41,495 bases of DNA from positions 1-41,495 of the IMG/VR virus record IMGVR_UViG_3300022179_000816, one strand, 5' to 3'. The notes below the pieces were generated by a model. The model had not been told where the DNA came from, searched no databases, and saw only the letters and a list, made by a program, of their open reading frames with translations. The DNA is from a virus (lineage: Duplodnaviria; Caudoviricetes). The position numbers were made by a program, and so were the translations under genes. The number at the start of each line of letters is the position of its first letter. Position 1 is the stretch's first letter. This document shows, one piece after another, positions 1 to 41,495 of this stretch.

Positions 1-75
1 GGATGTCTTCCCGCTCACCGGCGGTTAGCTTCAGCGGGTTCCGGGGGCCAGATTCCCTGCTACGTTCTGTCACAC

Positions 76-104
76 TTGTACTCTACCACTCCCCGTGGTA
101 TGCT
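76..104 (+). promoter_or_regulatory. sigma70-like promoter facing the late operon
   Basis: TTGTAC-17 nt-TATGCT with GTGG just before the -10, same architecture as eight minus-strand promoters. Confidence 0.65.
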
Positions 105-186
105 ACCTAGTCCGCTGGGTTTGGTGATGCGCCTCGGCGGGTTTGGGACAAGGTAGAGCGTGACGTAGACAATCCCGCTCCCTTGG

Positions 187-226
187 GGACCCCATCCGGC
201 CCAGTGGAACCGGATGGGGTCCTTCT
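187..226 (+). terminator. strong hairpin, probable terminator or attenuator
   Basis: Perfect 13-bp inverted repeat GGACCCCATCCGG/CCGGATGGGGTCC, 10-nt loop, followed by a weak TTCT tail. Confidence 0.55.
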
Positions 227-275
227 CAAAACTTCCTACTTGACAGGCTGGCCCGCGCCGTGCTCCCATGCCCGC

Positions 276-686
276 ATGGCCGAAGTCATTTCCTCCATTA
301 TCGAATACGTTCCCCCGGTCGAACCTCCTCTGAAGGTTACGGACGGCGAAATCTATGAGGCGATCTGCGAGTGTCGCGGGAACCTCAGCAAGGTCGCCAA
401 TCACCTCGGGGTCACGCGTCGCAGGATTTCGCAGCGCGTCGAGAGGAACCCAGGGCTGATGAAGGCCCTGGAGGAGTATCGGGACGATCGGCGCGAGGAG
501 ATTAAGGATATCGCCGAGGAGCATCTGTTCGCGGATGTTGAGAAGGGGGACGCGACGAATGTCCGCTTCGCCCTCCAGACCCTCGGCAAGGATCGCGGGT
601 TCTCCACTGGTGTCGTAGGCACCGGGAAGGGCGGCGAAATCATCGTTCAAATCAGCCGTCTGGCACAGGAAGCCCCCGATGAATAA
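276..686 (+). CDS. terS: terminase small subunit (HTH-containing)
   Basis: Position upstream of terL; HTH-like GNLSKVANHLGVTRRRISQRV and typical 'FALQTLGKDRGF' C-terminal segment; start reassigned to ATG 276. Confidence 0.75.
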   Translation: MAEVISSIIEYVPPVEPPLKVTDGEIYEAICECRGNLSKVANHLGVTRRRISQRVERNPGLMKALEEYRDDRREEIKDIAEEHLFADVEKGDATNVRFALQTLGKDRGFSTGVVGTGKGGEIIVQISRLAQEAPDE

Positions 687-837
687 CCACCCGTGGCTTT
701 CTAGGCTCTCTCATTCGACCCTGGCCGCGATTGCGGCTCGCAAGACCCCCATCGGGCACAGCGCGAATGGCATGCTGAAGCCGAAAGAGACAAAAGCGGT
801 TCCCGCGATGCCCGCTCGGCGCAGTAGGGTGCTGTAG
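679..837 (+). CDS. small basic hypothetical protein (52 aa, below the ORF track cut-off)
   Basis: MNNHPWLSRL...RRSRVL; overlaps the terS stop, AGGA upstream, ends 3 nt before the terL ATG. Confidence 0.5.
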   Translation: MNNHPWLSRLSHSTLAAIAARKTPIGHSANGMLKPKETKAVPAMPARRSRVL

Positions 838-840
838 AAT

Positions 841-2238
841 ATGGCCCCGATCCGCATATCCCTTCCGGCAAGCGGGTGGAAGCCCCGAGCCGACCAGATG
901 CCCATGTGGGCCTATCTGGAGGGAGGCGGAAAGCGCTGCGATACGGTGGCCCACAGGCGCTGGGGCAAAGACGACGTGTCCCTGCATTGGGCCGCAGTGG
1001 CGATGCACCAGCGGGTCGGGGTTTACTGGCACATGCTTCCGGAGGCCTCGCAAGCCCGGAAAGCCATCTGGGATGCCGTGAACCCGCGCACTGGAAGACG
1101 CCGGATTGACGAGGCGTTCCCGAAGGAACTCCGCGAGACCACCAAAGACCAAGAAATGTTTATCCGGTTCAAGAACGGATCGACGTGGCAGGTCCTGGGG
1201 TCCGACAACTTTGACAGCTTCGTGGGTTCGCCGCCGATCGGGGTGGTGTTCTCCGAGTGGGCTCTTGCCAGCCCTGCCGGGTGGAACTACATCAGGCCCA
1301 TCCTGCTGGAGAACGGCGGCTGGGCCGTGTTTATCTGGACCCCGCGTGGCCGGAACCATGCTACCAGGGCCTTCGAAGCCCGTGAAAAGGATCGGGACTG
1401 GTTCACCTCCCGTATCCCGGCCACCATCACTCCGGTGTTCACGAAAGAGCAGCTTGAGAAGGAGCTGCAAGACCTGATCGATGAAGCGGGCTCAGTGCAA
1501 GAGGGCACGGCCGTCTTCAACTCCGAATATATGGTCGACTTTGATAGCGCGGTTCCCGGAGCCTACTATGCGACGGAACTGCTCCAGGCCGAGGCCGATG
1601 GGCGCATTCTCGAAGTGCCCTATAACCCGGCTTTCAAAGTCGACACCATGTGGGACCTTGGGATCGATGATTATACCGCCATCTGGTTCACCCAGCGTGT
1701 GTCCGAAAGGCGTCTCAACGTCCTCGGATATTACGAAACTTCTGACCTTGGCCTTGACGCGATCGTCAAGGAAGCATTTAAGGACAACCGAGAAGCTGTC
1801 CGCTATAACTTCGGGATGCACTATCTTCCGCACGACGTTCGTGTCCGGGAACTTGGTGCAGGAGGCCGTACCCGCCTCCAAACTCTATATTCCTTAGGGG
1901 TCAAGCCCATTCGGGCTGGGATCGCCAGGGACCCGGAAGATCGGATCAACGCTGTTCGGCGGCTGATGCCGTATTGCTATTGGGATAAGGAGCGCACCCT
2001 GGTGGGTCGCGATCACCTCAAGCAATACCGGAAGCGCTATAATAAGTCCCTGGGCGTGTTCGTCGGGCCGCTGCACAACGAACATTCCCACGCGTCAGAC
2101 GCGTTCGGCGAGGGGGCTGTGAACATGCCCCTGCCTAAGGATGTCAAGAAGGACGTCGAGCCGCCCCGCGACGGTTATCGCAAGGGGACCAAGTCGATGT
2201 TCGCTATCGGAAACGTCCCGCACTGGAAGGTCGCCTGA
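841..2238 (+). CDS. terL: terminase large subunit
   Basis: Walker A-like HRRWGKD, Walker B-like VVFSE, coupling motif TPRG, nuclease motifs WDLG and SHASDAF. Confidence 0.93.
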   Translation: MAPIRISLPASGWKPRADQMPMWAYLEGGGKRCDTVAHRRWGKDDVSLHWAAVAMHQRVGVYWHMLPEASQARKAIWDAVNPRTGRRRIDEAFPKELRETTKDQEMFIRFKNGSTWQVLGSDNFDSFVGSPPIGVVFSEWALASPAGWNYIRPILLENGGWAVFIWTPRGRNHATRAFEAREKDRDWFTSRIPATITPVFTKEQLEKELQDLIDEAGSVQEGTAVFNSEYMVDFDSAVPGAYYATELLQAEADGRILEVPYNPAFKVDTMWDLGIDDYTAIWFTQRVSERRLNVLGYYETSDLGLDAIVKEAFKDNREAVRYNFGMHYLPHDVRVRELGAGGRTRLQTLYSLGVKPIRAGIARDPEDRINAVRRLMPYCYWDKERTLVGRDHLKQYRKRYNKSLGVFVGPLHNEHSHASDAFGEGAVNMPLPKDVKKDVEPPRDGYRKGTKSMFAIGNVPHWKVA

Positions 2239-4274
2239 TGGCCGAGCTAGAATCCGCAACCCCCTATGTGAACCCCGAGGACAAGAACCCTGTCCCGGGT
2301 GAAAGCGTTCGGGCGCTTGCCGACTATCGGAAGATGTTCGATGACTACCGGAACACTGCCGAGGAAAACCGGCGGCTTGCGGCTATCGATATCGATTACT
2401 ATGATGGCAAGCAGATCACCATCGCTGAAAAGCGTGTGCTGTCGACGCGCGGGCAACCGGATATCGTGATCAACAGGGTCCGGACCGCCGTCAACGGCAT
2501 TCTGGGCGTCATCATCCGGGCCAAGGCCGATCCACGATGCTGGGGGCGGACCCCCGCAGACACCGATGCGGCCGACGTGGCGACCGATGTTCTACGGTAC
2601 GTCACCGAACGGAACCGCTGGAGCCAGACCAAGGCCGCGTGCTTCTGGGACATGCTCGTTCCTGGAACCAGTGCGGCCCTGATCACGGTGAATGGCGACC
2701 TGGACGTCCAGGTCGACCAGATCAGGAACGAGGAGTTCTTTTACGACCCCCGTTCCCGCCGCCGCGACTTCAAGGACGCCAAATACCTCGGCATCGCTAA
2801 GTGGATGTATTCCACGGATGCGGAGCGTCGCTGGAAAAAGGAAATCAGCCTAGCCTATTCCTCGATGGAAGGGCTCGGGGGCGCGGTAGACCAGACCTTC
2901 GAAGACCGCCCGATGAACCAGGGCGCGTGGCTTGACGTCCGCAACCGGCGCGTCATGGTCGTCGAACTATACCACGAATATGATGGGAAGTGGTATCGCT
3001 GCGTATTCTACGGCGGCGGGGTCCTCGAAGAGGGCATCAGCCCCTACCATGACGAGAAAAAGCGTCCCTGCTGCCCTATCGAGGGCATGACGGCATATAT
3101 CGACCGCGACAACAACCGTTATGGCGTTGTCCGCGATATGCGGGACATTCAAGATGAAATCAATAAGCGCCGCTCGAAGCTTCTCCACCTCGTTTCGAGC
3201 CACCAAATCCAGGCCCGTGACCCTTCGGCGATTGAAGTCGACGCCGATACTGCTCGGGCCGAGGCCGCGAGGCCCGATGGGGTTATTCCGTACGGCTGGG
3301 AGATCGTCCGGACCACCGATATGTCGGCTGGCCAGATGCAATTGCTCGCCGAGGCCAAGAACGAACTCGAAAGGATGGGTCCGAACCCGGCCGTCCTTGG
3401 CCGTCAGGGTTCCGACACTTCCGGACGGGCTCTTCTGGCACGCCAGCAAGCCGGTCTCGTCGAACTGGCTCTTGTAATCGACCAACTGGACGATTGGGAG
3501 CTTCGGGTATTCAAGCAGTGCTGGTATCGTTGCCAGCAATACTGGAAGAACCCCCAATGGATCAGGGTCACCGAGAACCAGGATGATCCGCGATACGTTC
3601 AGGTTAACGTTCCGCGCGGCGAACCGATGGTCGATCCGGCTACCGGGCAACCCATGATGGAGCCGCCAGTTCTCGAAGACGGCACCCCGAACCCTAAGGC
3701 AGGGCAACCCGTCCGAGGCCAGCCTCAATTCGCCCCCGAGACCTTGGAAGACGGCACCCCGAACCCCAAGGCGGGTGAGAGCGTCTTCGGGTATGACAAC
3801 AACGTCGCCGAAATGGATGTCGATATCATCGTTGACACCCAGCCTGAGACGGCGAACATCATGCAGGAAATGCTGCAAGACCTGATCAAGCTGGTCTCGG
3901 CATCCCCGGCTTACGCGGATCAAGTGCCCTTCGAGGTGTTTGTGGAGCTATCTCCGCTGCCCCGCAAGCGCATGATCCTCGATAAAATCAAGACTTATCA
4001 GGCTGAGCGTCAAAAGGCGCAGGCTGCGCAGATGGAAATGCAGCAGCAGGCCGCGATGGAAAAGCTGAAGGCCGAAGTCCAAAAGATGATTGCCGAGGCA
4101 TTCAACAAGAAGGCTACCGGCGAGGCCGCGCTGATCACTGCGCAAGCCGCCGAAAGCCAAGCAGAAACCGCCGCAGCGCGGGCCTTGAACGACGCCGTTA
4201 CCGAAGAGGAAGCGGAACGTCGGGAAGACCGCCGCGACGAAAGGGAAGCGTCCTCGGAAGTCGAAGACGCCTAG
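2238..4274 (+). CDS. portal protein, P22-like
   Basis: 678 aa after terL; YYDGKQ, INRVR, YGVVRDMRDIQDEINKRRSK motifs; Q/A-rich coiled-coil C-terminus. Confidence 0.9.
   Translation: MAELESATPYVNPEDKNPVPGESVRALADYRKMFDDYRNTAEENRRLAAIDIDYYDGKQITIAEKRVLSTRGQPDIVINRVRTAVNGILGVIIRAKADPRCWGRTPADTDAADVATDVLRYVTERNRWSQTKAACFWDMLVPGTSAALITVNGDLDVQVDQIRNEEFFYDPRSRRRDFKDAKYLGIAKWMYSTDAERRWKKEISLAYSSMEGLGGAVDQTFEDRPMNQGAWLDVRNRRVMVVELYHEYDGKWYRCVFYGGGVLEEGISPYHDEKKRPCCPIEGMTAYIDRDNNRYGVVRDMRDIQDEINKRRSKLLHLVSSHQIQARDPSAIEVDADTARAEAARPDGVIPYGWEIVRTTDMSAGQMQLLAEAKNELERMGPNPAVLGRQGSDTSGRALLARQQAGLVELALVIDQLDDWELRVFKQCWYRCQQYWKNPQWIRVTENQDDPRYVQVNVPRGEPMVDPATGQPMMEPPVLEDGTPNPKAGQPVRGQPQFAPETLEDGTPNPKAGESVFGYDNNVAEMDVDIIVDTQPETANIMQEMLQDLIKLVSASPAYADQVPFEVFVELSPLPRKRMILDKIKTYQAERQKAQAAQMEMQQQAAMEKLKAEVQKMIAEAFNKKATGEAALITAQAAESQAETAAARALNDAVTEEEAERREDRRDEREASSEVEDA
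3672..3776 (+). repeat. intragenic direct repeat in the portal (LEDGTPNPKAG x2)
   Basis: GAAGACGGCACCCCGAACCC at 3675 and 3747, 72 nt apart. Confidence 0.9.
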
Positions 4275-4349
4275 AGAACCCTCCTCGGGTAGAGGATGGC
4301 CGCCGCATTTCGGGCGTTCGGGGCGCAGCGATCTGCGCGAAGGGATTGA

Positions 4350-5195
4350 GTGAAGACAATGGCTGGTGAGAACGACGATTTTGGACTGGACGGACTGTTT
4401 GAAGACGCTCCCGAGCCTCCGGTGACGGTGGTTGAGGGTACGCCGAAAGAAGTCCAAGACGACAGCGCCGGAAAAACCCAGGAGGAAGCACCTCCGGAGA
4501 ACTCCCAAGACGCTGGCGAACCGGAGCAATCCGGCCAGACTGTCATGGTGCCCAAGGCGGCCCTGGATGAAGCTCGGCAACGGGCGCGCGACGCTGAAGA
4601 ACGGCTCGCAAAACAGGGCAAAACCGAGGAAACCACTGATCAGCCTGAGCGCGCTGGTATCCGCGATCCGAAGGAAGACCCTGAGGGCTTCGCGGAGGAC
4701 ATTCTCGGGACTATCCAACTGAACACCGTGAACGTCACCCTCAACACCTCCGAGCGGTTCGCCCGCAAGGAACACGGTAATGAGGTGGTGGACAAGGTGC
4801 GGGATTGGGCTCTCGCAAAGTTCGAAACCGACCCGTCCTTCGCCACCAAGGTCCTCACTGATCCCGACCCTTACGAAGTGGCCATCAAGGCCTACAACGA
4901 CGAGCAGCTTAGCGCTGTGACGTCGAAGATCGACCCCGAAATCCTCAAGGGGCTCGACGAGGAAGAAATCGCCCTTCTCCGGAAGCACCGGGCCGAGAAG
5001 TCGGGGGGCGGCCAAAACGCTGGCGGAAGCACCGCTGAAACTAATCAGCCGCGTGGGGATGACGGCAAATTTGCCGCCCCGCGTAGAAAAGTCGATGCGC
5101 CTCCCGGCTCCATCATCAGCGAACCCAGTGGCGGTAAGTCCGCTGGAGAACCTGCGGTGGGCGAAGGGGTGGCGTTCCTCGACGCCTTTGGATAA
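4350..5195 (+). CDS. capsid scaffolding protein
   Basis: Acidic helical protein between portal and capsid; 'VPKAALDEARQR' and 'PRGDDGKFA' motifs; start may be ATG 4359. Confidence 0.75.
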   Translation: MKTMAGENDDFGLDGLFEDAPEPPVTVVEGTPKEVQDDSAGKTQEEAPPENSQDAGEPEQSGQTVMVPKAALDEARQRARDAEERLAKQGKTEETTDQPERAGIRDPKEDPEGFAEDILGTIQLNTVNVTLNTSERFARKEHGNEVVDKVRDWALAKFETDPSFATKVLTDPDPYEVAIKAYNDEQLSAVTSKIDPEILKGLDEEEIALLRKHRAEKSGGGQNAGGSTAETNQPRGDDGKFAAPRRKVDAPPGSIISEPSGGKSAGEPAVGEGVAFLDAFG

Positions 5196-5210
5196 ACAGG
5201 AGACACTTAG

Positions 5211-6329
5211 GTGTCCGAAACTGTCCTCGCCACTGCTTCGGAGAAGCAGAAGTGGATGTCCTCCTACTTCAAGGAGTATGTCCGGGGCTCTCGGTTCGCG
5301 GGCTATATGGGCCGCTCGCCGACGTCCATCATCTTCGTCAAGTACGAACTCCAAACGGAGAGCGGCAAGACGATCAACCTGCCTCTGATCACCCGCCTTC
5401 AAGGCGACGGGGTCACCGGCTCCCAGGTTCTCGACGGAAACGAAGAGGAACTGGGCAACTACAACTGCCCGATCTCGGTCGAATGGCGCCGGAATGGCGT
5501 CCGGGTGCCGAAGTCGACGTCCTACAAGACCGAAATCCCCCTGCTGGACGCGGCTCGTCCGATGCTCCGTCAGTGGGAAAGCGAGAAGCTGCGCGACGAC
5601 ATCATCTACGCGATGCTGTCCGTGGTTATCGCCGACACCTCCTCTGGCGGTGCCACGGTCAATATGGGCGTCTCGTCGGCCTCGGACCGCAACGCCTACG
5701 CGGCCAACAACCAAGATCGCCTCCTGTTCGGCAAGCTTCTGTCGAACTACTCGGCGACCTGGGCGACGGCTGTCGGCAACATCGACACCACCGACGACCA
5801 GTGCACGGTGGCTTCGATGTCCCTCGCGAAGCGGCTGGCCAAGTCGGCTGATCCGCACATTCGGCCCTACCAAGCCGATGATGCCGAGGGCGAAGAATGG
5901 TTCGTCGCCTTCCATGGCAGCCGAACCTTCCGCGATCTGAAGGCCGACCCGGTGATGACGCAGGCGAACCGCGAGGCTCGTCCGCGTGACGTCAAAAAGA
6001 ACCCGCTGTTCAAGGACGGCGATCTGGTCTATGATGGCGTCATTCACCGCGAAGTCCCGGAAATCGACGCCATCGCTGCTTCCGGCACCTACAACCTGAA
6101 CGGCGTGGGCGCTTCTTCCGCCGACGTCCGCCCGGTCTTCCTGTGCGGACAGCAAGCGATCGGTATTGCGTGGGGCCAAGAGCCGACCCCGCAGACCGAT
6201 CTCACCAAGGACTACAAGTTCCGTCCTGGTGTGGCCATCGAGGAACTCCTCGGGGTGAAGAAGATGGCCTTCAACTCCAAGCAGCACGGAATGGTCACCG
6301 CGTTCTTCGCGGCGGCTGCCGACAGCTAG
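5211..6329 (+). CDS. major capsid protein (DUF4043 / N4 gp56-like)
   Basis: 372 aa; 'LDGNEEEL', 'NPLFKDG', 'FLCGQQAIGIAWG' motifs; AGGAG RBS; highly biased codon use. Confidence 0.88.
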   Translation: MSETVLATASEKQKWMSSYFKEYVRGSRFAGYMGRSPTSIIFVKYELQTESGKTINLPLITRLQGDGVTGSQVLDGNEEELGNYNCPISVEWRRNGVRVPKSTSYKTEIPLLDAARPMLRQWESEKLRDDIIYAMLSVVIADTSSGGATVNMGVSSASDRNAYAANNQDRLLFGKLLSNYSATWATAVGNIDTTDDQCTVASMSLAKRLAKSADPHIRPYQADDAEGEEWFVAFHGSRTFRDLKADPVMTQANREARPRDVKKNPLFKDGDLVYDGVIHREVPEIDAIAASGTYNLNGVGASSADVRPVFLCGQQAIGIAWGQEPTPQTDLTKDYKFRPGVAIEELLGVKKMAFNSKQHGMVTAFFAAAADS

Positions 6330-6341
6330 GAGACTTGACGA

Positions 6342-6402
6342 CAGGGGAGGTAGCCAATCCTCCCCTGAACCTCTTGCCGCCATGGGTAGCCAATCCCGGG
6401 CA
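6342..6402 (+). other. tandem hairpins with identical TAGCCAAT loops
   Basis: CAGGGGAGG-TAGCCAAT-CCTCCCCTG (6342-6367) and TGCC..GGG-TAGCCAAT-CCC.GGCA (6375-6402). Confidence 0.7.
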
Positions 6403-6417
6403 GAAAGAAACAGAGCA

Positions 6418-6912
6418 ATGGCTGCTCAAACCTTTACGTCGACCGGCCAATCTAGTTCGGCTCCGGTCGGTGGTGATCCGGGTCAGGGCGCTCGCATCCT
6501 GAACTCGCTCTACCACACCTTCACCATCCCGGAAACTCCGGAGGTGGGGGACATCTATGTCGTCGGCTATCTGCCGCGCGGCGCGGTGCCCTGTGGGGGC
6601 TATCTGGCCACCACTGACATCGACACCGGCACTGAGACGTTCGATATGGACGTGGGGATCGCGGCGAACGGCGTTGACAGCGCCGATCCCGACTTCTTCA
6701 CCAACTCGGGCGTTCTCACCGGGGATGCGATCACGGACTTCGCGTTCACGAACGCGGCGAACGTGCGTCTATTCACCGGGGCGTTCCCTGTCGCGCAACT
6801 CGGGGCGAAGACCCGGGTGCAATGTCAGGTGATCGCCGTCGCAGCGGGGGGCGCAACTGGCACGGTCACTATCCGCGTCGACTATCTGATGCCGGGTAAG
6901 GCCACCTCGTAA
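6418..6912 (+). CDS. probable capsid decoration/cement protein
   Basis: Beta-rich G/T/A protein directly after the capsid gene; 'LPRGAV', 'DIDTG..FDMDVG'; start reassigned to ATG 6418. Confidence 0.6.
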   Translation: MAAQTFTSTGQSSSAPVGGDPGQGARILNSLYHTFTIPETPEVGDIYVVGYLPRGAVPCGGYLATTDIDTGTETFDMDVGIAANGVDSADPDFFTNSGVLTGDAITDFAFTNAANVRLFTGAFPVAQLGAKTRVQCQVIAVAAGGATGTVTIRVDYLMPGKATS

Positions 6913-6953
6913 ACCCCTAGAAGGCGGTCGTCGACCGTCAGAAAGACAGGCAA

Positions 6954-7460
6954 ATGGCCGAAACTGACAAGAAGTCCGGCAAGTCCGGAGCCGCCGACAA
7001 CAGCGGCAACCAAGAAGGAGCCAACGCTCCGGGGCCTGGGGTTACTCAGGCCAACGACCTCCAAGCCCGCGAAGGGGAGGGCAACCTCTCTGGAGCCACG
7101 GACGAACACGGTATGGCCTCTGCCGCTGGCGGTGAAGGTCCCCGGTTCGCCCCGGAGGAAGGCGAAGTCACTCAAGCGAGGGGCATCGGCCGGATCGACC
7201 ACAGCAAGACCCACATCCGTTTCGTCGGAACCCCCGGCGACGCGACTGAGAACTCCTACACCGAAGTTTTCGGCAAGCGGTTCTATCGCGGGAAGTGGGT
7301 CCCGCTGGAAAATCTCGACGGCCGGAACCGGGAAAAGAAGGCTCTGACCTACAATCAGTTCACCAAGCTGGTCTCGAACCCGGCTTTCGAACTGGGCGAT
7401 GGCGAAGACACCTCCCTCCCCGGCGCGGCCGGAACTGCCGACGAAGCCGAAGAAGCCTAA
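6954..7460 (+). CDS. hypothetical virion-region protein
   Basis: Low-complexity N-terminus; 'VFGKRF..G..V...KLVSNPAFE' domain of the kind seen after capsid genes. Confidence 0.65.
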   Translation: MAETDKKSGKSGAADNSGNQEGANAPGPGVTQANDLQAREGEGNLSGATDEHGMASAAGGEGPRFAPEEGEVTQARGIGRIDHSKTHIRFVGTPGDATENSYTEVFGKRFYRGKWVPLENLDGRNREKKALTYNQFTKLVSNPAFELGDGEDTSLPGAAGTADEAEEA

Positions 7461-7481
7461 GGGCCAACGCGGCATAGAAAT

Positions 7482-7513
7482 GGCTGGGGTGGCCTTCGGG
7501 CCGCCCCGGTTTT
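7482..7513 (+). terminator. rho-independent terminator after the head genes
   Basis: GGGGTGGCC-TTCG-GGCCGCCCC stem with UUCG tetraloop followed by TTTT. Confidence 0.8.
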
Positions 7514-7525
7514 CAGGAGAGAAAG

Positions 7526-8113
7526 ATGCCCCTGGTCTCCGACATTATCCAACACGCCTATCGCCGCAGCGGCATCCTGCCTCAGGGCGTTACGGTAAGT
7601 ACCACACAAGCCGAAGTCGGCCTCGAGCAGCTTCAAGCTTGGTATCGCGCCCAGGCTGATGGGCTGTTCGGCGCGATGAACGATACGCGCCTAACCAGCA
7701 GCGCGGCTTATACGGCCAAAGAATTCGATAGGATTATCAACCCTGAGGGAGCGACGATCACTCTTCCGACTACGGTTCAAGACCTTTACAGCGGTGAGGC
7801 TCGGCCCCCGCTGGATTGCGCTATCATCGTGATCGGAAACATTGATGGGGAAGGGGCCGTCACCAATCAGACTTGGGTGTACGATGCTCCTATGGGGAAC
7901 TGGTATGACATCCAGAGCCTCGCAGAGGATAACTATGCCCCTCTTTCCACCCGTTGGGAAGATCAGCTGAAAAACCTCTTGGCAGTGAGGCTGTGCGATG
8001 ACATCGGCATCCCGGTCTCGAAGGTGCTCGCTCATTCGGCGGGTCTGGCGAAGCTAAAACTGGCCGCTCGCCATGGAAGTAAAAGACGGCCTCTGAATGC
8101 GGAGTATTACTGA
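7526..8113 (+). CDS. head-tail adaptor (P22 gp4-like)
   Basis: N-terminal 'VSDIIQHAYRRSGI' and C-terminal 'LLAVRLCDDIG' patterns; synteny; AGGAG RBS. Confidence 0.65.
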   Translation: MPLVSDIIQHAYRRSGILPQGVTVSTTQAEVGLEQLQAWYRAQADGLFGAMNDTRLTSSAAYTAKEFDRIINPEGATITLPTTVQDLYSGEARPPLDCAIIVIGNIDGEGAVTNQTWVYDAPMGNWYDIQSLAEDNYAPLSTRWEDQLKNLLAVRLCDDIGIPVSKVLAHSAGLAKLKLAARHGSKRRPLNAEYY

Positions 8114-9501
8114 TGGGGCAGGGCCTTATCTCGTTCTCGGACCGGGGTAGGTCCAACACCCTCCCCGTGCGGTTCTGGAACATGTACATGGAACCCACTC
8201 CGGAAGGACCCACCCAAAACCGCAGATATGGGCGGCCCGCCCTCAATGATTCTTTCACGGTTGGAGACGGCCCTATCCGGGCTACTTTCATCTGGCAAGG
8301 AGCGCGGATCAGCGTTTCCGGCGGCGAGGTGTACTCAAATTCGACTAAGCTAGGCGATGTTTCCGCCCTAGGGGATTGCCGGTTCGCGATCTCCGAGGAA
8401 GAATGCGTGGTAATCACGAACGACACTCCATATCTGGTGTCGATCTCTGGGCTTTCGGTTACTGAGATCGTGGACGTCGATCTTCCGTCGGCTAGGGACG
8501 TGGTTCAAATCGCCGGGCGGTTCGTTTACGTCATCGCTGATGATAGTGGGATGTATGCGTGGTCCGGCGTTAACGATGCTGCTACTATTGACGGATTAGC
8601 GTTCGCCTCGGCCGAGAGCAGCCCCGACCCGATTACGGGAGCTATAGTCTCCGGCGATAATGTCATGTTCATCGGCACCCGGTCGACGGAATGGCACTAT
8701 CCGACCGAGAGCATCGATGCCCCGTTCCAGCGTTCTCGGGGTCGCCGATACGAAAAGGGTACGACGGCTATCAATTCGATCGTCTTGGTCGACAATGCTG
8801 TCTATTTCCTAGGCCAGGATAAGATCGTCTACCGGGCCGGGGCTGTTCCTCAACGCGTTTCGGACCACGATCTTGAGGATCGGCTGCGCCCGTTGACCGG
8901 GGCCGAATTGGCGGCGGTCCGGTTTTACTATATGGTTCACGCTGGCCATACTTGGCTGGCCGTAGACATCGATGGGGTTGGGACCTGGGTCCTTGACGTC
9001 GCGTACAAGAACTGGATGCGCTGGACTTCCTACGACGGGGAGGGTTTCTCCGATAACTTTCGTATCCAATGTTCGGATGGAGTTGACGGTTCGGTGCTGG
9101 GCGATAAGAACAGCGGTACGTTGTTCCAGATGGCCACGGGCCAACATTATGATAACAACACCGACCCCATCCAGCGCATCTGTGGCGTATATGTACCCCT
9201 GACGGCGGGGACTGCCCGAAACTCCAACGTGGTGCTGCATTGTTCTCGCGGTGTGGGCAATGTTGACGCCCCCGACCCCATTGTCTATATGCGGTTCTCA
9301 GACCAGGAGGGCCTGGAGGACACGTTCTCTGAGTGGCTCCCCGGAACTTTGGGGGCGGCAGGGGACCGCACCAAGGCAGCTATGGCCCATTGGGTGGGGC
9401 TCGGCTCATTCGGTTCCCCTGGAAGGCTCTACGAATTCCGGTGTGAAGAACCCGTATTCTTCTCGCCGTTCGGGATGACCTATAATGAGTTGAACCCGTG
9501 A
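8113..9501 (+). CDS. tail hub / packaged DNA stabilization protein (P22 gp10-like)
   Basis: 462 aa beta-propeller-like; 'FASAESSPDPI', 'VYFLGQDKIVYR'; synteny. Confidence 0.8.
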   Translation: MGQGLISFSDRGRSNTLPVRFWNMYMEPTPEGPTQNRRYGRPALNDSFTVGDGPIRATFIWQGARISVSGGEVYSNSTKLGDVSALGDCRFAISEEECVVITNDTPYLVSISGLSVTEIVDVDLPSARDVVQIAGRFVYVIADDSGMYAWSGVNDAATIDGLAFASAESSPDPITGAIVSGDNVMFIGTRSTEWHYPTESIDAPFQRSRGRRYEKGTTAINSIVLVDNAVYFLGQDKIVYRAGAVPQRVSDHDLEDRLRPLTGAELAAVRFYYMVHAGHTWLAVDIDGVGTWVLDVAYKNWMRWTSYDGEGFSDNFRIQCSDGVDGSVLGDKNSGTLFQMATGQHYDNNTDPIQRICGVYVPLTAGTARNSNVVLHCSRGVGNVDAPDPIVYMRFSDQEGLEDTFSEWLPGTLGAAGDRTKAAMAHWVGLGSFGSPGRLYEFRCEEPVFFSPFGMTYNELNP

Positions 9502-11108
9502 AGCAGTTTCAGTTTGCTATACCTGATATTTCAGACCCGGTAATCGACCGGTCGACCGGGTATATGAACGACCAGTGGTATAGGTTCTTTGAAGTATTTG
9601 ATTTTCAGGCGCACGATAGCGCCGAAAGCGTTGAGACGCTTAACACTGAAAAAGCTGATAAGTCTATCGTGCTTACTGCCGGGGTCGACCTGGATGGTGG
9701 CGGCGATCTTTCGGCTCCTAGGACTTTTGACCATGCGGATACTGCAGTAACGCCTGGGACGTATGGTGACGCAACAAATGTGGGCGCGTTCACTGTCAAT
9801 CAACGCGGCCATATTACGGCTGCCTCTAACGTCCCCATCGCTCTCCCCTTTACTGATCTAACTGACGTCCCGGCGTCTTACACGGGTCACGGCGGGAAGG
9901 TCGTAAAGGTCCGGGTCGATGAGGCGGGCCTGGAATTCGTGGCCGGAGGCGCGGGTGTCACCGACTTCACCGATCTGGGCGATGTTCCTTCGAGTTATGT
10001 GGGCGAAAGTCTGAAATTAGTCCGGGTGAACGCTGGCGAGACCGGCCTAGAATTCGTGGTAGGAGGCGGCGGGGCCACCGACTTTACTGACCTAGGCGAT
10101 GTCCCCTCAAGTTATATCGGGGAAGCCCTTAAGCACGTCCGTGTAAACGCTGGCGAGACTGCTCTCGAATTCGTCGATGATGAAGGTATTACCGAACTCA
10201 CGGGCGATGTAACGGCTGGTCCTGGGCCTGGGTCTAAGGTGGCTACGATAGCGAATGACGCTGTCACTACCGTCAAGATCATCGATGATGCTGTAACTTA
10301 TGCTAAGATACAGAACGTTTCGGCCTCCGATCGGGTCTTGGGTCGCAAGACTGCGGGCGCTGGGAATATAGAAGAACTCACGGCTTCTGAGCTGCTTGAT
10401 TTCCTGGGCACAACCCATGGAGCCATCCTGTATAGGGATTCTGCTGGTTGGGCTATTTTAGGCCCTGGAACCGACGGATACGCCCTTACGACCCATGGAG
10501 CGGCGGCAGACCCTACTTGGGAGCCGGGTGGCGGCGGGGCCGCTGACTTTACTGACCTGGGCGATGTCCCCGCCAGCTATACTGGTGAGGGCTTAAAGGT
10601 CGTCCGTGTAAACGCTGGTGAGACTGGCCTGGAGTTCTTCACGCTTAGCGCGGGAGCGGTTGACTTCACCGATCTAGGCGATGTTCCCGCCAGCTATACG
10701 GGGGAAGGATATAAAGGGGTTCGGGTTAACGCGGGCGAGAGCGCTCTCGAATTCCACGAAATGAGCTACGATATCGGCATGGCTATCGGGGGTGTTCCTC
10801 GGCCTAGTCAGATCGTGGCCTATGCTCCCTGTGTCTCAGATTTTACTCTCCCCGCTAGCTTGACCGGCAGCCAAGCATATTGCTTGGTCACCCCGAGTTC
10901 TGGCACGGTGGTGTTTGATATCGAGAAGGATACGTCGCTGATCGGCACTCTCACCTTCACGTCTGGAACGGAAGAGGGTACCTTCAGCTTTACTACCGCC
11001 ACGGGCTTCATCAATACTACCCCGGTTCAGAATTTGAACCTGCGTTCGCCGTCCGACCTTAAGGGAATGTCGGACATCACTGTGGTCTTTAAAGCCCGGC
11101 TAGATTGA
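9498..11108 (+). CDS. tail fibre protein with internal repeats
   Basis: N-terminal 'WYRFF' anchor, 'TPGTYG..TVNQRGHITAA' fibre motif, five FTDLxDVP..LEF repeats, beta-sandwich C-terminus. Confidence 0.8.
   Translation: MKQFQFAIPDISDPVIDRSTGYMNDQWYRFFEVFDFQAHDSAESVETLNTEKADKSIVLTAGVDLDGGGDLSAPRTFDHADTAVTPGTYGDATNVGAFTVNQRGHITAASNVPIALPFTDLTDVPASYTGHGGKVVKVRVDEAGLEFVAGGAGVTDFTDLGDVPSSYVGESLKLVRVNAGETGLEFVVGGGGATDFTDLGDVPSSYIGEALKHVRVNAGETALEFVDDEGITELTGDVTAGPGPGSKVATIANDAVTTVKIIDDAVTYAKIQNVSASDRVLGRKTAGAGNIEELTASELLDFLGTTHGAILYRDSAGWAILGPGTDGYALTTHGAAADPTWEPGGGGAADFTDLGDVPASYTGEGLKVVRVNAGETGLEFFTLSAGAVDFTDLGDVPASYTGEGYKGVRVNAGESALEFHEMSYDIGMAIGGVPRPSQIVAYAPCVSDFTLPASLTGSQAYCLVTPSSGTVVFDIEKDTSLIGTLTFTSGTEEGTFSFTTATGFINTTPVQNLNLRSPSDLKGMSDITVVFKARLD
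9849..10754 (+). repeat. five ~30 aa repeats FTDLGDVPxSYxGExLKxVRVNAGETxLEF (3+2 arrangement)
   Basis: Directly visible in translation and DNA. Confidence 0.9.
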
Positions 11109-12376
11109 TGGCTAAGACCTTATTTGTGGGCGGAGCCCTGCTCACTGGAATGAGCTTCAGCGCTGCATCCACCACGTCCTTCTTCGAGTGCAACGGGGGC
11201 CTGCGGCAGCGTACGTCGAACGAGGCCCGTGCCCAGCTTACTATCCGCGAACCGGGGGTCTTTCGGAAGCTGCGAGTAAACGTGGCGACCAATGCTCGCA
11301 CGACGAATACGGTCATCACTTTTCGGATAAATGGCGCGGATGCGGATCAGACTGTCACATTCGGGTCTGGCGTAACTGGCTGGCAACTAGACACTACTCA
11401 CGAAGATCGTGTCGCGGCTGGCGATGTAGTGAATATGAAGCTCGTGACCGGGACCGGTTCTGGGGCTTTGGAGGTCCGCTCCGTCATCATGGAGTACGAG
11501 GCGGACAACGGCCGCATCTCCTACTTCTGCCTGAGCTTCAACGACGCTGCCGCTTGGCGCTTCGACATCGGCGCAGAGAAGGCCCCCCTGACGGGTTTCG
11601 GTTCTCCTACCCTCGCGTCCACGTCGAACGTCTCCCGTTATACTGACAACCGCACAGACTTTCGTGCGCCTTGCACTCTGTCACACGCGACGCTCAACGT
11701 CATCACCATGACGATGAACATTAACCCGGTGGTGACACTATACAAGAACGACGTCGCAACTTCGGTCACCTTCACGGTTACTGGACCCGGGTTCTACGAG
11801 GACACAGCGAACTCCTTTGACGTCGCGTCGGGAGACTATGTCTACTGGGTGATCGACACGACAGGGCGAACGTCGGGAGACATGACGACGGCCATGGCCA
11901 GCGTTCGGGCCGAGTGGCACACTACAGAATTCGACGTCATCGGCTTCATCATGATCGGCGCGAACCCATCAAACGGTAACAACGGCTGGGCCGCAGGTAC
12001 TCGATACGCTCACCCCGGCGGACGATTGTTCGCGACAGCTACCGAAGCGCCTGCGGAAATGAAGCTTCCGTTCCCGACGACGATCACCAATCTTCGGGCC
12101 GCCGCCGTCAACAATGACGCCGCTGCAGCAACCTTCCCGGCAGTCTTACGGGTTAACGGCGCAGCCGGTAATGGGGCATTGACGATCCCGAACGGGGTCG
12201 CCGCCACGGCGATAACCGTCGACACGACGAATTCCGACGACATCGCAGCCGAGGACGTAATCGACATAGAGACGGTCACTCAGAACGGCACGTCTGGTCT
12301 CTATCAGGTAGGCCTCACCTTTAACGGGATACTGGACCCTCGTAAAGATTTCCGTATCTGGTTCAGTAGGGGATAG
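11105..12376 (+). CDS. putative receptor-binding or fibre-associated protein with three tandem beta-sandwich domains
   Basis: Repeated pattern 'NG/ND...T.T...G...DT...D.VA.GD.V' three times; follows the fibre gene. Confidence 0.6.
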   Translation: MMAKTLFVGGALLTGMSFSAASTTSFFECNGGLRQRTSNEARAQLTIREPGVFRKLRVNVATNARTTNTVITFRINGADADQTVTFGSGVTGWQLDTTHEDRVAAGDVVNMKLVTGTGSGALEVRSVIMEYEADNGRISYFCLSFNDAAAWRFDIGAEKAPLTGFGSPTLASTSNVSRYTDNRTDFRAPCTLSHATLNVITMTMNINPVVTLYKNDVATSVTFTVTGPGFYEDTANSFDVASGDYVYWVIDTTGRTSGDMTTAMASVRAEWHTTEFDVIGFIMIGANPSNGNNGWAAGTRYAHPGGRLFATATEAPAEMKLPFPTTITNLRAAAVNNDAAAATFPAVLRVNGAAGNGALTIPNGVAATAITVDTTNSDDIAAEDVIDIETVTQNGTSGLYQVGLTFNGILDPRKDFRIWFSRG

Positions 12377-12379
12377 AAC

Positions 12380-13129
12380 ATGATCACCCGCACTTTTGAT
12401 GGTCGCGAACTCACGTCCATTGCGAACGACCCCCTGGTCCGCCCATTGTTAGGCGGGGAGGGCGAAGTCGATCTGGTCCCATTCGCCTCTATTCCTCGGA
12501 ATTTTGTGTTCATGCTAGAAAGGAGCATGCTCCCTGGCGGCTGGCTCCTTTCGCCGCTATATGACGGCCATTATGAAGCTCATACCGTGATGACAGTCGG
12601 GGCGAACCCACGCCAAGTGGCGAGGGGTATGAACGAAGTGATCGAGTATATGTTTCTCCGCACCGATTGTGAGACCATTCTCACTAAGGTTCCAGATAGT
12701 AATGCTGGGGCCGCATGGCTGGCTAAGTATGCGGGTTTCGAACTGGCGTTCCATCGGAATGACGCCTGGGGGCCTGAGGTGGGCATCAGTTATATGAAGC
12801 TTCCACTTGACAGGTGGGCCGCCGCATGCTCCACTGTCCTCGACGAAGGACGTAAATTCCATGAGCTACTTGAGCAGGCAAAGAATGCCATGGGCTCAGA
12901 ACTTCCGGTCCACCCGGAGGATGAAGCTCACGATCGGGCCGTTGGGGCCTGTGTCGCCATGATCAAGTCCGGAAACACTATCAAAGGCATCAACTACTAC
13001 AATAAGTGGGCGGCGTTTGCTGGCTACGGCCAGACCCAACTGTTATCCGAGCAACCGGTTGTTGTGGATATTGGAGACGCCATTTTGGGGCTGACCAATG
13101 GCGAGGTGGAGATTTTGCAATGCCGATAG
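12380..13129 (+). CDS. GNAT-like virion assembly protein (DUF2824 / P22 gp14-like)
   Basis: 'YEAHT', 'ILTKVPDSNAGA..LAKYAGF' acetyltransferase-fold pattern; position before ejection genes. Confidence 0.55.
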   Translation: MITRTFDGRELTSIANDPLVRPLLGGEGEVDLVPFASIPRNFVFMLERSMLPGGWLLSPLYDGHYEAHTVMTVGANPRQVARGMNEVIEYMFLRTDCETILTKVPDSNAGAAWLAKYAGFELAFHRNDAWGPEVGISYMKLPLDRWAAACSTVLDEGRKFHELLEQAKNAMGSELPVHPEDEAHDRAVGACVAMIKSGNTIKGINYYNKWAAFAGYGQTQLLSEQPVVVDIGDAILGLTNGEVEILQCR

Positions 13130-13737
13130 GAGCGGTCATCGGTTCTGCCGTCGTTGGTGCCGGGGCATCCGTCTATTCGGCCAAGAAGGCCAAGAAGGCG
13201 TCGAACAATGCTTTGGATCAATCGCAGGCTCAACTGGACAAGGTCTGGGGAACGGTAAATCCGTTTCTAAAGTCCGGCGAAGAAGCGCTCGGTCGCATAA
13301 GCGATCCCGCCGCCGTCAACGCAAACTTCATGGAAAGCCCTGACTATAAGTTCCGACTAGACCGGGGCCTGGACGCCGTCACCACCAACAAAGCGGTGAA
13401 CGGTCTTCTGCGCAGCGGGTCGGCTCTCAAGGCCGTCACCGGGTTTGGCCAGGACTTGGCCTCCAGTGAGTTCGGTAACTGGTGGGGACGCCAGAAGAGC
13501 CTTGCTGACCAAGGCCTCCAGGCCAGTGGCATTGGAGCGGGCCTCGCGGGTCAAGGCATCAACGCGATCCAGACCAACGCGTCGAACCAAGGCAACGCCG
13601 CCATCGCTACTGGCAACGCCATCGGTACGGGGGTCGGGTCGATCTTCGACATCATCGCCAAATACGGCGGGGGCGGCGGAGCTTCCAGCAGCCAGAGCGC
13701 CTCCTCTTATGCGCCTAACCCCTTGGTGGAGGTTTAA
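13120..13737 (+). CDS. ejection/DNA transfer protein (P22 gp7-like)
   Basis: G/A-rich; 'SPDYKFRLDRGLDAV...GLLRSGSALKA..FGQDLASSEF'; start reassigned to ATG 13120. Confidence 0.75.
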   Translation: MPIGAVIGSAVVGAGASVYSAKKAKKASNNALDQSQAQLDKVWGTVNPFLKSGEEALGRISDPAAVNANFMESPDYKFRLDRGLDAVTTNKAVNGLLRSGSALKAVTGFGQDLASSEFGNWWGRQKSLADQGLQASGIGAGLAGQGINAIQTNASNQGNAAIATGNAIGTGVGSIFDIIAKYGGGGGASSSQSASSYAPNPLVEV

Positions 13738-13739
13738 AC

Positions 13740-15533
13740 ATGGGCGGGTCCATCAATTTTGGGGCGATAGACCCGCTGTCCCCCGTAAAGGGGGCCGCCG
13801 CTGCCAACGCGCTGCTTCGCGGTATCGCGCAAGTTCGCGCTGGCCGGGCCTTGTCGGCGGGCGATCAGACCGGGGCCGTGAAGACCCTCCAGAATGCTGG
13901 GGACCTGAGTGGCGCACATGAAGTCAAGCAGCGTATGTGGGATGAAGACGATCGCGTGACCAAGATGGACGCGACGAAGCGTAAGGAAAGCGCCGAGTTC
14001 ACCATCGAGGCCACTTCCGCTCTGTATTCTCATCTGCAGAAAGCCAAGCAGGAGAACCCGGAGGGGGCGATCCAGGACACCCTGACGGCGTTTGAGCAGT
14101 TGGCTCCCATCCTTAAGAGCCGGGGTGCTTCTGACGATGACATCGTGATGTTCCGGACCCAACTGTCCCAGGACCCGGAACGCTTCCTGACGATGCTTCA
14201 TGACGAAGCATCCAGCCACCTCAAGACCCACGTCCTGTCGCCGGGCCAGGAACTTACCCGCGCCGATGGGGAGGTTCTCCATTCGGTTGCCCCGAAGAAG
14301 GAGTTCAAAATCCTCCGGGCGGGTGATGGGTCCCAGAAGCTTATCGAAGTGGGCGGCCCTGAAGACATCGCCGGGGCGGACACTGTTATGGCCTCTGAAG
14401 AGGTTCAAACCCAGGCTCCCGGCCCCACCAACTCGGCTGCGGATTTCGACGTCTTGGGCGACCTGATCGAGGCGGGGGCTAAGATCACCAGCGGCATGCG
14501 GACCCCGGAAGATAATGTCCGTGTGGGAGGGGTCACGAACTCTCTACATATGCAGGACAAGGCCCGCGATCTGGTCCCCCCGGAAGGGATGACTATGGCG
14601 CAACTGGCCGAGCAGGTCAGGCAGCGGATGCCCCATGCCGATGTTATCGATGAAGGTGATCACGTCCACGTGGAGTTGGACGGGAAGCCTCGGGGTGGCA
14701 TGAATGTAATGGCTGGGGGCTCGGGTCAAGATACCGTAAGGCCTGCAACTGGAGCCAGGGTCGTAGCGGAAACCGCCGCCAAGCCGGTAGCCAATTGGGT
14801 GACCGTCACCGCAGGTCCCAACGATCCGAACTTCCGCCCCGGCACCACCTACCAGCGTAACCCGGTCACGGGCGAGGTGAAGGTGAAGCAGGCCCCGCCC
14901 ACTGCCGCTAAGACCGCAACTTCCGGCGGGGCCGTCAAAATCCCCGCGTCCCAGGAGGCCGAACTCGCCAAGCTGCGCAAGTCGGTGAACGAAGTCCAGG
15001 GCATGTCCGGTCTGGTCGATCAATTCGTCGCGTTGAACAAGAGCGTGAACACTGGTGGATCGATGGCCCTTCCGGGCGTTGGCGAAGTCCTGGGGGCCGT
15101 TAACCCGAACGTGGCCCGGATGCGCTCCATCGCCAGCCAAATCACGCCCGCGATGCGGAACGGTCTCCCTGGCGCGGCGTCCGATAAGGACGTGGCAATG
15201 TTCAAGAGCGCGACAGTGGGGATCGATAAGCCCTATGCTGCCAACGTCGCTACCGCCAAGGCGGCCAAAGCATTCGCTGCTCGCCAAGGAGATTACGTCT
15301 CCTTCCTTGAGGCCTACGCCAGGGAGAATGGGACCATCAACGGGTCCTCGGAACTCTGGAAAAATTACGTCGACGCCAACCCTCTGTTCTCCGAGGGCGG
15401 GGCCGATGGGATGCTGGCGATCCGGAAGATCGTCCCATGGCGTCAGGCCATCAAGATGGGTGGAGCCAAGCCCGCAGCTTCCGGAGAGCCTAAGGTTCGT
15501 AGGTATAACCGCGAAACGGGGACCTTTGAATAA
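13740..15533 (+). CDS. internal virion/ejection protein with an embedded M15-type (D-Ala-D-Ala carboxypeptidase-like) peptidase domain
   Basis: 'ITSGMRTPEDN..VGG..NSLH....ARD' and 'HVHVE' zinc-ligand motifs. Confidence 0.75.
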   Translation: MGGSINFGAIDPLSPVKGAAAANALLRGIAQVRAGRALSAGDQTGAVKTLQNAGDLSGAHEVKQRMWDEDDRVTKMDATKRKESAEFTIEATSALYSHLQKAKQENPEGAIQDTLTAFEQLAPILKSRGASDDDIVMFRTQLSQDPERFLTMLHDEASSHLKTHVLSPGQELTRADGEVLHSVAPKKEFKILRAGDGSQKLIEVGGPEDIAGADTVMASEEVQTQAPGPTNSAADFDVLGDLIEAGAKITSGMRTPEDNVRVGGVTNSLHMQDKARDLVPPEGMTMAQLAEQVRQRMPHADVIDEGDHVHVELDGKPRGGMNVMAGGSGQDTVRPATGARVVAETAAKPVANWVTVTAGPNDPNFRPGTTYQRNPVTGEVKVKQAPPTAAKTATSGGAVKIPASQEAELAKLRKSVNEVQGMSGLVDQFVALNKSVNTGGSMALPGVGEVLGAVNPNVARMRSIASQITPAMRNGLPGAASDKDVAMFKSATVGIDKPYAANVATAKAAKAFAARQGDYVSFLEAYARENGTINGSSELWKNYVDANPLFSEGGADGMLAIRKIVPWRQAIKMGGAKPAASGEPKVRRYNRETGTFE

Positions 15534-17365
15534 TGGCCCAGCGCGTCCAAATCGATGACGAAATCCTCGAATTCCCGGATGACATGACCGATGATGAAAT
15601 TCGAGTGGTCATCGATAAACAATATGCCCCCACCAAGCCTAAGGCGGCCACGAAAAAGGCCGCCACGCCAACTCAGCAGTTGGCCTTCGATCGGTACAAG
15701 CAATCTGCCGACTACGATGAAGCTGCTGAGGAAGGCACCCCCGCCAACCCTATTCTCAAGGCCCCCGGGCAAACAATACCAGTAGGGAAGGCCTATATCA
15801 GCGAAGACGGCGAGGTGGTGTCCAGCAACAAGGGCACTGCCGACCAGGGTTTGGGCTTTATGGAGGGGCTGAAAAGGCCCCTTGACAACGCCGCCCTGTG
15901 GTTGGATAAGATCGCTCCGGGGGTGAGCGAGTTCGGTGAGAAGCTGGGGATGGCTTCTCCCGAACAAGCGGCGGCAGCTACGCAGTCGGACGTGGAAGCT
16001 GCCGCCGCTCAGGGGCGTCGCCCCGGTGTGATGGGCCAGATCGCCGGTAGCACGATTTCCGCTGCCCCGGTGTTGATGGCTACCCGAAACCCTTGGCTGG
16101 TCGGCGCGGGGTCTGGTGCCCTGGCTACCAAGAACCCCGAGAGCGCTCGTTCCGTGGCCGTGGATGCTGGCCTTGGCGCTGCGGGCGGCAAGATTGGCGA
16201 CACTGCGATGCGGGCCGTGGGTGGCATCGTCGCCCCTCGCCTTAATCCCCTAGTCGAGAAGCTCCTGGGCGAGGGAGTTGAACTCACCCCTGGTCAAATC
16301 CTTGGAGGTGTGACCCACCGAGCAGAAGACGCTATCCGCTCGATCTACGGGGTCGGGGATATGGTGATCGGCGCTCAGAACAGGGGCCGCGCGTCCCTGA
16401 ACAGGGCAGCGGTTCAACGTACCCTGGAGCCGCTGGGTATTAAAATTCCTAAGAATATTCCCGAGGGCCATGCTCAGGTTAAGTTCGCCCAAGAAACTTT
16501 GTCCAACAGCTACGACAAAGTTCTCGCCGGGGTGGCCCCGAAGCTGGACCAAACATTCGGGGCGAATGTGGCCCAACTGCGGCGCATGTCGCAATCCCTG
16601 CCCAAGGATCAGCGCCACGTATTCGAGTCGTTCATTCAAGGCGAACTACGCGAGGCCTTTAATCCTCAGAATGGAGCGATCACGGGCCGCCAGCTTAAGC
16701 AGGTCGATGAAATTCTTGGCCAGAAGATCAGGAATTTCTCGTCTAGCTCCAATCCTCATGACCGGGACATGGCGCGGGGCTTCATGGAACTGCAAGCTGA
16801 ACTTCGCGACCTGATCGGCCGCCAATATCCTCAGCATGCCAAGACCATCGACGCCCTGAACCAAGGATGGGCCTCTCTCATTCGGGTTGAAACGGCTGCA
16901 GCCCCTGCTAAAGGCGGGGTGTTCACCGAGGAAGCCCTGCGGACCGCTACCCGGCAGGCCGACAAGAGCATGCGCCACCGCACTTCGGCTCGCGGAGAGG
17001 CGAAGATGCAAGACTTGGCCGACGCCGCCTCCCAGGTCATGAGCCCGACGATGGGCGACAGCGGAACTCCCGCGCGGGCCTTGGCAACCGGCCTAGTCGG
17101 TACTGCTCTATTCGGTCTTCCGAGCAAAGGCCTCAGCGTCAATCCTTGGGCTGCGTCGGCCCTGGCGGCGATGGCCGCCCCCTATGCTAATCGCTTCACT
17201 GGCAAGGTCGCCAGGGCCGCGATCGCCTCTCGTCCGAAGTCGGCCCCAGCGGCTCGGCGAGCTATTGTTAGTGCATCACCGGTTGCGGCTATCGCGGCTG
17301 GTCAAGAACCCGCCCGACGGAAACCCGCGCCGAACCGAGCAAGCTTGCCGCGTAAGGCTAAGTAG
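15533..17365 (+). CDS. large internal virion/ejection protein
   Basis: 610 aa Ala/Gly-rich; 'LTPGQILG', 'DSGTPAR' patterns; synteny. Confidence 0.65.
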   Translation: MAQRVQIDDEILEFPDDMTDDEIRVVIDKQYAPTKPKAATKKAATPTQQLAFDRYKQSADYDEAAEEGTPANPILKAPGQTIPVGKAYISEDGEVVSSNKGTADQGLGFMEGLKRPLDNAALWLDKIAPGVSEFGEKLGMASPEQAAAATQSDVEAAAAQGRRPGVMGQIAGSTISAAPVLMATRNPWLVGAGSGALATKNPESARSVAVDAGLGAAGGKIGDTAMRAVGGIVAPRLNPLVEKLLGEGVELTPGQILGGVTHRAEDAIRSIYGVGDMVIGAQNRGRASLNRAAVQRTLEPLGIKIPKNIPEGHAQVKFAQETLSNSYDKVLAGVAPKLDQTFGANVAQLRRMSQSLPKDQRHVFESFIQGELREAFNPQNGAITGRQLKQVDEILGQKIRNFSSSSNPHDRDMARGFMELQAELRDLIGRQYPQHAKTIDALNQGWASLIRVETAAAPAKGGVFTEEALRTATRQADKSMRHRTSARGEAKMQDLADAASQVMSPTMGDSGTPARALATGLVGTALFGLPSKGLSVNPWAASALAAMAAPYANRFTGKVARAAIASRPKSAPAARRAIVSASPVAAIAAGQEPARRKPAPNRASLPRKAK

Positions 17366-17388
17366 AGTAGTTTCAGTGGGGTGGGGGA

Positions 17389-17739
17389 GTGAAGAAAAGG
17401 TTCAACATCTTGTCCCTTATCACCGGAGACGACGAAATGCCCGCTGCCCCTCGTGAACGCCGTACCTTTGAGGACCCTCAGGTTACGGCTATAAATGCCC
17501 ATGCGGCAGCGAATGAGCGGTTGGCCCTCGCCATCGAGAACTTCACCACCGAGATCAAGCCCGGCATCGAGGCGGTGTCCGGCCTGTTCAACGGTATGAA
17601 AGCCATCGGAGATTTCTTCGTCCGCCGCAGGGTCATGATCCTCGGTTCGATCCCGCTGGTTCTCAGCCTGATCGGAGGCATCAGCCCGAACGTGGCTAAG
17701 ATCATCAATAGTATCCTGGCCTATTGGGGCGTGATATGA
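17389..17739 (+). CDS. putative holin
   Basis: C-terminal hydrophobic segments; directly upstream of and overlapping the endolysin. Confidence 0.5.
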   Translation: MKKRFNILSLITGDDEMPAAPRERRTFEDPQVTAINAHAAANERLALAIENFTTEIKPGIEAVSGLFNGMKAIGDFFVRRRVMILGSIPLVLSLIGGISPNVAKIINSILAYWGVI

Positions 17740-18170
17740 CGTTCTACTTTTCGATGAAGTCTCGGCATGCGCTTCGAGGCGTCCATCCGAAGCTGGTCGC
17801 TGTCGTGGAACGGGCTTTAACCCTGAGCGACGTGGACTTTAGGGTCATCGAAGGTGTCCGCACTCCCACCCGCCAAAAGGAGCTATACGCCCAGGGCCGC
17901 ACTAAGCCAGGGAACATCGTCACATGGACCCTGAACAGCAACCACTTTGTAAACCCGGAGACGGGCTTTGGCCATGCGGTGGACCTGCTTCCCGCGCCCT
18001 ATGACTGGAAGAACCCGAAAGACTTCGATACTATGGCGCGAGCCATGTTCGAGGCGTCCGCCGAACTGAATACCCCGATCCGATGGGGCGCGGATTGGGA
18101 TAGGGACGGCAAGCCGCGCGAGCGCGGTGAAAGCGATAGCCCTCACTTTGAACTGTGGAACGTAACATGA
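17736..18170 (+). CDS. endolysin, M15 family L-Ala-D-Glu peptidase-like
   Basis: 'RTPTRQKELYAQGRT', 'SNH..GHAVD', 'WGADW', 'DSPHFE'. Confidence 0.88.
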   Translation: MTFYFSMKSRHALRGVHPKLVAVVERALTLSDVDFRVIEGVRTPTRQKELYAQGRTKPGNIVTWTLNSNHFVNPETGFGHAVDLLPAPYDWKNPKDFDTMARAMFEASAELNTPIRWGADWDRDGKPRERGESDSPHFELWNVT

Positions 18171-18430
18171 GAGCGAAAACTTTTATCCTGCGATCGGCGT
18201 CCATCCTTCTGATGGCTGTCGCACTTTCGGCCTGTGGGACCACGGGCCAACAAGTTCTGACGAACGTGCAGAACTGCAACCGAGACTATAATGGCGTCGT
18301 CACCGGTGGAATTACCGGTGGTTCGTTCAGCGGCTCGGTGGCCATCAAATGCCGTCCGCTCGGTGAACTATCCGAGCCCGGCACCGAACTCCCCGACGCA
18401 GCTTCCCTCGAAGACGTTCCAGAATCCTGA
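18167..18430 (+). CDS. lipoprotein (possible o-spanin-like)
   Basis: Signal peptide with lipobox LSA-C; overlaps the endolysin stop. Confidence 0.6.
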   Translation: MRAKTFILRSASILLMAVALSACGTTGQQVLTNVQNCNRDYNGVVTGGITGGSFSGSVAIKCRPLGELSEPGTELPDAASLEDVPES

Positions 18431-18909
18431 TGTTTGTCGGCAAGCTTCGCCTTGAGGACACGGAGCTAGAGAACGCGGATTACCGTGCGCTCTGGCTCCT
18501 ACTCTCCGTATTCGGGTATGTCACCAAGGCGGGCTTGTCGATCCAGGTCCCTGCGGGGTATATAACGGATTTCGCGTCGATCCCTCGCATGTTCTGGCGA
18601 ATCGAGCCCCCTACGGGCAGAGTTAGACGCGCGGCCGTAATCCATGATTGGCTATACGCCCTGATGCTGGTTTCCAGGGACCAAGCCGACAGGATATTCC
18701 TAGAAGCGATGGAAGTGTGCGGAGTGCCGTACCTTAAGCGCCACGCTATGTACCTAGCTGTCCGGGCCGGAGGCGCTTCCGGCTACGGCCGACCGGAGGA
18801 GCATCAAGCGGCTTTGAAGCTGGTCGGCACCCGCCAGGGCCTGGGTGCCGCTACGGCCCACCTAGCCGTGGCGCAGTGGGCGGGCACCGTGGCCCCTAGG
18901 GCGGCCTAG
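18430..18909 (+). CDS. DUF1353-like protein
   Basis: 'VPAGYITDFASIPR', 'AAVIHDWLY', 'ADRIFLEAM', 'MYLAVR'. Confidence 0.8.
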   Translation: MFVGKLRLEDTELENADYRALWLLLSVFGYVTKAGLSIQVPAGYITDFASIPRMFWRIEPPTGRVRRAAVIHDWLYALMLVSRDQADRIFLEAMEVCGVPYLKRHAMYLAVRAGGASGYGRPEEHQAALKLVGTRQGLGAATAHLAVAQWAGTVAPRAA

Positions 18910-18990
18910 CGCTATATATGTAGCGGGCCGGGGCCGAGGGGCCTCCCGTACCCCTCCCCGTGGCGCGGCGGCCCTAGTGGGGCAGTACCC
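18844..18990. repeat. structured repeat element, copy 1 (at the convergence of the two transcription units)
   Basis: GGGCGGGC.CCGTGGCCCCT..CGCTATATATGTAGCGGGC..GGGGCC.AGGGGCC..CCGTA, similar to 27135-27206. Confidence 0.75.
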
Positions 18991-20719
18991 CTGTTGAGCG
19001 GGCATAGTTGAGAACCACAGAGCTAATATCCTCTTTAAGCCTCAGCGCCTCGATGATATCGTGATCGATGGGAGCACCCTCCATGTCGTAGAGAGTGACT
19101 AGGCCCTCTTGTCCCTTGCCTTGGGGGCGCTCTTCACACTGCGATCGGTCGTTGAGAGAGTAGTTGTTCTCATAAAATATGCCCGTGAGGCAAGGATCGC
19201 CAGGGGCTCCCATGAGGGTGTGTCCGTAACGAATAGCCTGCTCCTGGCCAATAACCACTCGGCACGAGCGGTCCCCGTTAAACTTGCGCTTCTCGGATTG
19301 AACGTCCACACCAAATCGTTTAGCTTGTCCCGCTCCAACGATAAAGGCTGGATTGAACTCCCCAAGAGCTTCGGCGAGCAGTTCGATGGAGTGAGTATAA
19401 TGGGCGAAGATGATGACTTTATCGGAGGCTTGGTCACGGAGGAAACCTTTCACAGCCTGTAGTTTCGGGTTCGAGGACGGCGGCATAATATCATGCGCCT
19501 TGCCTTGTTCGTCGATGATGAACCCCGAGGCGATCTGCTGCAACTTAAGCAGCTTGGTGATGATCTGGTCGGCGGATATCACCAGCGGGTCGAAGCCCTC
19601 GCGCTCCAACTCCGTAATAAAGTCCTTCTCCATTCGATTATAGTGAACCCGCTGTTCGCGGATCATTTCGAACTTAAGCTTAGCGTACTCGGAGCCGGGG
19701 GTGGTGAGCCAGTTCGTGCGCCGGGCCAGGAAGCCCCAGGCCACTAGTAGTTCGTTAAGTTCTTCGACCCGTTCGTCTCTGACGCCCAGGACCTTTTTCC
19801 CCTGGAACCCGCCCATCTTACAGAACCGGTTACGGAAGGCATAAGGGTTGACGCCGTCCAACGCTCCCAGCATCTTTAGCTGCATATATAGGTCCTGAGG
19901 ACCCTGGACCACAGGCTTTCCGGTAAGGTCGCGTCGCCAGCCGAATAGACGGGCCGTCTGTAAGCAGTTTTTGGCCAGGACGCCGCTGTCGTTCTTGACG
20001 CTTACGCTTTCGTCGAACGCGATAAGTTCTTGAGGCCCGGAAATATTTTCGATAAAAGAGAGCGTTTCTCGGCTGAGAGCGGCTTCGTAATTGATGGCGA
20101 TAAGACCGCCGTGTCGACGATTTCGATCGACCCATCTTTGCGCAAGATGGCGTTCATTACTGTTAAAAACGTAGGCGGGACAGTCAAGTCCAAAGCGATC
20201 AGCTTCATCAGCCCATTCCGGCTTGAATTGGTTCGGAGAGAAGATAACGCCGAATTTGCTTCCGTAATCCCGTCTAAGTAGTCCGAACTCATTAAGAAGA
20301 ACCGGTGTCTTCCCGAGTCGCTGCTCCATGAAGTGAGCCCATCCTCTAGCTGGGCCAGTTCTTCCAAGTCCGCCACCATCGACGAGACGATATCCTCTTT
20401 CGTTAACATCATCCTGTCCTTGCTTAAGCCAAAATCCACCCATGCTCCGCCGAAGCGCCTCGCTCTGGACGGCTCGGGGCTCACCCCTCAGCAGCCAGTC
20501 AGGGTCGCGCCCCCTTCCGCCGAGCGGGGCCATCTGGACCTGAGGCATTGGCCGCACTATCTGCGACATTTGCTGATCGACCGGAGCGCGCGTAGCCTTA
20601 GGCTTCTTATTACCCTCAGGGCCATCGCTCTTGTCGAAACCCTTTAGGGGCTGGTCCACGTCGCCAAACGCGCGCAGGTACTCGGGAAGTTCATCACCAG
20701 TGGGCATTCTGTATTCCAT
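18974..20719 (-). CDS. SNF2-like superfamily 2 helicase
   Basis: Motif I MEQRLGKT, motif II FDES, LTGKP, KLQQIASGF, KVIIF, QCEERP. Confidence 0.85.
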   Translation of the reverse strand: MEYRMPTGDELPEYLRAFGDVDQPLKGFDKSDGPEGNKKPKATRAPVDQQMSQIVRPMPQVQMAPLGGRGRDPDWLLRGEPRAVQSEALRRSMGGFWLKQGQDDVNERGYRLVDGGGLGRTGPARGWAHFMEQRLGKTPVLLNEFGLLRRDYGSKFGVIFSPNQFKPEWADEADRFGLDCPAYVFNSNERHLAQRWVDRNRRHGGLIAINYEAALSRETLSFIENISGPQELIAFDESVSVKNDSGVLAKNCLQTARLFGWRRDLTGKPVVQGPQDLYMQLKMLGALDGVNPYAFRNRFCKMGGFQGKKVLGVRDERVEELNELLVAWGFLARRTNWLTTPGSEYAKLKFEMIREQRVHYNRMEKDFITELEREGFDPLVISADQIITKLLKLQQIASGFIIDEQGKAHDIMPPSSNPKLQAVKGFLRDQASDKVIIFAHYTHSIELLAEALGEFNPAFIVGAGQAKRFGVDVQSEKRKFNGDRSCRVVIGQEQAIRYGHTLMGAPGDPCLTGIFYENNYSLNDRSQCEERPQGKGQEGLVTLYDMEGAPIDHDIIEALRLKEDISSVVLNYARSTGVLPH

Positions 20720-20903
20720 TTAACTTTTTACGGCGAAACTCCCGACGCGGCTCGCTTTGTAGGAGCCGCAGGTATCGCTTTTGGCCACGCCGCCAAATCT
20801 CTGACACTTTGGACGTGCTGATATTATACCGTTCCGCTAAAACGGCTGAACGTTCGCCAGAGCGATAGATCGCCAGAATGTCTTCGTCCGTCAAGGACAT
20901 CAA
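20694..20903 (-). CDS. small HTH protein
   Basis: 'LTDEDILAIYRS..SAVLAERYNISTSKVSEI' resembles HTH domains appended to HNH endonucleases. Confidence 0.65.
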   Translation of the reverse strand: MMSLTDEDILAIYRSGERSAVLAERYNISTSKVSEIWRRGQKRYLRLLQSEPRREFRRKKLNGIQNAHW

Positions 20904-21103
20904 AACTTTCTCAGTAGGCTGTCAGGGTCGACCCTCTCGGGCTGAACGAGGGGGCCGGTGCGTCCCTTGCCAACGTAGACGCCCTGGGACCTTAACACGG
21001 CCCGCGCGTTGCGGCAAGTCTTGCATCCCATTCGGCCCTTCCCCACAGAAACTTGATTAGCGGGGGCGAATGAGTGGCCACACTTAAAATGGGATTTCTT
21101 CAT
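20900..21103 (-). CDS. small zinc-finger protein
   Basis: 'KSHFKCGH...N.....GRMGCKTCR' pattern; overlaps both neighbours. Confidence 0.55.
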   Translation of the reverse strand: MKKSHFKCGHSFAPANQVSVGKGRMGCKTCRNARAVLRSQGVYVGKGRTGPLVQPERVDPDSLLRKF

Positions 21104-21701
21104 CGGGCATCATTGCATATGCTTCAAGGTCGGTGTCGAGACGCGGGGCGAGTTCGATGGAACCGGACAGCCTAGTCACTTCCTCGTCGGCGGAGTTGAA
21201 CATGTCCAGGGCCACGGACGGCATAAAAAACACCCCTCCTAGGATGCGGAATGCTTTGTAGCACCTATCTCTGGCGATGTGCATTTCGTTGCGCATCAGG
21301 ACATTGCCTCGAGCCACCTCTAACGAAACCCAGAACCACGCCTCGAGCGTGTCGGCGGCCTTGATGACGGACTTGACGCGCGAACTTACGTTCCTGGCGG
21401 CCTCGGCCTCCCCGATGGTCTCAAGGAAGGAATTCTCAAACTCCGCCAGCTTCATAGGGTCTGTCGTGGCCCGTTTCGCAGGGCCTGGGCTATCGCCGGT
21501 CACGATCTCCGCTAGGTCGTGGCGCAGGGCGTATTCGAGAACGGACAGGGCCTCCCATTCGACTAAGTCCAGCTTGTCGCAGATAGTGGAAGCGTACAGC
21601 GTTACGAAGTACGAATGCTCGGCCACCGACTGCCGATGGAGACGCGGGGCGACGTTCCAGCGCTCCACGAACGCTAGCATCCTGATCCGTGCGTTAAACA
21701 T
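21084..21701 (-). CDS. datZ: HD-domain dATP triphosphohydrolase (DatZ, YfbR-like)
   Basis: 'VERW', 'QSVAEHS', 'HDLAEIVTGD', 'IKAADTLEA'; in the purZ cluster. Confidence 0.85.
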   Translation of the reverse strand: MFNARIRMLAFVERWNVAPRLHRQSVAEHSYFVTLYASTICDKLDLVEWEALSVLEYALRHDLAEIVTGDSPGPAKRATTDPMKLAEFENSFLETIGEAEAARNVSSRVKSVIKAADTLEAWFWVSLEVARGNVLMRNEMHIARDRCYKAFRILGGVFFMPSVALDMFNSADEEVTRLSGSIELAPRLDTDLEAYAMMPDEEIPF

Positions 21702-21996
21702 AGTAGCCCTCTTTCTTGGCCCAATTCCGGAGGATCGCCGCTAGGTCCTCCCTGTGATACTGACTTTTGTTAATGGTGAGCGCATTGCGGATCAAAGCGC
21801 CTTCGAATGGCTCGATCTCTAGCGAAAGAGCTTTTTGCGCCCCCGAGTCCATTTCTTGTTCGTGCCATATCACGAACTTAGGCGTCTTCAATGTCGGTGG
21901 CGTAACCCGCTTTTCGAGCTTTTTGATAGCTCTCTTCGATCTGGAAATCCTGGCGCTCTTTCGCAGTTTTTCGTAGATTGTCCGGAAGCGCATCAT
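21694..21996 (-). CDS. hypothetical basic protein within the Z cluster
   Basis: 100 aa; start and stop overlap the MazZ-like and datZ genes. Confidence 0.6.
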   Translation of the reverse strand: MMRFRTIYEKLRKSARISRSKRAIKKLEKRVTPPTLKTPKFVIWHEQEMDSGAQKALSLEIEPFEGALIRNALTINKSQYHREDLAAILRNWAKKEGYYV

Positions 21997-22388
21997 GGAG
22001 CCTCATTGCTTTCCTGCTGTTGTAGGCCAGTATCGTCGGGTCGACCGACGGGCGAAGGTCGGGTGGTGGCGGCGGCATTCTTCGCTTCAAGCGCGACAGC
22101 CGCGACGATAAGTGCCTGATTGGCGGCATCAGCAGCCTCCATCAATATCTCCATAGTGGAGCCGTTCGGGATCGCCCCCTCCAGTTCTAGGCTCTCGCGA
22201 CGCAGGCCCTCCATGGCTTTCGCTAAGTCCATTTCTTCCCAGCGACCCTTATGGGCGTTCCTGCGCAGCTTATAGATCATAGCGTCGAAGAACCGCTGCA
22301 GGTCCGGGGCCACACCTATCGCCACCAATTCGGGAGGAACCGGGACTTCTAGGGTGACCCATCCAGCGTCGCTAAGATTCTCGGGCAT
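21993..22388 (-). CDS. MazG-like all-alpha (d)NTP pyrophosphohydrolase (MazZ candidate)
   Basis: ExxE...ExxD metal motif 'RRESLELE...MEAADAAN'; immediately downstream of purZ. Confidence 0.65.
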   Translation of the reverse strand: MPENLSDAGWVTLEVPVPPELVAIGVAPDLQRFFDAMIYKLRRNAHKGRWEEMDLAKAMEGLRRESLELEGAIPNGSTMEILMEAADAANQALIVAAVALEAKNAAATTRPSPVGRPDDTGLQQQESNEAP

Positions 22389-23477
22389 TTAGTTTGCCTT
22401 TCGAATATCCTCGGAACGAGGGCCAGTGCCGAGCAGAATATCGGGCACCTTCCCCATCACCAGGATGCAGTCTTCGATGATGTTTTCGACCAGAGCGCTG
22501 AGCATGTTGGCCTGCAGGTAGTTGCAGAAGTTCAAGAACACTAGGTCGGGCATATTAGCCGCGATGCTCTCTCGAAATTGGACCCGGCTCCAAGTGAAGA
22601 CCCTACGCCGCCGCTTAGTGACCGTGGTCAGTTCGGGCTCCAGGCCGAGTTCTTCCCAGGATGTCTCGACCTGATCCTCATAGCAGCCGCCGCTGGAATT
22701 CTCGGTATCCCCGACCCGGATCGGGAAAGTCCGGTAGCAGGCCACCACCTTCTTAAGTTTTTGCGCCGGGATGCGCGCATCGGCCAGGGCCTGCATCACG
22801 GTGCATTCGCGGCTTGTGACGTTTGGGTAGAAACGGTGGGAGTTGACCCCAAGAGAGTACCCCTGGGCGGTTTCCACGAATACAACGTCTTCAGACCAAT
22901 CCCAATATCGGTCCCACGTAAGATCAGGTCGACGCCTTGCAGGGAACATAGGCTGATAAAAGCTGGACGCAATGGCGTTAAGTCCATGCTGCCTCATGAT
23001 CTTTGCGGCTTGGGCCGGTCCGACGCCCTTCCCGGTGCCCGCGATAAGGTGCACTGTCCCGCGATCATCGGACTTGTCTTTCTCTCCGATCAGCGCTGCA
23101 TTCGGGTGGATCGATAAGACCCTCTCGGACGTGAAGCCATAGGTGAGGCATTCGGCTGCTAAGATCGCAGGGTCGATCACCGCGCCCGCATTCAACAGTG
23201 TGTCGACGTCATATCCCATCTTACGAAGGAAAACGCTGGCGACAGGAATCTGCTGGGTCATGACCTTAAGGTCTTCGCGATTCTTCTGCCACATATACGC
23301 TGTGTGTCCGCTGTTCGGCCCGGCATTGGTGGTAACGTGGGTGATCTTACCCGCTCCGTATTCTGCCAGGAAGCCCGCGAGCAGCCCCTTGCCAGTGGAC
23401 CCGAACTGGCCGTCGACGAGAACATAGGCCCCCGGTTCGTCAAACCAGCCGCGAAGGTAGATGCTGCGGTCGATCAT
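22389..23477 (-). CDS. purZ: N6-succino-2-amino-dAMP synthetase PurZ (PurA paralog)
   Basis: DGQFGSTGKG (Ser where PurA has catalytic Asp), GPNSGHT, ETAQG, YPNVTSR, RTFPIRV, TTVTK, LNFCNY (ATP-type motif). Confidence 0.93.
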   Translation of the reverse strand: MIDRSIYLRGWFDEPGAYVLVDGQFGSTGKGLLAGFLAEYGAGKITHVTTNAGPNSGHTAYMWQKNREDLKVMTQQIPVASVFLRKMGYDVDTLLNAGAVIDPAILAAECLTYGFTSERVLSIHPNAALIGEKDKSDDRGTVHLIAGTGKGVGPAQAAKIMRQHGLNAIASSFYQPMFPARRRPDLTWDRYWDWSEDVVFVETAQGYSLGVNSHRFYPNVTSRECTVMQALADARIPAQKLKKVVACYRTFPIRVGDTENSSGGCYEDQVETSWEELGLEPELTTVTKRRRRVFTWSRVQFRESIAANMPDLVFLNFCNYLQANMLSALVENIIEDCILVMGKVPDILLGTGPRSEDIRKAN

Positions 23478-23848
23478 AGGTGTGTTCCTTTAGTCAGGAG
23501 GTTGGAGATCAGTGTAGCATACCCGGCTATGTCCGTCCAGCTATCTACGGTGTTCGGGTTTCCGACCATGATCCGGCTGATCTTCACGCAGATCATGTCG
23601 AGGCTCTCGCGCTGCTCGGGCACTAGGCGCTTCCACCTCTCGCCCTGATCGCGGAGCATCTTTTTCAGGGCCTGGGCGAACGCGGCCTGCTGCACATAGT
23701 TACCGTGCGTATGTTCCCGTTCTTCGATGACAACCTGGGCGCTCTGAGGCTGCCATTGCCTCCCCACCGGATACCGCAGGCATCCGCGCCCCTGAGAACT
23801 CTCACAGCCAGGGAGACAGTCTACTCCGTCAAAAGAGCAATGGGTCAT
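23474..23848 (-). CDS. DUF6378-like protein with Cys-rich N-terminus
   Basis: 'EER..THGNY', 'LDMICVKISRI..GNP...DSWTDIAGYATL'; ATGA overlap with purZ. Confidence 0.7.
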   Translation of the reverse strand: MTHCSFDGVDCLPGCESSQGRGCLRYPVGRQWQPQSAQVVIEEREHTHGNYVQQAAFAQALKKMLRDQGERWKRLVPEQRESLDMICVKISRIMVGNPNTVDSWTDIAGYATLISNLLTKGTHL

Positions 23849-24276
23849 AACTTCGGTACTCCGTGTGCTTCGAAGAGGCTAGCGATGTCGTAATATCCTC
23901 CGGTTTGTCGCTTCACGTAGATGTCGGAAGGATACATATAATTGAGCCGCTGAGCGGCCCTAGGCACGATCACCAGTCGATGTTCACCATGGTGGATCAG
24001 ATGCACTAGAATTCCGGTTACCGGCTTGCTGTAGGTACTCTGCATTCGCCTCAGCGTATCGGATTGCTTGTCCGTAACGTCCAGTTGGATATTAAACTTT
24101 TCCGTCACGGGACCTAGGTCCTTGACTTCCATGATCGAGGGAGCGAATGGGGGGAGCCACAGGCCAAGATCGGGGATGCCGATGGCGAATTTGTTGGACA
24201 GTTTCAGGCCGTAGCCCCCATCCTTGATCACCGAATCCTTGATCTGCTTCTGGACCTTAAGTTCTTCCTTAGCCAC
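23845..24276 (-). CDS. VRR-NUC / Holliday junction resolvase-like PD-(D/E)xK nuclease
   Basis: E near the N-terminus, 'GIPDL', 'MEVK', downstream Q. Confidence 0.75.
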   Translation of the reverse strand: MAKEELKVQKQIKDSVIKDGGYGLKLSNKFAIGIPDLGLWLPPFAPSIMEVKDLGPVTEKFNIQLDVTDKQSDTLRRMQSTYSKPVTGILVHLIHHGEHRLVIVPRAAQRLNYMYPSDIYVKRQTGGYYDIASLFEAHGVPKL

Positions 24277-24526
24277 GCGACTTCCTCACTTTAATCCGCA
24301 ACCCGTGGTACTTGAAGTCCACGGGATTGAACTCAGGGTCGTTGGGGCCACGGAACCGGATCAGGTCCATGATGTCGAGATCGCTCTTGATCGCCCCGAT
24401 GACCTTATAATAAGACATTTCGTCGTGGACCTGGATCACGATCTCGACATCTTTGTCCAGGTCGAGACGCCCATCGTGATGAAGCCATGGCCCCAGCCAG
24501 CGAAGTCCATTAAGAAGGTGGCTCAT
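24269..24526 (-). CDS. hypothetical protein
   Basis: Start reassigned to ATG 24526 (ATGA overlap with the upstream gene). Confidence 0.5.
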   Translation of the reverse strand: MSHLLNGLRWLGPWLHHDGRLDLDKDVEIVIQVHDEMSYYKVIGAIKSDLDIMDLIRFRGPNDPEFNPVDFKYHGLRIKVRKSRG

Positions 24527-24750
24527 GCCTTGTCCCAGCCCTCCTTCTTCGCGATCCAGGCGCGGATCATCAGCGTCCCGCCCTTTTCCTCGCTGCGATC
24601 GGGGTCCGGTATCCAATCGGCCTGGGATCGCGGGACCCAGATCGGTTCGTCCTGGCCGAAATCTGGCTGAAAGTGGTAAGCCTTAGCCGAGCCGTTGTCG
24701 ACCAAGCAGCCCACCAATTCGATGTCGGGATCGTCGTTGAACCTAGCCAT
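24523..24750 (-). CDS. small beta-barrel hypothetical protein
   Basis: 'SAKAY....IWVPRSQ....WIAKKEG' pattern common in phage replication regions; coupled overlaps. Confidence 0.65.
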   Translation of the reverse strand: MARFNDDPDIELVGCLVDNGSAKAYHFQPDFGQDEPIWVPRSQADWIPDPDRSEEKGGTLMIRAWIAKKEGWDKA

Positions 24751-24988
24751 TGTTCCGCAGCGCCCTTGCGATATTAGCCCCGATGGCTTTGACCGGACCT
24801 TCGCCGTACTCGTTCAGTTCGGACATAGCCTCGGCGATCCGGTCTAAGGAGACCGCGATGCTGTGGACATCGAACAGGAAGGTAATTCCCATCTTCACCA
24901 GCAGTGCCTTCTCTTCGTCGCTTGGCTCTCGGTTTTCCTTTACCAGACGTTCCAACACTTCGGTAGCCAACACAAAAACGTTATCCAT
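24743..24988 (-). CDS. hypothetical protein
   Basis: GGAGG RBS before ATG 24988; helical 81 aa. Confidence 0.6.
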   Translation of the reverse strand: MDNVFVLATEVLERLVKENREPSDEEKALLVKMGITFLFDVHSIAVSLDRIAEAMSELNEYGEGPVKAIGANIARALRNNG

Positions 24989-25072
24989 CTTAGCCTCCAC
25001 ATGCCAGCCTGATCGGCTCGGCGCTGAACAGTACGAAAAAGAGAGCCACACAGAGTAGCACCTCCCATAGCT

Positions 25073-26923
25073 CTACGCGGCCTCCCTGCCATACGTCGCT
25101 TCCGCCCAGTTGTCGCCGTGGTCGACGTCCATCCCGAGCGGGCACCTGAGATTGTACGGTTCGACCTGGAGGTTGGTGCAGATGCGGACCAGTTCGGCGG
25201 AGATTTCCTCCCCCTTCGCCCCTTTCGGCGCTTGCCACTCCAAGCTGTCGTAGATGCTCAGCAACAAGTGCGCTTGATCTTCCATGCTTTCCAGATACTC
25301 GTCGCATTCTAGCATCTTTGCTTTCATAATATCGGCGTTGCCGCCCTGGATGATGCGGCTCGTGCCCCGATATGCGAAACGCGGATGATCGAGGTGACAT
25401 CGTCTGCCTAGCAGGGTTTTAACATACCCCCGCTGCTGGAACGCTTTCTTGGCCCGGTTCTGGAAGTCTCGCACGCCTGGGAAGATGTCGAACCACTCGT
25501 TCCAGGCGTTGGTGGCTCTCTCCAAGTCCCAGCCCATGTGCCCTGCGAACGCGGCGGGCTGCATTCCGGTGAAGATGCCCATGTTCATCCGCTTAGCGGT
25601 AGGGTCTCGCTCCACCTCCATCCGGACGGCCAGGGAAGTATGGCAGTCTATAGGGGGGACGGCGTTGTATCCAGCTAAGAGCGTTGGGTCCTGGCTATAG
25701 TGGGCGAACAAGACGGGCTCGGCTTGCTTGTAGTCGGCCTCCCAGAACTCCATGCCCTCGTCCGCGATAAATAGCTTACGAAACCGCTTACCGATTTTCT
25801 TATTACGTTTCGGTACGGCGAGGAGGTTCGGGTGGTCGCACGATATCCGCCCGCCAACTGTACCATATTCGTCCCCCTTCAACTGGTTGATGTTCGTGTG
25901 GACCCGGCCATTCCAGATATGCTCGGACACCAATGGGGTGACGAACGTAGACATCAGGGTTCGAAGCTGTCGGACATCCACTATGTCCTGTCCGGGCTTG
26001 TTGGTCTTCAGCCACTTTTCTGCAAACGAGGGGTTACCGATAGGGGTGGTGGGCCAGTTCGTGATCCCGTGGGCCTCCATCAGCTTTCTGACGTCGATGG
26101 CCGACTTGACGTTGAACCCAGGCGGGAATTTGTTGAGAAGCTCGGCTATCTCGGCCTCTACGGCCTGTGATAACTCCCCGATATACTGGGGATCGGTCTT
26201 GATCCCCCGCCGTTCCATCCGGAACAGGGTCCAGATCAAACGGCTCTCGATCCGGTGGATCAGCCCCATTTCCTGGGCCTCGATCTCCTTCATCTGGGAG
26301 TTCCAGACTTCGAGGGTGGTGGTCCCGTCGCCCATGGCGTATTCCACGGCGAACGGATCGTTACCGGCGAGCCGCCAGTATTCGCTCATAATGGAAGCGG
26401 GCCGCTTGGGGTCGAGTGGGATGCCGAGAACTTGCGACATATGCTCGTAGAGTTCTTTACCCTTCTTGGCCGTGACCCGCTCCATGATGGCGGCGTTTTC
26501 GAGGGAGAATGACCTGCTGTATTCGTCCAGCATCGCCATGTTGATTTGGGTGTCTCCACATTCGCGCCCAAGCATGATCCCCGCATTCGCGGAGAAGTGC
26601 ATGTCGAATTTAAGGTGGTGACCGACCGTCAACAGGCCCTTGCTCGCCCTGATCTTGAACTCCTTGGCGAGTTCGCGCTCCCAGGGATGGATCGTTATCT
26701 TGTCAGTAGGTGAAGTGAGTGGGTGGACCCCAGGCCCTAGGAGGTTTCCGCCTCCACCATGGCGAATGGGGATATAGCAGTTGAAATCGGGGGTGGTGAT
26801 CACATATCCGACGGGGTTGTTGACCTTCCAATCCAGGCCGCTGCCCTCGGTGTCGTACGCTATGATCGGAGCTTCCCGAACGACCCGTAGCGCCTGTTCA
26901 GCTAGGTCACCAAGCGTCTGCAT
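25073..26923 (-). CDS. family A DNA polymerase with 3'-5' exonuclease (DpoZ candidate)
   Basis: ExoI YDTE, ExoII HHLKFD, ExoIII YAMGD; GRISC.HPNL; motif A ADYKQAE; motif B AKRMNMGIFTG; motif C IYDS; linked to purZ. Confidence 0.9.
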   Translation of the reverse strand: MQTLGDLAEQALRVVREAPIIAYDTEGSGLDWKVNNPVGYVITTPDFNCYIPIRHGGGGNLLGPGVHPLTSPTDKITIHPWERELAKEFKIRASKGLLTVGHHLKFDMHFSANAGIMLGRECGDTQINMAMLDEYSRSFSLENAAIMERVTAKKGKELYEHMSQVLGIPLDPKRPASIMSEYWRLAGNDPFAVEYAMGDGTTTLEVWNSQMKEIEAQEMGLIHRIESRLIWTLFRMERRGIKTDPQYIGELSQAVEAEIAELLNKFPPGFNVKSAIDVRKLMEAHGITNWPTTPIGNPSFAEKWLKTNKPGQDIVDVRQLRTLMSTFVTPLVSEHIWNGRVHTNINQLKGDEYGTVGGRISCDHPNLLAVPKRNKKIGKRFRKLFIADEGMEFWEADYKQAEPVLFAHYSQDPTLLAGYNAVPPIDCHTSLAVRMEVERDPTAKRMNMGIFTGMQPAAFAGHMGWDLERATNAWNEWFDIFPGVRDFQNRAKKAFQQRGYVKTLLGRRCHLDHPRFAYRGTSRIIQGGNADIMKAKMLECDEYLESMEDQAHLLLSIYDSLEWQAPKGAKGEEISAELVRICTNLQVEPYNLRCPLGMDVDHGDNWAEATYGREAA

Positions 26924-27101
26924 TATAGATTTTCCGTTCCATGAACTCTACTAGTGACCGAACGTAGTTGGCATTGACGCACGCTGGGATGTAAAACTTA
27001 CAGGGCCACCAAACCCGCTCTCCCTTCTTCGCGAAGGCGATCACCGCGACTTTGTTTGTCTCGAAATGAGAAAACCTGATGTCGAGTGGCCTAGTGGCCA
27101 T
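26907..27101 (-). CDS. hypothetical protein
   Basis: 64 aa; fills the gap upstream of the polymerase; GGGAG upstream. Confidence 0.5.
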   Translation of the reverse strand: MATRPLDIRFSHFETNKVAVIAFAKKGERVWWPCKFYIPACVNANYVRSLVEFMERKIYNADAW

Positions 27102-27122
27102 ACCCTGCGCTCCCTGCCCTAC

Positions 27123-27238
27123 GCCCGCCCGCGCGGGCGGGCCGCCGTGGCCCCTGGCCGCCTACGCCGCTATATAGGTAGCGGGCGGGGCCAGGGGCCG
27201 TCCGTAGTGCCCTCCCGAGGCGACGTAAGGAGGGCACA
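27123..27238. repeat. structured repeat element, copy 2 (three hairpins)
   Basis: GCCCGCCC/GGGCGGGC; GGCCCCTGGCC..CGCTA-TATAGG-TAGCG..GGCCAGGGGCC; GTGCCCTCC/GGAGGGCAC. Confidence 0.75.
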
Positions 27239-27246
27239 GGCGGAGG

Positions 27247-28098
27247 CTAGATTTCCTTCTCGTCGGCGACCGACTTGTCCATCGATCCTTGAGCTTCCGC
27301 GACAGCCGTCTCTTCGTCGGCCGCACGGTAATCCTTGAACCGTTCAGCGAGTTGCTGGCAACCCTCGAACTGCTCATGGGTCGCCCAGCCGTTGCGGACA
27401 AAGCTGTAGTTGTTGTAATCGCCCTCCGCGCCGGTGTCTACGACGACGCCCATCCGGAACCGGAGGGACTGCATCGGCTTCTTCGCGAACTCGATCTTGC
27501 CGTTGAGTTCGCGGGCCTTCTTCGCCTGCGAGCGGGCCAGCGACAACAGGACCGGCGACTGTTCCGGGAAATCCGGCAGATAGACCAGATACTCATAGAA
27601 CAGCGTCGCCGCCGGATTGCTGTCGGGGTTCTCCGGGTCCTGGGAGCCGAATTCGCCCAGTCCGCTTTCACGGACAGTGGGCTTGGTCTCCCACTTCACG
27701 GTGCCGCGACGCCCCTTGATGGTGACGTCCCAGGAGCCGTTCGGCGGGACCCAGTGAATGCCGTCGTCGGCGCGGGCCATAATGCCCTTCGGCGTCTGGC
27801 CCATCTGCGCCATCAGCAGGTAGCGCTTCCGATTGCTGATCGGAATGAAGTCGAGAACGTTGCCGAGCGGCATATCGGCGACGGTGAGCCAAAAGTCGCC
27901 AGCTTTGGCGTTTTCGAACTCGGTGACTTCCGGGCTGATGGCCTGGAGAAGCTTGATCCTGGGAACCAGGAAATCGCTCATGTCCAGGCCCTGGAGGCCC
28001 GAGCCCTGTTGATTGTCGCGCAGGTAGTCGGGAACCTGGGCGCTGTCGTCCAGGGTCGCGACGTTGGTCTTGTCTTGCTTTACGGGTGCTTTAGCCAC
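27247..28098 (-). CDS. probable single-stranded DNA-binding protein
   Basis: 'DFLVPRIKLLQAISPEV' N-terminal motif, aromatic beta core, acidic C-terminal tail, upstream of the polymerase. Confidence 0.6.
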   Translation of the reverse strand: MAKAPVKQDKTNVATLDDSAQVPDYLRDNQQGSGLQGLDMSDFLVPRIKLLQAISPEVTEFENAKAGDFWLTVADMPLGNVLDFIPISNRKRYLLMAQMGQTPKGIMARADDGIHWVPPNGSWDVTIKGRRGTVKWETKPTVRESGLGEFGSQDPENPDSNPAATLFYEYLVYLPDFPEQSPVLLSLARSQAKKARELNGKIEFAKKPMQSLRFRMGVVVDTGAEGDYNNYSFVRNGWATHEQFEGCQQLAERFKDYRAADEETAVAEAQGSMDKSVADEKEI

Positions 28099-28199
28099 GT
28101 TCAGGTATCCTTGGTTTGCGTTCTTTCAAAGTGCCGGTCAGCCCCGGCTTTCTCACCACTTACGGGCAGGTGACGCCCCTATCATCCACCCTCGGCGGA

Positions 28200-28589
28200 T
28201 TACTTGTTTTGAAAGTCGCTCCTGATCCGGTTATGTTCTAACATAGCGAACGCGAACAACGGCCATAGCTGGCGAAACGCGTTCTCATAGGCGAGTTGGC
28301 GACCTAGTTCTTCGTTAAAGTTTTCAGGCGACGCAGGGGCCGAATGACCGATCACCGTGAAGCCCGCCTTAGTAGTTAGCACGCAGACGGTGTGGTGATC
28401 GAAAACGTGATGCACGTCGTCCGGAGTGAAGCCAATGCCATGGTCAATGTTGCGCTGGTCGTCGACTAACGCATCACTGATTTGGAACCAGCCTTTGACA
28501 GCGATCTGACTCTCGATAAACTCTTTCGAGATGCGAGGCGCAATGGCCACAGATGCAGAAGCGTTTTCGGTGACCTGTAGACTATCCAT
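28200..28589 (-). CDS. N4 Gp49 / Sf6 Gp66 family protein
   Basis: 'TVCVLTTKAGFTVIGHSAPASPENFNEELGRQLAYENAFRQLWPL'; start reassigned. Confidence 0.85.
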   Translation of the reverse strand: MDSLQVTENASASVAIAPRISKEFIESQIAVKGWFQISDALVDDQRNIDHGIGFTPDDVHHVFDHHTVCVLTTKAGFTVIGHSAPASPENFNEELGRQLAYENAFRQLWPLFAFAMLEHNRIRSDFQNK

Positions 28590-28661
28590 GGTTTTGTTTC
28601 CGTGCCTTTGCCAAAAGGTGAGGGTCCTCTCACTAGGCGCGTAAGAGGACCAACGCGTCAT

Positions 28662-29144
28662 CTACTTGACCTTGGTGGCGCTCGTGAACGGCGCGTAGCT
28701 GGTGTTGAAGAGTTCAGGAGGAACCTCCATCCCGTCATCCTCGATGCGCTTCTTCACGGCACTGGAGAGGGTCTGCGCGTTGACGGTGGGCTTGATCAGG
28801 TCGCCCAGCCCATTCTCTTTGAGCCACTTCATCCCCGCATCGGGGTCGGGCATCGAGCAGGAGAACCGCTGGCTGACGGTGAACCGATAGCCGAGGCTGT
28901 CGAGGGTGATGGTCTTGGTGTCGTGTTCTGCCATCATTTCCGGCAGGGTTTGCCGGGAGAGGCTTTCAAGCGCTGCGTAAACCCGCTTACGCTGCTCGTC
29001 GAAGGCCTCGTATTCGTCCTTACTGGCCTTCCAGAAGGTTAGCGCCTCGGGCAAACCGCCCTTGCGCACCACCTTGATGACTTCCTCCAACTCGTTCGCC
29101 AGAGCGGTGAGTTGCGTGGTAGGAAGCGTTAGGGGATCGTGCAT
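28662..29144 (-). CDS. conserved phage replication-region protein
   Basis: 'LPEMM', 'WLKENGLGDLIKPTVNAQTLSSAVK'; GAGGA RBS before ATG 29144. Confidence 0.75.
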   Translation of the reverse strand: MHDPLTLPTTQLTALANELEEVIKVVRKGGLPEALTFWKASKDEYEAFDEQRKRVYAALESLSRQTLPEMMAEHDTKTITLDSLGYRFTVSQRFSCSMPDPDAGMKWLKENGLGDLIKPTVNAQTLSSAVKKRIEDDGMEVPPELFNTSYAPFTSATKVK

Positions 29145-29192
29145 TCGCTGTTCCTCATTCTGCGATACTAGGCGCATGCGCCTCGACCCAGG

Positions 29193-29221
29193 AGCGTACC
29201 ATGGTGGTACTACGCTGTCAA
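29193..29221 (-). promoter_or_regulatory. sigma70-like promoter of the replication/Z operon
   Basis: TTGACA-17-TACGCT with ATGG (extended -10). Confidence 0.75.
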
Positions 29222-29230
29222 CGGGCATAG

Positions 29231-29262
29231 AAAAGGCCCCGGAACGAATGCCCCGGGGCCTC
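29231..29262 (-). terminator. rho-independent terminator
   Basis: AGGCCCCGG/CCGGGGCCT stem followed by TTTT on the - strand. Confidence 0.75.
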
Positions 29263-29285
29263 TGGTAGAGATTGCTGGCGCCGAA

Positions 29286-29690
29286 TTAAGCGGGCTCAGT
29301 GCCCGGTTCGAGAGGCGCTTCCGGCTCTTCGACTTCGCCGTCGCTGTCGTCATTGGCGTCGATGGCGGCCAGGACTTGGTCGACTTCGGACTCGATCCGC
29401 GAGCGGGCGGTTTCGATCAGGTCGGCGGCCATATCGGCGTCGACGTTGGCAGATTCCAGGGCATCGGTCACGGCGGCAGCCACGACGTCGGGAATGCCCT
29501 GAACATAGGCTTCGATGGAATCGAGCTTCCCGACGGTCAACTCGGTTGTGGAGGTGAGAGCGGCAACAGCCGCCAGCAGTTTCGCGGTCATGGCGTGAAC
29601 TTCCTTAAGGAGGTTGAGAGTGCCGGGGTCCGGGGTGGGCGGTTCCGGGTAGAAGAAATGGTGGTGATGTTCCACGGCGATCTTAAACAC
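29286..29690 (-). CDS. acidic coiled-coil hypothetical protein (monocistronic)
   Basis: AAGGGAG RBS before GTG 29690; HHHH near the N-terminus; possible second start MTAK with its own RBS. Confidence 0.65.
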   Translation of the reverse strand: MFKIAVEHHHHFFYPEPPTPDPGTLNLLKEVHAMTAKLLAAVAALTSTTELTVGKLDSIEAYVQGIPDVVAAAVTDALESANVDADMAADLIETARSRIESEVDQVLAAIDANDDSDGEVEEPEAPLEPGTEPA

Positions 29691-29715
29691 GGTGCGCTCC
29701 CTTGCTAGGCGCACT

Positions 29716-29744
29716 ACCCTACCACGCGGGCGCGGGGGCGTCTA
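29716..29744 (-). promoter_or_regulatory. sigma70-like promoter (weaker match)
   Basis: TAGACG-17-TAGGGT with GTGG. Confidence 0.45.
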
Positions 29745-29749
29745 GACCC

Positions 29750-29788
29750 AAATACGAAGCGACCCCGGCTCGGGGGAACCGGGGTCGC
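29750..29788 (-). terminator. probable terminator
   Basis: GCGACCCCGG/CCGGGGTCGC 10-bp stem followed by TTCGTATTT on the - strand. Confidence 0.65.
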
Positions 29789-29810
29789 CAGGACGGTGAA
29801 GTCGGTGGGC

Positions 29811-30392
29811 CTACTTCGTCTTACCGCCCTTGCCCGCGTCGGCGGCGGGTTCATCAGCCTTGGGCTTGTCGGCCTTCGGCGTGGCGATCTTCTCGCCGGT
29901 CTGAGTGTGGGTCGGCTTGGCGTCGGCTTCCAGGCCGCACTTGGCCAGGAATTCCGGCGGAGCCGAAACGAACTTGCCGTCCAGGCCGACGAGCCCGTGG
30001 CGTTGCTTCACGACCTTCTGCAGCATGTTCCGGATGGTCATCCGGAAGCGGCCAGCGAAGCCGTGGTTTTCGCGCTGGCTGTCGTACTTGACCACGTCCA
30101 GGCCATTCGACTTGGCGAGACCGAACAGCTTGTCGATGTCGACGCCGTCGGGGCGGTTCTCGGACTTGGTGATCTTCTCGTCCGGGTTCTCGGGGTTCGG
30201 GACCGTGACCTTCACCTCGCGGGTCTTGGTGGCCACGCCTTCCAGATAGGTGGCGAGCCAGTCCTTGGTCGCGCCCTTATACCGATCACGGTACTTGGAG
30301 TTGACGATGGACTTCACGGTGGTTTCCGAGGCAGCCGGGGCCGCAGCGGGGGTCTTGGTGGGGGCGGCCTTGGCCGCAGCAGCTTTCGCCAT
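29811..30392 (-). CDS. Lys/Ala-rich protein with GRFRMTIRNML domain (paralog A)
   Basis: GGAGA RBS, ATG 30392; strongly biased codons; shares a domain with 38978-39907. Confidence 0.8.
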   Translation of the reverse strand: MAKAAAAKAAPTKTPAAAPAASETTVKSIVNSKYRDRYKGATKDWLATYLEGVATKTREVKVTVPNPENPDEKITKSENRPDGVDIDKLFGLAKSNGLDVVKYDSQRENHGFAGRFRMTIRNMLQKVVKQRHGLVGLDGKFVSAPPEFLAKCGLEADAKPTHTQTGEKIATPKADKPKADEPAADAGKGGKTK

Positions 30393-30430
30393 GGTAGTAT
30401 CTCCGGGGTTGCGTGTCAAAAGACCCGCAT

Positions 30431-30459
30431 ACTTAACCATGCCTCTAGGGCCGCGTCAA
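30431..30459 (-). promoter_or_regulatory. sigma70-like promoter
   Basis: TTGACG-17-TTAAGT with ATGG. Confidence 0.6.
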
Positions 30460-31034
30460 GTTTTACCGGCTTTTCCGATGGCCATGGCGTCCTTATTCGC
30501 CGCGATCTGCCGAATGGAGACCTGGACCCCCTTGGCCACAGTGTCAATCAGGTCGGCTTGCGCGCTCACAGGAAGCTGGGCCACGTCCAGCGACGTATGG
30601 GTTTGCAGTTCAAACGCTGCGACATGCTCCTGCCAAGTGCACAGCCTTACGAAATTCCGATGTACCTTGACGCTAACCCACTTGCCTTCCCACATTTTCT
30701 TCTGTGGGACGTTGTACGCTCTTGTCTGCTGCGCGCGACCCACGACATGAAGAAACGGAGACATAGTGACGAAGAAATCCAGGTCGCTGGCGGGTTTCGG
30801 CAGTTGCTCCGGGAAATCTCTAAAGAACGCACTCTCCAGATACGGCGGCAAATAGGTCTCTTCGAACCACGCCTTGTAGTCGAGCAGCAGGGCTTGCTTG
30901 GCTACGGCCTTCGGCCACGTATCCTCGGGGTTGTCGTCCCGAAGTTTTACGTTATATCCGACGAGCCATAGCGCCTCAAGGCCCAGGGGCTTTCGGGCCT
31001 TGAGGCGCTCCCGCCAATAGGGTATCACGGCCAT
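30456..31034 (-). CDS. hypothetical protein resembling the primase-helicase C-terminal domain
   Basis: 'WPKAVAKQALLLDYKAW' versus primase 'WPDRVIPASIEQDFKSF'. Confidence 0.65.
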   Translation of the reverse strand: MAVIPYWRERLKARKPLGLEALWLVGYNVKLRDDNPEDTWPKAVAKQALLLDYKAWFEETYLPPYLESAFFRDFPEQLPKPASDLDFFVTMSPFLHVVGRAQQTRAYNVPQKKMWEGKWVSVKVHRNFVRLCTWQEHVAAFELQTHTSLDVAQLPVSAQADLIDTVAKGVQVSIRQIAANKDAMAIGKAGKT

Positions 31035-31328
31035 TTACGGTCCCTTAGGTTGGCCGAAGCGGTCAAGATGCTCCGCGCCCTTTAGATGAAAGTACCCGTG
31101 TTCCTTGGCCGCTCGTTCTTGAAGGATCTGCATTCGAACGACCACGTCAGCCCCGAGTTCGTCGATAGCCGTCCGGGTTATCTGCCCGTCGTAATCTGGC
31201 AGGATACCAGAGTATCGCTCGAACAGGTGGCGGCCATAGTGATAAGCCGTTCCGACTTTGTCATCAGGGACGTTAAAGTCTTGGATCACGGCATACACCG
31301 GGAAGCTAGTAGAGTTACGACTAACCAT
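31035..31328 (-). CDS. hypothetical protein
   Basis: 97 aa; abuts the primase stop and the next gene start. Confidence 0.6.
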   Translation of the reverse strand: MVSRNSTSFPVYAVIQDFNVPDDKVGTAYHYGRHLFERYSGILPDYDGQITRTAIDELGADVVVRMQILQERAAKEHGYFHLKGAEHLDRFGQPKGP

Positions 31329-33766
31329 TAGAATTCCTCCTCCACCTCTTGTGGTTCCTCAACTTCCGCACCGGGCGGGAATGACTCCATTTCCTCATGT
31401 AGAAGGTCGATCATCGGCCCATAGCGGTGACGCAGATGCGTGAGTATTTGTTCGGCGGACGGCCAGGAGTAAAGCCTAACTCGATCTTGGGTCGCTTGGC
31501 CGGACCTGGGATCGATGGTTCGAACCGACATCTGGGTCTTTGGCCCCATGATCCCAGGAGGCAGGACCCGGCGTATATTCTCCATAACCGACCCGCTGTA
31601 GATAGGCCGCCCCTGCTCGCGTACGAAGGACTTAAAGTCCTGTTCGATGGACGCCGGGATCACGCGATCTGGCCACTGGTCTCGACGGCGAACGTTGTTC
31701 TTCTTGTCCGCCTCGGTGATATGCTCGGTATGGAACCCTTGATACCACTGTTCGTGGAGACGTTCTGCGATCGGGAACCCGCTGGCGATCCGCGACAGTA
31801 TCCACGACACTTCGACGTCGACCCCATCCCGCTGAATTTCTTGCTTGGCGGCGGTTTCGATGGGCCGCTGGATCAGCCTGCGGTCGTACTTGTAGTCCAG
31901 CAGCCAGCGCATGATCTTCGGGAGAGCGCTGGGGGTCCACAAGTGCATGAACGACCAATAGTTCAGGTCCATCGCCTTGCTTGCCGAGACCTTGATCACC
32001 GAGAACCTGCGTTCATATGGCGACGGGTCGATGAACATTGCTCTAGTCTCTTCATTCGACGTAAAGAGCAACCGCATATGGTTCGGCTTCTGATAGGCGT
32101 TCACGCCCTTCGGCTCGATAGTGATGCTGCCGTCCGAAATTACCGACTTGAGACGCGAGGCTACGTCTTTCTGATACGAATGGATCGCTTCATCGCACTG
32201 GATGAAAATCTTGTTGTCGATCACGGTGTTGAACTTGTCGGTAAGCTTGGTGATGTCCTTGATCTGGGCGTAGTGGCTCCCGCCGACTATCTTGCCCATG
32301 ATATGCTCACCCAGGAAGGTCTTACCCGCGCCCTGGACCCCTACCAACACTAGTGCCGTGCCGGGCTTGCTGCCGGGCCACTGGACCATGTCGGCCAGCC
32401 ACCCCATCACCCATTCGTAATGCTCCTCATTGCCTGAGCAGATCACCTCACGTATGTAGGTTATGAAGGGCTCGACCTGTTCGTCCAGCACTCTCTGTTC
32501 AGCGGGCTCTACGCCCCAGCCCTTCCACTGGTTGACCATCAGGCCCTCTTTGGTGACTACTAACAGTTCATTGGTCGAAGGGTCGAATGTGAGACCCCTT
32601 ACGCGGTTGATGATGCTGCTGTTAAACAGCATGTCCACCATCTTGATTTTCTTGTCACCGATGATGATATTCTTGCCGCCCATCGACGCGCGGGCCTGGA
32701 AAGATGTCATCCAGGGGATACCCGACCCTGATGTCACCATTTCAAGGTCGATGATCACGCCGGGTCCGTACCACATTACGAACTGCTCGGCCAGCTTCTC
32801 TATCTGCTCGGCGGCGTCGTTGTCGCTAAGTAGACGATAAAGAGCGCGGACAACACGAGGACCGACTGGATCACCAATAAGCTCAGCCAGGACTTTCCCG
32901 CCCGTGACCTTGGCTCCAACCTCTGCGTCCAGCTTTTTCCAGGTGTTGTGGAGGTTAAGTAGCCTGGATCGCTTATCGTCTTCGCTGTCTCCGGCCAGAA
33001 GCATGATGCATTTAAATAGAGCGGTGGCATCGTCTTCTCCGAGGACAAATACACCATCTGGAGCATCTTCATTGGGTTCGAGACCGTAGGCGGCTCGGGT
33101 GCTGGTCCGAATCCTCCAGAGGGTGCCAGCGAGCGCAAGAGATAGGTCGTTTCTTGATCCCTCCACCCAGTATTGTGCCACAATAGACGCCGCAATGGCG
33201 AGCCGTACTGCTTTAACAAGAACTGGAAGTTCGACGTAGGAACCTCCGATAGTAGGGTCAATTTCACTGTCCCATTCGACCTGCTCTCCACTTGGATGCC
33301 TAGACCCAGGCAGCACCGAGAACAGTCCATTCTCAGGCTTTCCTCCTCTAAGTTCCACTGAGTAGGAATCATCATCGATGGTTCCCTTTCCGAGGCCCTT
33401 GATATAACGTAACGTGGGGCCATAGGGTCCTCGATCAAAATCTTCGTGGAGGGCATATACCCGGTGAGATCGGCGCTTAGACTTCCTTCCCCAAACATAG
33501 GGAGTTCTAGGAAGGAAGTAGTCCAACGCTCCGTGAAGAGTTGGAGCAGTGCTGTCCACGTCGACATCGATGTATCTTCCGGAGAACAGAGCGCCGATGT
33601 TGAGTTCGGGCTCCCTGGCGAGTTCCGCCAGCACTAGCGAATGGTCGCCCACAGTTGCGGTACGCGGGTCCCACTCGGGAAACGGGTCCTTCTGGCCTGG
33701 GCGCACCTTTACGGGGATCAGGGCCGTCGACGTCAAGAACTTGAGCGAGGTAGCGCGATGATCCAT
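31328..33766 (-). CDS. primase-polymerase (PrimPol/AEP) fused to SF3 helicase (DUF5906 / NrS-1-like)
   Basis: N-terminal IDVDVD, SHRVY, PGSRHPSG; 'EGSRND'; Walker A GVQGAGKT, Walker B IQCDE, motif C FTSN, ERRF. Confidence 0.88.
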   Translation of the reverse strand: MDHRATSLKFLTSTALIPVKVRPGQKDPFPEWDPRTATVGDHSLVLAELAREPELNIGALFSGRYIDVDVDSTAPTLHGALDYFLPRTPYVWGRKSKRRSHRVYALHEDFDRGPYGPTLRYIKGLGKGTIDDDSYSVELRGGKPENGLFSVLPGSRHPSGEQVEWDSEIDPTIGGSYVELPVLVKAVRLAIAASIVAQYWVEGSRNDLSLALAGTLWRIRTSTRAAYGLEPNEDAPDGVFVLGEDDATALFKCIMLLAGDSEDDKRSRLLNLHNTWKKLDAEVGAKVTGGKVLAELIGDPVGPRVVRALYRLLSDNDAAEQIEKLAEQFVMWYGPGVIIDLEMVTSGSGIPWMTSFQARASMGGKNIIIGDKKIKMVDMLFNSSIINRVRGLTFDPSTNELLVVTKEGLMVNQWKGWGVEPAEQRVLDEQVEPFITYIREVICSGNEEHYEWVMGWLADMVQWPGSKPGTALVLVGVQGAGKTFLGEHIMGKIVGGSHYAQIKDITKLTDKFNTVIDNKIFIQCDEAIHSYQKDVASRLKSVISDGSITIEPKGVNAYQKPNHMRLLFTSNEETRAMFIDPSPYERRFSVIKVSASKAMDLNYWSFMHLWTPSALPKIMRWLLDYKYDRRLIQRPIETAAKQEIQRDGVDVEVSWILSRIASGFPIAERLHEQWYQGFHTEHITEADKKNNVRRRDQWPDRVIPASIEQDFKSFVREQGRPIYSGSVMENIRRVLPPGIMGPKTQMSVRTIDPRSGQATQDRVRLYSWPSAEQILTHLRHRYGPMIDLLHEEMESFPPGAEVEEPQEVEEEF

Positions 33767-33768
33767 CG

Positions 33769-34002
33769 TCAGGCCAGGAAATTCTTAGGATCGGCGACCC
33801 AAGCGCCCGCGTCTTCTAGGCGTTCCTTACAGTCGAAGCACGAGACCTGCGACATTTTGTCGGTTAGTTGGCCGTGTCGCGACACTTTTTCAGTGCCTGT
33901 GGGGTCGCAAGCGGGGACCGCGCGATCGCCTGTCCAGGTCTTATAGTGCACGCGGCGAATGATGAACGGCTTATGCCGCTTTTTCTTCTTGAGAAGACCC
34001 AA
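33769..34002 (-). CDS. small H-C-CxxC zinc-finger protein
   Basis: 'VHY...PAC...VSCFDC'; first gene after the 34036 promoter; TTG start. Confidence 0.6.
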   Translation of the reverse strand: MGLLKKKKRHKPFIIRRVHYKTWTGDRAVPACDPTGTEKVSRHGQLTDKMSQVSCFDCKERLEDAGAWVADPKNFLA

Positions 34003-34035
34003 GGGATACCCCTAAACACTGCTACCCGACCAGCC

Positions 34036-34064
34036 AGCGTACCATGGTGCTAGTACGCTGGCAA
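34036..34064 (-). promoter_or_regulatory. sigma70-like promoter of the primase operon
   Basis: TTGCCA-17-TACGCT; spacer closely similar to that of the 29193 promoter. Confidence 0.75.
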
Positions 34065-34065
34065 G

Positions 34066-34389
34066 TCACCCCCCTATTGTACGGAGAAACTCACTGAAGT
34101 CTTCGGCAGTCTCCGCGAGGCCCTGATCGGTAGTGATGTCGCGCCCTTCGGACTCCCCGAGGGTGGCGAATGCCTCGTCGATCACCTGCAACACGGGATA
34201 CCCGGCCAGGAGCAGCGCTGTAAAAGTGTTCTGCGTCTGCTGCAAATTTCCCGAGACCCGGTGGATGGATGCACAATTCGGGCACAGGAAATTGAGCCGA
34301 TATCGGGCTTCGGTCGAAAGGACGCCGATGGCAGGAGGTCCCTCGGCCCATTTCGCGTGGAATTGGTCGTCTCGTTCGCGAGAAGTCAT
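34066..34389 (-). CDS. hypothetical protein (CPNC motif)
   Basis: ATGA overlap at 34386-34389. Confidence 0.55.
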   Translation of the reverse strand: MTSRERDDQFHAKWAEGPPAIGVLSTEARYRLNFLCPNCASIHRVSGNLQQTQNTFTALLLAGYPVLQVIDEAFATLGESEGRDITTDQGLAETAEDFSEFLRTIGG

Positions 34390-34562
34390 CTGCTTTTCCT
34401 TATCGCCTTTAAGCACTCAGGGCACGTGACCCGGAGCATTTCGGTTGTTTCCGTGCGGTCCTTGTGGTGGTTGCCGCATATTGCGCCGGGGAGGCCCTGG
34501 CCGTAATGGACCTTGCCGTTTTCGCCGACGAGAGTGTTCGCCCAGCGGGGTTGCTCAGACAT
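34386..34562 (-). CDS. small H-C-CxxC zinc-finger protein (58 aa, not in the ORF track)
   Basis: MSEQPRW...KVHYGQGLPGAICG...VTCPECLKAIRKSR; overlaps both neighbours; GAGG RBS. Confidence 0.7.
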   Translation of the reverse strand: MSEQPRWANTLVGENGKVHYGQGLPGAICGNHHKDRTETTEMLRVTCPECLKAIRKSR

Positions 34563-34779
34563 CGAAAGGCCTCACTCCTTGGGCGATCAGCTTGACCCGG
34601 ATCGCCCTAAATTTCTCCATCGTCGTGACTAGTTTTTCTAGCCCAGGCCTCTTGAGCCCACCTTGCCCTAACAGGCTGAGCGCAAAGAAGATGTTCTTGT
34701 CGCAGTTCTCCAACAAGAACTTGGCCTGTTCGGGGTCTAGTTCTAGGGTCACCGTAGTCGGTGGGTTATTTGACGCCAT
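34555..34779 (-). CDS. hypothetical protein
   Basis: 74 aa; coupled overlaps; GGAG RBS. Confidence 0.6.
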   Translation of the reverse strand: MASNNPPTTVTLELDPEQAKFLLENCDKNIFFALSLLGQGGLKRPGLEKLVTTMEKFRAIRVKLIAQGVRPFDV

Positions 34780-35125
34780 GGAGCAACTCCGCTACTGTTA
34801 TCCAGGATTGGACGTGGGACACTGGAAATTCTATGGTAGCATCCTGGCCCCATCTGGCCACGCAATGCGCCTTGAACTTCTGATAGTGCCGCCGTGTTAG
34901 CTCTTCATCGCCTTTGCTTGCGTAGTATAGCATCGCAAACGCTAACTGAGCAGGTCCCGATCCCTCATAGCCCCATTCGAATCCGGTAGGCGAATGGTTG
35001 CATAGGTTATAGCAGGGATCAAGCTCTTGAGAATCGCAGCCCTTAACCACCATTACCCTGCAGTCATCGTCGTCTCGAAAGCCGACGAACGTGGGCTCTT
35101 CCGCCCCGCGAGTTTTCTTAGACAT
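34766..35125 (-). CDS. DUF6166-like protein
   Basis: 'NHSPTGFEWGYEGSGPAQLAFAML'. Confidence 0.75.
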   Translation of the reverse strand: MSKKTRGAEEPTFVGFRDDDDCRVMVVKGCDSQELDPCYNLCNHSPTGFEWGYEGSGPAQLAFAMLYYASKGDEELTRRHYQKFKAHCVARWGQDATIEFPVSHVQSWITVAELLHGVK

Positions 35126-35378
35126 CAGTCATCCCTGCTATCTTGACCGCAACCAGCTTACCGCCGATCCCGGTCTGCTTTTTCTCCGCCGCCCACGTGA
35201 GGAGTTGGGTGCCTATGTCATATCCATAGCGAAGATTCGCGATGCCTACGGCATAGGGCGCGCGATACCCGCCCCTGCGGTTCAGGGCCACATGGAAGAC
35301 CATGTAGCTCTCGATCAGTTCAGCGGAACCCTCGCTGCGAGATAGAGCAACAATATCAGCGCCATCCATGACAGCCAT
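35118..35378 (-). CDS. hypothetical protein
   Basis: 86 aa; fills the operon gap. Confidence 0.55.
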   Translation of the reverse strand: MAVMDGADIVALSRSEGSAELIESYMVFHVALNRRGGYRAPYAVGIANLRYGYDIGTQLLTWAAEKKQTGIGGKLVAVKIAGMTDV

Positions 35379-35379
35379 T

Positions 35380-36435
35380 TCACTTAAGCCTCCGCTTTAC
35401 GGTTTCGTCGATCTGCTTGTCGAGTCCGATGTCCTCGCCCATCCTGCGACCCGCGTAGTAGGTCTGGGAACGCGGCTCCCACTCCTTGCGGATGTAGGTC
35501 GGCTCCTTACGCTTCTTAGGCTCACGCCACGTGCCGTTGGCGATCATCGTCTCTTTGCGCCGGTCGCGCTTGGCCAGCATTTCCTGGGCCTCGCGTTCCT
35601 GCTCGGCAGCTTCCGCATCCCGGCGTTCTTTTTCCCGGACCCGATAGTCGTAGAAGTTAGCGGCCTCTTCCTCGCCAAATTCCAAGGTGAAAGTTTCCCG
35701 GTCGCGCCGAACGTAGAGATCATACTTGCGATCGAAAACCGCCTGCCTAGCCTCTCTAGCTGCGCGCTCATTGGCAGTAGTGCCCAGGGGTACGCCCCTA
35801 AGGTGATCTTCGTTCAAGCCAGCTTCGGTCTGCCGAACGTCAGCGAGGACCAGAGACGTACCCGAGCTAACGTAGGCGGGGTGCCGGGCGCGCGCTGCTT
35901 CCTCGGCTTTGAGCTTCTCGTCCTCGGCGGCCTGGGCCTTCTGTAGGTCACTAAGCCGCTCGGTGATCCGGTCGGCCATGCCTTCCCTCACGGCGACAGC
36001 ATCCTTACAGAACACATTCAAGCCTCGCTCCTTAGCCCATTCCTGGGCGAGCCGCTCGATGGTCTGCTGCAGATATTCGGCCATCACCTCGGTGCCCACG
36101 ACGTTCTCGTGGCGACCGATCAGTCGATGCTCGTAGGCTGAGCCCTTCTTGAGCCCCTTGATCGCCTTATAGGCGCAGAAGTTCAGTTCGGCCACGGCCT
36201 CCCACAGGTCACGTTGCCACTTATACAGCCCGCCCTTGAGCTTCTGGTCCTTGCGGGCGGTCGGCCCTTTATTCGCATGCCGTTCGAGGATCGCCACGTC
36301 CAGGTTGTGCGCGGCCAGCAACTGCATGGCCTTGTCGACCCGAGCCGTGGCCTCTTCCTCCCCGCACCCCCTAGTCTCCATGAGCCGGGACGCGAGATCG
36401 ATGGCCCTGCGGGCCTCGGGGGTAAGCTGTTCCAT
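35380..36435 (-). CDS. DUF2786-domain protein
   Basis: N-terminal 'EEEATA..KAMQLLAAHNL', 'WQRDLWEAVAELNFC', C-terminal 'YYAGRRMGEDIGLDKQI'; start reassigned to MEQL. Confidence 0.75.
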   Translation of the reverse strand: MEQLTPEARRAIDLASRLMETRGCGEEEATARVDKAMQLLAAHNLDVAILERHANKGPTARKDQKLKGGLYKWQRDLWEAVAELNFCAYKAIKGLKKGSAYEHRLIGRHENVVGTEVMAEYLQQTIERLAQEWAKERGLNVFCKDAVAVREGMADRITERLSDLQKAQAAEDEKLKAEEAARARHPAYVSSGTSLVLADVRQTEAGLNEDHLRGVPLGTTANERAAREARQAVFDRKYDLYVRRDRETFTLEFGEEEAANFYDYRVREKERRDAEAAEQEREAQEMLAKRDRRKETMIANGTWREPKKRKEPTYIRKEWEPRSQTYYAGRRMGEDIGLDKQIDETVKRRLK

Positions 36436-36686
36436 CAGGCTTCGCCCTTCTTGTGGCGTCCTTCTAAAGAAGGAGGATAAACCACGCCCTCCTCGCGCTT
36501 CCACTCCATGTTGACACAGTCCCCGCCATCGGTCAGGATGACGCGAACAGTGGTGCCCATCTTCGCGCCGACGCTGGTGCAGTAGTGGATGAACGCCTTA
36601 ACCGCTTCTTCGCCTTCGACGTACCGGCGCACGTATTCGTAGGTCCCATCGGGGAAGAACTGGCAGACCGAAAATTCTTTAGACAT
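36435..36686 (-). CDS. conserved hypothetical phage protein
   Basis: AAGGAGAG RBS; 'FSVCQFFPDG..EYVRR', 'RVILTDGGDC..EWK..EG..YPP'. Confidence 0.7.
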   Translation of the reverse strand: MSKEFSVCQFFPDGTYEYVRRYVEGEEAVKAFIHYCTSVGAKMGTTVRVILTDGGDCVNMEWKREEGVVYPPSLEGRHKKGEA

Positions 36687-36710
36687 GAGGTCTCTCCTTG
36701 ATCTGCCTAT

Positions 36711-36739
36711 ATTATACCATGTCTAGGGCGTCAGGACAA
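36711..36739 (-). promoter_or_regulatory. sigma70-like promoter
   Basis: TTGTCC-17-TATAAT with ATGG. Confidence 0.75.
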
Positions 36740-36889
36740 CCCGCCTTGTGCGATGGCCCATACCAGGAAGCCAAAGCAGACCACGCAGAACAGGATCGAG
36801 GCCACAGCGGTCCAGTTTATCCGGGTCCTGCGGCTCCGGGGCGGGGTCTTCACAACGCCCGCATACCGATTACGCTTCTTGGCCATCAT
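36731..36889 (-). CDS. small single-pass membrane protein (52 aa, not in the ORF track)
   Basis: MMAKKRNRY...RINWTAVASILFCVVCFGFLVWAIAQGGLS; ATGA overlap with the upstream gene. Confidence 0.65.
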   Translation of the reverse strand: MMAKKRNRYAGVVKTPPRSRRTRINWTAVASILFCVVCFGFLVWAIAQGGLS

Positions 36890-37293
36890 TTTACATTCCC
36901 ATACAAAATAGCTTGGAACACCACTATACGATGATCCTTATCCAAGACGTTCAGCCTCTGACAAACGTGGGTTGCCAGCCTGTGTTTCTCGTAGAAGACC
37001 ACGTCTTTACAGACTATGAAGTTCAGGATTCCGCGCCGATAGCTCTTGAACGTATCAGAGTAAGCGCTGCTCTCAGGCGTGAAGCCTAGCTCGATCAGTT
37101 CCTCGCCGTACGCAAAATCATTTACTCTTATCAGATAGTCTGCGTCGGTGTCGGTCGGCGGCGGATCACAGGTCACCCTAGACCCGCAGCGGTGGACTTC
37201 CATGGCGTTGACGTTGAGCCACGGATACAGGTCTTGGTCGATCTCACTTCCATAGACTTGCCTTGTGTGGCGGCGGGCCAACGCGTAGTCCAT
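36886..37293 (-). CDS. minimal nucleotidyltransferase-like protein
   Basis: 'CGSRVTCDPPPTDTDADYL' (GS...DxD), 'FKSYRRG.LNFI'. Confidence 0.6.
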   Translation of the reverse strand: MDYALARRHTRQVYGSEIDQDLYPWLNVNAMEVHRCGSRVTCDPPPTDTDADYLIRVNDFAYGEELIELGFTPESSAYSDTFKSYRRGILNFIVCKDVVFYEKHRLATHVCQRLNVLDKDHRIVVFQAILYGNVK

Positions 37294-37565
37294 CAGTCTT
37301 CCCCTCCGGTAGTCGCCCCCGTAAGGGCGCTGGCAGGGATGGTCAACTCCCCGCGTCCCGTGGTCCGGTTCGCCATTTCCGCCGAGACGATCCGCTCAAT
37401 CTCGTTGGCTTCAGCCTCCGTGTAGACCCTGCCCTTGATAGGCCGCTCGATCCACTTGGCTTTCGGGATCAGCCCCCGGTCCTCCATTCGTTTCAGCGTG
37501 GAACGATGGACCCCCAGCTTTTTGGCCAGGAGAGGGAGGGTGATGACTTTGATTCGGTGTTCCAT
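37293..37565 (-). CDS. MerR/excisionase-like HTH protein
   Basis: 'LAKKLGVHRSTLKRMEDRGLIP....GRVYTEAE'; GAGGA RBS. Confidence 0.8.
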   Translation of the reverse strand: MEHRIKVITLPLLAKKLGVHRSTLKRMEDRGLIPKAKWIERPIKGRVYTEAEANEIERIVSAEMANRTTGRGELTIPASALTGATTGGED

Positions 37566-37587
37566 ATCGTCCTCTGTGCTGGGCGGT

Positions 37588-37616
37588 AGCGTACCACGGC
37601 GCTTAGCCGCTGTCCA
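37588..37616 (-). promoter_or_regulatory. sigma70-like promoter
   Basis: TGGACA-17-TACGCT with GTGG. Confidence 0.65.
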
Positions 37617-37630
37617 CTACGTGCGCCGGT

Positions 37631-37867
37631 TCAATAGTTCGACTTAGACGCGAGCCTGTTGGCGCACGTCTGGCAGGAATTCGGATCGTGGGGGTCGAAT
37701 GAGTCGAGCCCCTGCACGGCCATTTCGAACGGTTCTTCGGCCTTCGGGTTGAGGACCAGCACCAGACCCGTGGCCTCCCCCTCCGCCAGCCGAAACCCGC
37801 AAGCAGTCCAGTTGTGCTTGCCGGGCAGGTAGCGAATGAGGTGGTTCTTGGTAGGGTCCTCGATCAT
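37631..37867 (-). CDS. small H-C-CxxC zinc-finger protein
   Basis: 'NHL...TACG...SCQTC'. Confidence 0.6.
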   Translation of the reverse strand: MIEDPTKNHLIRYLPGKHNWTACGFRLAEGEATGLVLVLNPKAEEPFEMAVQGLDSFDPHDPNSCQTCANRLASKSNY

Positions 37868-38262
37868 AGTTTCGCCCCATCCAGCAAGCTGGCGATCAGG
37901 TCGGTGTGTTCCTGCATCGCGTGCTTAGATTCGCGGTCCTCCAGAGCCGCTTCGAGATCGGTGTAGTCCAGTTCCTCGGAGGACGCGGCCCTATCGCAGG
38001 CGATGGCGTGGATGCTGGCCGAAACCGCGCGCTGGACGGCGTAGGCTCGGACAGCTAGGTCCTTAGCCGTGTCCAGGCACTTGATTTCGGCAAGGCACCA
38101 AGCTTCGAGGGCCTCGGCGTGGGCCATGATCGCCAGGATGCGGGGCAGCGGGATCATGTCGGGCAGAGAGATATAGGCTACGTCCATTCGTACCACTCCA
38201 TCCGGGCGCTTAGCCTCTTCCCGTGCACGATCGGCGTTGTTTTCGTTCGATGTATCGGACAT
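37864..38262 (-). CDS. hypothetical helical protein
   Basis: AAGGA RBS before ATG 38262. Confidence 0.6.
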   Translation of the reverse strand: MSDTSNENNADRAREEAKRPDGVVRMDVAYISLPDMIPLPRILAIMAHAEALEAWCLAEIKCLDTAKDLAVRAYAVQRAVSASIHAIACDRAASSEELDYTDLEAALEDRESKHAMQEHTDLIASLLDGAKL

Positions 38263-38534
38263 TATATTATCCTTCCTAGGCGTTTTAGCGATTTCTTGGT
38301 GAGGGGTCTGCCGGTCCGGATGCTGAGCCCCTCCATCCGCATTACGCACTTTCGACAGCGGTGATGCGGCTTAGTGGCATCCCATTCGCGGCTGTTCTTA
38401 GCGGCCGATACGAAAGCCCTGGTCTTGGTGTCCCACCATGAGGCCATGTCGCGTTCGACCCGCTTCCCGCAGACGGTCACTGCTGCTCCTATCATGAACG
38501 TCGTCAGGGCGTGGGTCTTGAGTCTACTGGCCAT
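38262..38534 (-). CDS. small H-C-CxxC zinc-finger protein
   Basis: 'KTHA...TVCG...RCRKC'. Confidence 0.6.
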   Translation of the reverse strand: MASRLKTHALTTFMIGAAVTVCGKRVERDMASWWDTKTRAFVSAAKNSREWDATKPHHRCRKCVMRMEGLSIRTGRPLTKKSLKRLGRII

Positions 38535-38535
38535 G

Positions 38536-38829
38536 TCAACCCGCCATCAGCTTGTTGAATTCGAGGCGCGCGGCCTCCAGGTTCAGGCCCCGCTCGTGGC
38601 ATCGCCAGCCCACTTCGAAGGCCTGGGCTAACTCGATCTCCTGATCGCGCAGGGTCTTGTTGAGGGCGGGGGCGTTGAACCGCTTACAGACTTCGCAGTT
38701 CACGTCGGCGGACGGAAGCTGACGCACGTTCCGGGCCACGGCCTTGTGGTTGCACAGGGTTCGGACGGCTTGGTTCGGGTCGATCAAGTGGACCCTGGCT
38801 TGTTTGTTCTGGCTGATCCGGTTCGCCAT
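38536..38829 (-). CDS. small H-C-CxxC zinc-finger protein
   Basis: 'RVHL...TLC...VNCEVC'; AAGGAG RBS. Confidence 0.65.
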   Translation of the reverse strand: MANRISQNKQARVHLIDPNQAVRTLCNHKAVARNVRQLPSADVNCEVCKRFNAPALNKTLRDQEIELAQAFEVGWRCHERGLNLEAARLEFNKLMAG

Positions 38830-38977
38830 TCGGGCGCTCCTTTTATGGTAGGTGGGACAAGATGGCCCAGGCGTATGCGAAAGCTACTGCTACTAGGAGG
38901 CGCATACTATCCTCGCACTCTACGCTTCTATCTATACTCGCCCCCGCTCGATACGCGGCAGGGGCGAATGGGGGGCC

Positions 38978-39907
38978 TTAGGCAGTGGCGGGCTTGGCCT
39001 GCTTGGCAGCGGCGGCCTTAATGGCGGCAGAAGCGGCGGCCACTCCAGCGTCGCCCTTCTTGGCCTTGGTCTTAGCGCTGGCCTTGCCCTGGCCGGGGTT
39101 CTTCTGCACGCCGCCTTCTTTCTGTGCCTGCTTCGCCGTCACAGGCTTCTTGGCGTGGGCGGCGATCCAGGCCTCGGGAGCCGGGAACTCCTTGTCGACG
39201 TCCGACCCGCAGCCCTCGGGCACGAACAGGAAGCCCTTGGCGGCGATGCGCGGGACCAGCATGTTGCGGATAGTCATCCGGAAGCGGCCCTGCCAGCCGT
39301 TGGTTTCCACGCCCAGCTTCCCGTATCGCGCAGGGGCGACGTCGTTGGCGTTGGCGATGGCCTCCAGGCGGTCCAGGTCGGTGATCTCCTTGCCGTTGGT
39401 ATCCAGAACCCGGCAGAGGGAGGCCAGGGTCTCGGCAAGCCAGTCGCCGCAGTGGTTCGGGTTGCCCCGCGCCGCGTATTCCTTCTTGTAGCGGTCCGGA
39501 ACGACGGTGCCGGTCTCCTTCTCCTCGTCGCCTTCGACCTCCGCGCCGTCACCGGCTAGATACTCGTCGAGGCTGACGATCAGGTCCTCGAACTCCGGGT
39601 CACGAGCGATCTCGTCCCCGAGGCCCTTGCCCTTACGAAGATAGCCGACGAAGTCGCCGTCTTCCTGGCGAATGGCGATCTGCGGATGCTCGGTTTGGTA
39701 TTCGTGGATGCCGGTCACGATAACGACCGCGTCCTTGGCCAGATCGTTGAGGCCGACGGTGTCGTCCTCCTCCAGGCCCTCGGTGTCCAGGGCGACGACG
39801 ATGTTGTGGACGACGAAGCGGGCCTCGACGGCCTCTTCGTCCCGCATGCTCAGGGCGATGCCTTGCTTGTCGGCGGCCTTCACGATGCTGTGGTGGATGG
39901 TGGGCAT
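38978..39907 (-). CDS. acidic N-domain plus GRFRMTIRNML domain plus Lys/Ala tail (paralog B)
   Basis: GGAGA RBS; shares a domain with 29811-30392. Confidence 0.8.
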   Translation of the reverse strand: MPTIHHSIVKAADKQGIALSMRDEEAVEARFVVHNIVVALDTEGLEEDDTVGLNDLAKDAVVIVTGIHEYQTEHPQIAIRQEDGDFVGYLRKGKGLGDEIARDPEFEDLIVSLDEYLAGDGAEVEGDEEKETGTVVPDRYKKEYAARGNPNHCGDWLAETLASLCRVLDTNGKEITDLDRLEAIANANDVAPARYGKLGVETNGWQGRFRMTIRNMLVPRIAAKGFLFVPEGCGSDVDKEFPAPEAWIAAHAKKPVTAKQAQKEGGVQKNPGQGKASAKTKAKKGDAGVAAASAAIKAAAAKQAKPATA

Positions 39908-39952
39908 TTCAGTCTCCGGTGATGCGGGGCACGAGCCCCTTGGAAGATTACC

Positions 39953-39981
39953 AGTAAACCATGCTGCGCTACGGCTGTCAA
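39953..39981 (-). promoter_or_regulatory. sigma70-like promoter
   Basis: TTGACA-17-TTTACT with ATGG. Confidence 0.7.
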
Positions 39982-40440
39982 GTATGCTGCGTGCCGTGCT
40001 GCTTCGTGGCTGTGCTCAGTGCGCGCAGCGGGGCGCGGCTGCAGGGCGGCTGCTGAGAGGGTGGCACACAGCCGCGCCCGCAGCAGTGTGCACAGCACCC
40101 CCTGCACAGGTATACGCCGTCGCCCACTATATACCCGCAGCCACAGAGCATAGGGACGCAGCCGTGTGCCAGCAGGGGGTCGATGTGCGGGGATGGGGTG
40201 TGCGGTACGGCTGGCACACGGCTGCGGGGATGTGCGTGTGCAGCGCGAGGCCCGGTACGGGCGGGGCCGAGTGAGGGTGACCGGCTGGCACACTGCTGCA
40301 CCACTAGCCTCAGTCTCTCTCTCTGTCGTCTCGAAGCATTGCAGGCTACCTACGCAGCGGGGCGCGTGGGGGGGTGCGCGCGTGTGCCACCCGTAGCGCA
40401 GCAGGGCGCAGCCGTAGGGCACGCCGGAGCCCGCAGCAGG
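39960..40440. repeat. repeat-rich non-coding region (candidate origin or regulatory region)
   Basis: Five TGGCACAC/GTGTGCCA copies; 17-bp IR 40157-40173/40210-40226; 13-bp IR 39962-39974/40391-40403; dense GCWGC. Confidence 0.7.
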
Positions 40441-40485
40441 AGCGCACGGAGTCCGGGTTGCGGAGAGAATGCGCTCAGGCCCTCC

Positions 40486-40758
40486 TCATTCGACCCCGCC
40501 GCGAAGCCAGCCGAGCCATTCGCCGTGGAGCGAAACCTCGACCAGCAGGACGTCGGTTCCCGTGACCTGGAAAGCCAGGGTCCGCTGCTCGCCCTGGTCG
40601 AGGATCGCCATTCGGGCATCGCGCTCCCCGAAAAACGTGGCCGCCTGGGCCAGTTCCTGGGTCACGACGGGCCGGATGCTAGCCAGGGCCTGGATCGCGG
40701 CTTCCGGCTGGGGGGCGGGTGTCATTCGCACTTCGGTGTGCTGGAAAACGGGGCGCAT
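40486..40758 (-). CDS. hypothetical early protein
   Basis: 90 aa; follows the upstream gene by 4 nt. Confidence 0.55.
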   Translation of the reverse strand: MRPVFQHTEVRMTPAPQPEAAIQALASIRPVVTQELAQAATFFGERDARMAILDQGEQRTLAFQVTGTDVLLVEVSLHGEWLGWLRGGVE

Positions 40759-40762
40759 GGTG

Positions 40763-41203
40763 TCAGTCCTGCCATTCGTGGTCGATGGAGCCGGTCTTCA
40801 GGTCGATGTAGGTCGAAAGCACGCCCTTACCATAGACCTTCGTGGCGATGCTGGTGTGGTCTTCGTCGCCGCCCACGCCCCAGCCGTAGTTCGCCGCATC
40901 AGCGGCGTCCTGGCCACATTCGCGCGCGATCTCGTCGTACTGCATGTCGTAGGCGCGGGCTTCCAGGCCCTCGGGCGACATGTCGTCGGCATCGGGGGCG
41001 GGCGGATCGAGAGGGTGGCGCTCGGGCGCGGGTTCGTCGTCCTGGGCCATCAGCCGAAGCTGGGCCGCGACGTCTCCCCAGAAGGCCACGCAGTCGGCGT
41101 CGTCGTTGAGTTCGCCCATGTCGCGGGTGGTCTCGGCCAGTTCGATGGCCTCGGCCAGCCCGACCGTGGCTTCCAGTTCGGTGGCGGTCTCGAAGGGGGT
41201 CAT
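40763..41203 (-). CDS. highly acidic early protein
   Basis: GGAGA RBS before ATG 41203; D/E-rich; first gene after the CtrA-box promoter. Confidence 0.7.
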   Translation of the reverse strand: MTPFETATELEATVGLAEAIELAETTRDMGELNDDADCVAFWGDVAAQLRLMAQDDEPAPERHPLDPPAPDADDMSPEGLEARAYDMQYDEIARECGQDAADAANYGWGVGGDEDHTSIATKVYGKGVLSTYIDLKTGSIDHEWQD

Positions 41204-41231
41204 GTCCGTATCTCCGTGTCTCTCTATCCAC

Positions 41232-41260
41232 AGAATACCACGCCCTGGGTTAACAGGCAA
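41232..41260 (-). promoter_or_regulatory. sigma70-like early promoter
   Basis: TTGCCT-17-TATTCT with GTGG. Confidence 0.7.
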
Positions 41261-41265
41261 TTAAC
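41249..41265. promoter_or_regulatory. CtrA-binding site consensus
   Basis: GTTAA-CAGGCAA-TTAAC = TTAA-N7-TTAAC on both strands, straddling the -35. Confidence 0.65.
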
Positions 41266-41495
41266 GCGTGTTCACGGGTTCGTGAATGCCGGGCGACGGG
41301 ACGCTGCTTTTTTGCCGCGCATACCCGCGACACGTGAGCGTACGCGCGTGGTACTAGGCGGGGCGCTGTGTCAAGTATAGACAGAAGCGTGGGCGAAGGA
41401 GAGTGCGAGGCGTGGCGAAAAAGCAACATATATAGGGGGATATTGTCCGGACCGGAGTGGGGGAGGGACCCAAGGTGCCGGGGACTCTCTTCCCT

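What the first reader, a model, noticed from the sequence alone, without database searches (positions are those of the whole stretch)
25240..25600. Family A polymerase with strongly deviant nucleotide-selection motifs
Seen: motif B is K-R-M-N-M-G-I-F-T-G against canonical K-x-x-N-F-G-x-x-Y-G (Met at the Pol I F762 position, Thr at the near-invariant Y766). Motif C is IYDS against VHDE. From memory, phiVC8-type DpoZ also alters these sites, including Ser after the motif C Asp, but Thr766 and Tyr for His look more extreme. Inference: a distinct DpoZ variant with its own way of discriminating Z from A.
Basis: partly seen in the sequence, partly recalled or inferred. Interest (0 to 1): 0.7.

Follow-up and report, generated by a model that had tools for sequence, protein, structure and literature searches.

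The report
Z-phage polymerase with rebuilt active site
This phage's DNA polymerase sits beside the genes for 2-aminoadenine (Z) DNA and carries two separate, compensated active-site changes: a Met/Thr pair shared by a large purZ-linked lineage, which likely suits Z-DNA copying, and a His-to-Tyr swap that also occurs in a phage without the Z gene and so probably has nothing to do with Z.

Summary
Observation confirmed. ORF 25073-26923(-) is an intact family A polymerase with Met762, Thr766, Tyr881 and Ser883 (Pol I numbering), upstream of purZ-mazZ-datZ. The changes are not one feature. (1) Met762/Thr766 marks a large lineage: 120/120 and 119/120 nearest homologs, and the cultured Ochrobactrum phage OH (Met/Ser). 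All 109 assessable Thr766 clusters have purZ nearby. But 9 purZ-linked clusters keep Tyr766, one complete purZ-less phage has Asn766, and independent contrasts are too few to prove a link. The lineage lies outside phiVC8-like DpoZ (AU p 1e-44; HMM 283 vs cut-off 500) and is probably its sister (92/92, not firm). (2) Tyr881 occurs in only 12/120 homologs. It arose about 8 times, always with loss of Gln677 (22/22), once in a complete purZ-less phage: a compensated swap, not a Z determinant. (3) Ser883 is lineage-wide, also without purZ. Best reading: a DpoZ-like replicase whose O-helix floor was rebuilt; DatZ likely does much of the A exclusion. dZTP preference is untested. The scan noted this lineage before on other DNA (e1-3279566, e1-6327478, e1-3430089); the His881/Gln677 pairing was not among the notes returned.

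The parts
25073..26923 (-). Family A DNA polymerase, 616 aa, 3'-5' exonuclease plus polymerase (OH-like, purZ-linked lineage)
   Evidence: Pfam PF00476 and PF01612; NF038380 DpoZ 283 bits, below cut-off 500; model pLDDT 92.5, Klenow fold
25565..25594 (-). Motif B KRMNMGIFTG; Met448 = F762 (25580-25582), Thr452 = Y766 (25568-25570)
   Evidence: 120/120 and 119/120
25244..25255 (-). Motif C IYDS; Tyr558 = H881 (25250-25252), catalytic Asp559 = D882, Ser560 = E883
   Evidence: Tyr in 12/120
25820..25822 (-). Leu368 = Q677, co-varying partner of Tyr558
25358..25360 (-). Ser522 = N845 (motif 6); Gly in phiVC8-like DpoZ
25439..25462 (-). Gln488 (= M802) and Phe495 (= A809), which accompany Thr766
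   Evidence: with Thr766, Gln802 in 264 of 272 and F/M/L/I809 in 258 of 272
25718..25741 (-). Motif A EADYKQAE with catalytic Asp397 = D705 and steric-gate Glu402 = E710 intact
26327..26857 (-). Exonuclease motifs I-III (D24, E26, D107, Y195, D199), all present
   Evidence: each 120/120; map to D355, E357, D424, Y497, D501
22389..23477 (-). PurZ (DGQFGSTGKG, NFCNY)
   Evidence: phrog_1211; 39% to phiVC8 PurZ, 51% to OH; NF038379 227 bits, below cut-off 300; tree
21993..22388 (-). MazZ-like nucleotide pyrophosphohydrolase
   Evidence: 43% to OH p33 and 33% to phiVC8 p26 over aligned columns; no Pfam, PHROG or NCBIfam hit
21084..21701 (-). DatZ-like HD dATPase
   Evidence: phrog_7076 dATP triphosphohydrolase; YfbR-like
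18974..20719 (-). SNF2-type helicase closing the replication block
   Evidence: phrog_62; same slot in OH
23474..24276 (-). DUF6378 gene (23474-23848) and a 143-aa ORF of no family (23845-24276) between polA and purZ
   Evidence: homologs in the same order in L005 and L387
31328..33766 (-). Prim-Pol/helicase-type primase, a second possible DNA-synthesising enzyme
   Evidence: PF09250 and DUF5906; phrog_1156

Best explanation
This is an intact proofreading family A polymerase encoded beside purZ, mazZ and datZ, and it likely replicates a Z-for-A genome as a member of a lineage that is separate from, and probably sister to, phiVC8-like DpoZ. Inferred steps: PurZ plus MazZ supply dZTP and DatZ removes dATP, so the nucleotide pool does much of the A exclusion. 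The polymerase probably adds a moderate dZTP preference. Its O-helix module (Met762, Thr766, Ser845, with Gln802 and Phe809) removes the Tyr ring and the Asn on the minor-groove floor of the nascent pair and refills the space, so selection would lean more on the strength of three-hydrogen-bond pairs. The motif C Tyr881 is a separate change: it co-occurs with loss of Gln677 in about 8 lineages, probably as a swap of a hydrogen-bonded pair for hydrophobic packing behind the primer end, and is unlikely to bear on Z.
For: Shown: catalytic and exonuclease residues intact; confident Klenow-fold model. Z cluster with PurZ residues F12, S14, T262, F295, Y298 (residues from passages). Thr766: purZ nearby in 109 of 109 assessable 90% clusters; Met762 70 of 70; Gln762 36 of 36. 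Met/Gln762 never with an aromatic 766 (0 of 128; independent pairs 5.8 vs 0, median p 0.03). PolA and PurZ trees agree for the Met/Thr group. The one complete purZ-less phage nested in this group (L280) has Leu762, Asn766, Met802, Ala809, i.e. has lost most of the module (a single event). Tyr881 with non-Gln677 in 22 of 22 true cases, while 403 of 411 His881 keep Gln677; 8 changes on the tree, median p 0.031; mutual top partners, rank 29 of 40,193 pairs. GC-only 6-mer palindromes are avoided more than A-containing ones (O/E 0.36 vs 0.76), as in phiVC8, SH-Ab and OH. Both known DpoZ groups also lose Tyr766 (passages).
Against: No biochemical test. 9 clusters in the lineage keep Tyr766 beside or with purZ (8 plus L245), so the module is not needed. 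Non-Tyr766 vs purZ is not significant by independent pairs (4 pairs, median p 1). Gln802, bulky 809 and Ser845 do not pass independent pairs either (p 1, 1, 0.5). Complete purZ-less phages have Asn766 (L280) or Phe766 (L291, L309). The sister relation to phiVC8-like DpoZ is 92/92, unstarred, and the alternative is not rejected (p-AU 0.18); FastTree left it open. The BamHI site is also absent (0 vs 9.5 expected) although BamHI is blocked by dZ, and two purZ-less but incomplete relatives also avoid GC-only palindromes (L243, L260). S-2L replaces A fully without a Z-specific polymerase (passage).
Confidence: 0.55

Rival explanations
1. No intrinsic dZTP preference. DatZ and MazZ set the pool, as in S-2L. 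The O-helix changes are tolerated, compensated drift in a genome where every pair has three hydrogen bonds and proofreading is intact.
For: Tyr766 enzymes occur with purZ in 9 clusters, and closely related purZ-less enzymes form the sister group of the Met/Thr group at 100/99. Asn766 works in a complete purZ-less phage. No significant independent-contrast link. DpoZ is dispensable in S-2L (passage).
Against: Thr766 is fixed rather than variable (119/120; 126 of 149 in-lineage clusters, though sampling patterns favoured it) and comes with near-invariant Gln802 (264/272). No purZ-less Thr766 or Met/Gln762 was found. The nearest tested relatives in the tree are Z-preferring.
Confidence: 0.3
2. 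Direct read-out: Thr766, Ser845, Gln802 or Met/Gln762 hydrogen-bond to the 2-amino group that every Z:T and G:C pair shows in the minor groove, so A:T is rejected as a pair lacking it.
For: The changed residues are those that review passages place at the nascent pair and tie to fidelity (Y766, N845, F762). Small hydroxyl or amide side chains replace Tyr and Asn, and a new near-invariant Gln appears. Thr766 lies in two separate groups on the best trees.
Against: No ternary structure or coordinates could be examined. phiVC8 DpoZ is thought to sense pair stability, not the amine. A single origin of Thr766 is not rejected (p-AU 0.25 and 0.07). Gln762/Thr766 members keep Asn845.
Confidence: 0.12
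3. The gene is decaying or mis-sequenced, and the Prim-Pol replicates the genome.
For: A Prim-Pol gene is present. Three residues usually called invariant are changed.
Against: Full-length ORF; all metal ligands intact; the same residues in 11 to 119 other proteins; compensating changes. His881 mutation lowers Pol I kcat only about 10-fold (passage).
Confidence: 0.03

Closest known systems
Ochrobactrum phage vB_OspP_OH PolA (QIG66084, MT028492; Wolominvirus OH)
   Same: Best cultured match (36.8%, 2e-113). Same lineage. Met762, Ser766, Ser845, Gln802, Phe809, HDS. Same order polA, purZ, mazZ-like, datZ-like, helicase.
   Different: Keeps His881 and Gln677; Ser rather than Thr at 766. The passages read of its paper treat the cluster as nucleotide salvage and report no Z analysis or polymerase assay.
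phiVC8-like DpoZ (PolA cluster 18, DpoZ-2, NF038380, PDB 7PBK; phiVC8, SH-Ab 15497, PMBT28)
   Same: Family A exo+pol beside purZ/datZ/mazZ. Loses Tyr766 and Asn845. Ser883 as in phiVC8. Insertion 1 of the same length. Probable sister group (92/92).
   Different: 27-29% identity; 283 bits vs cut-off 500; Met/Thr/Ser vs Leu/Phe/Gly at 762/766/845; lacks insertions 2 and 3; nesting rejected.
Wayne-like DpoZ (cluster 19, DpoZ-1; Arthrobacter phage Maria1952 used as stand-in)
   Same: PurZ-family-linked PolA that has lost Tyr766.
   Different: Phe762/Phe766/Asn845; far away on a long branch; its cluster has a dUTPase-type gene rather than datZ/mazZ.
Klenow/Taq/Bst laboratory mutants Y766S/A, N845A, H881A and motif C 'LVL'
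   Same: Same positions. Y766S/A and N845A lower fidelity; H881A and hydrophobic motif C changes raise discrimination (review passages).
   Different: Single engineered changes in Pol I; here natural, fixed and with compensating neighbours.

Membership tests
Family A DNA polymerase | Catalytic D705, D882; E710, R668, R754, K758, Q849; Klenow fold | tested here: met
   All present, 120/120 each; PF00476 177 bits; TM 0.79 to Klenow
Family A DNA polymerase | Active 3'-5' exonuclease motifs | tested here: met
   D24, E26, D107, Y195, D199; activity itself not tested
phiVC8-like DpoZ | NCBIfam NF038380 score at or above 500 | tested here: not met
   283.4 bits, though it is the best family hit
phiVC8-like DpoZ | Leu455 / Phe459 / Gly548 signature (762/766/845) | tested here: not met
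   Met / Thr / Ser (signature)
phiVC8-like DpoZ | Ser583 after the motif C Asp | tested here: met
   S560; not diagnostic: absent in SH-Ab and PMBT28, present in purZ-less relatives
phiVC8-like DpoZ | Insertion 1 (palm) | tested here: met
   Span 14 vs 9 in Pol I; shared with non-Z ciri and HTVC023P and with M39
phiVC8-like DpoZ | Insertions 2 (helix O) and 3 (fingertip) | tested here: not met
   R754-K758 span 6 vs 12; G767-FPG span 31 vs 49-51
phiVC8-like DpoZ | Nested in the clade | tested here: not met
   Separate clades 99/99 and 100/99; forcing window+L069 in: p-AU 9.6e-45
DpoZ-2 in the wide sense (PolA of PurZ phages as one clade) | Monophyly with phiVC8-like enzymes | tested here: inconclusive
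   SH-aLRT 96, 92/92, open in FastTree; alternative p-AU 0.18; purZ-less members lie inside
DpoZ (functional definition) | Encoded with a Z-synthesis cluster | tested here: met
   purZ, mazZ-like, datZ-like downstream on the same strand
DpoZ (functional definition) | Prefers dZTP to dATP opposite T | not testable with these tools
   needs kinetics
Wayne-like DpoZ | Clade membership and Phe766 | tested here: not met
   (one stand-in sequence, long branch)
PurZ | S14, F12, T262 (dGMP) and F295, Y298 (ATP), phiVC8 numbering | tested here: met
   DGQFGSTGKG, ELTTVTK, NFCNY aligned; residues from passages
PurZ | NCBIfam NF038379 score at or above 300 | tested here: not met
   226.7 bits, best hit, far above the PurA models; groups with PurZ, not PurZ0, in the tree
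DatZ | W20 and I22 of S-2L DatZ | tested here: inconclusive
   Window reads W-N-V where phiVC8, SH-Ab and PMBT28 read W-Q-L/I (compared by eye; S-2L sequence not fetched)

The most novel reading that the evidence does not exclude
A third, independently specialised Z-polymerase lineage, larger than both known ones in metagenomes, that rejects A:T by directly reading the minor-groove 2-amino group with a Met/Gln762-Thr766-Gln802-Ser845 pocket. It holds natural on/off controls (purZ-linked Tyr766 members, purZ-less revertants) and a cultured member, which would make the open question of how DpoZ tells Z from A testable by swapping four or five residues.
Probability: 0.15. Interest if true: 0.8.

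Novelty: new variant of a known kind. Interest (0 to 1): 0.45.

Why it matters
How DpoZ prefers Z is unresolved: the phiVC8 structure paper found no single determinant, and Phe766 was the only change shared by both known groups. This lineage changes the same nascent-pair floor in a different way, lacks the phiVC8 loops, has a cultured member (OH) and contains close relatives with and without purZ, so it offers clean swap experiments and a possible new enzyme for Z-DNA synthesis. One virome polA survey kept only F/L/Y at 762 (passage), so such filters drop these Met/Gln762 phages. The His881/Gln677 pairing shows that the 'universally conserved HD dyad' tolerates Tyr when its partner changes, which is useful for polymerase engineering but is not about Z.

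Tried and rejected
Single-protein scan of viral contigs found no relative; alignment-based scans did. No IMG/VR or JGI locus of the window's own Tyr881/Leu677 subgroup was recovered, so for its 11 other members the neighbourhood is unknown; purZ linkage of Tyr881 rests on the window and L305 (with purZ) and L333 (without). Apparent Thr766 without purZ in L355 was a misalignment (true Phe762/Tyr766), and apparent Tyr881 with Gln677 in L287 likewise (true VHDE). L245 first looked purZ-less but has purZ elsewhere in its contig. Idea that GGQxGSE-type synthetases in this lineage are PurZ0: rejected, they nest within PurZ. Idea that the Thr module spread by swapping the fingers domain: not supported, the two Thr groups do not join in the fingers-only tree. 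The tree label REF_VC8_LDG is an hmmalign artefact; true residues Leu/Phe/Asn. 4-mer palindromes gave no useful signal. PHROG scan of 36 neighbours of four purZ-less loci named no base-modification gene, but most had no hit. Sequencing runs: none was listed. Cluster look-up gave no named organism. Two primary papers were not held. No complex prediction was run.

Full report
Observation. The window is a 41.5-kb, 59% GC phage record with a P22-like portal, capsid and tail genes on the + strand and a replication block on the - strand. ORF 25073-26923(-) encodes a 616-aa family A polymerase (PF00476, PF01612). Motif B reads KRMNMGIFTG (nt 25565-25594) and motif C IYDS (nt 25244-25255). Alignment with Salmonella Pol I gives M448=F762, T452=Y766, Y558=H881, S560=E883, and also S522=N845, L368=Q677, P403=L711, V404=R712. 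D705, E710, R668, R754, K758, Q849, D882 and the five exonuclease residues are intact. The AlphaFold2 model is confident (pLDDT 92.5, pTM 0.90) and matches Klenow (TM 0.79) and phiVC8 DpoZ (TM 0.76) about equally (VIA Z 33-36).

Context. Downstream on the same strand lie purZ (22389-23477), a mazZ-like gene (21993-22388), a datZ-like gene (21084-21701) and a helicase. PurZ has the residues that passages of bioRxiv 10.1101/2025.10.22.683976 list for dGMP and ATP binding and groups with PurZ, not PurZ0. Indirect support for a Z genome: the five most significantly depleted 6-mer palindromes are GC-only (CCGCGG 0 vs 22.5 expected, GGGCCC 0 vs 21.4, GCCGGC 0 vs 13.3, GGCGCC 2 vs 18.5, CCCGGG 6 vs 22.8), while GAATTC, GATATC, GTCGAC and ATCGAT are at expectation. 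Across 113 loci of 15 kb or more, the gap between A-containing and GC-only 6-mers is larger in the 81 with purZ nearby than in the 32 without (p 4e-5, not corrected for kinship; L245 dropped out of this set by a labelling condition or was scored apart). Against: GGATCC, AGATCT and CAGCTG are depleted too, and BamHI is listed as blocked by dZ (supplement passage of PMC12944874).

How common the residues are. Of 549 homologs at E<=1e-40, the best 120 were aligned: Met762 120/120, Thr766 119/120, Ser845 120/120, Ser/Ala883 120/120, Tyr881 12/120 (the closest 12). The closest cultured phage, Ochrobactrum vB_OspP_OH (36.8%), has Met762/Ser766/Ser845/HDS and the same gene cluster. A profile search reached a wider lineage in which 766 is Thr, Tyr, Asn, Leu, Met, Ser, Phe or Gly (best 150 of 49,664 hits examined).

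Link to purZ. 366 fetched loci with a polymerase gave 209 clusters at 90%, 149 of them at least 33% identical to the window. Thr766: 109 with purZ, 0 without, 17 too short. Tyr766: 8 with, 7 without, 1 short; one of the 7 (L245) has purZ elsewhere, and 3 of the other 6 are 99-100% complete and lack it (L269, L270, L278), the rest being incomplete (L243, L273, L260). Asn766: 3 with, 1 without (L280, complete). Ser766: 1 with. Two more clusters were short. Met762 70 with, 0 without; Gln762 36 with, 0 without. The scan patterns came from Thr-rich alignments, so proportions are biased, though purZ itself was not selected for. Because these are kin, the number of independent contrasts is small (4 starred pairs, p 1). 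Ser/Ala883 is in all 8 clusters that lacked purZ near polA, so it is a lineage trait; PMC8599892 (parts 2-4 of 6 read) also notes Ser there in T5.

Phylogeny. FastTree on 194 rows separates a 100-row OH-like lineage (99) from phiVC8-like DpoZ (99) and JL001-like/other PolA, with the Wayne-like stand-in on a long branch. On 47 chosen rows IQ-TREE with a mixture model gives OH-like 99/99, phiVC8-like 100/99, and joins them at 92/92. Placing the window inside phiVC8-like is rejected (p-AU 1e-44); uniting phiVC8-like with JL001-like instead is not (0.18) (LG+G4 quick tree). So it is not a member of cluster 18 (also HMM 283 vs 500; insertions 2 and 3 absent). Whether it shares one origin of Z use with that cluster is open. 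PMC12884076 (part 1 and passages) reports two DpoZ groups among NCBI viruses; OH is not named in its main text or the one small supplement held, but it may sit in its Fig. 6F. OH PolA is in the dataset of PMC10201439 (supplement row); I saw no cluster assignment. Thr766 falls in two groups split by Tyr766 lineages, but a single origin is not rejected (p-AU 0.25; 0.07 without the fingers).

O-helix module. Met or Gln at 762 never accompanies an aromatic 766 (0 of 128 rows) and tracks it across independent pairs (median p 0.03). With Thr766, position 809 is F/M/L/I in 258 of 272 sequences and 802 is Gln in 264; with Tyr766, 809 is Ala/Gly in 91 of 106; these two do not pass independent pairs. 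This looks like a rebuilt pocket, with the lost ring refilled, not decay. Review passages (PMC10520511) place Y766 stacked at the template and gate site and report lower fidelity for Y766S/A and N845A. That the 2-amino group of Z faces the minor groove near these residues is my own knowledge, not a call result. L280, nested beside OH and purZ-less, has Leu762/Asn766/Met802/Ala809: one case of the module fading when purZ is gone.

Motif C. Among 434 sequences alignable at both sites (of 494), 23 scored Tyr881; one (L287) was misaligned; all other 22 lack Gln677 (Leu 14, Gly 4, Phe 3, Ala 1), whereas 403 of 411 His881 keep it. Tyr881 needs 8 changes on a 260-row tree built without these columns, and loss of Gln677 goes the same way in 6.1 of 8 independent pairs and never the other way (median p 0.031). 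By APC-corrected mutual information the two columns are each other's top partner, rank 29 of 40,193. One origin is L333, a complete phage with Phe762/Tyr766 and no purZ. From memory, N845-Q849-R668-H881-Q677 form the hydrogen-bond track of Klenow described by Singh and Modak 2003; I saw only that paper's title, and the title of a 2005 paper on Q677 and mismatch removal, in a reference list. Passages of PMC11122685 give about a 10-fold kcat loss for His881 mutation, and PMC9347352 passages report higher accuracy for hydrophobic motif C changes. So Tyr881/Leu677 is best read as a compensated packing swap behind the primer end. It might shift the balance between extension and proofreading, which is where PMC8599892 places Z selection, but nothing here ties it to Z.

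Mechanism and odds. Most likely (0.55): Z-genome replicase with a moderate dZTP preference helped by the O-helix module, on top of pool control by DatZ/MazZ; motif C unrelated. Rival (0.30): no preference, pool control only. Rival (0.12): direct read-out of the 2-amino group. Decay or error (0.03). Shown: sequence, context, conservation, co-variation, tree position. Inferred: Z content, activities, contacts.

Novelty. Searches of the held library: DpoZ + 2-aminoadenine gave 9 papers, vB_OspP_OH 1 (passages read), PurZ + Ochrobactrum 0, Met762-type terms none with 'Met762' among the 15 listed of 57, Q677/H881 terms nothing on natural variants. The 2021 Science papers on DpoZ and PurZ were not read, and the bioRxiv supplement with phiDpoZ1/2 is closed; either could already include this lineage. 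Other papers: PMC9069017 passages, PMC5872031 and PMC3006429 reference lists only. Earlier notes of this scan describe the same lineage on other DNA; my tallies and trees were made before or apart from them and agree. What this window adds is the Tyr881/Leu677 subgroup and the evidence that this change is separate from Z. Verdict: real, new variant of a known kind, interest 0.45.

Noticed in passing
window 25595-25609 (-), aa 439-443 RDPTA: Helix O starts with Arg439 (=R754, 120/120) five residues before Lys444, one more than in Pol I or OH: a one-residue Asp-Pro bulge at the site of the 7-residue phiVC8 insertion 2. A gap-free alignment would wrongly put Asp at 754.
   Followed up: partly
P0121-P0123, P0145, P0151-P0153, P0173; L020, L132: Relatives of 860-990 aa are split at motif A, and two loci read HN-CEP there: probable inteins inserted before the Cys at position 709.
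   Followed up: no
L088, L091, L096, L160-L169, L176, L184, L189, L201, L266, L305: PurZ proteins with a PurZ0-like P-loop (GGQxGSE[GA]KG), some with TF[CV]D in place of NFCN, that nest inside PurZ beside datZ/mazZ; their ATP or GTP use is unknown.
   Followed up: partly
L280 (G007), polA at 9968-11779: Complete 46.5-kb phage nested in the Met/Thr group with no purZ, Leu762/Asn766, and no avoidance of GC-only palindromes; a natural Z-loss control.
   Followed up: partly
L384:3690-4841 (G002): 91-kb phage with Tyr766 polymerase and a PurZ far from polA, so neighbourhood-only tallies can miss purZ.
   Followed up: yes
L334: A divergent Phe762/Tyr766 PolA, outside all three DpoZ-type groups, with a PurZ-family gene 124 nt downstream that branches between PurZ0 and PurZ.
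   Followed up: no
L274-L277, L285; P0208-P0269 in part: Deep metagenomic branches of phiVC8-like DpoZ (Leu762/Phe766/Gly845, HDE) with purZ, lacking or varying the helix O insertion.
   Followed up: no
L387 (JAHFKN010000011.1): An 11.8-kb contig in a MAG titled Candidatus Gottesmanbacteria carries the same polA-purZ-datZ-helicase block (58%); probably a binned phage fragment, not host evidence.
   Followed up: partly
window 13740-15533 (+): Probable injected virion protein with an internal peptidase M15 domain; a second lysis-type ORF at 17724-18170 had no NCBIfam hit.
   Followed up: no
L250, L240: purZ-linked members with Asn766 followed by Trp in place of the usual Gly767.
   Followed up: no
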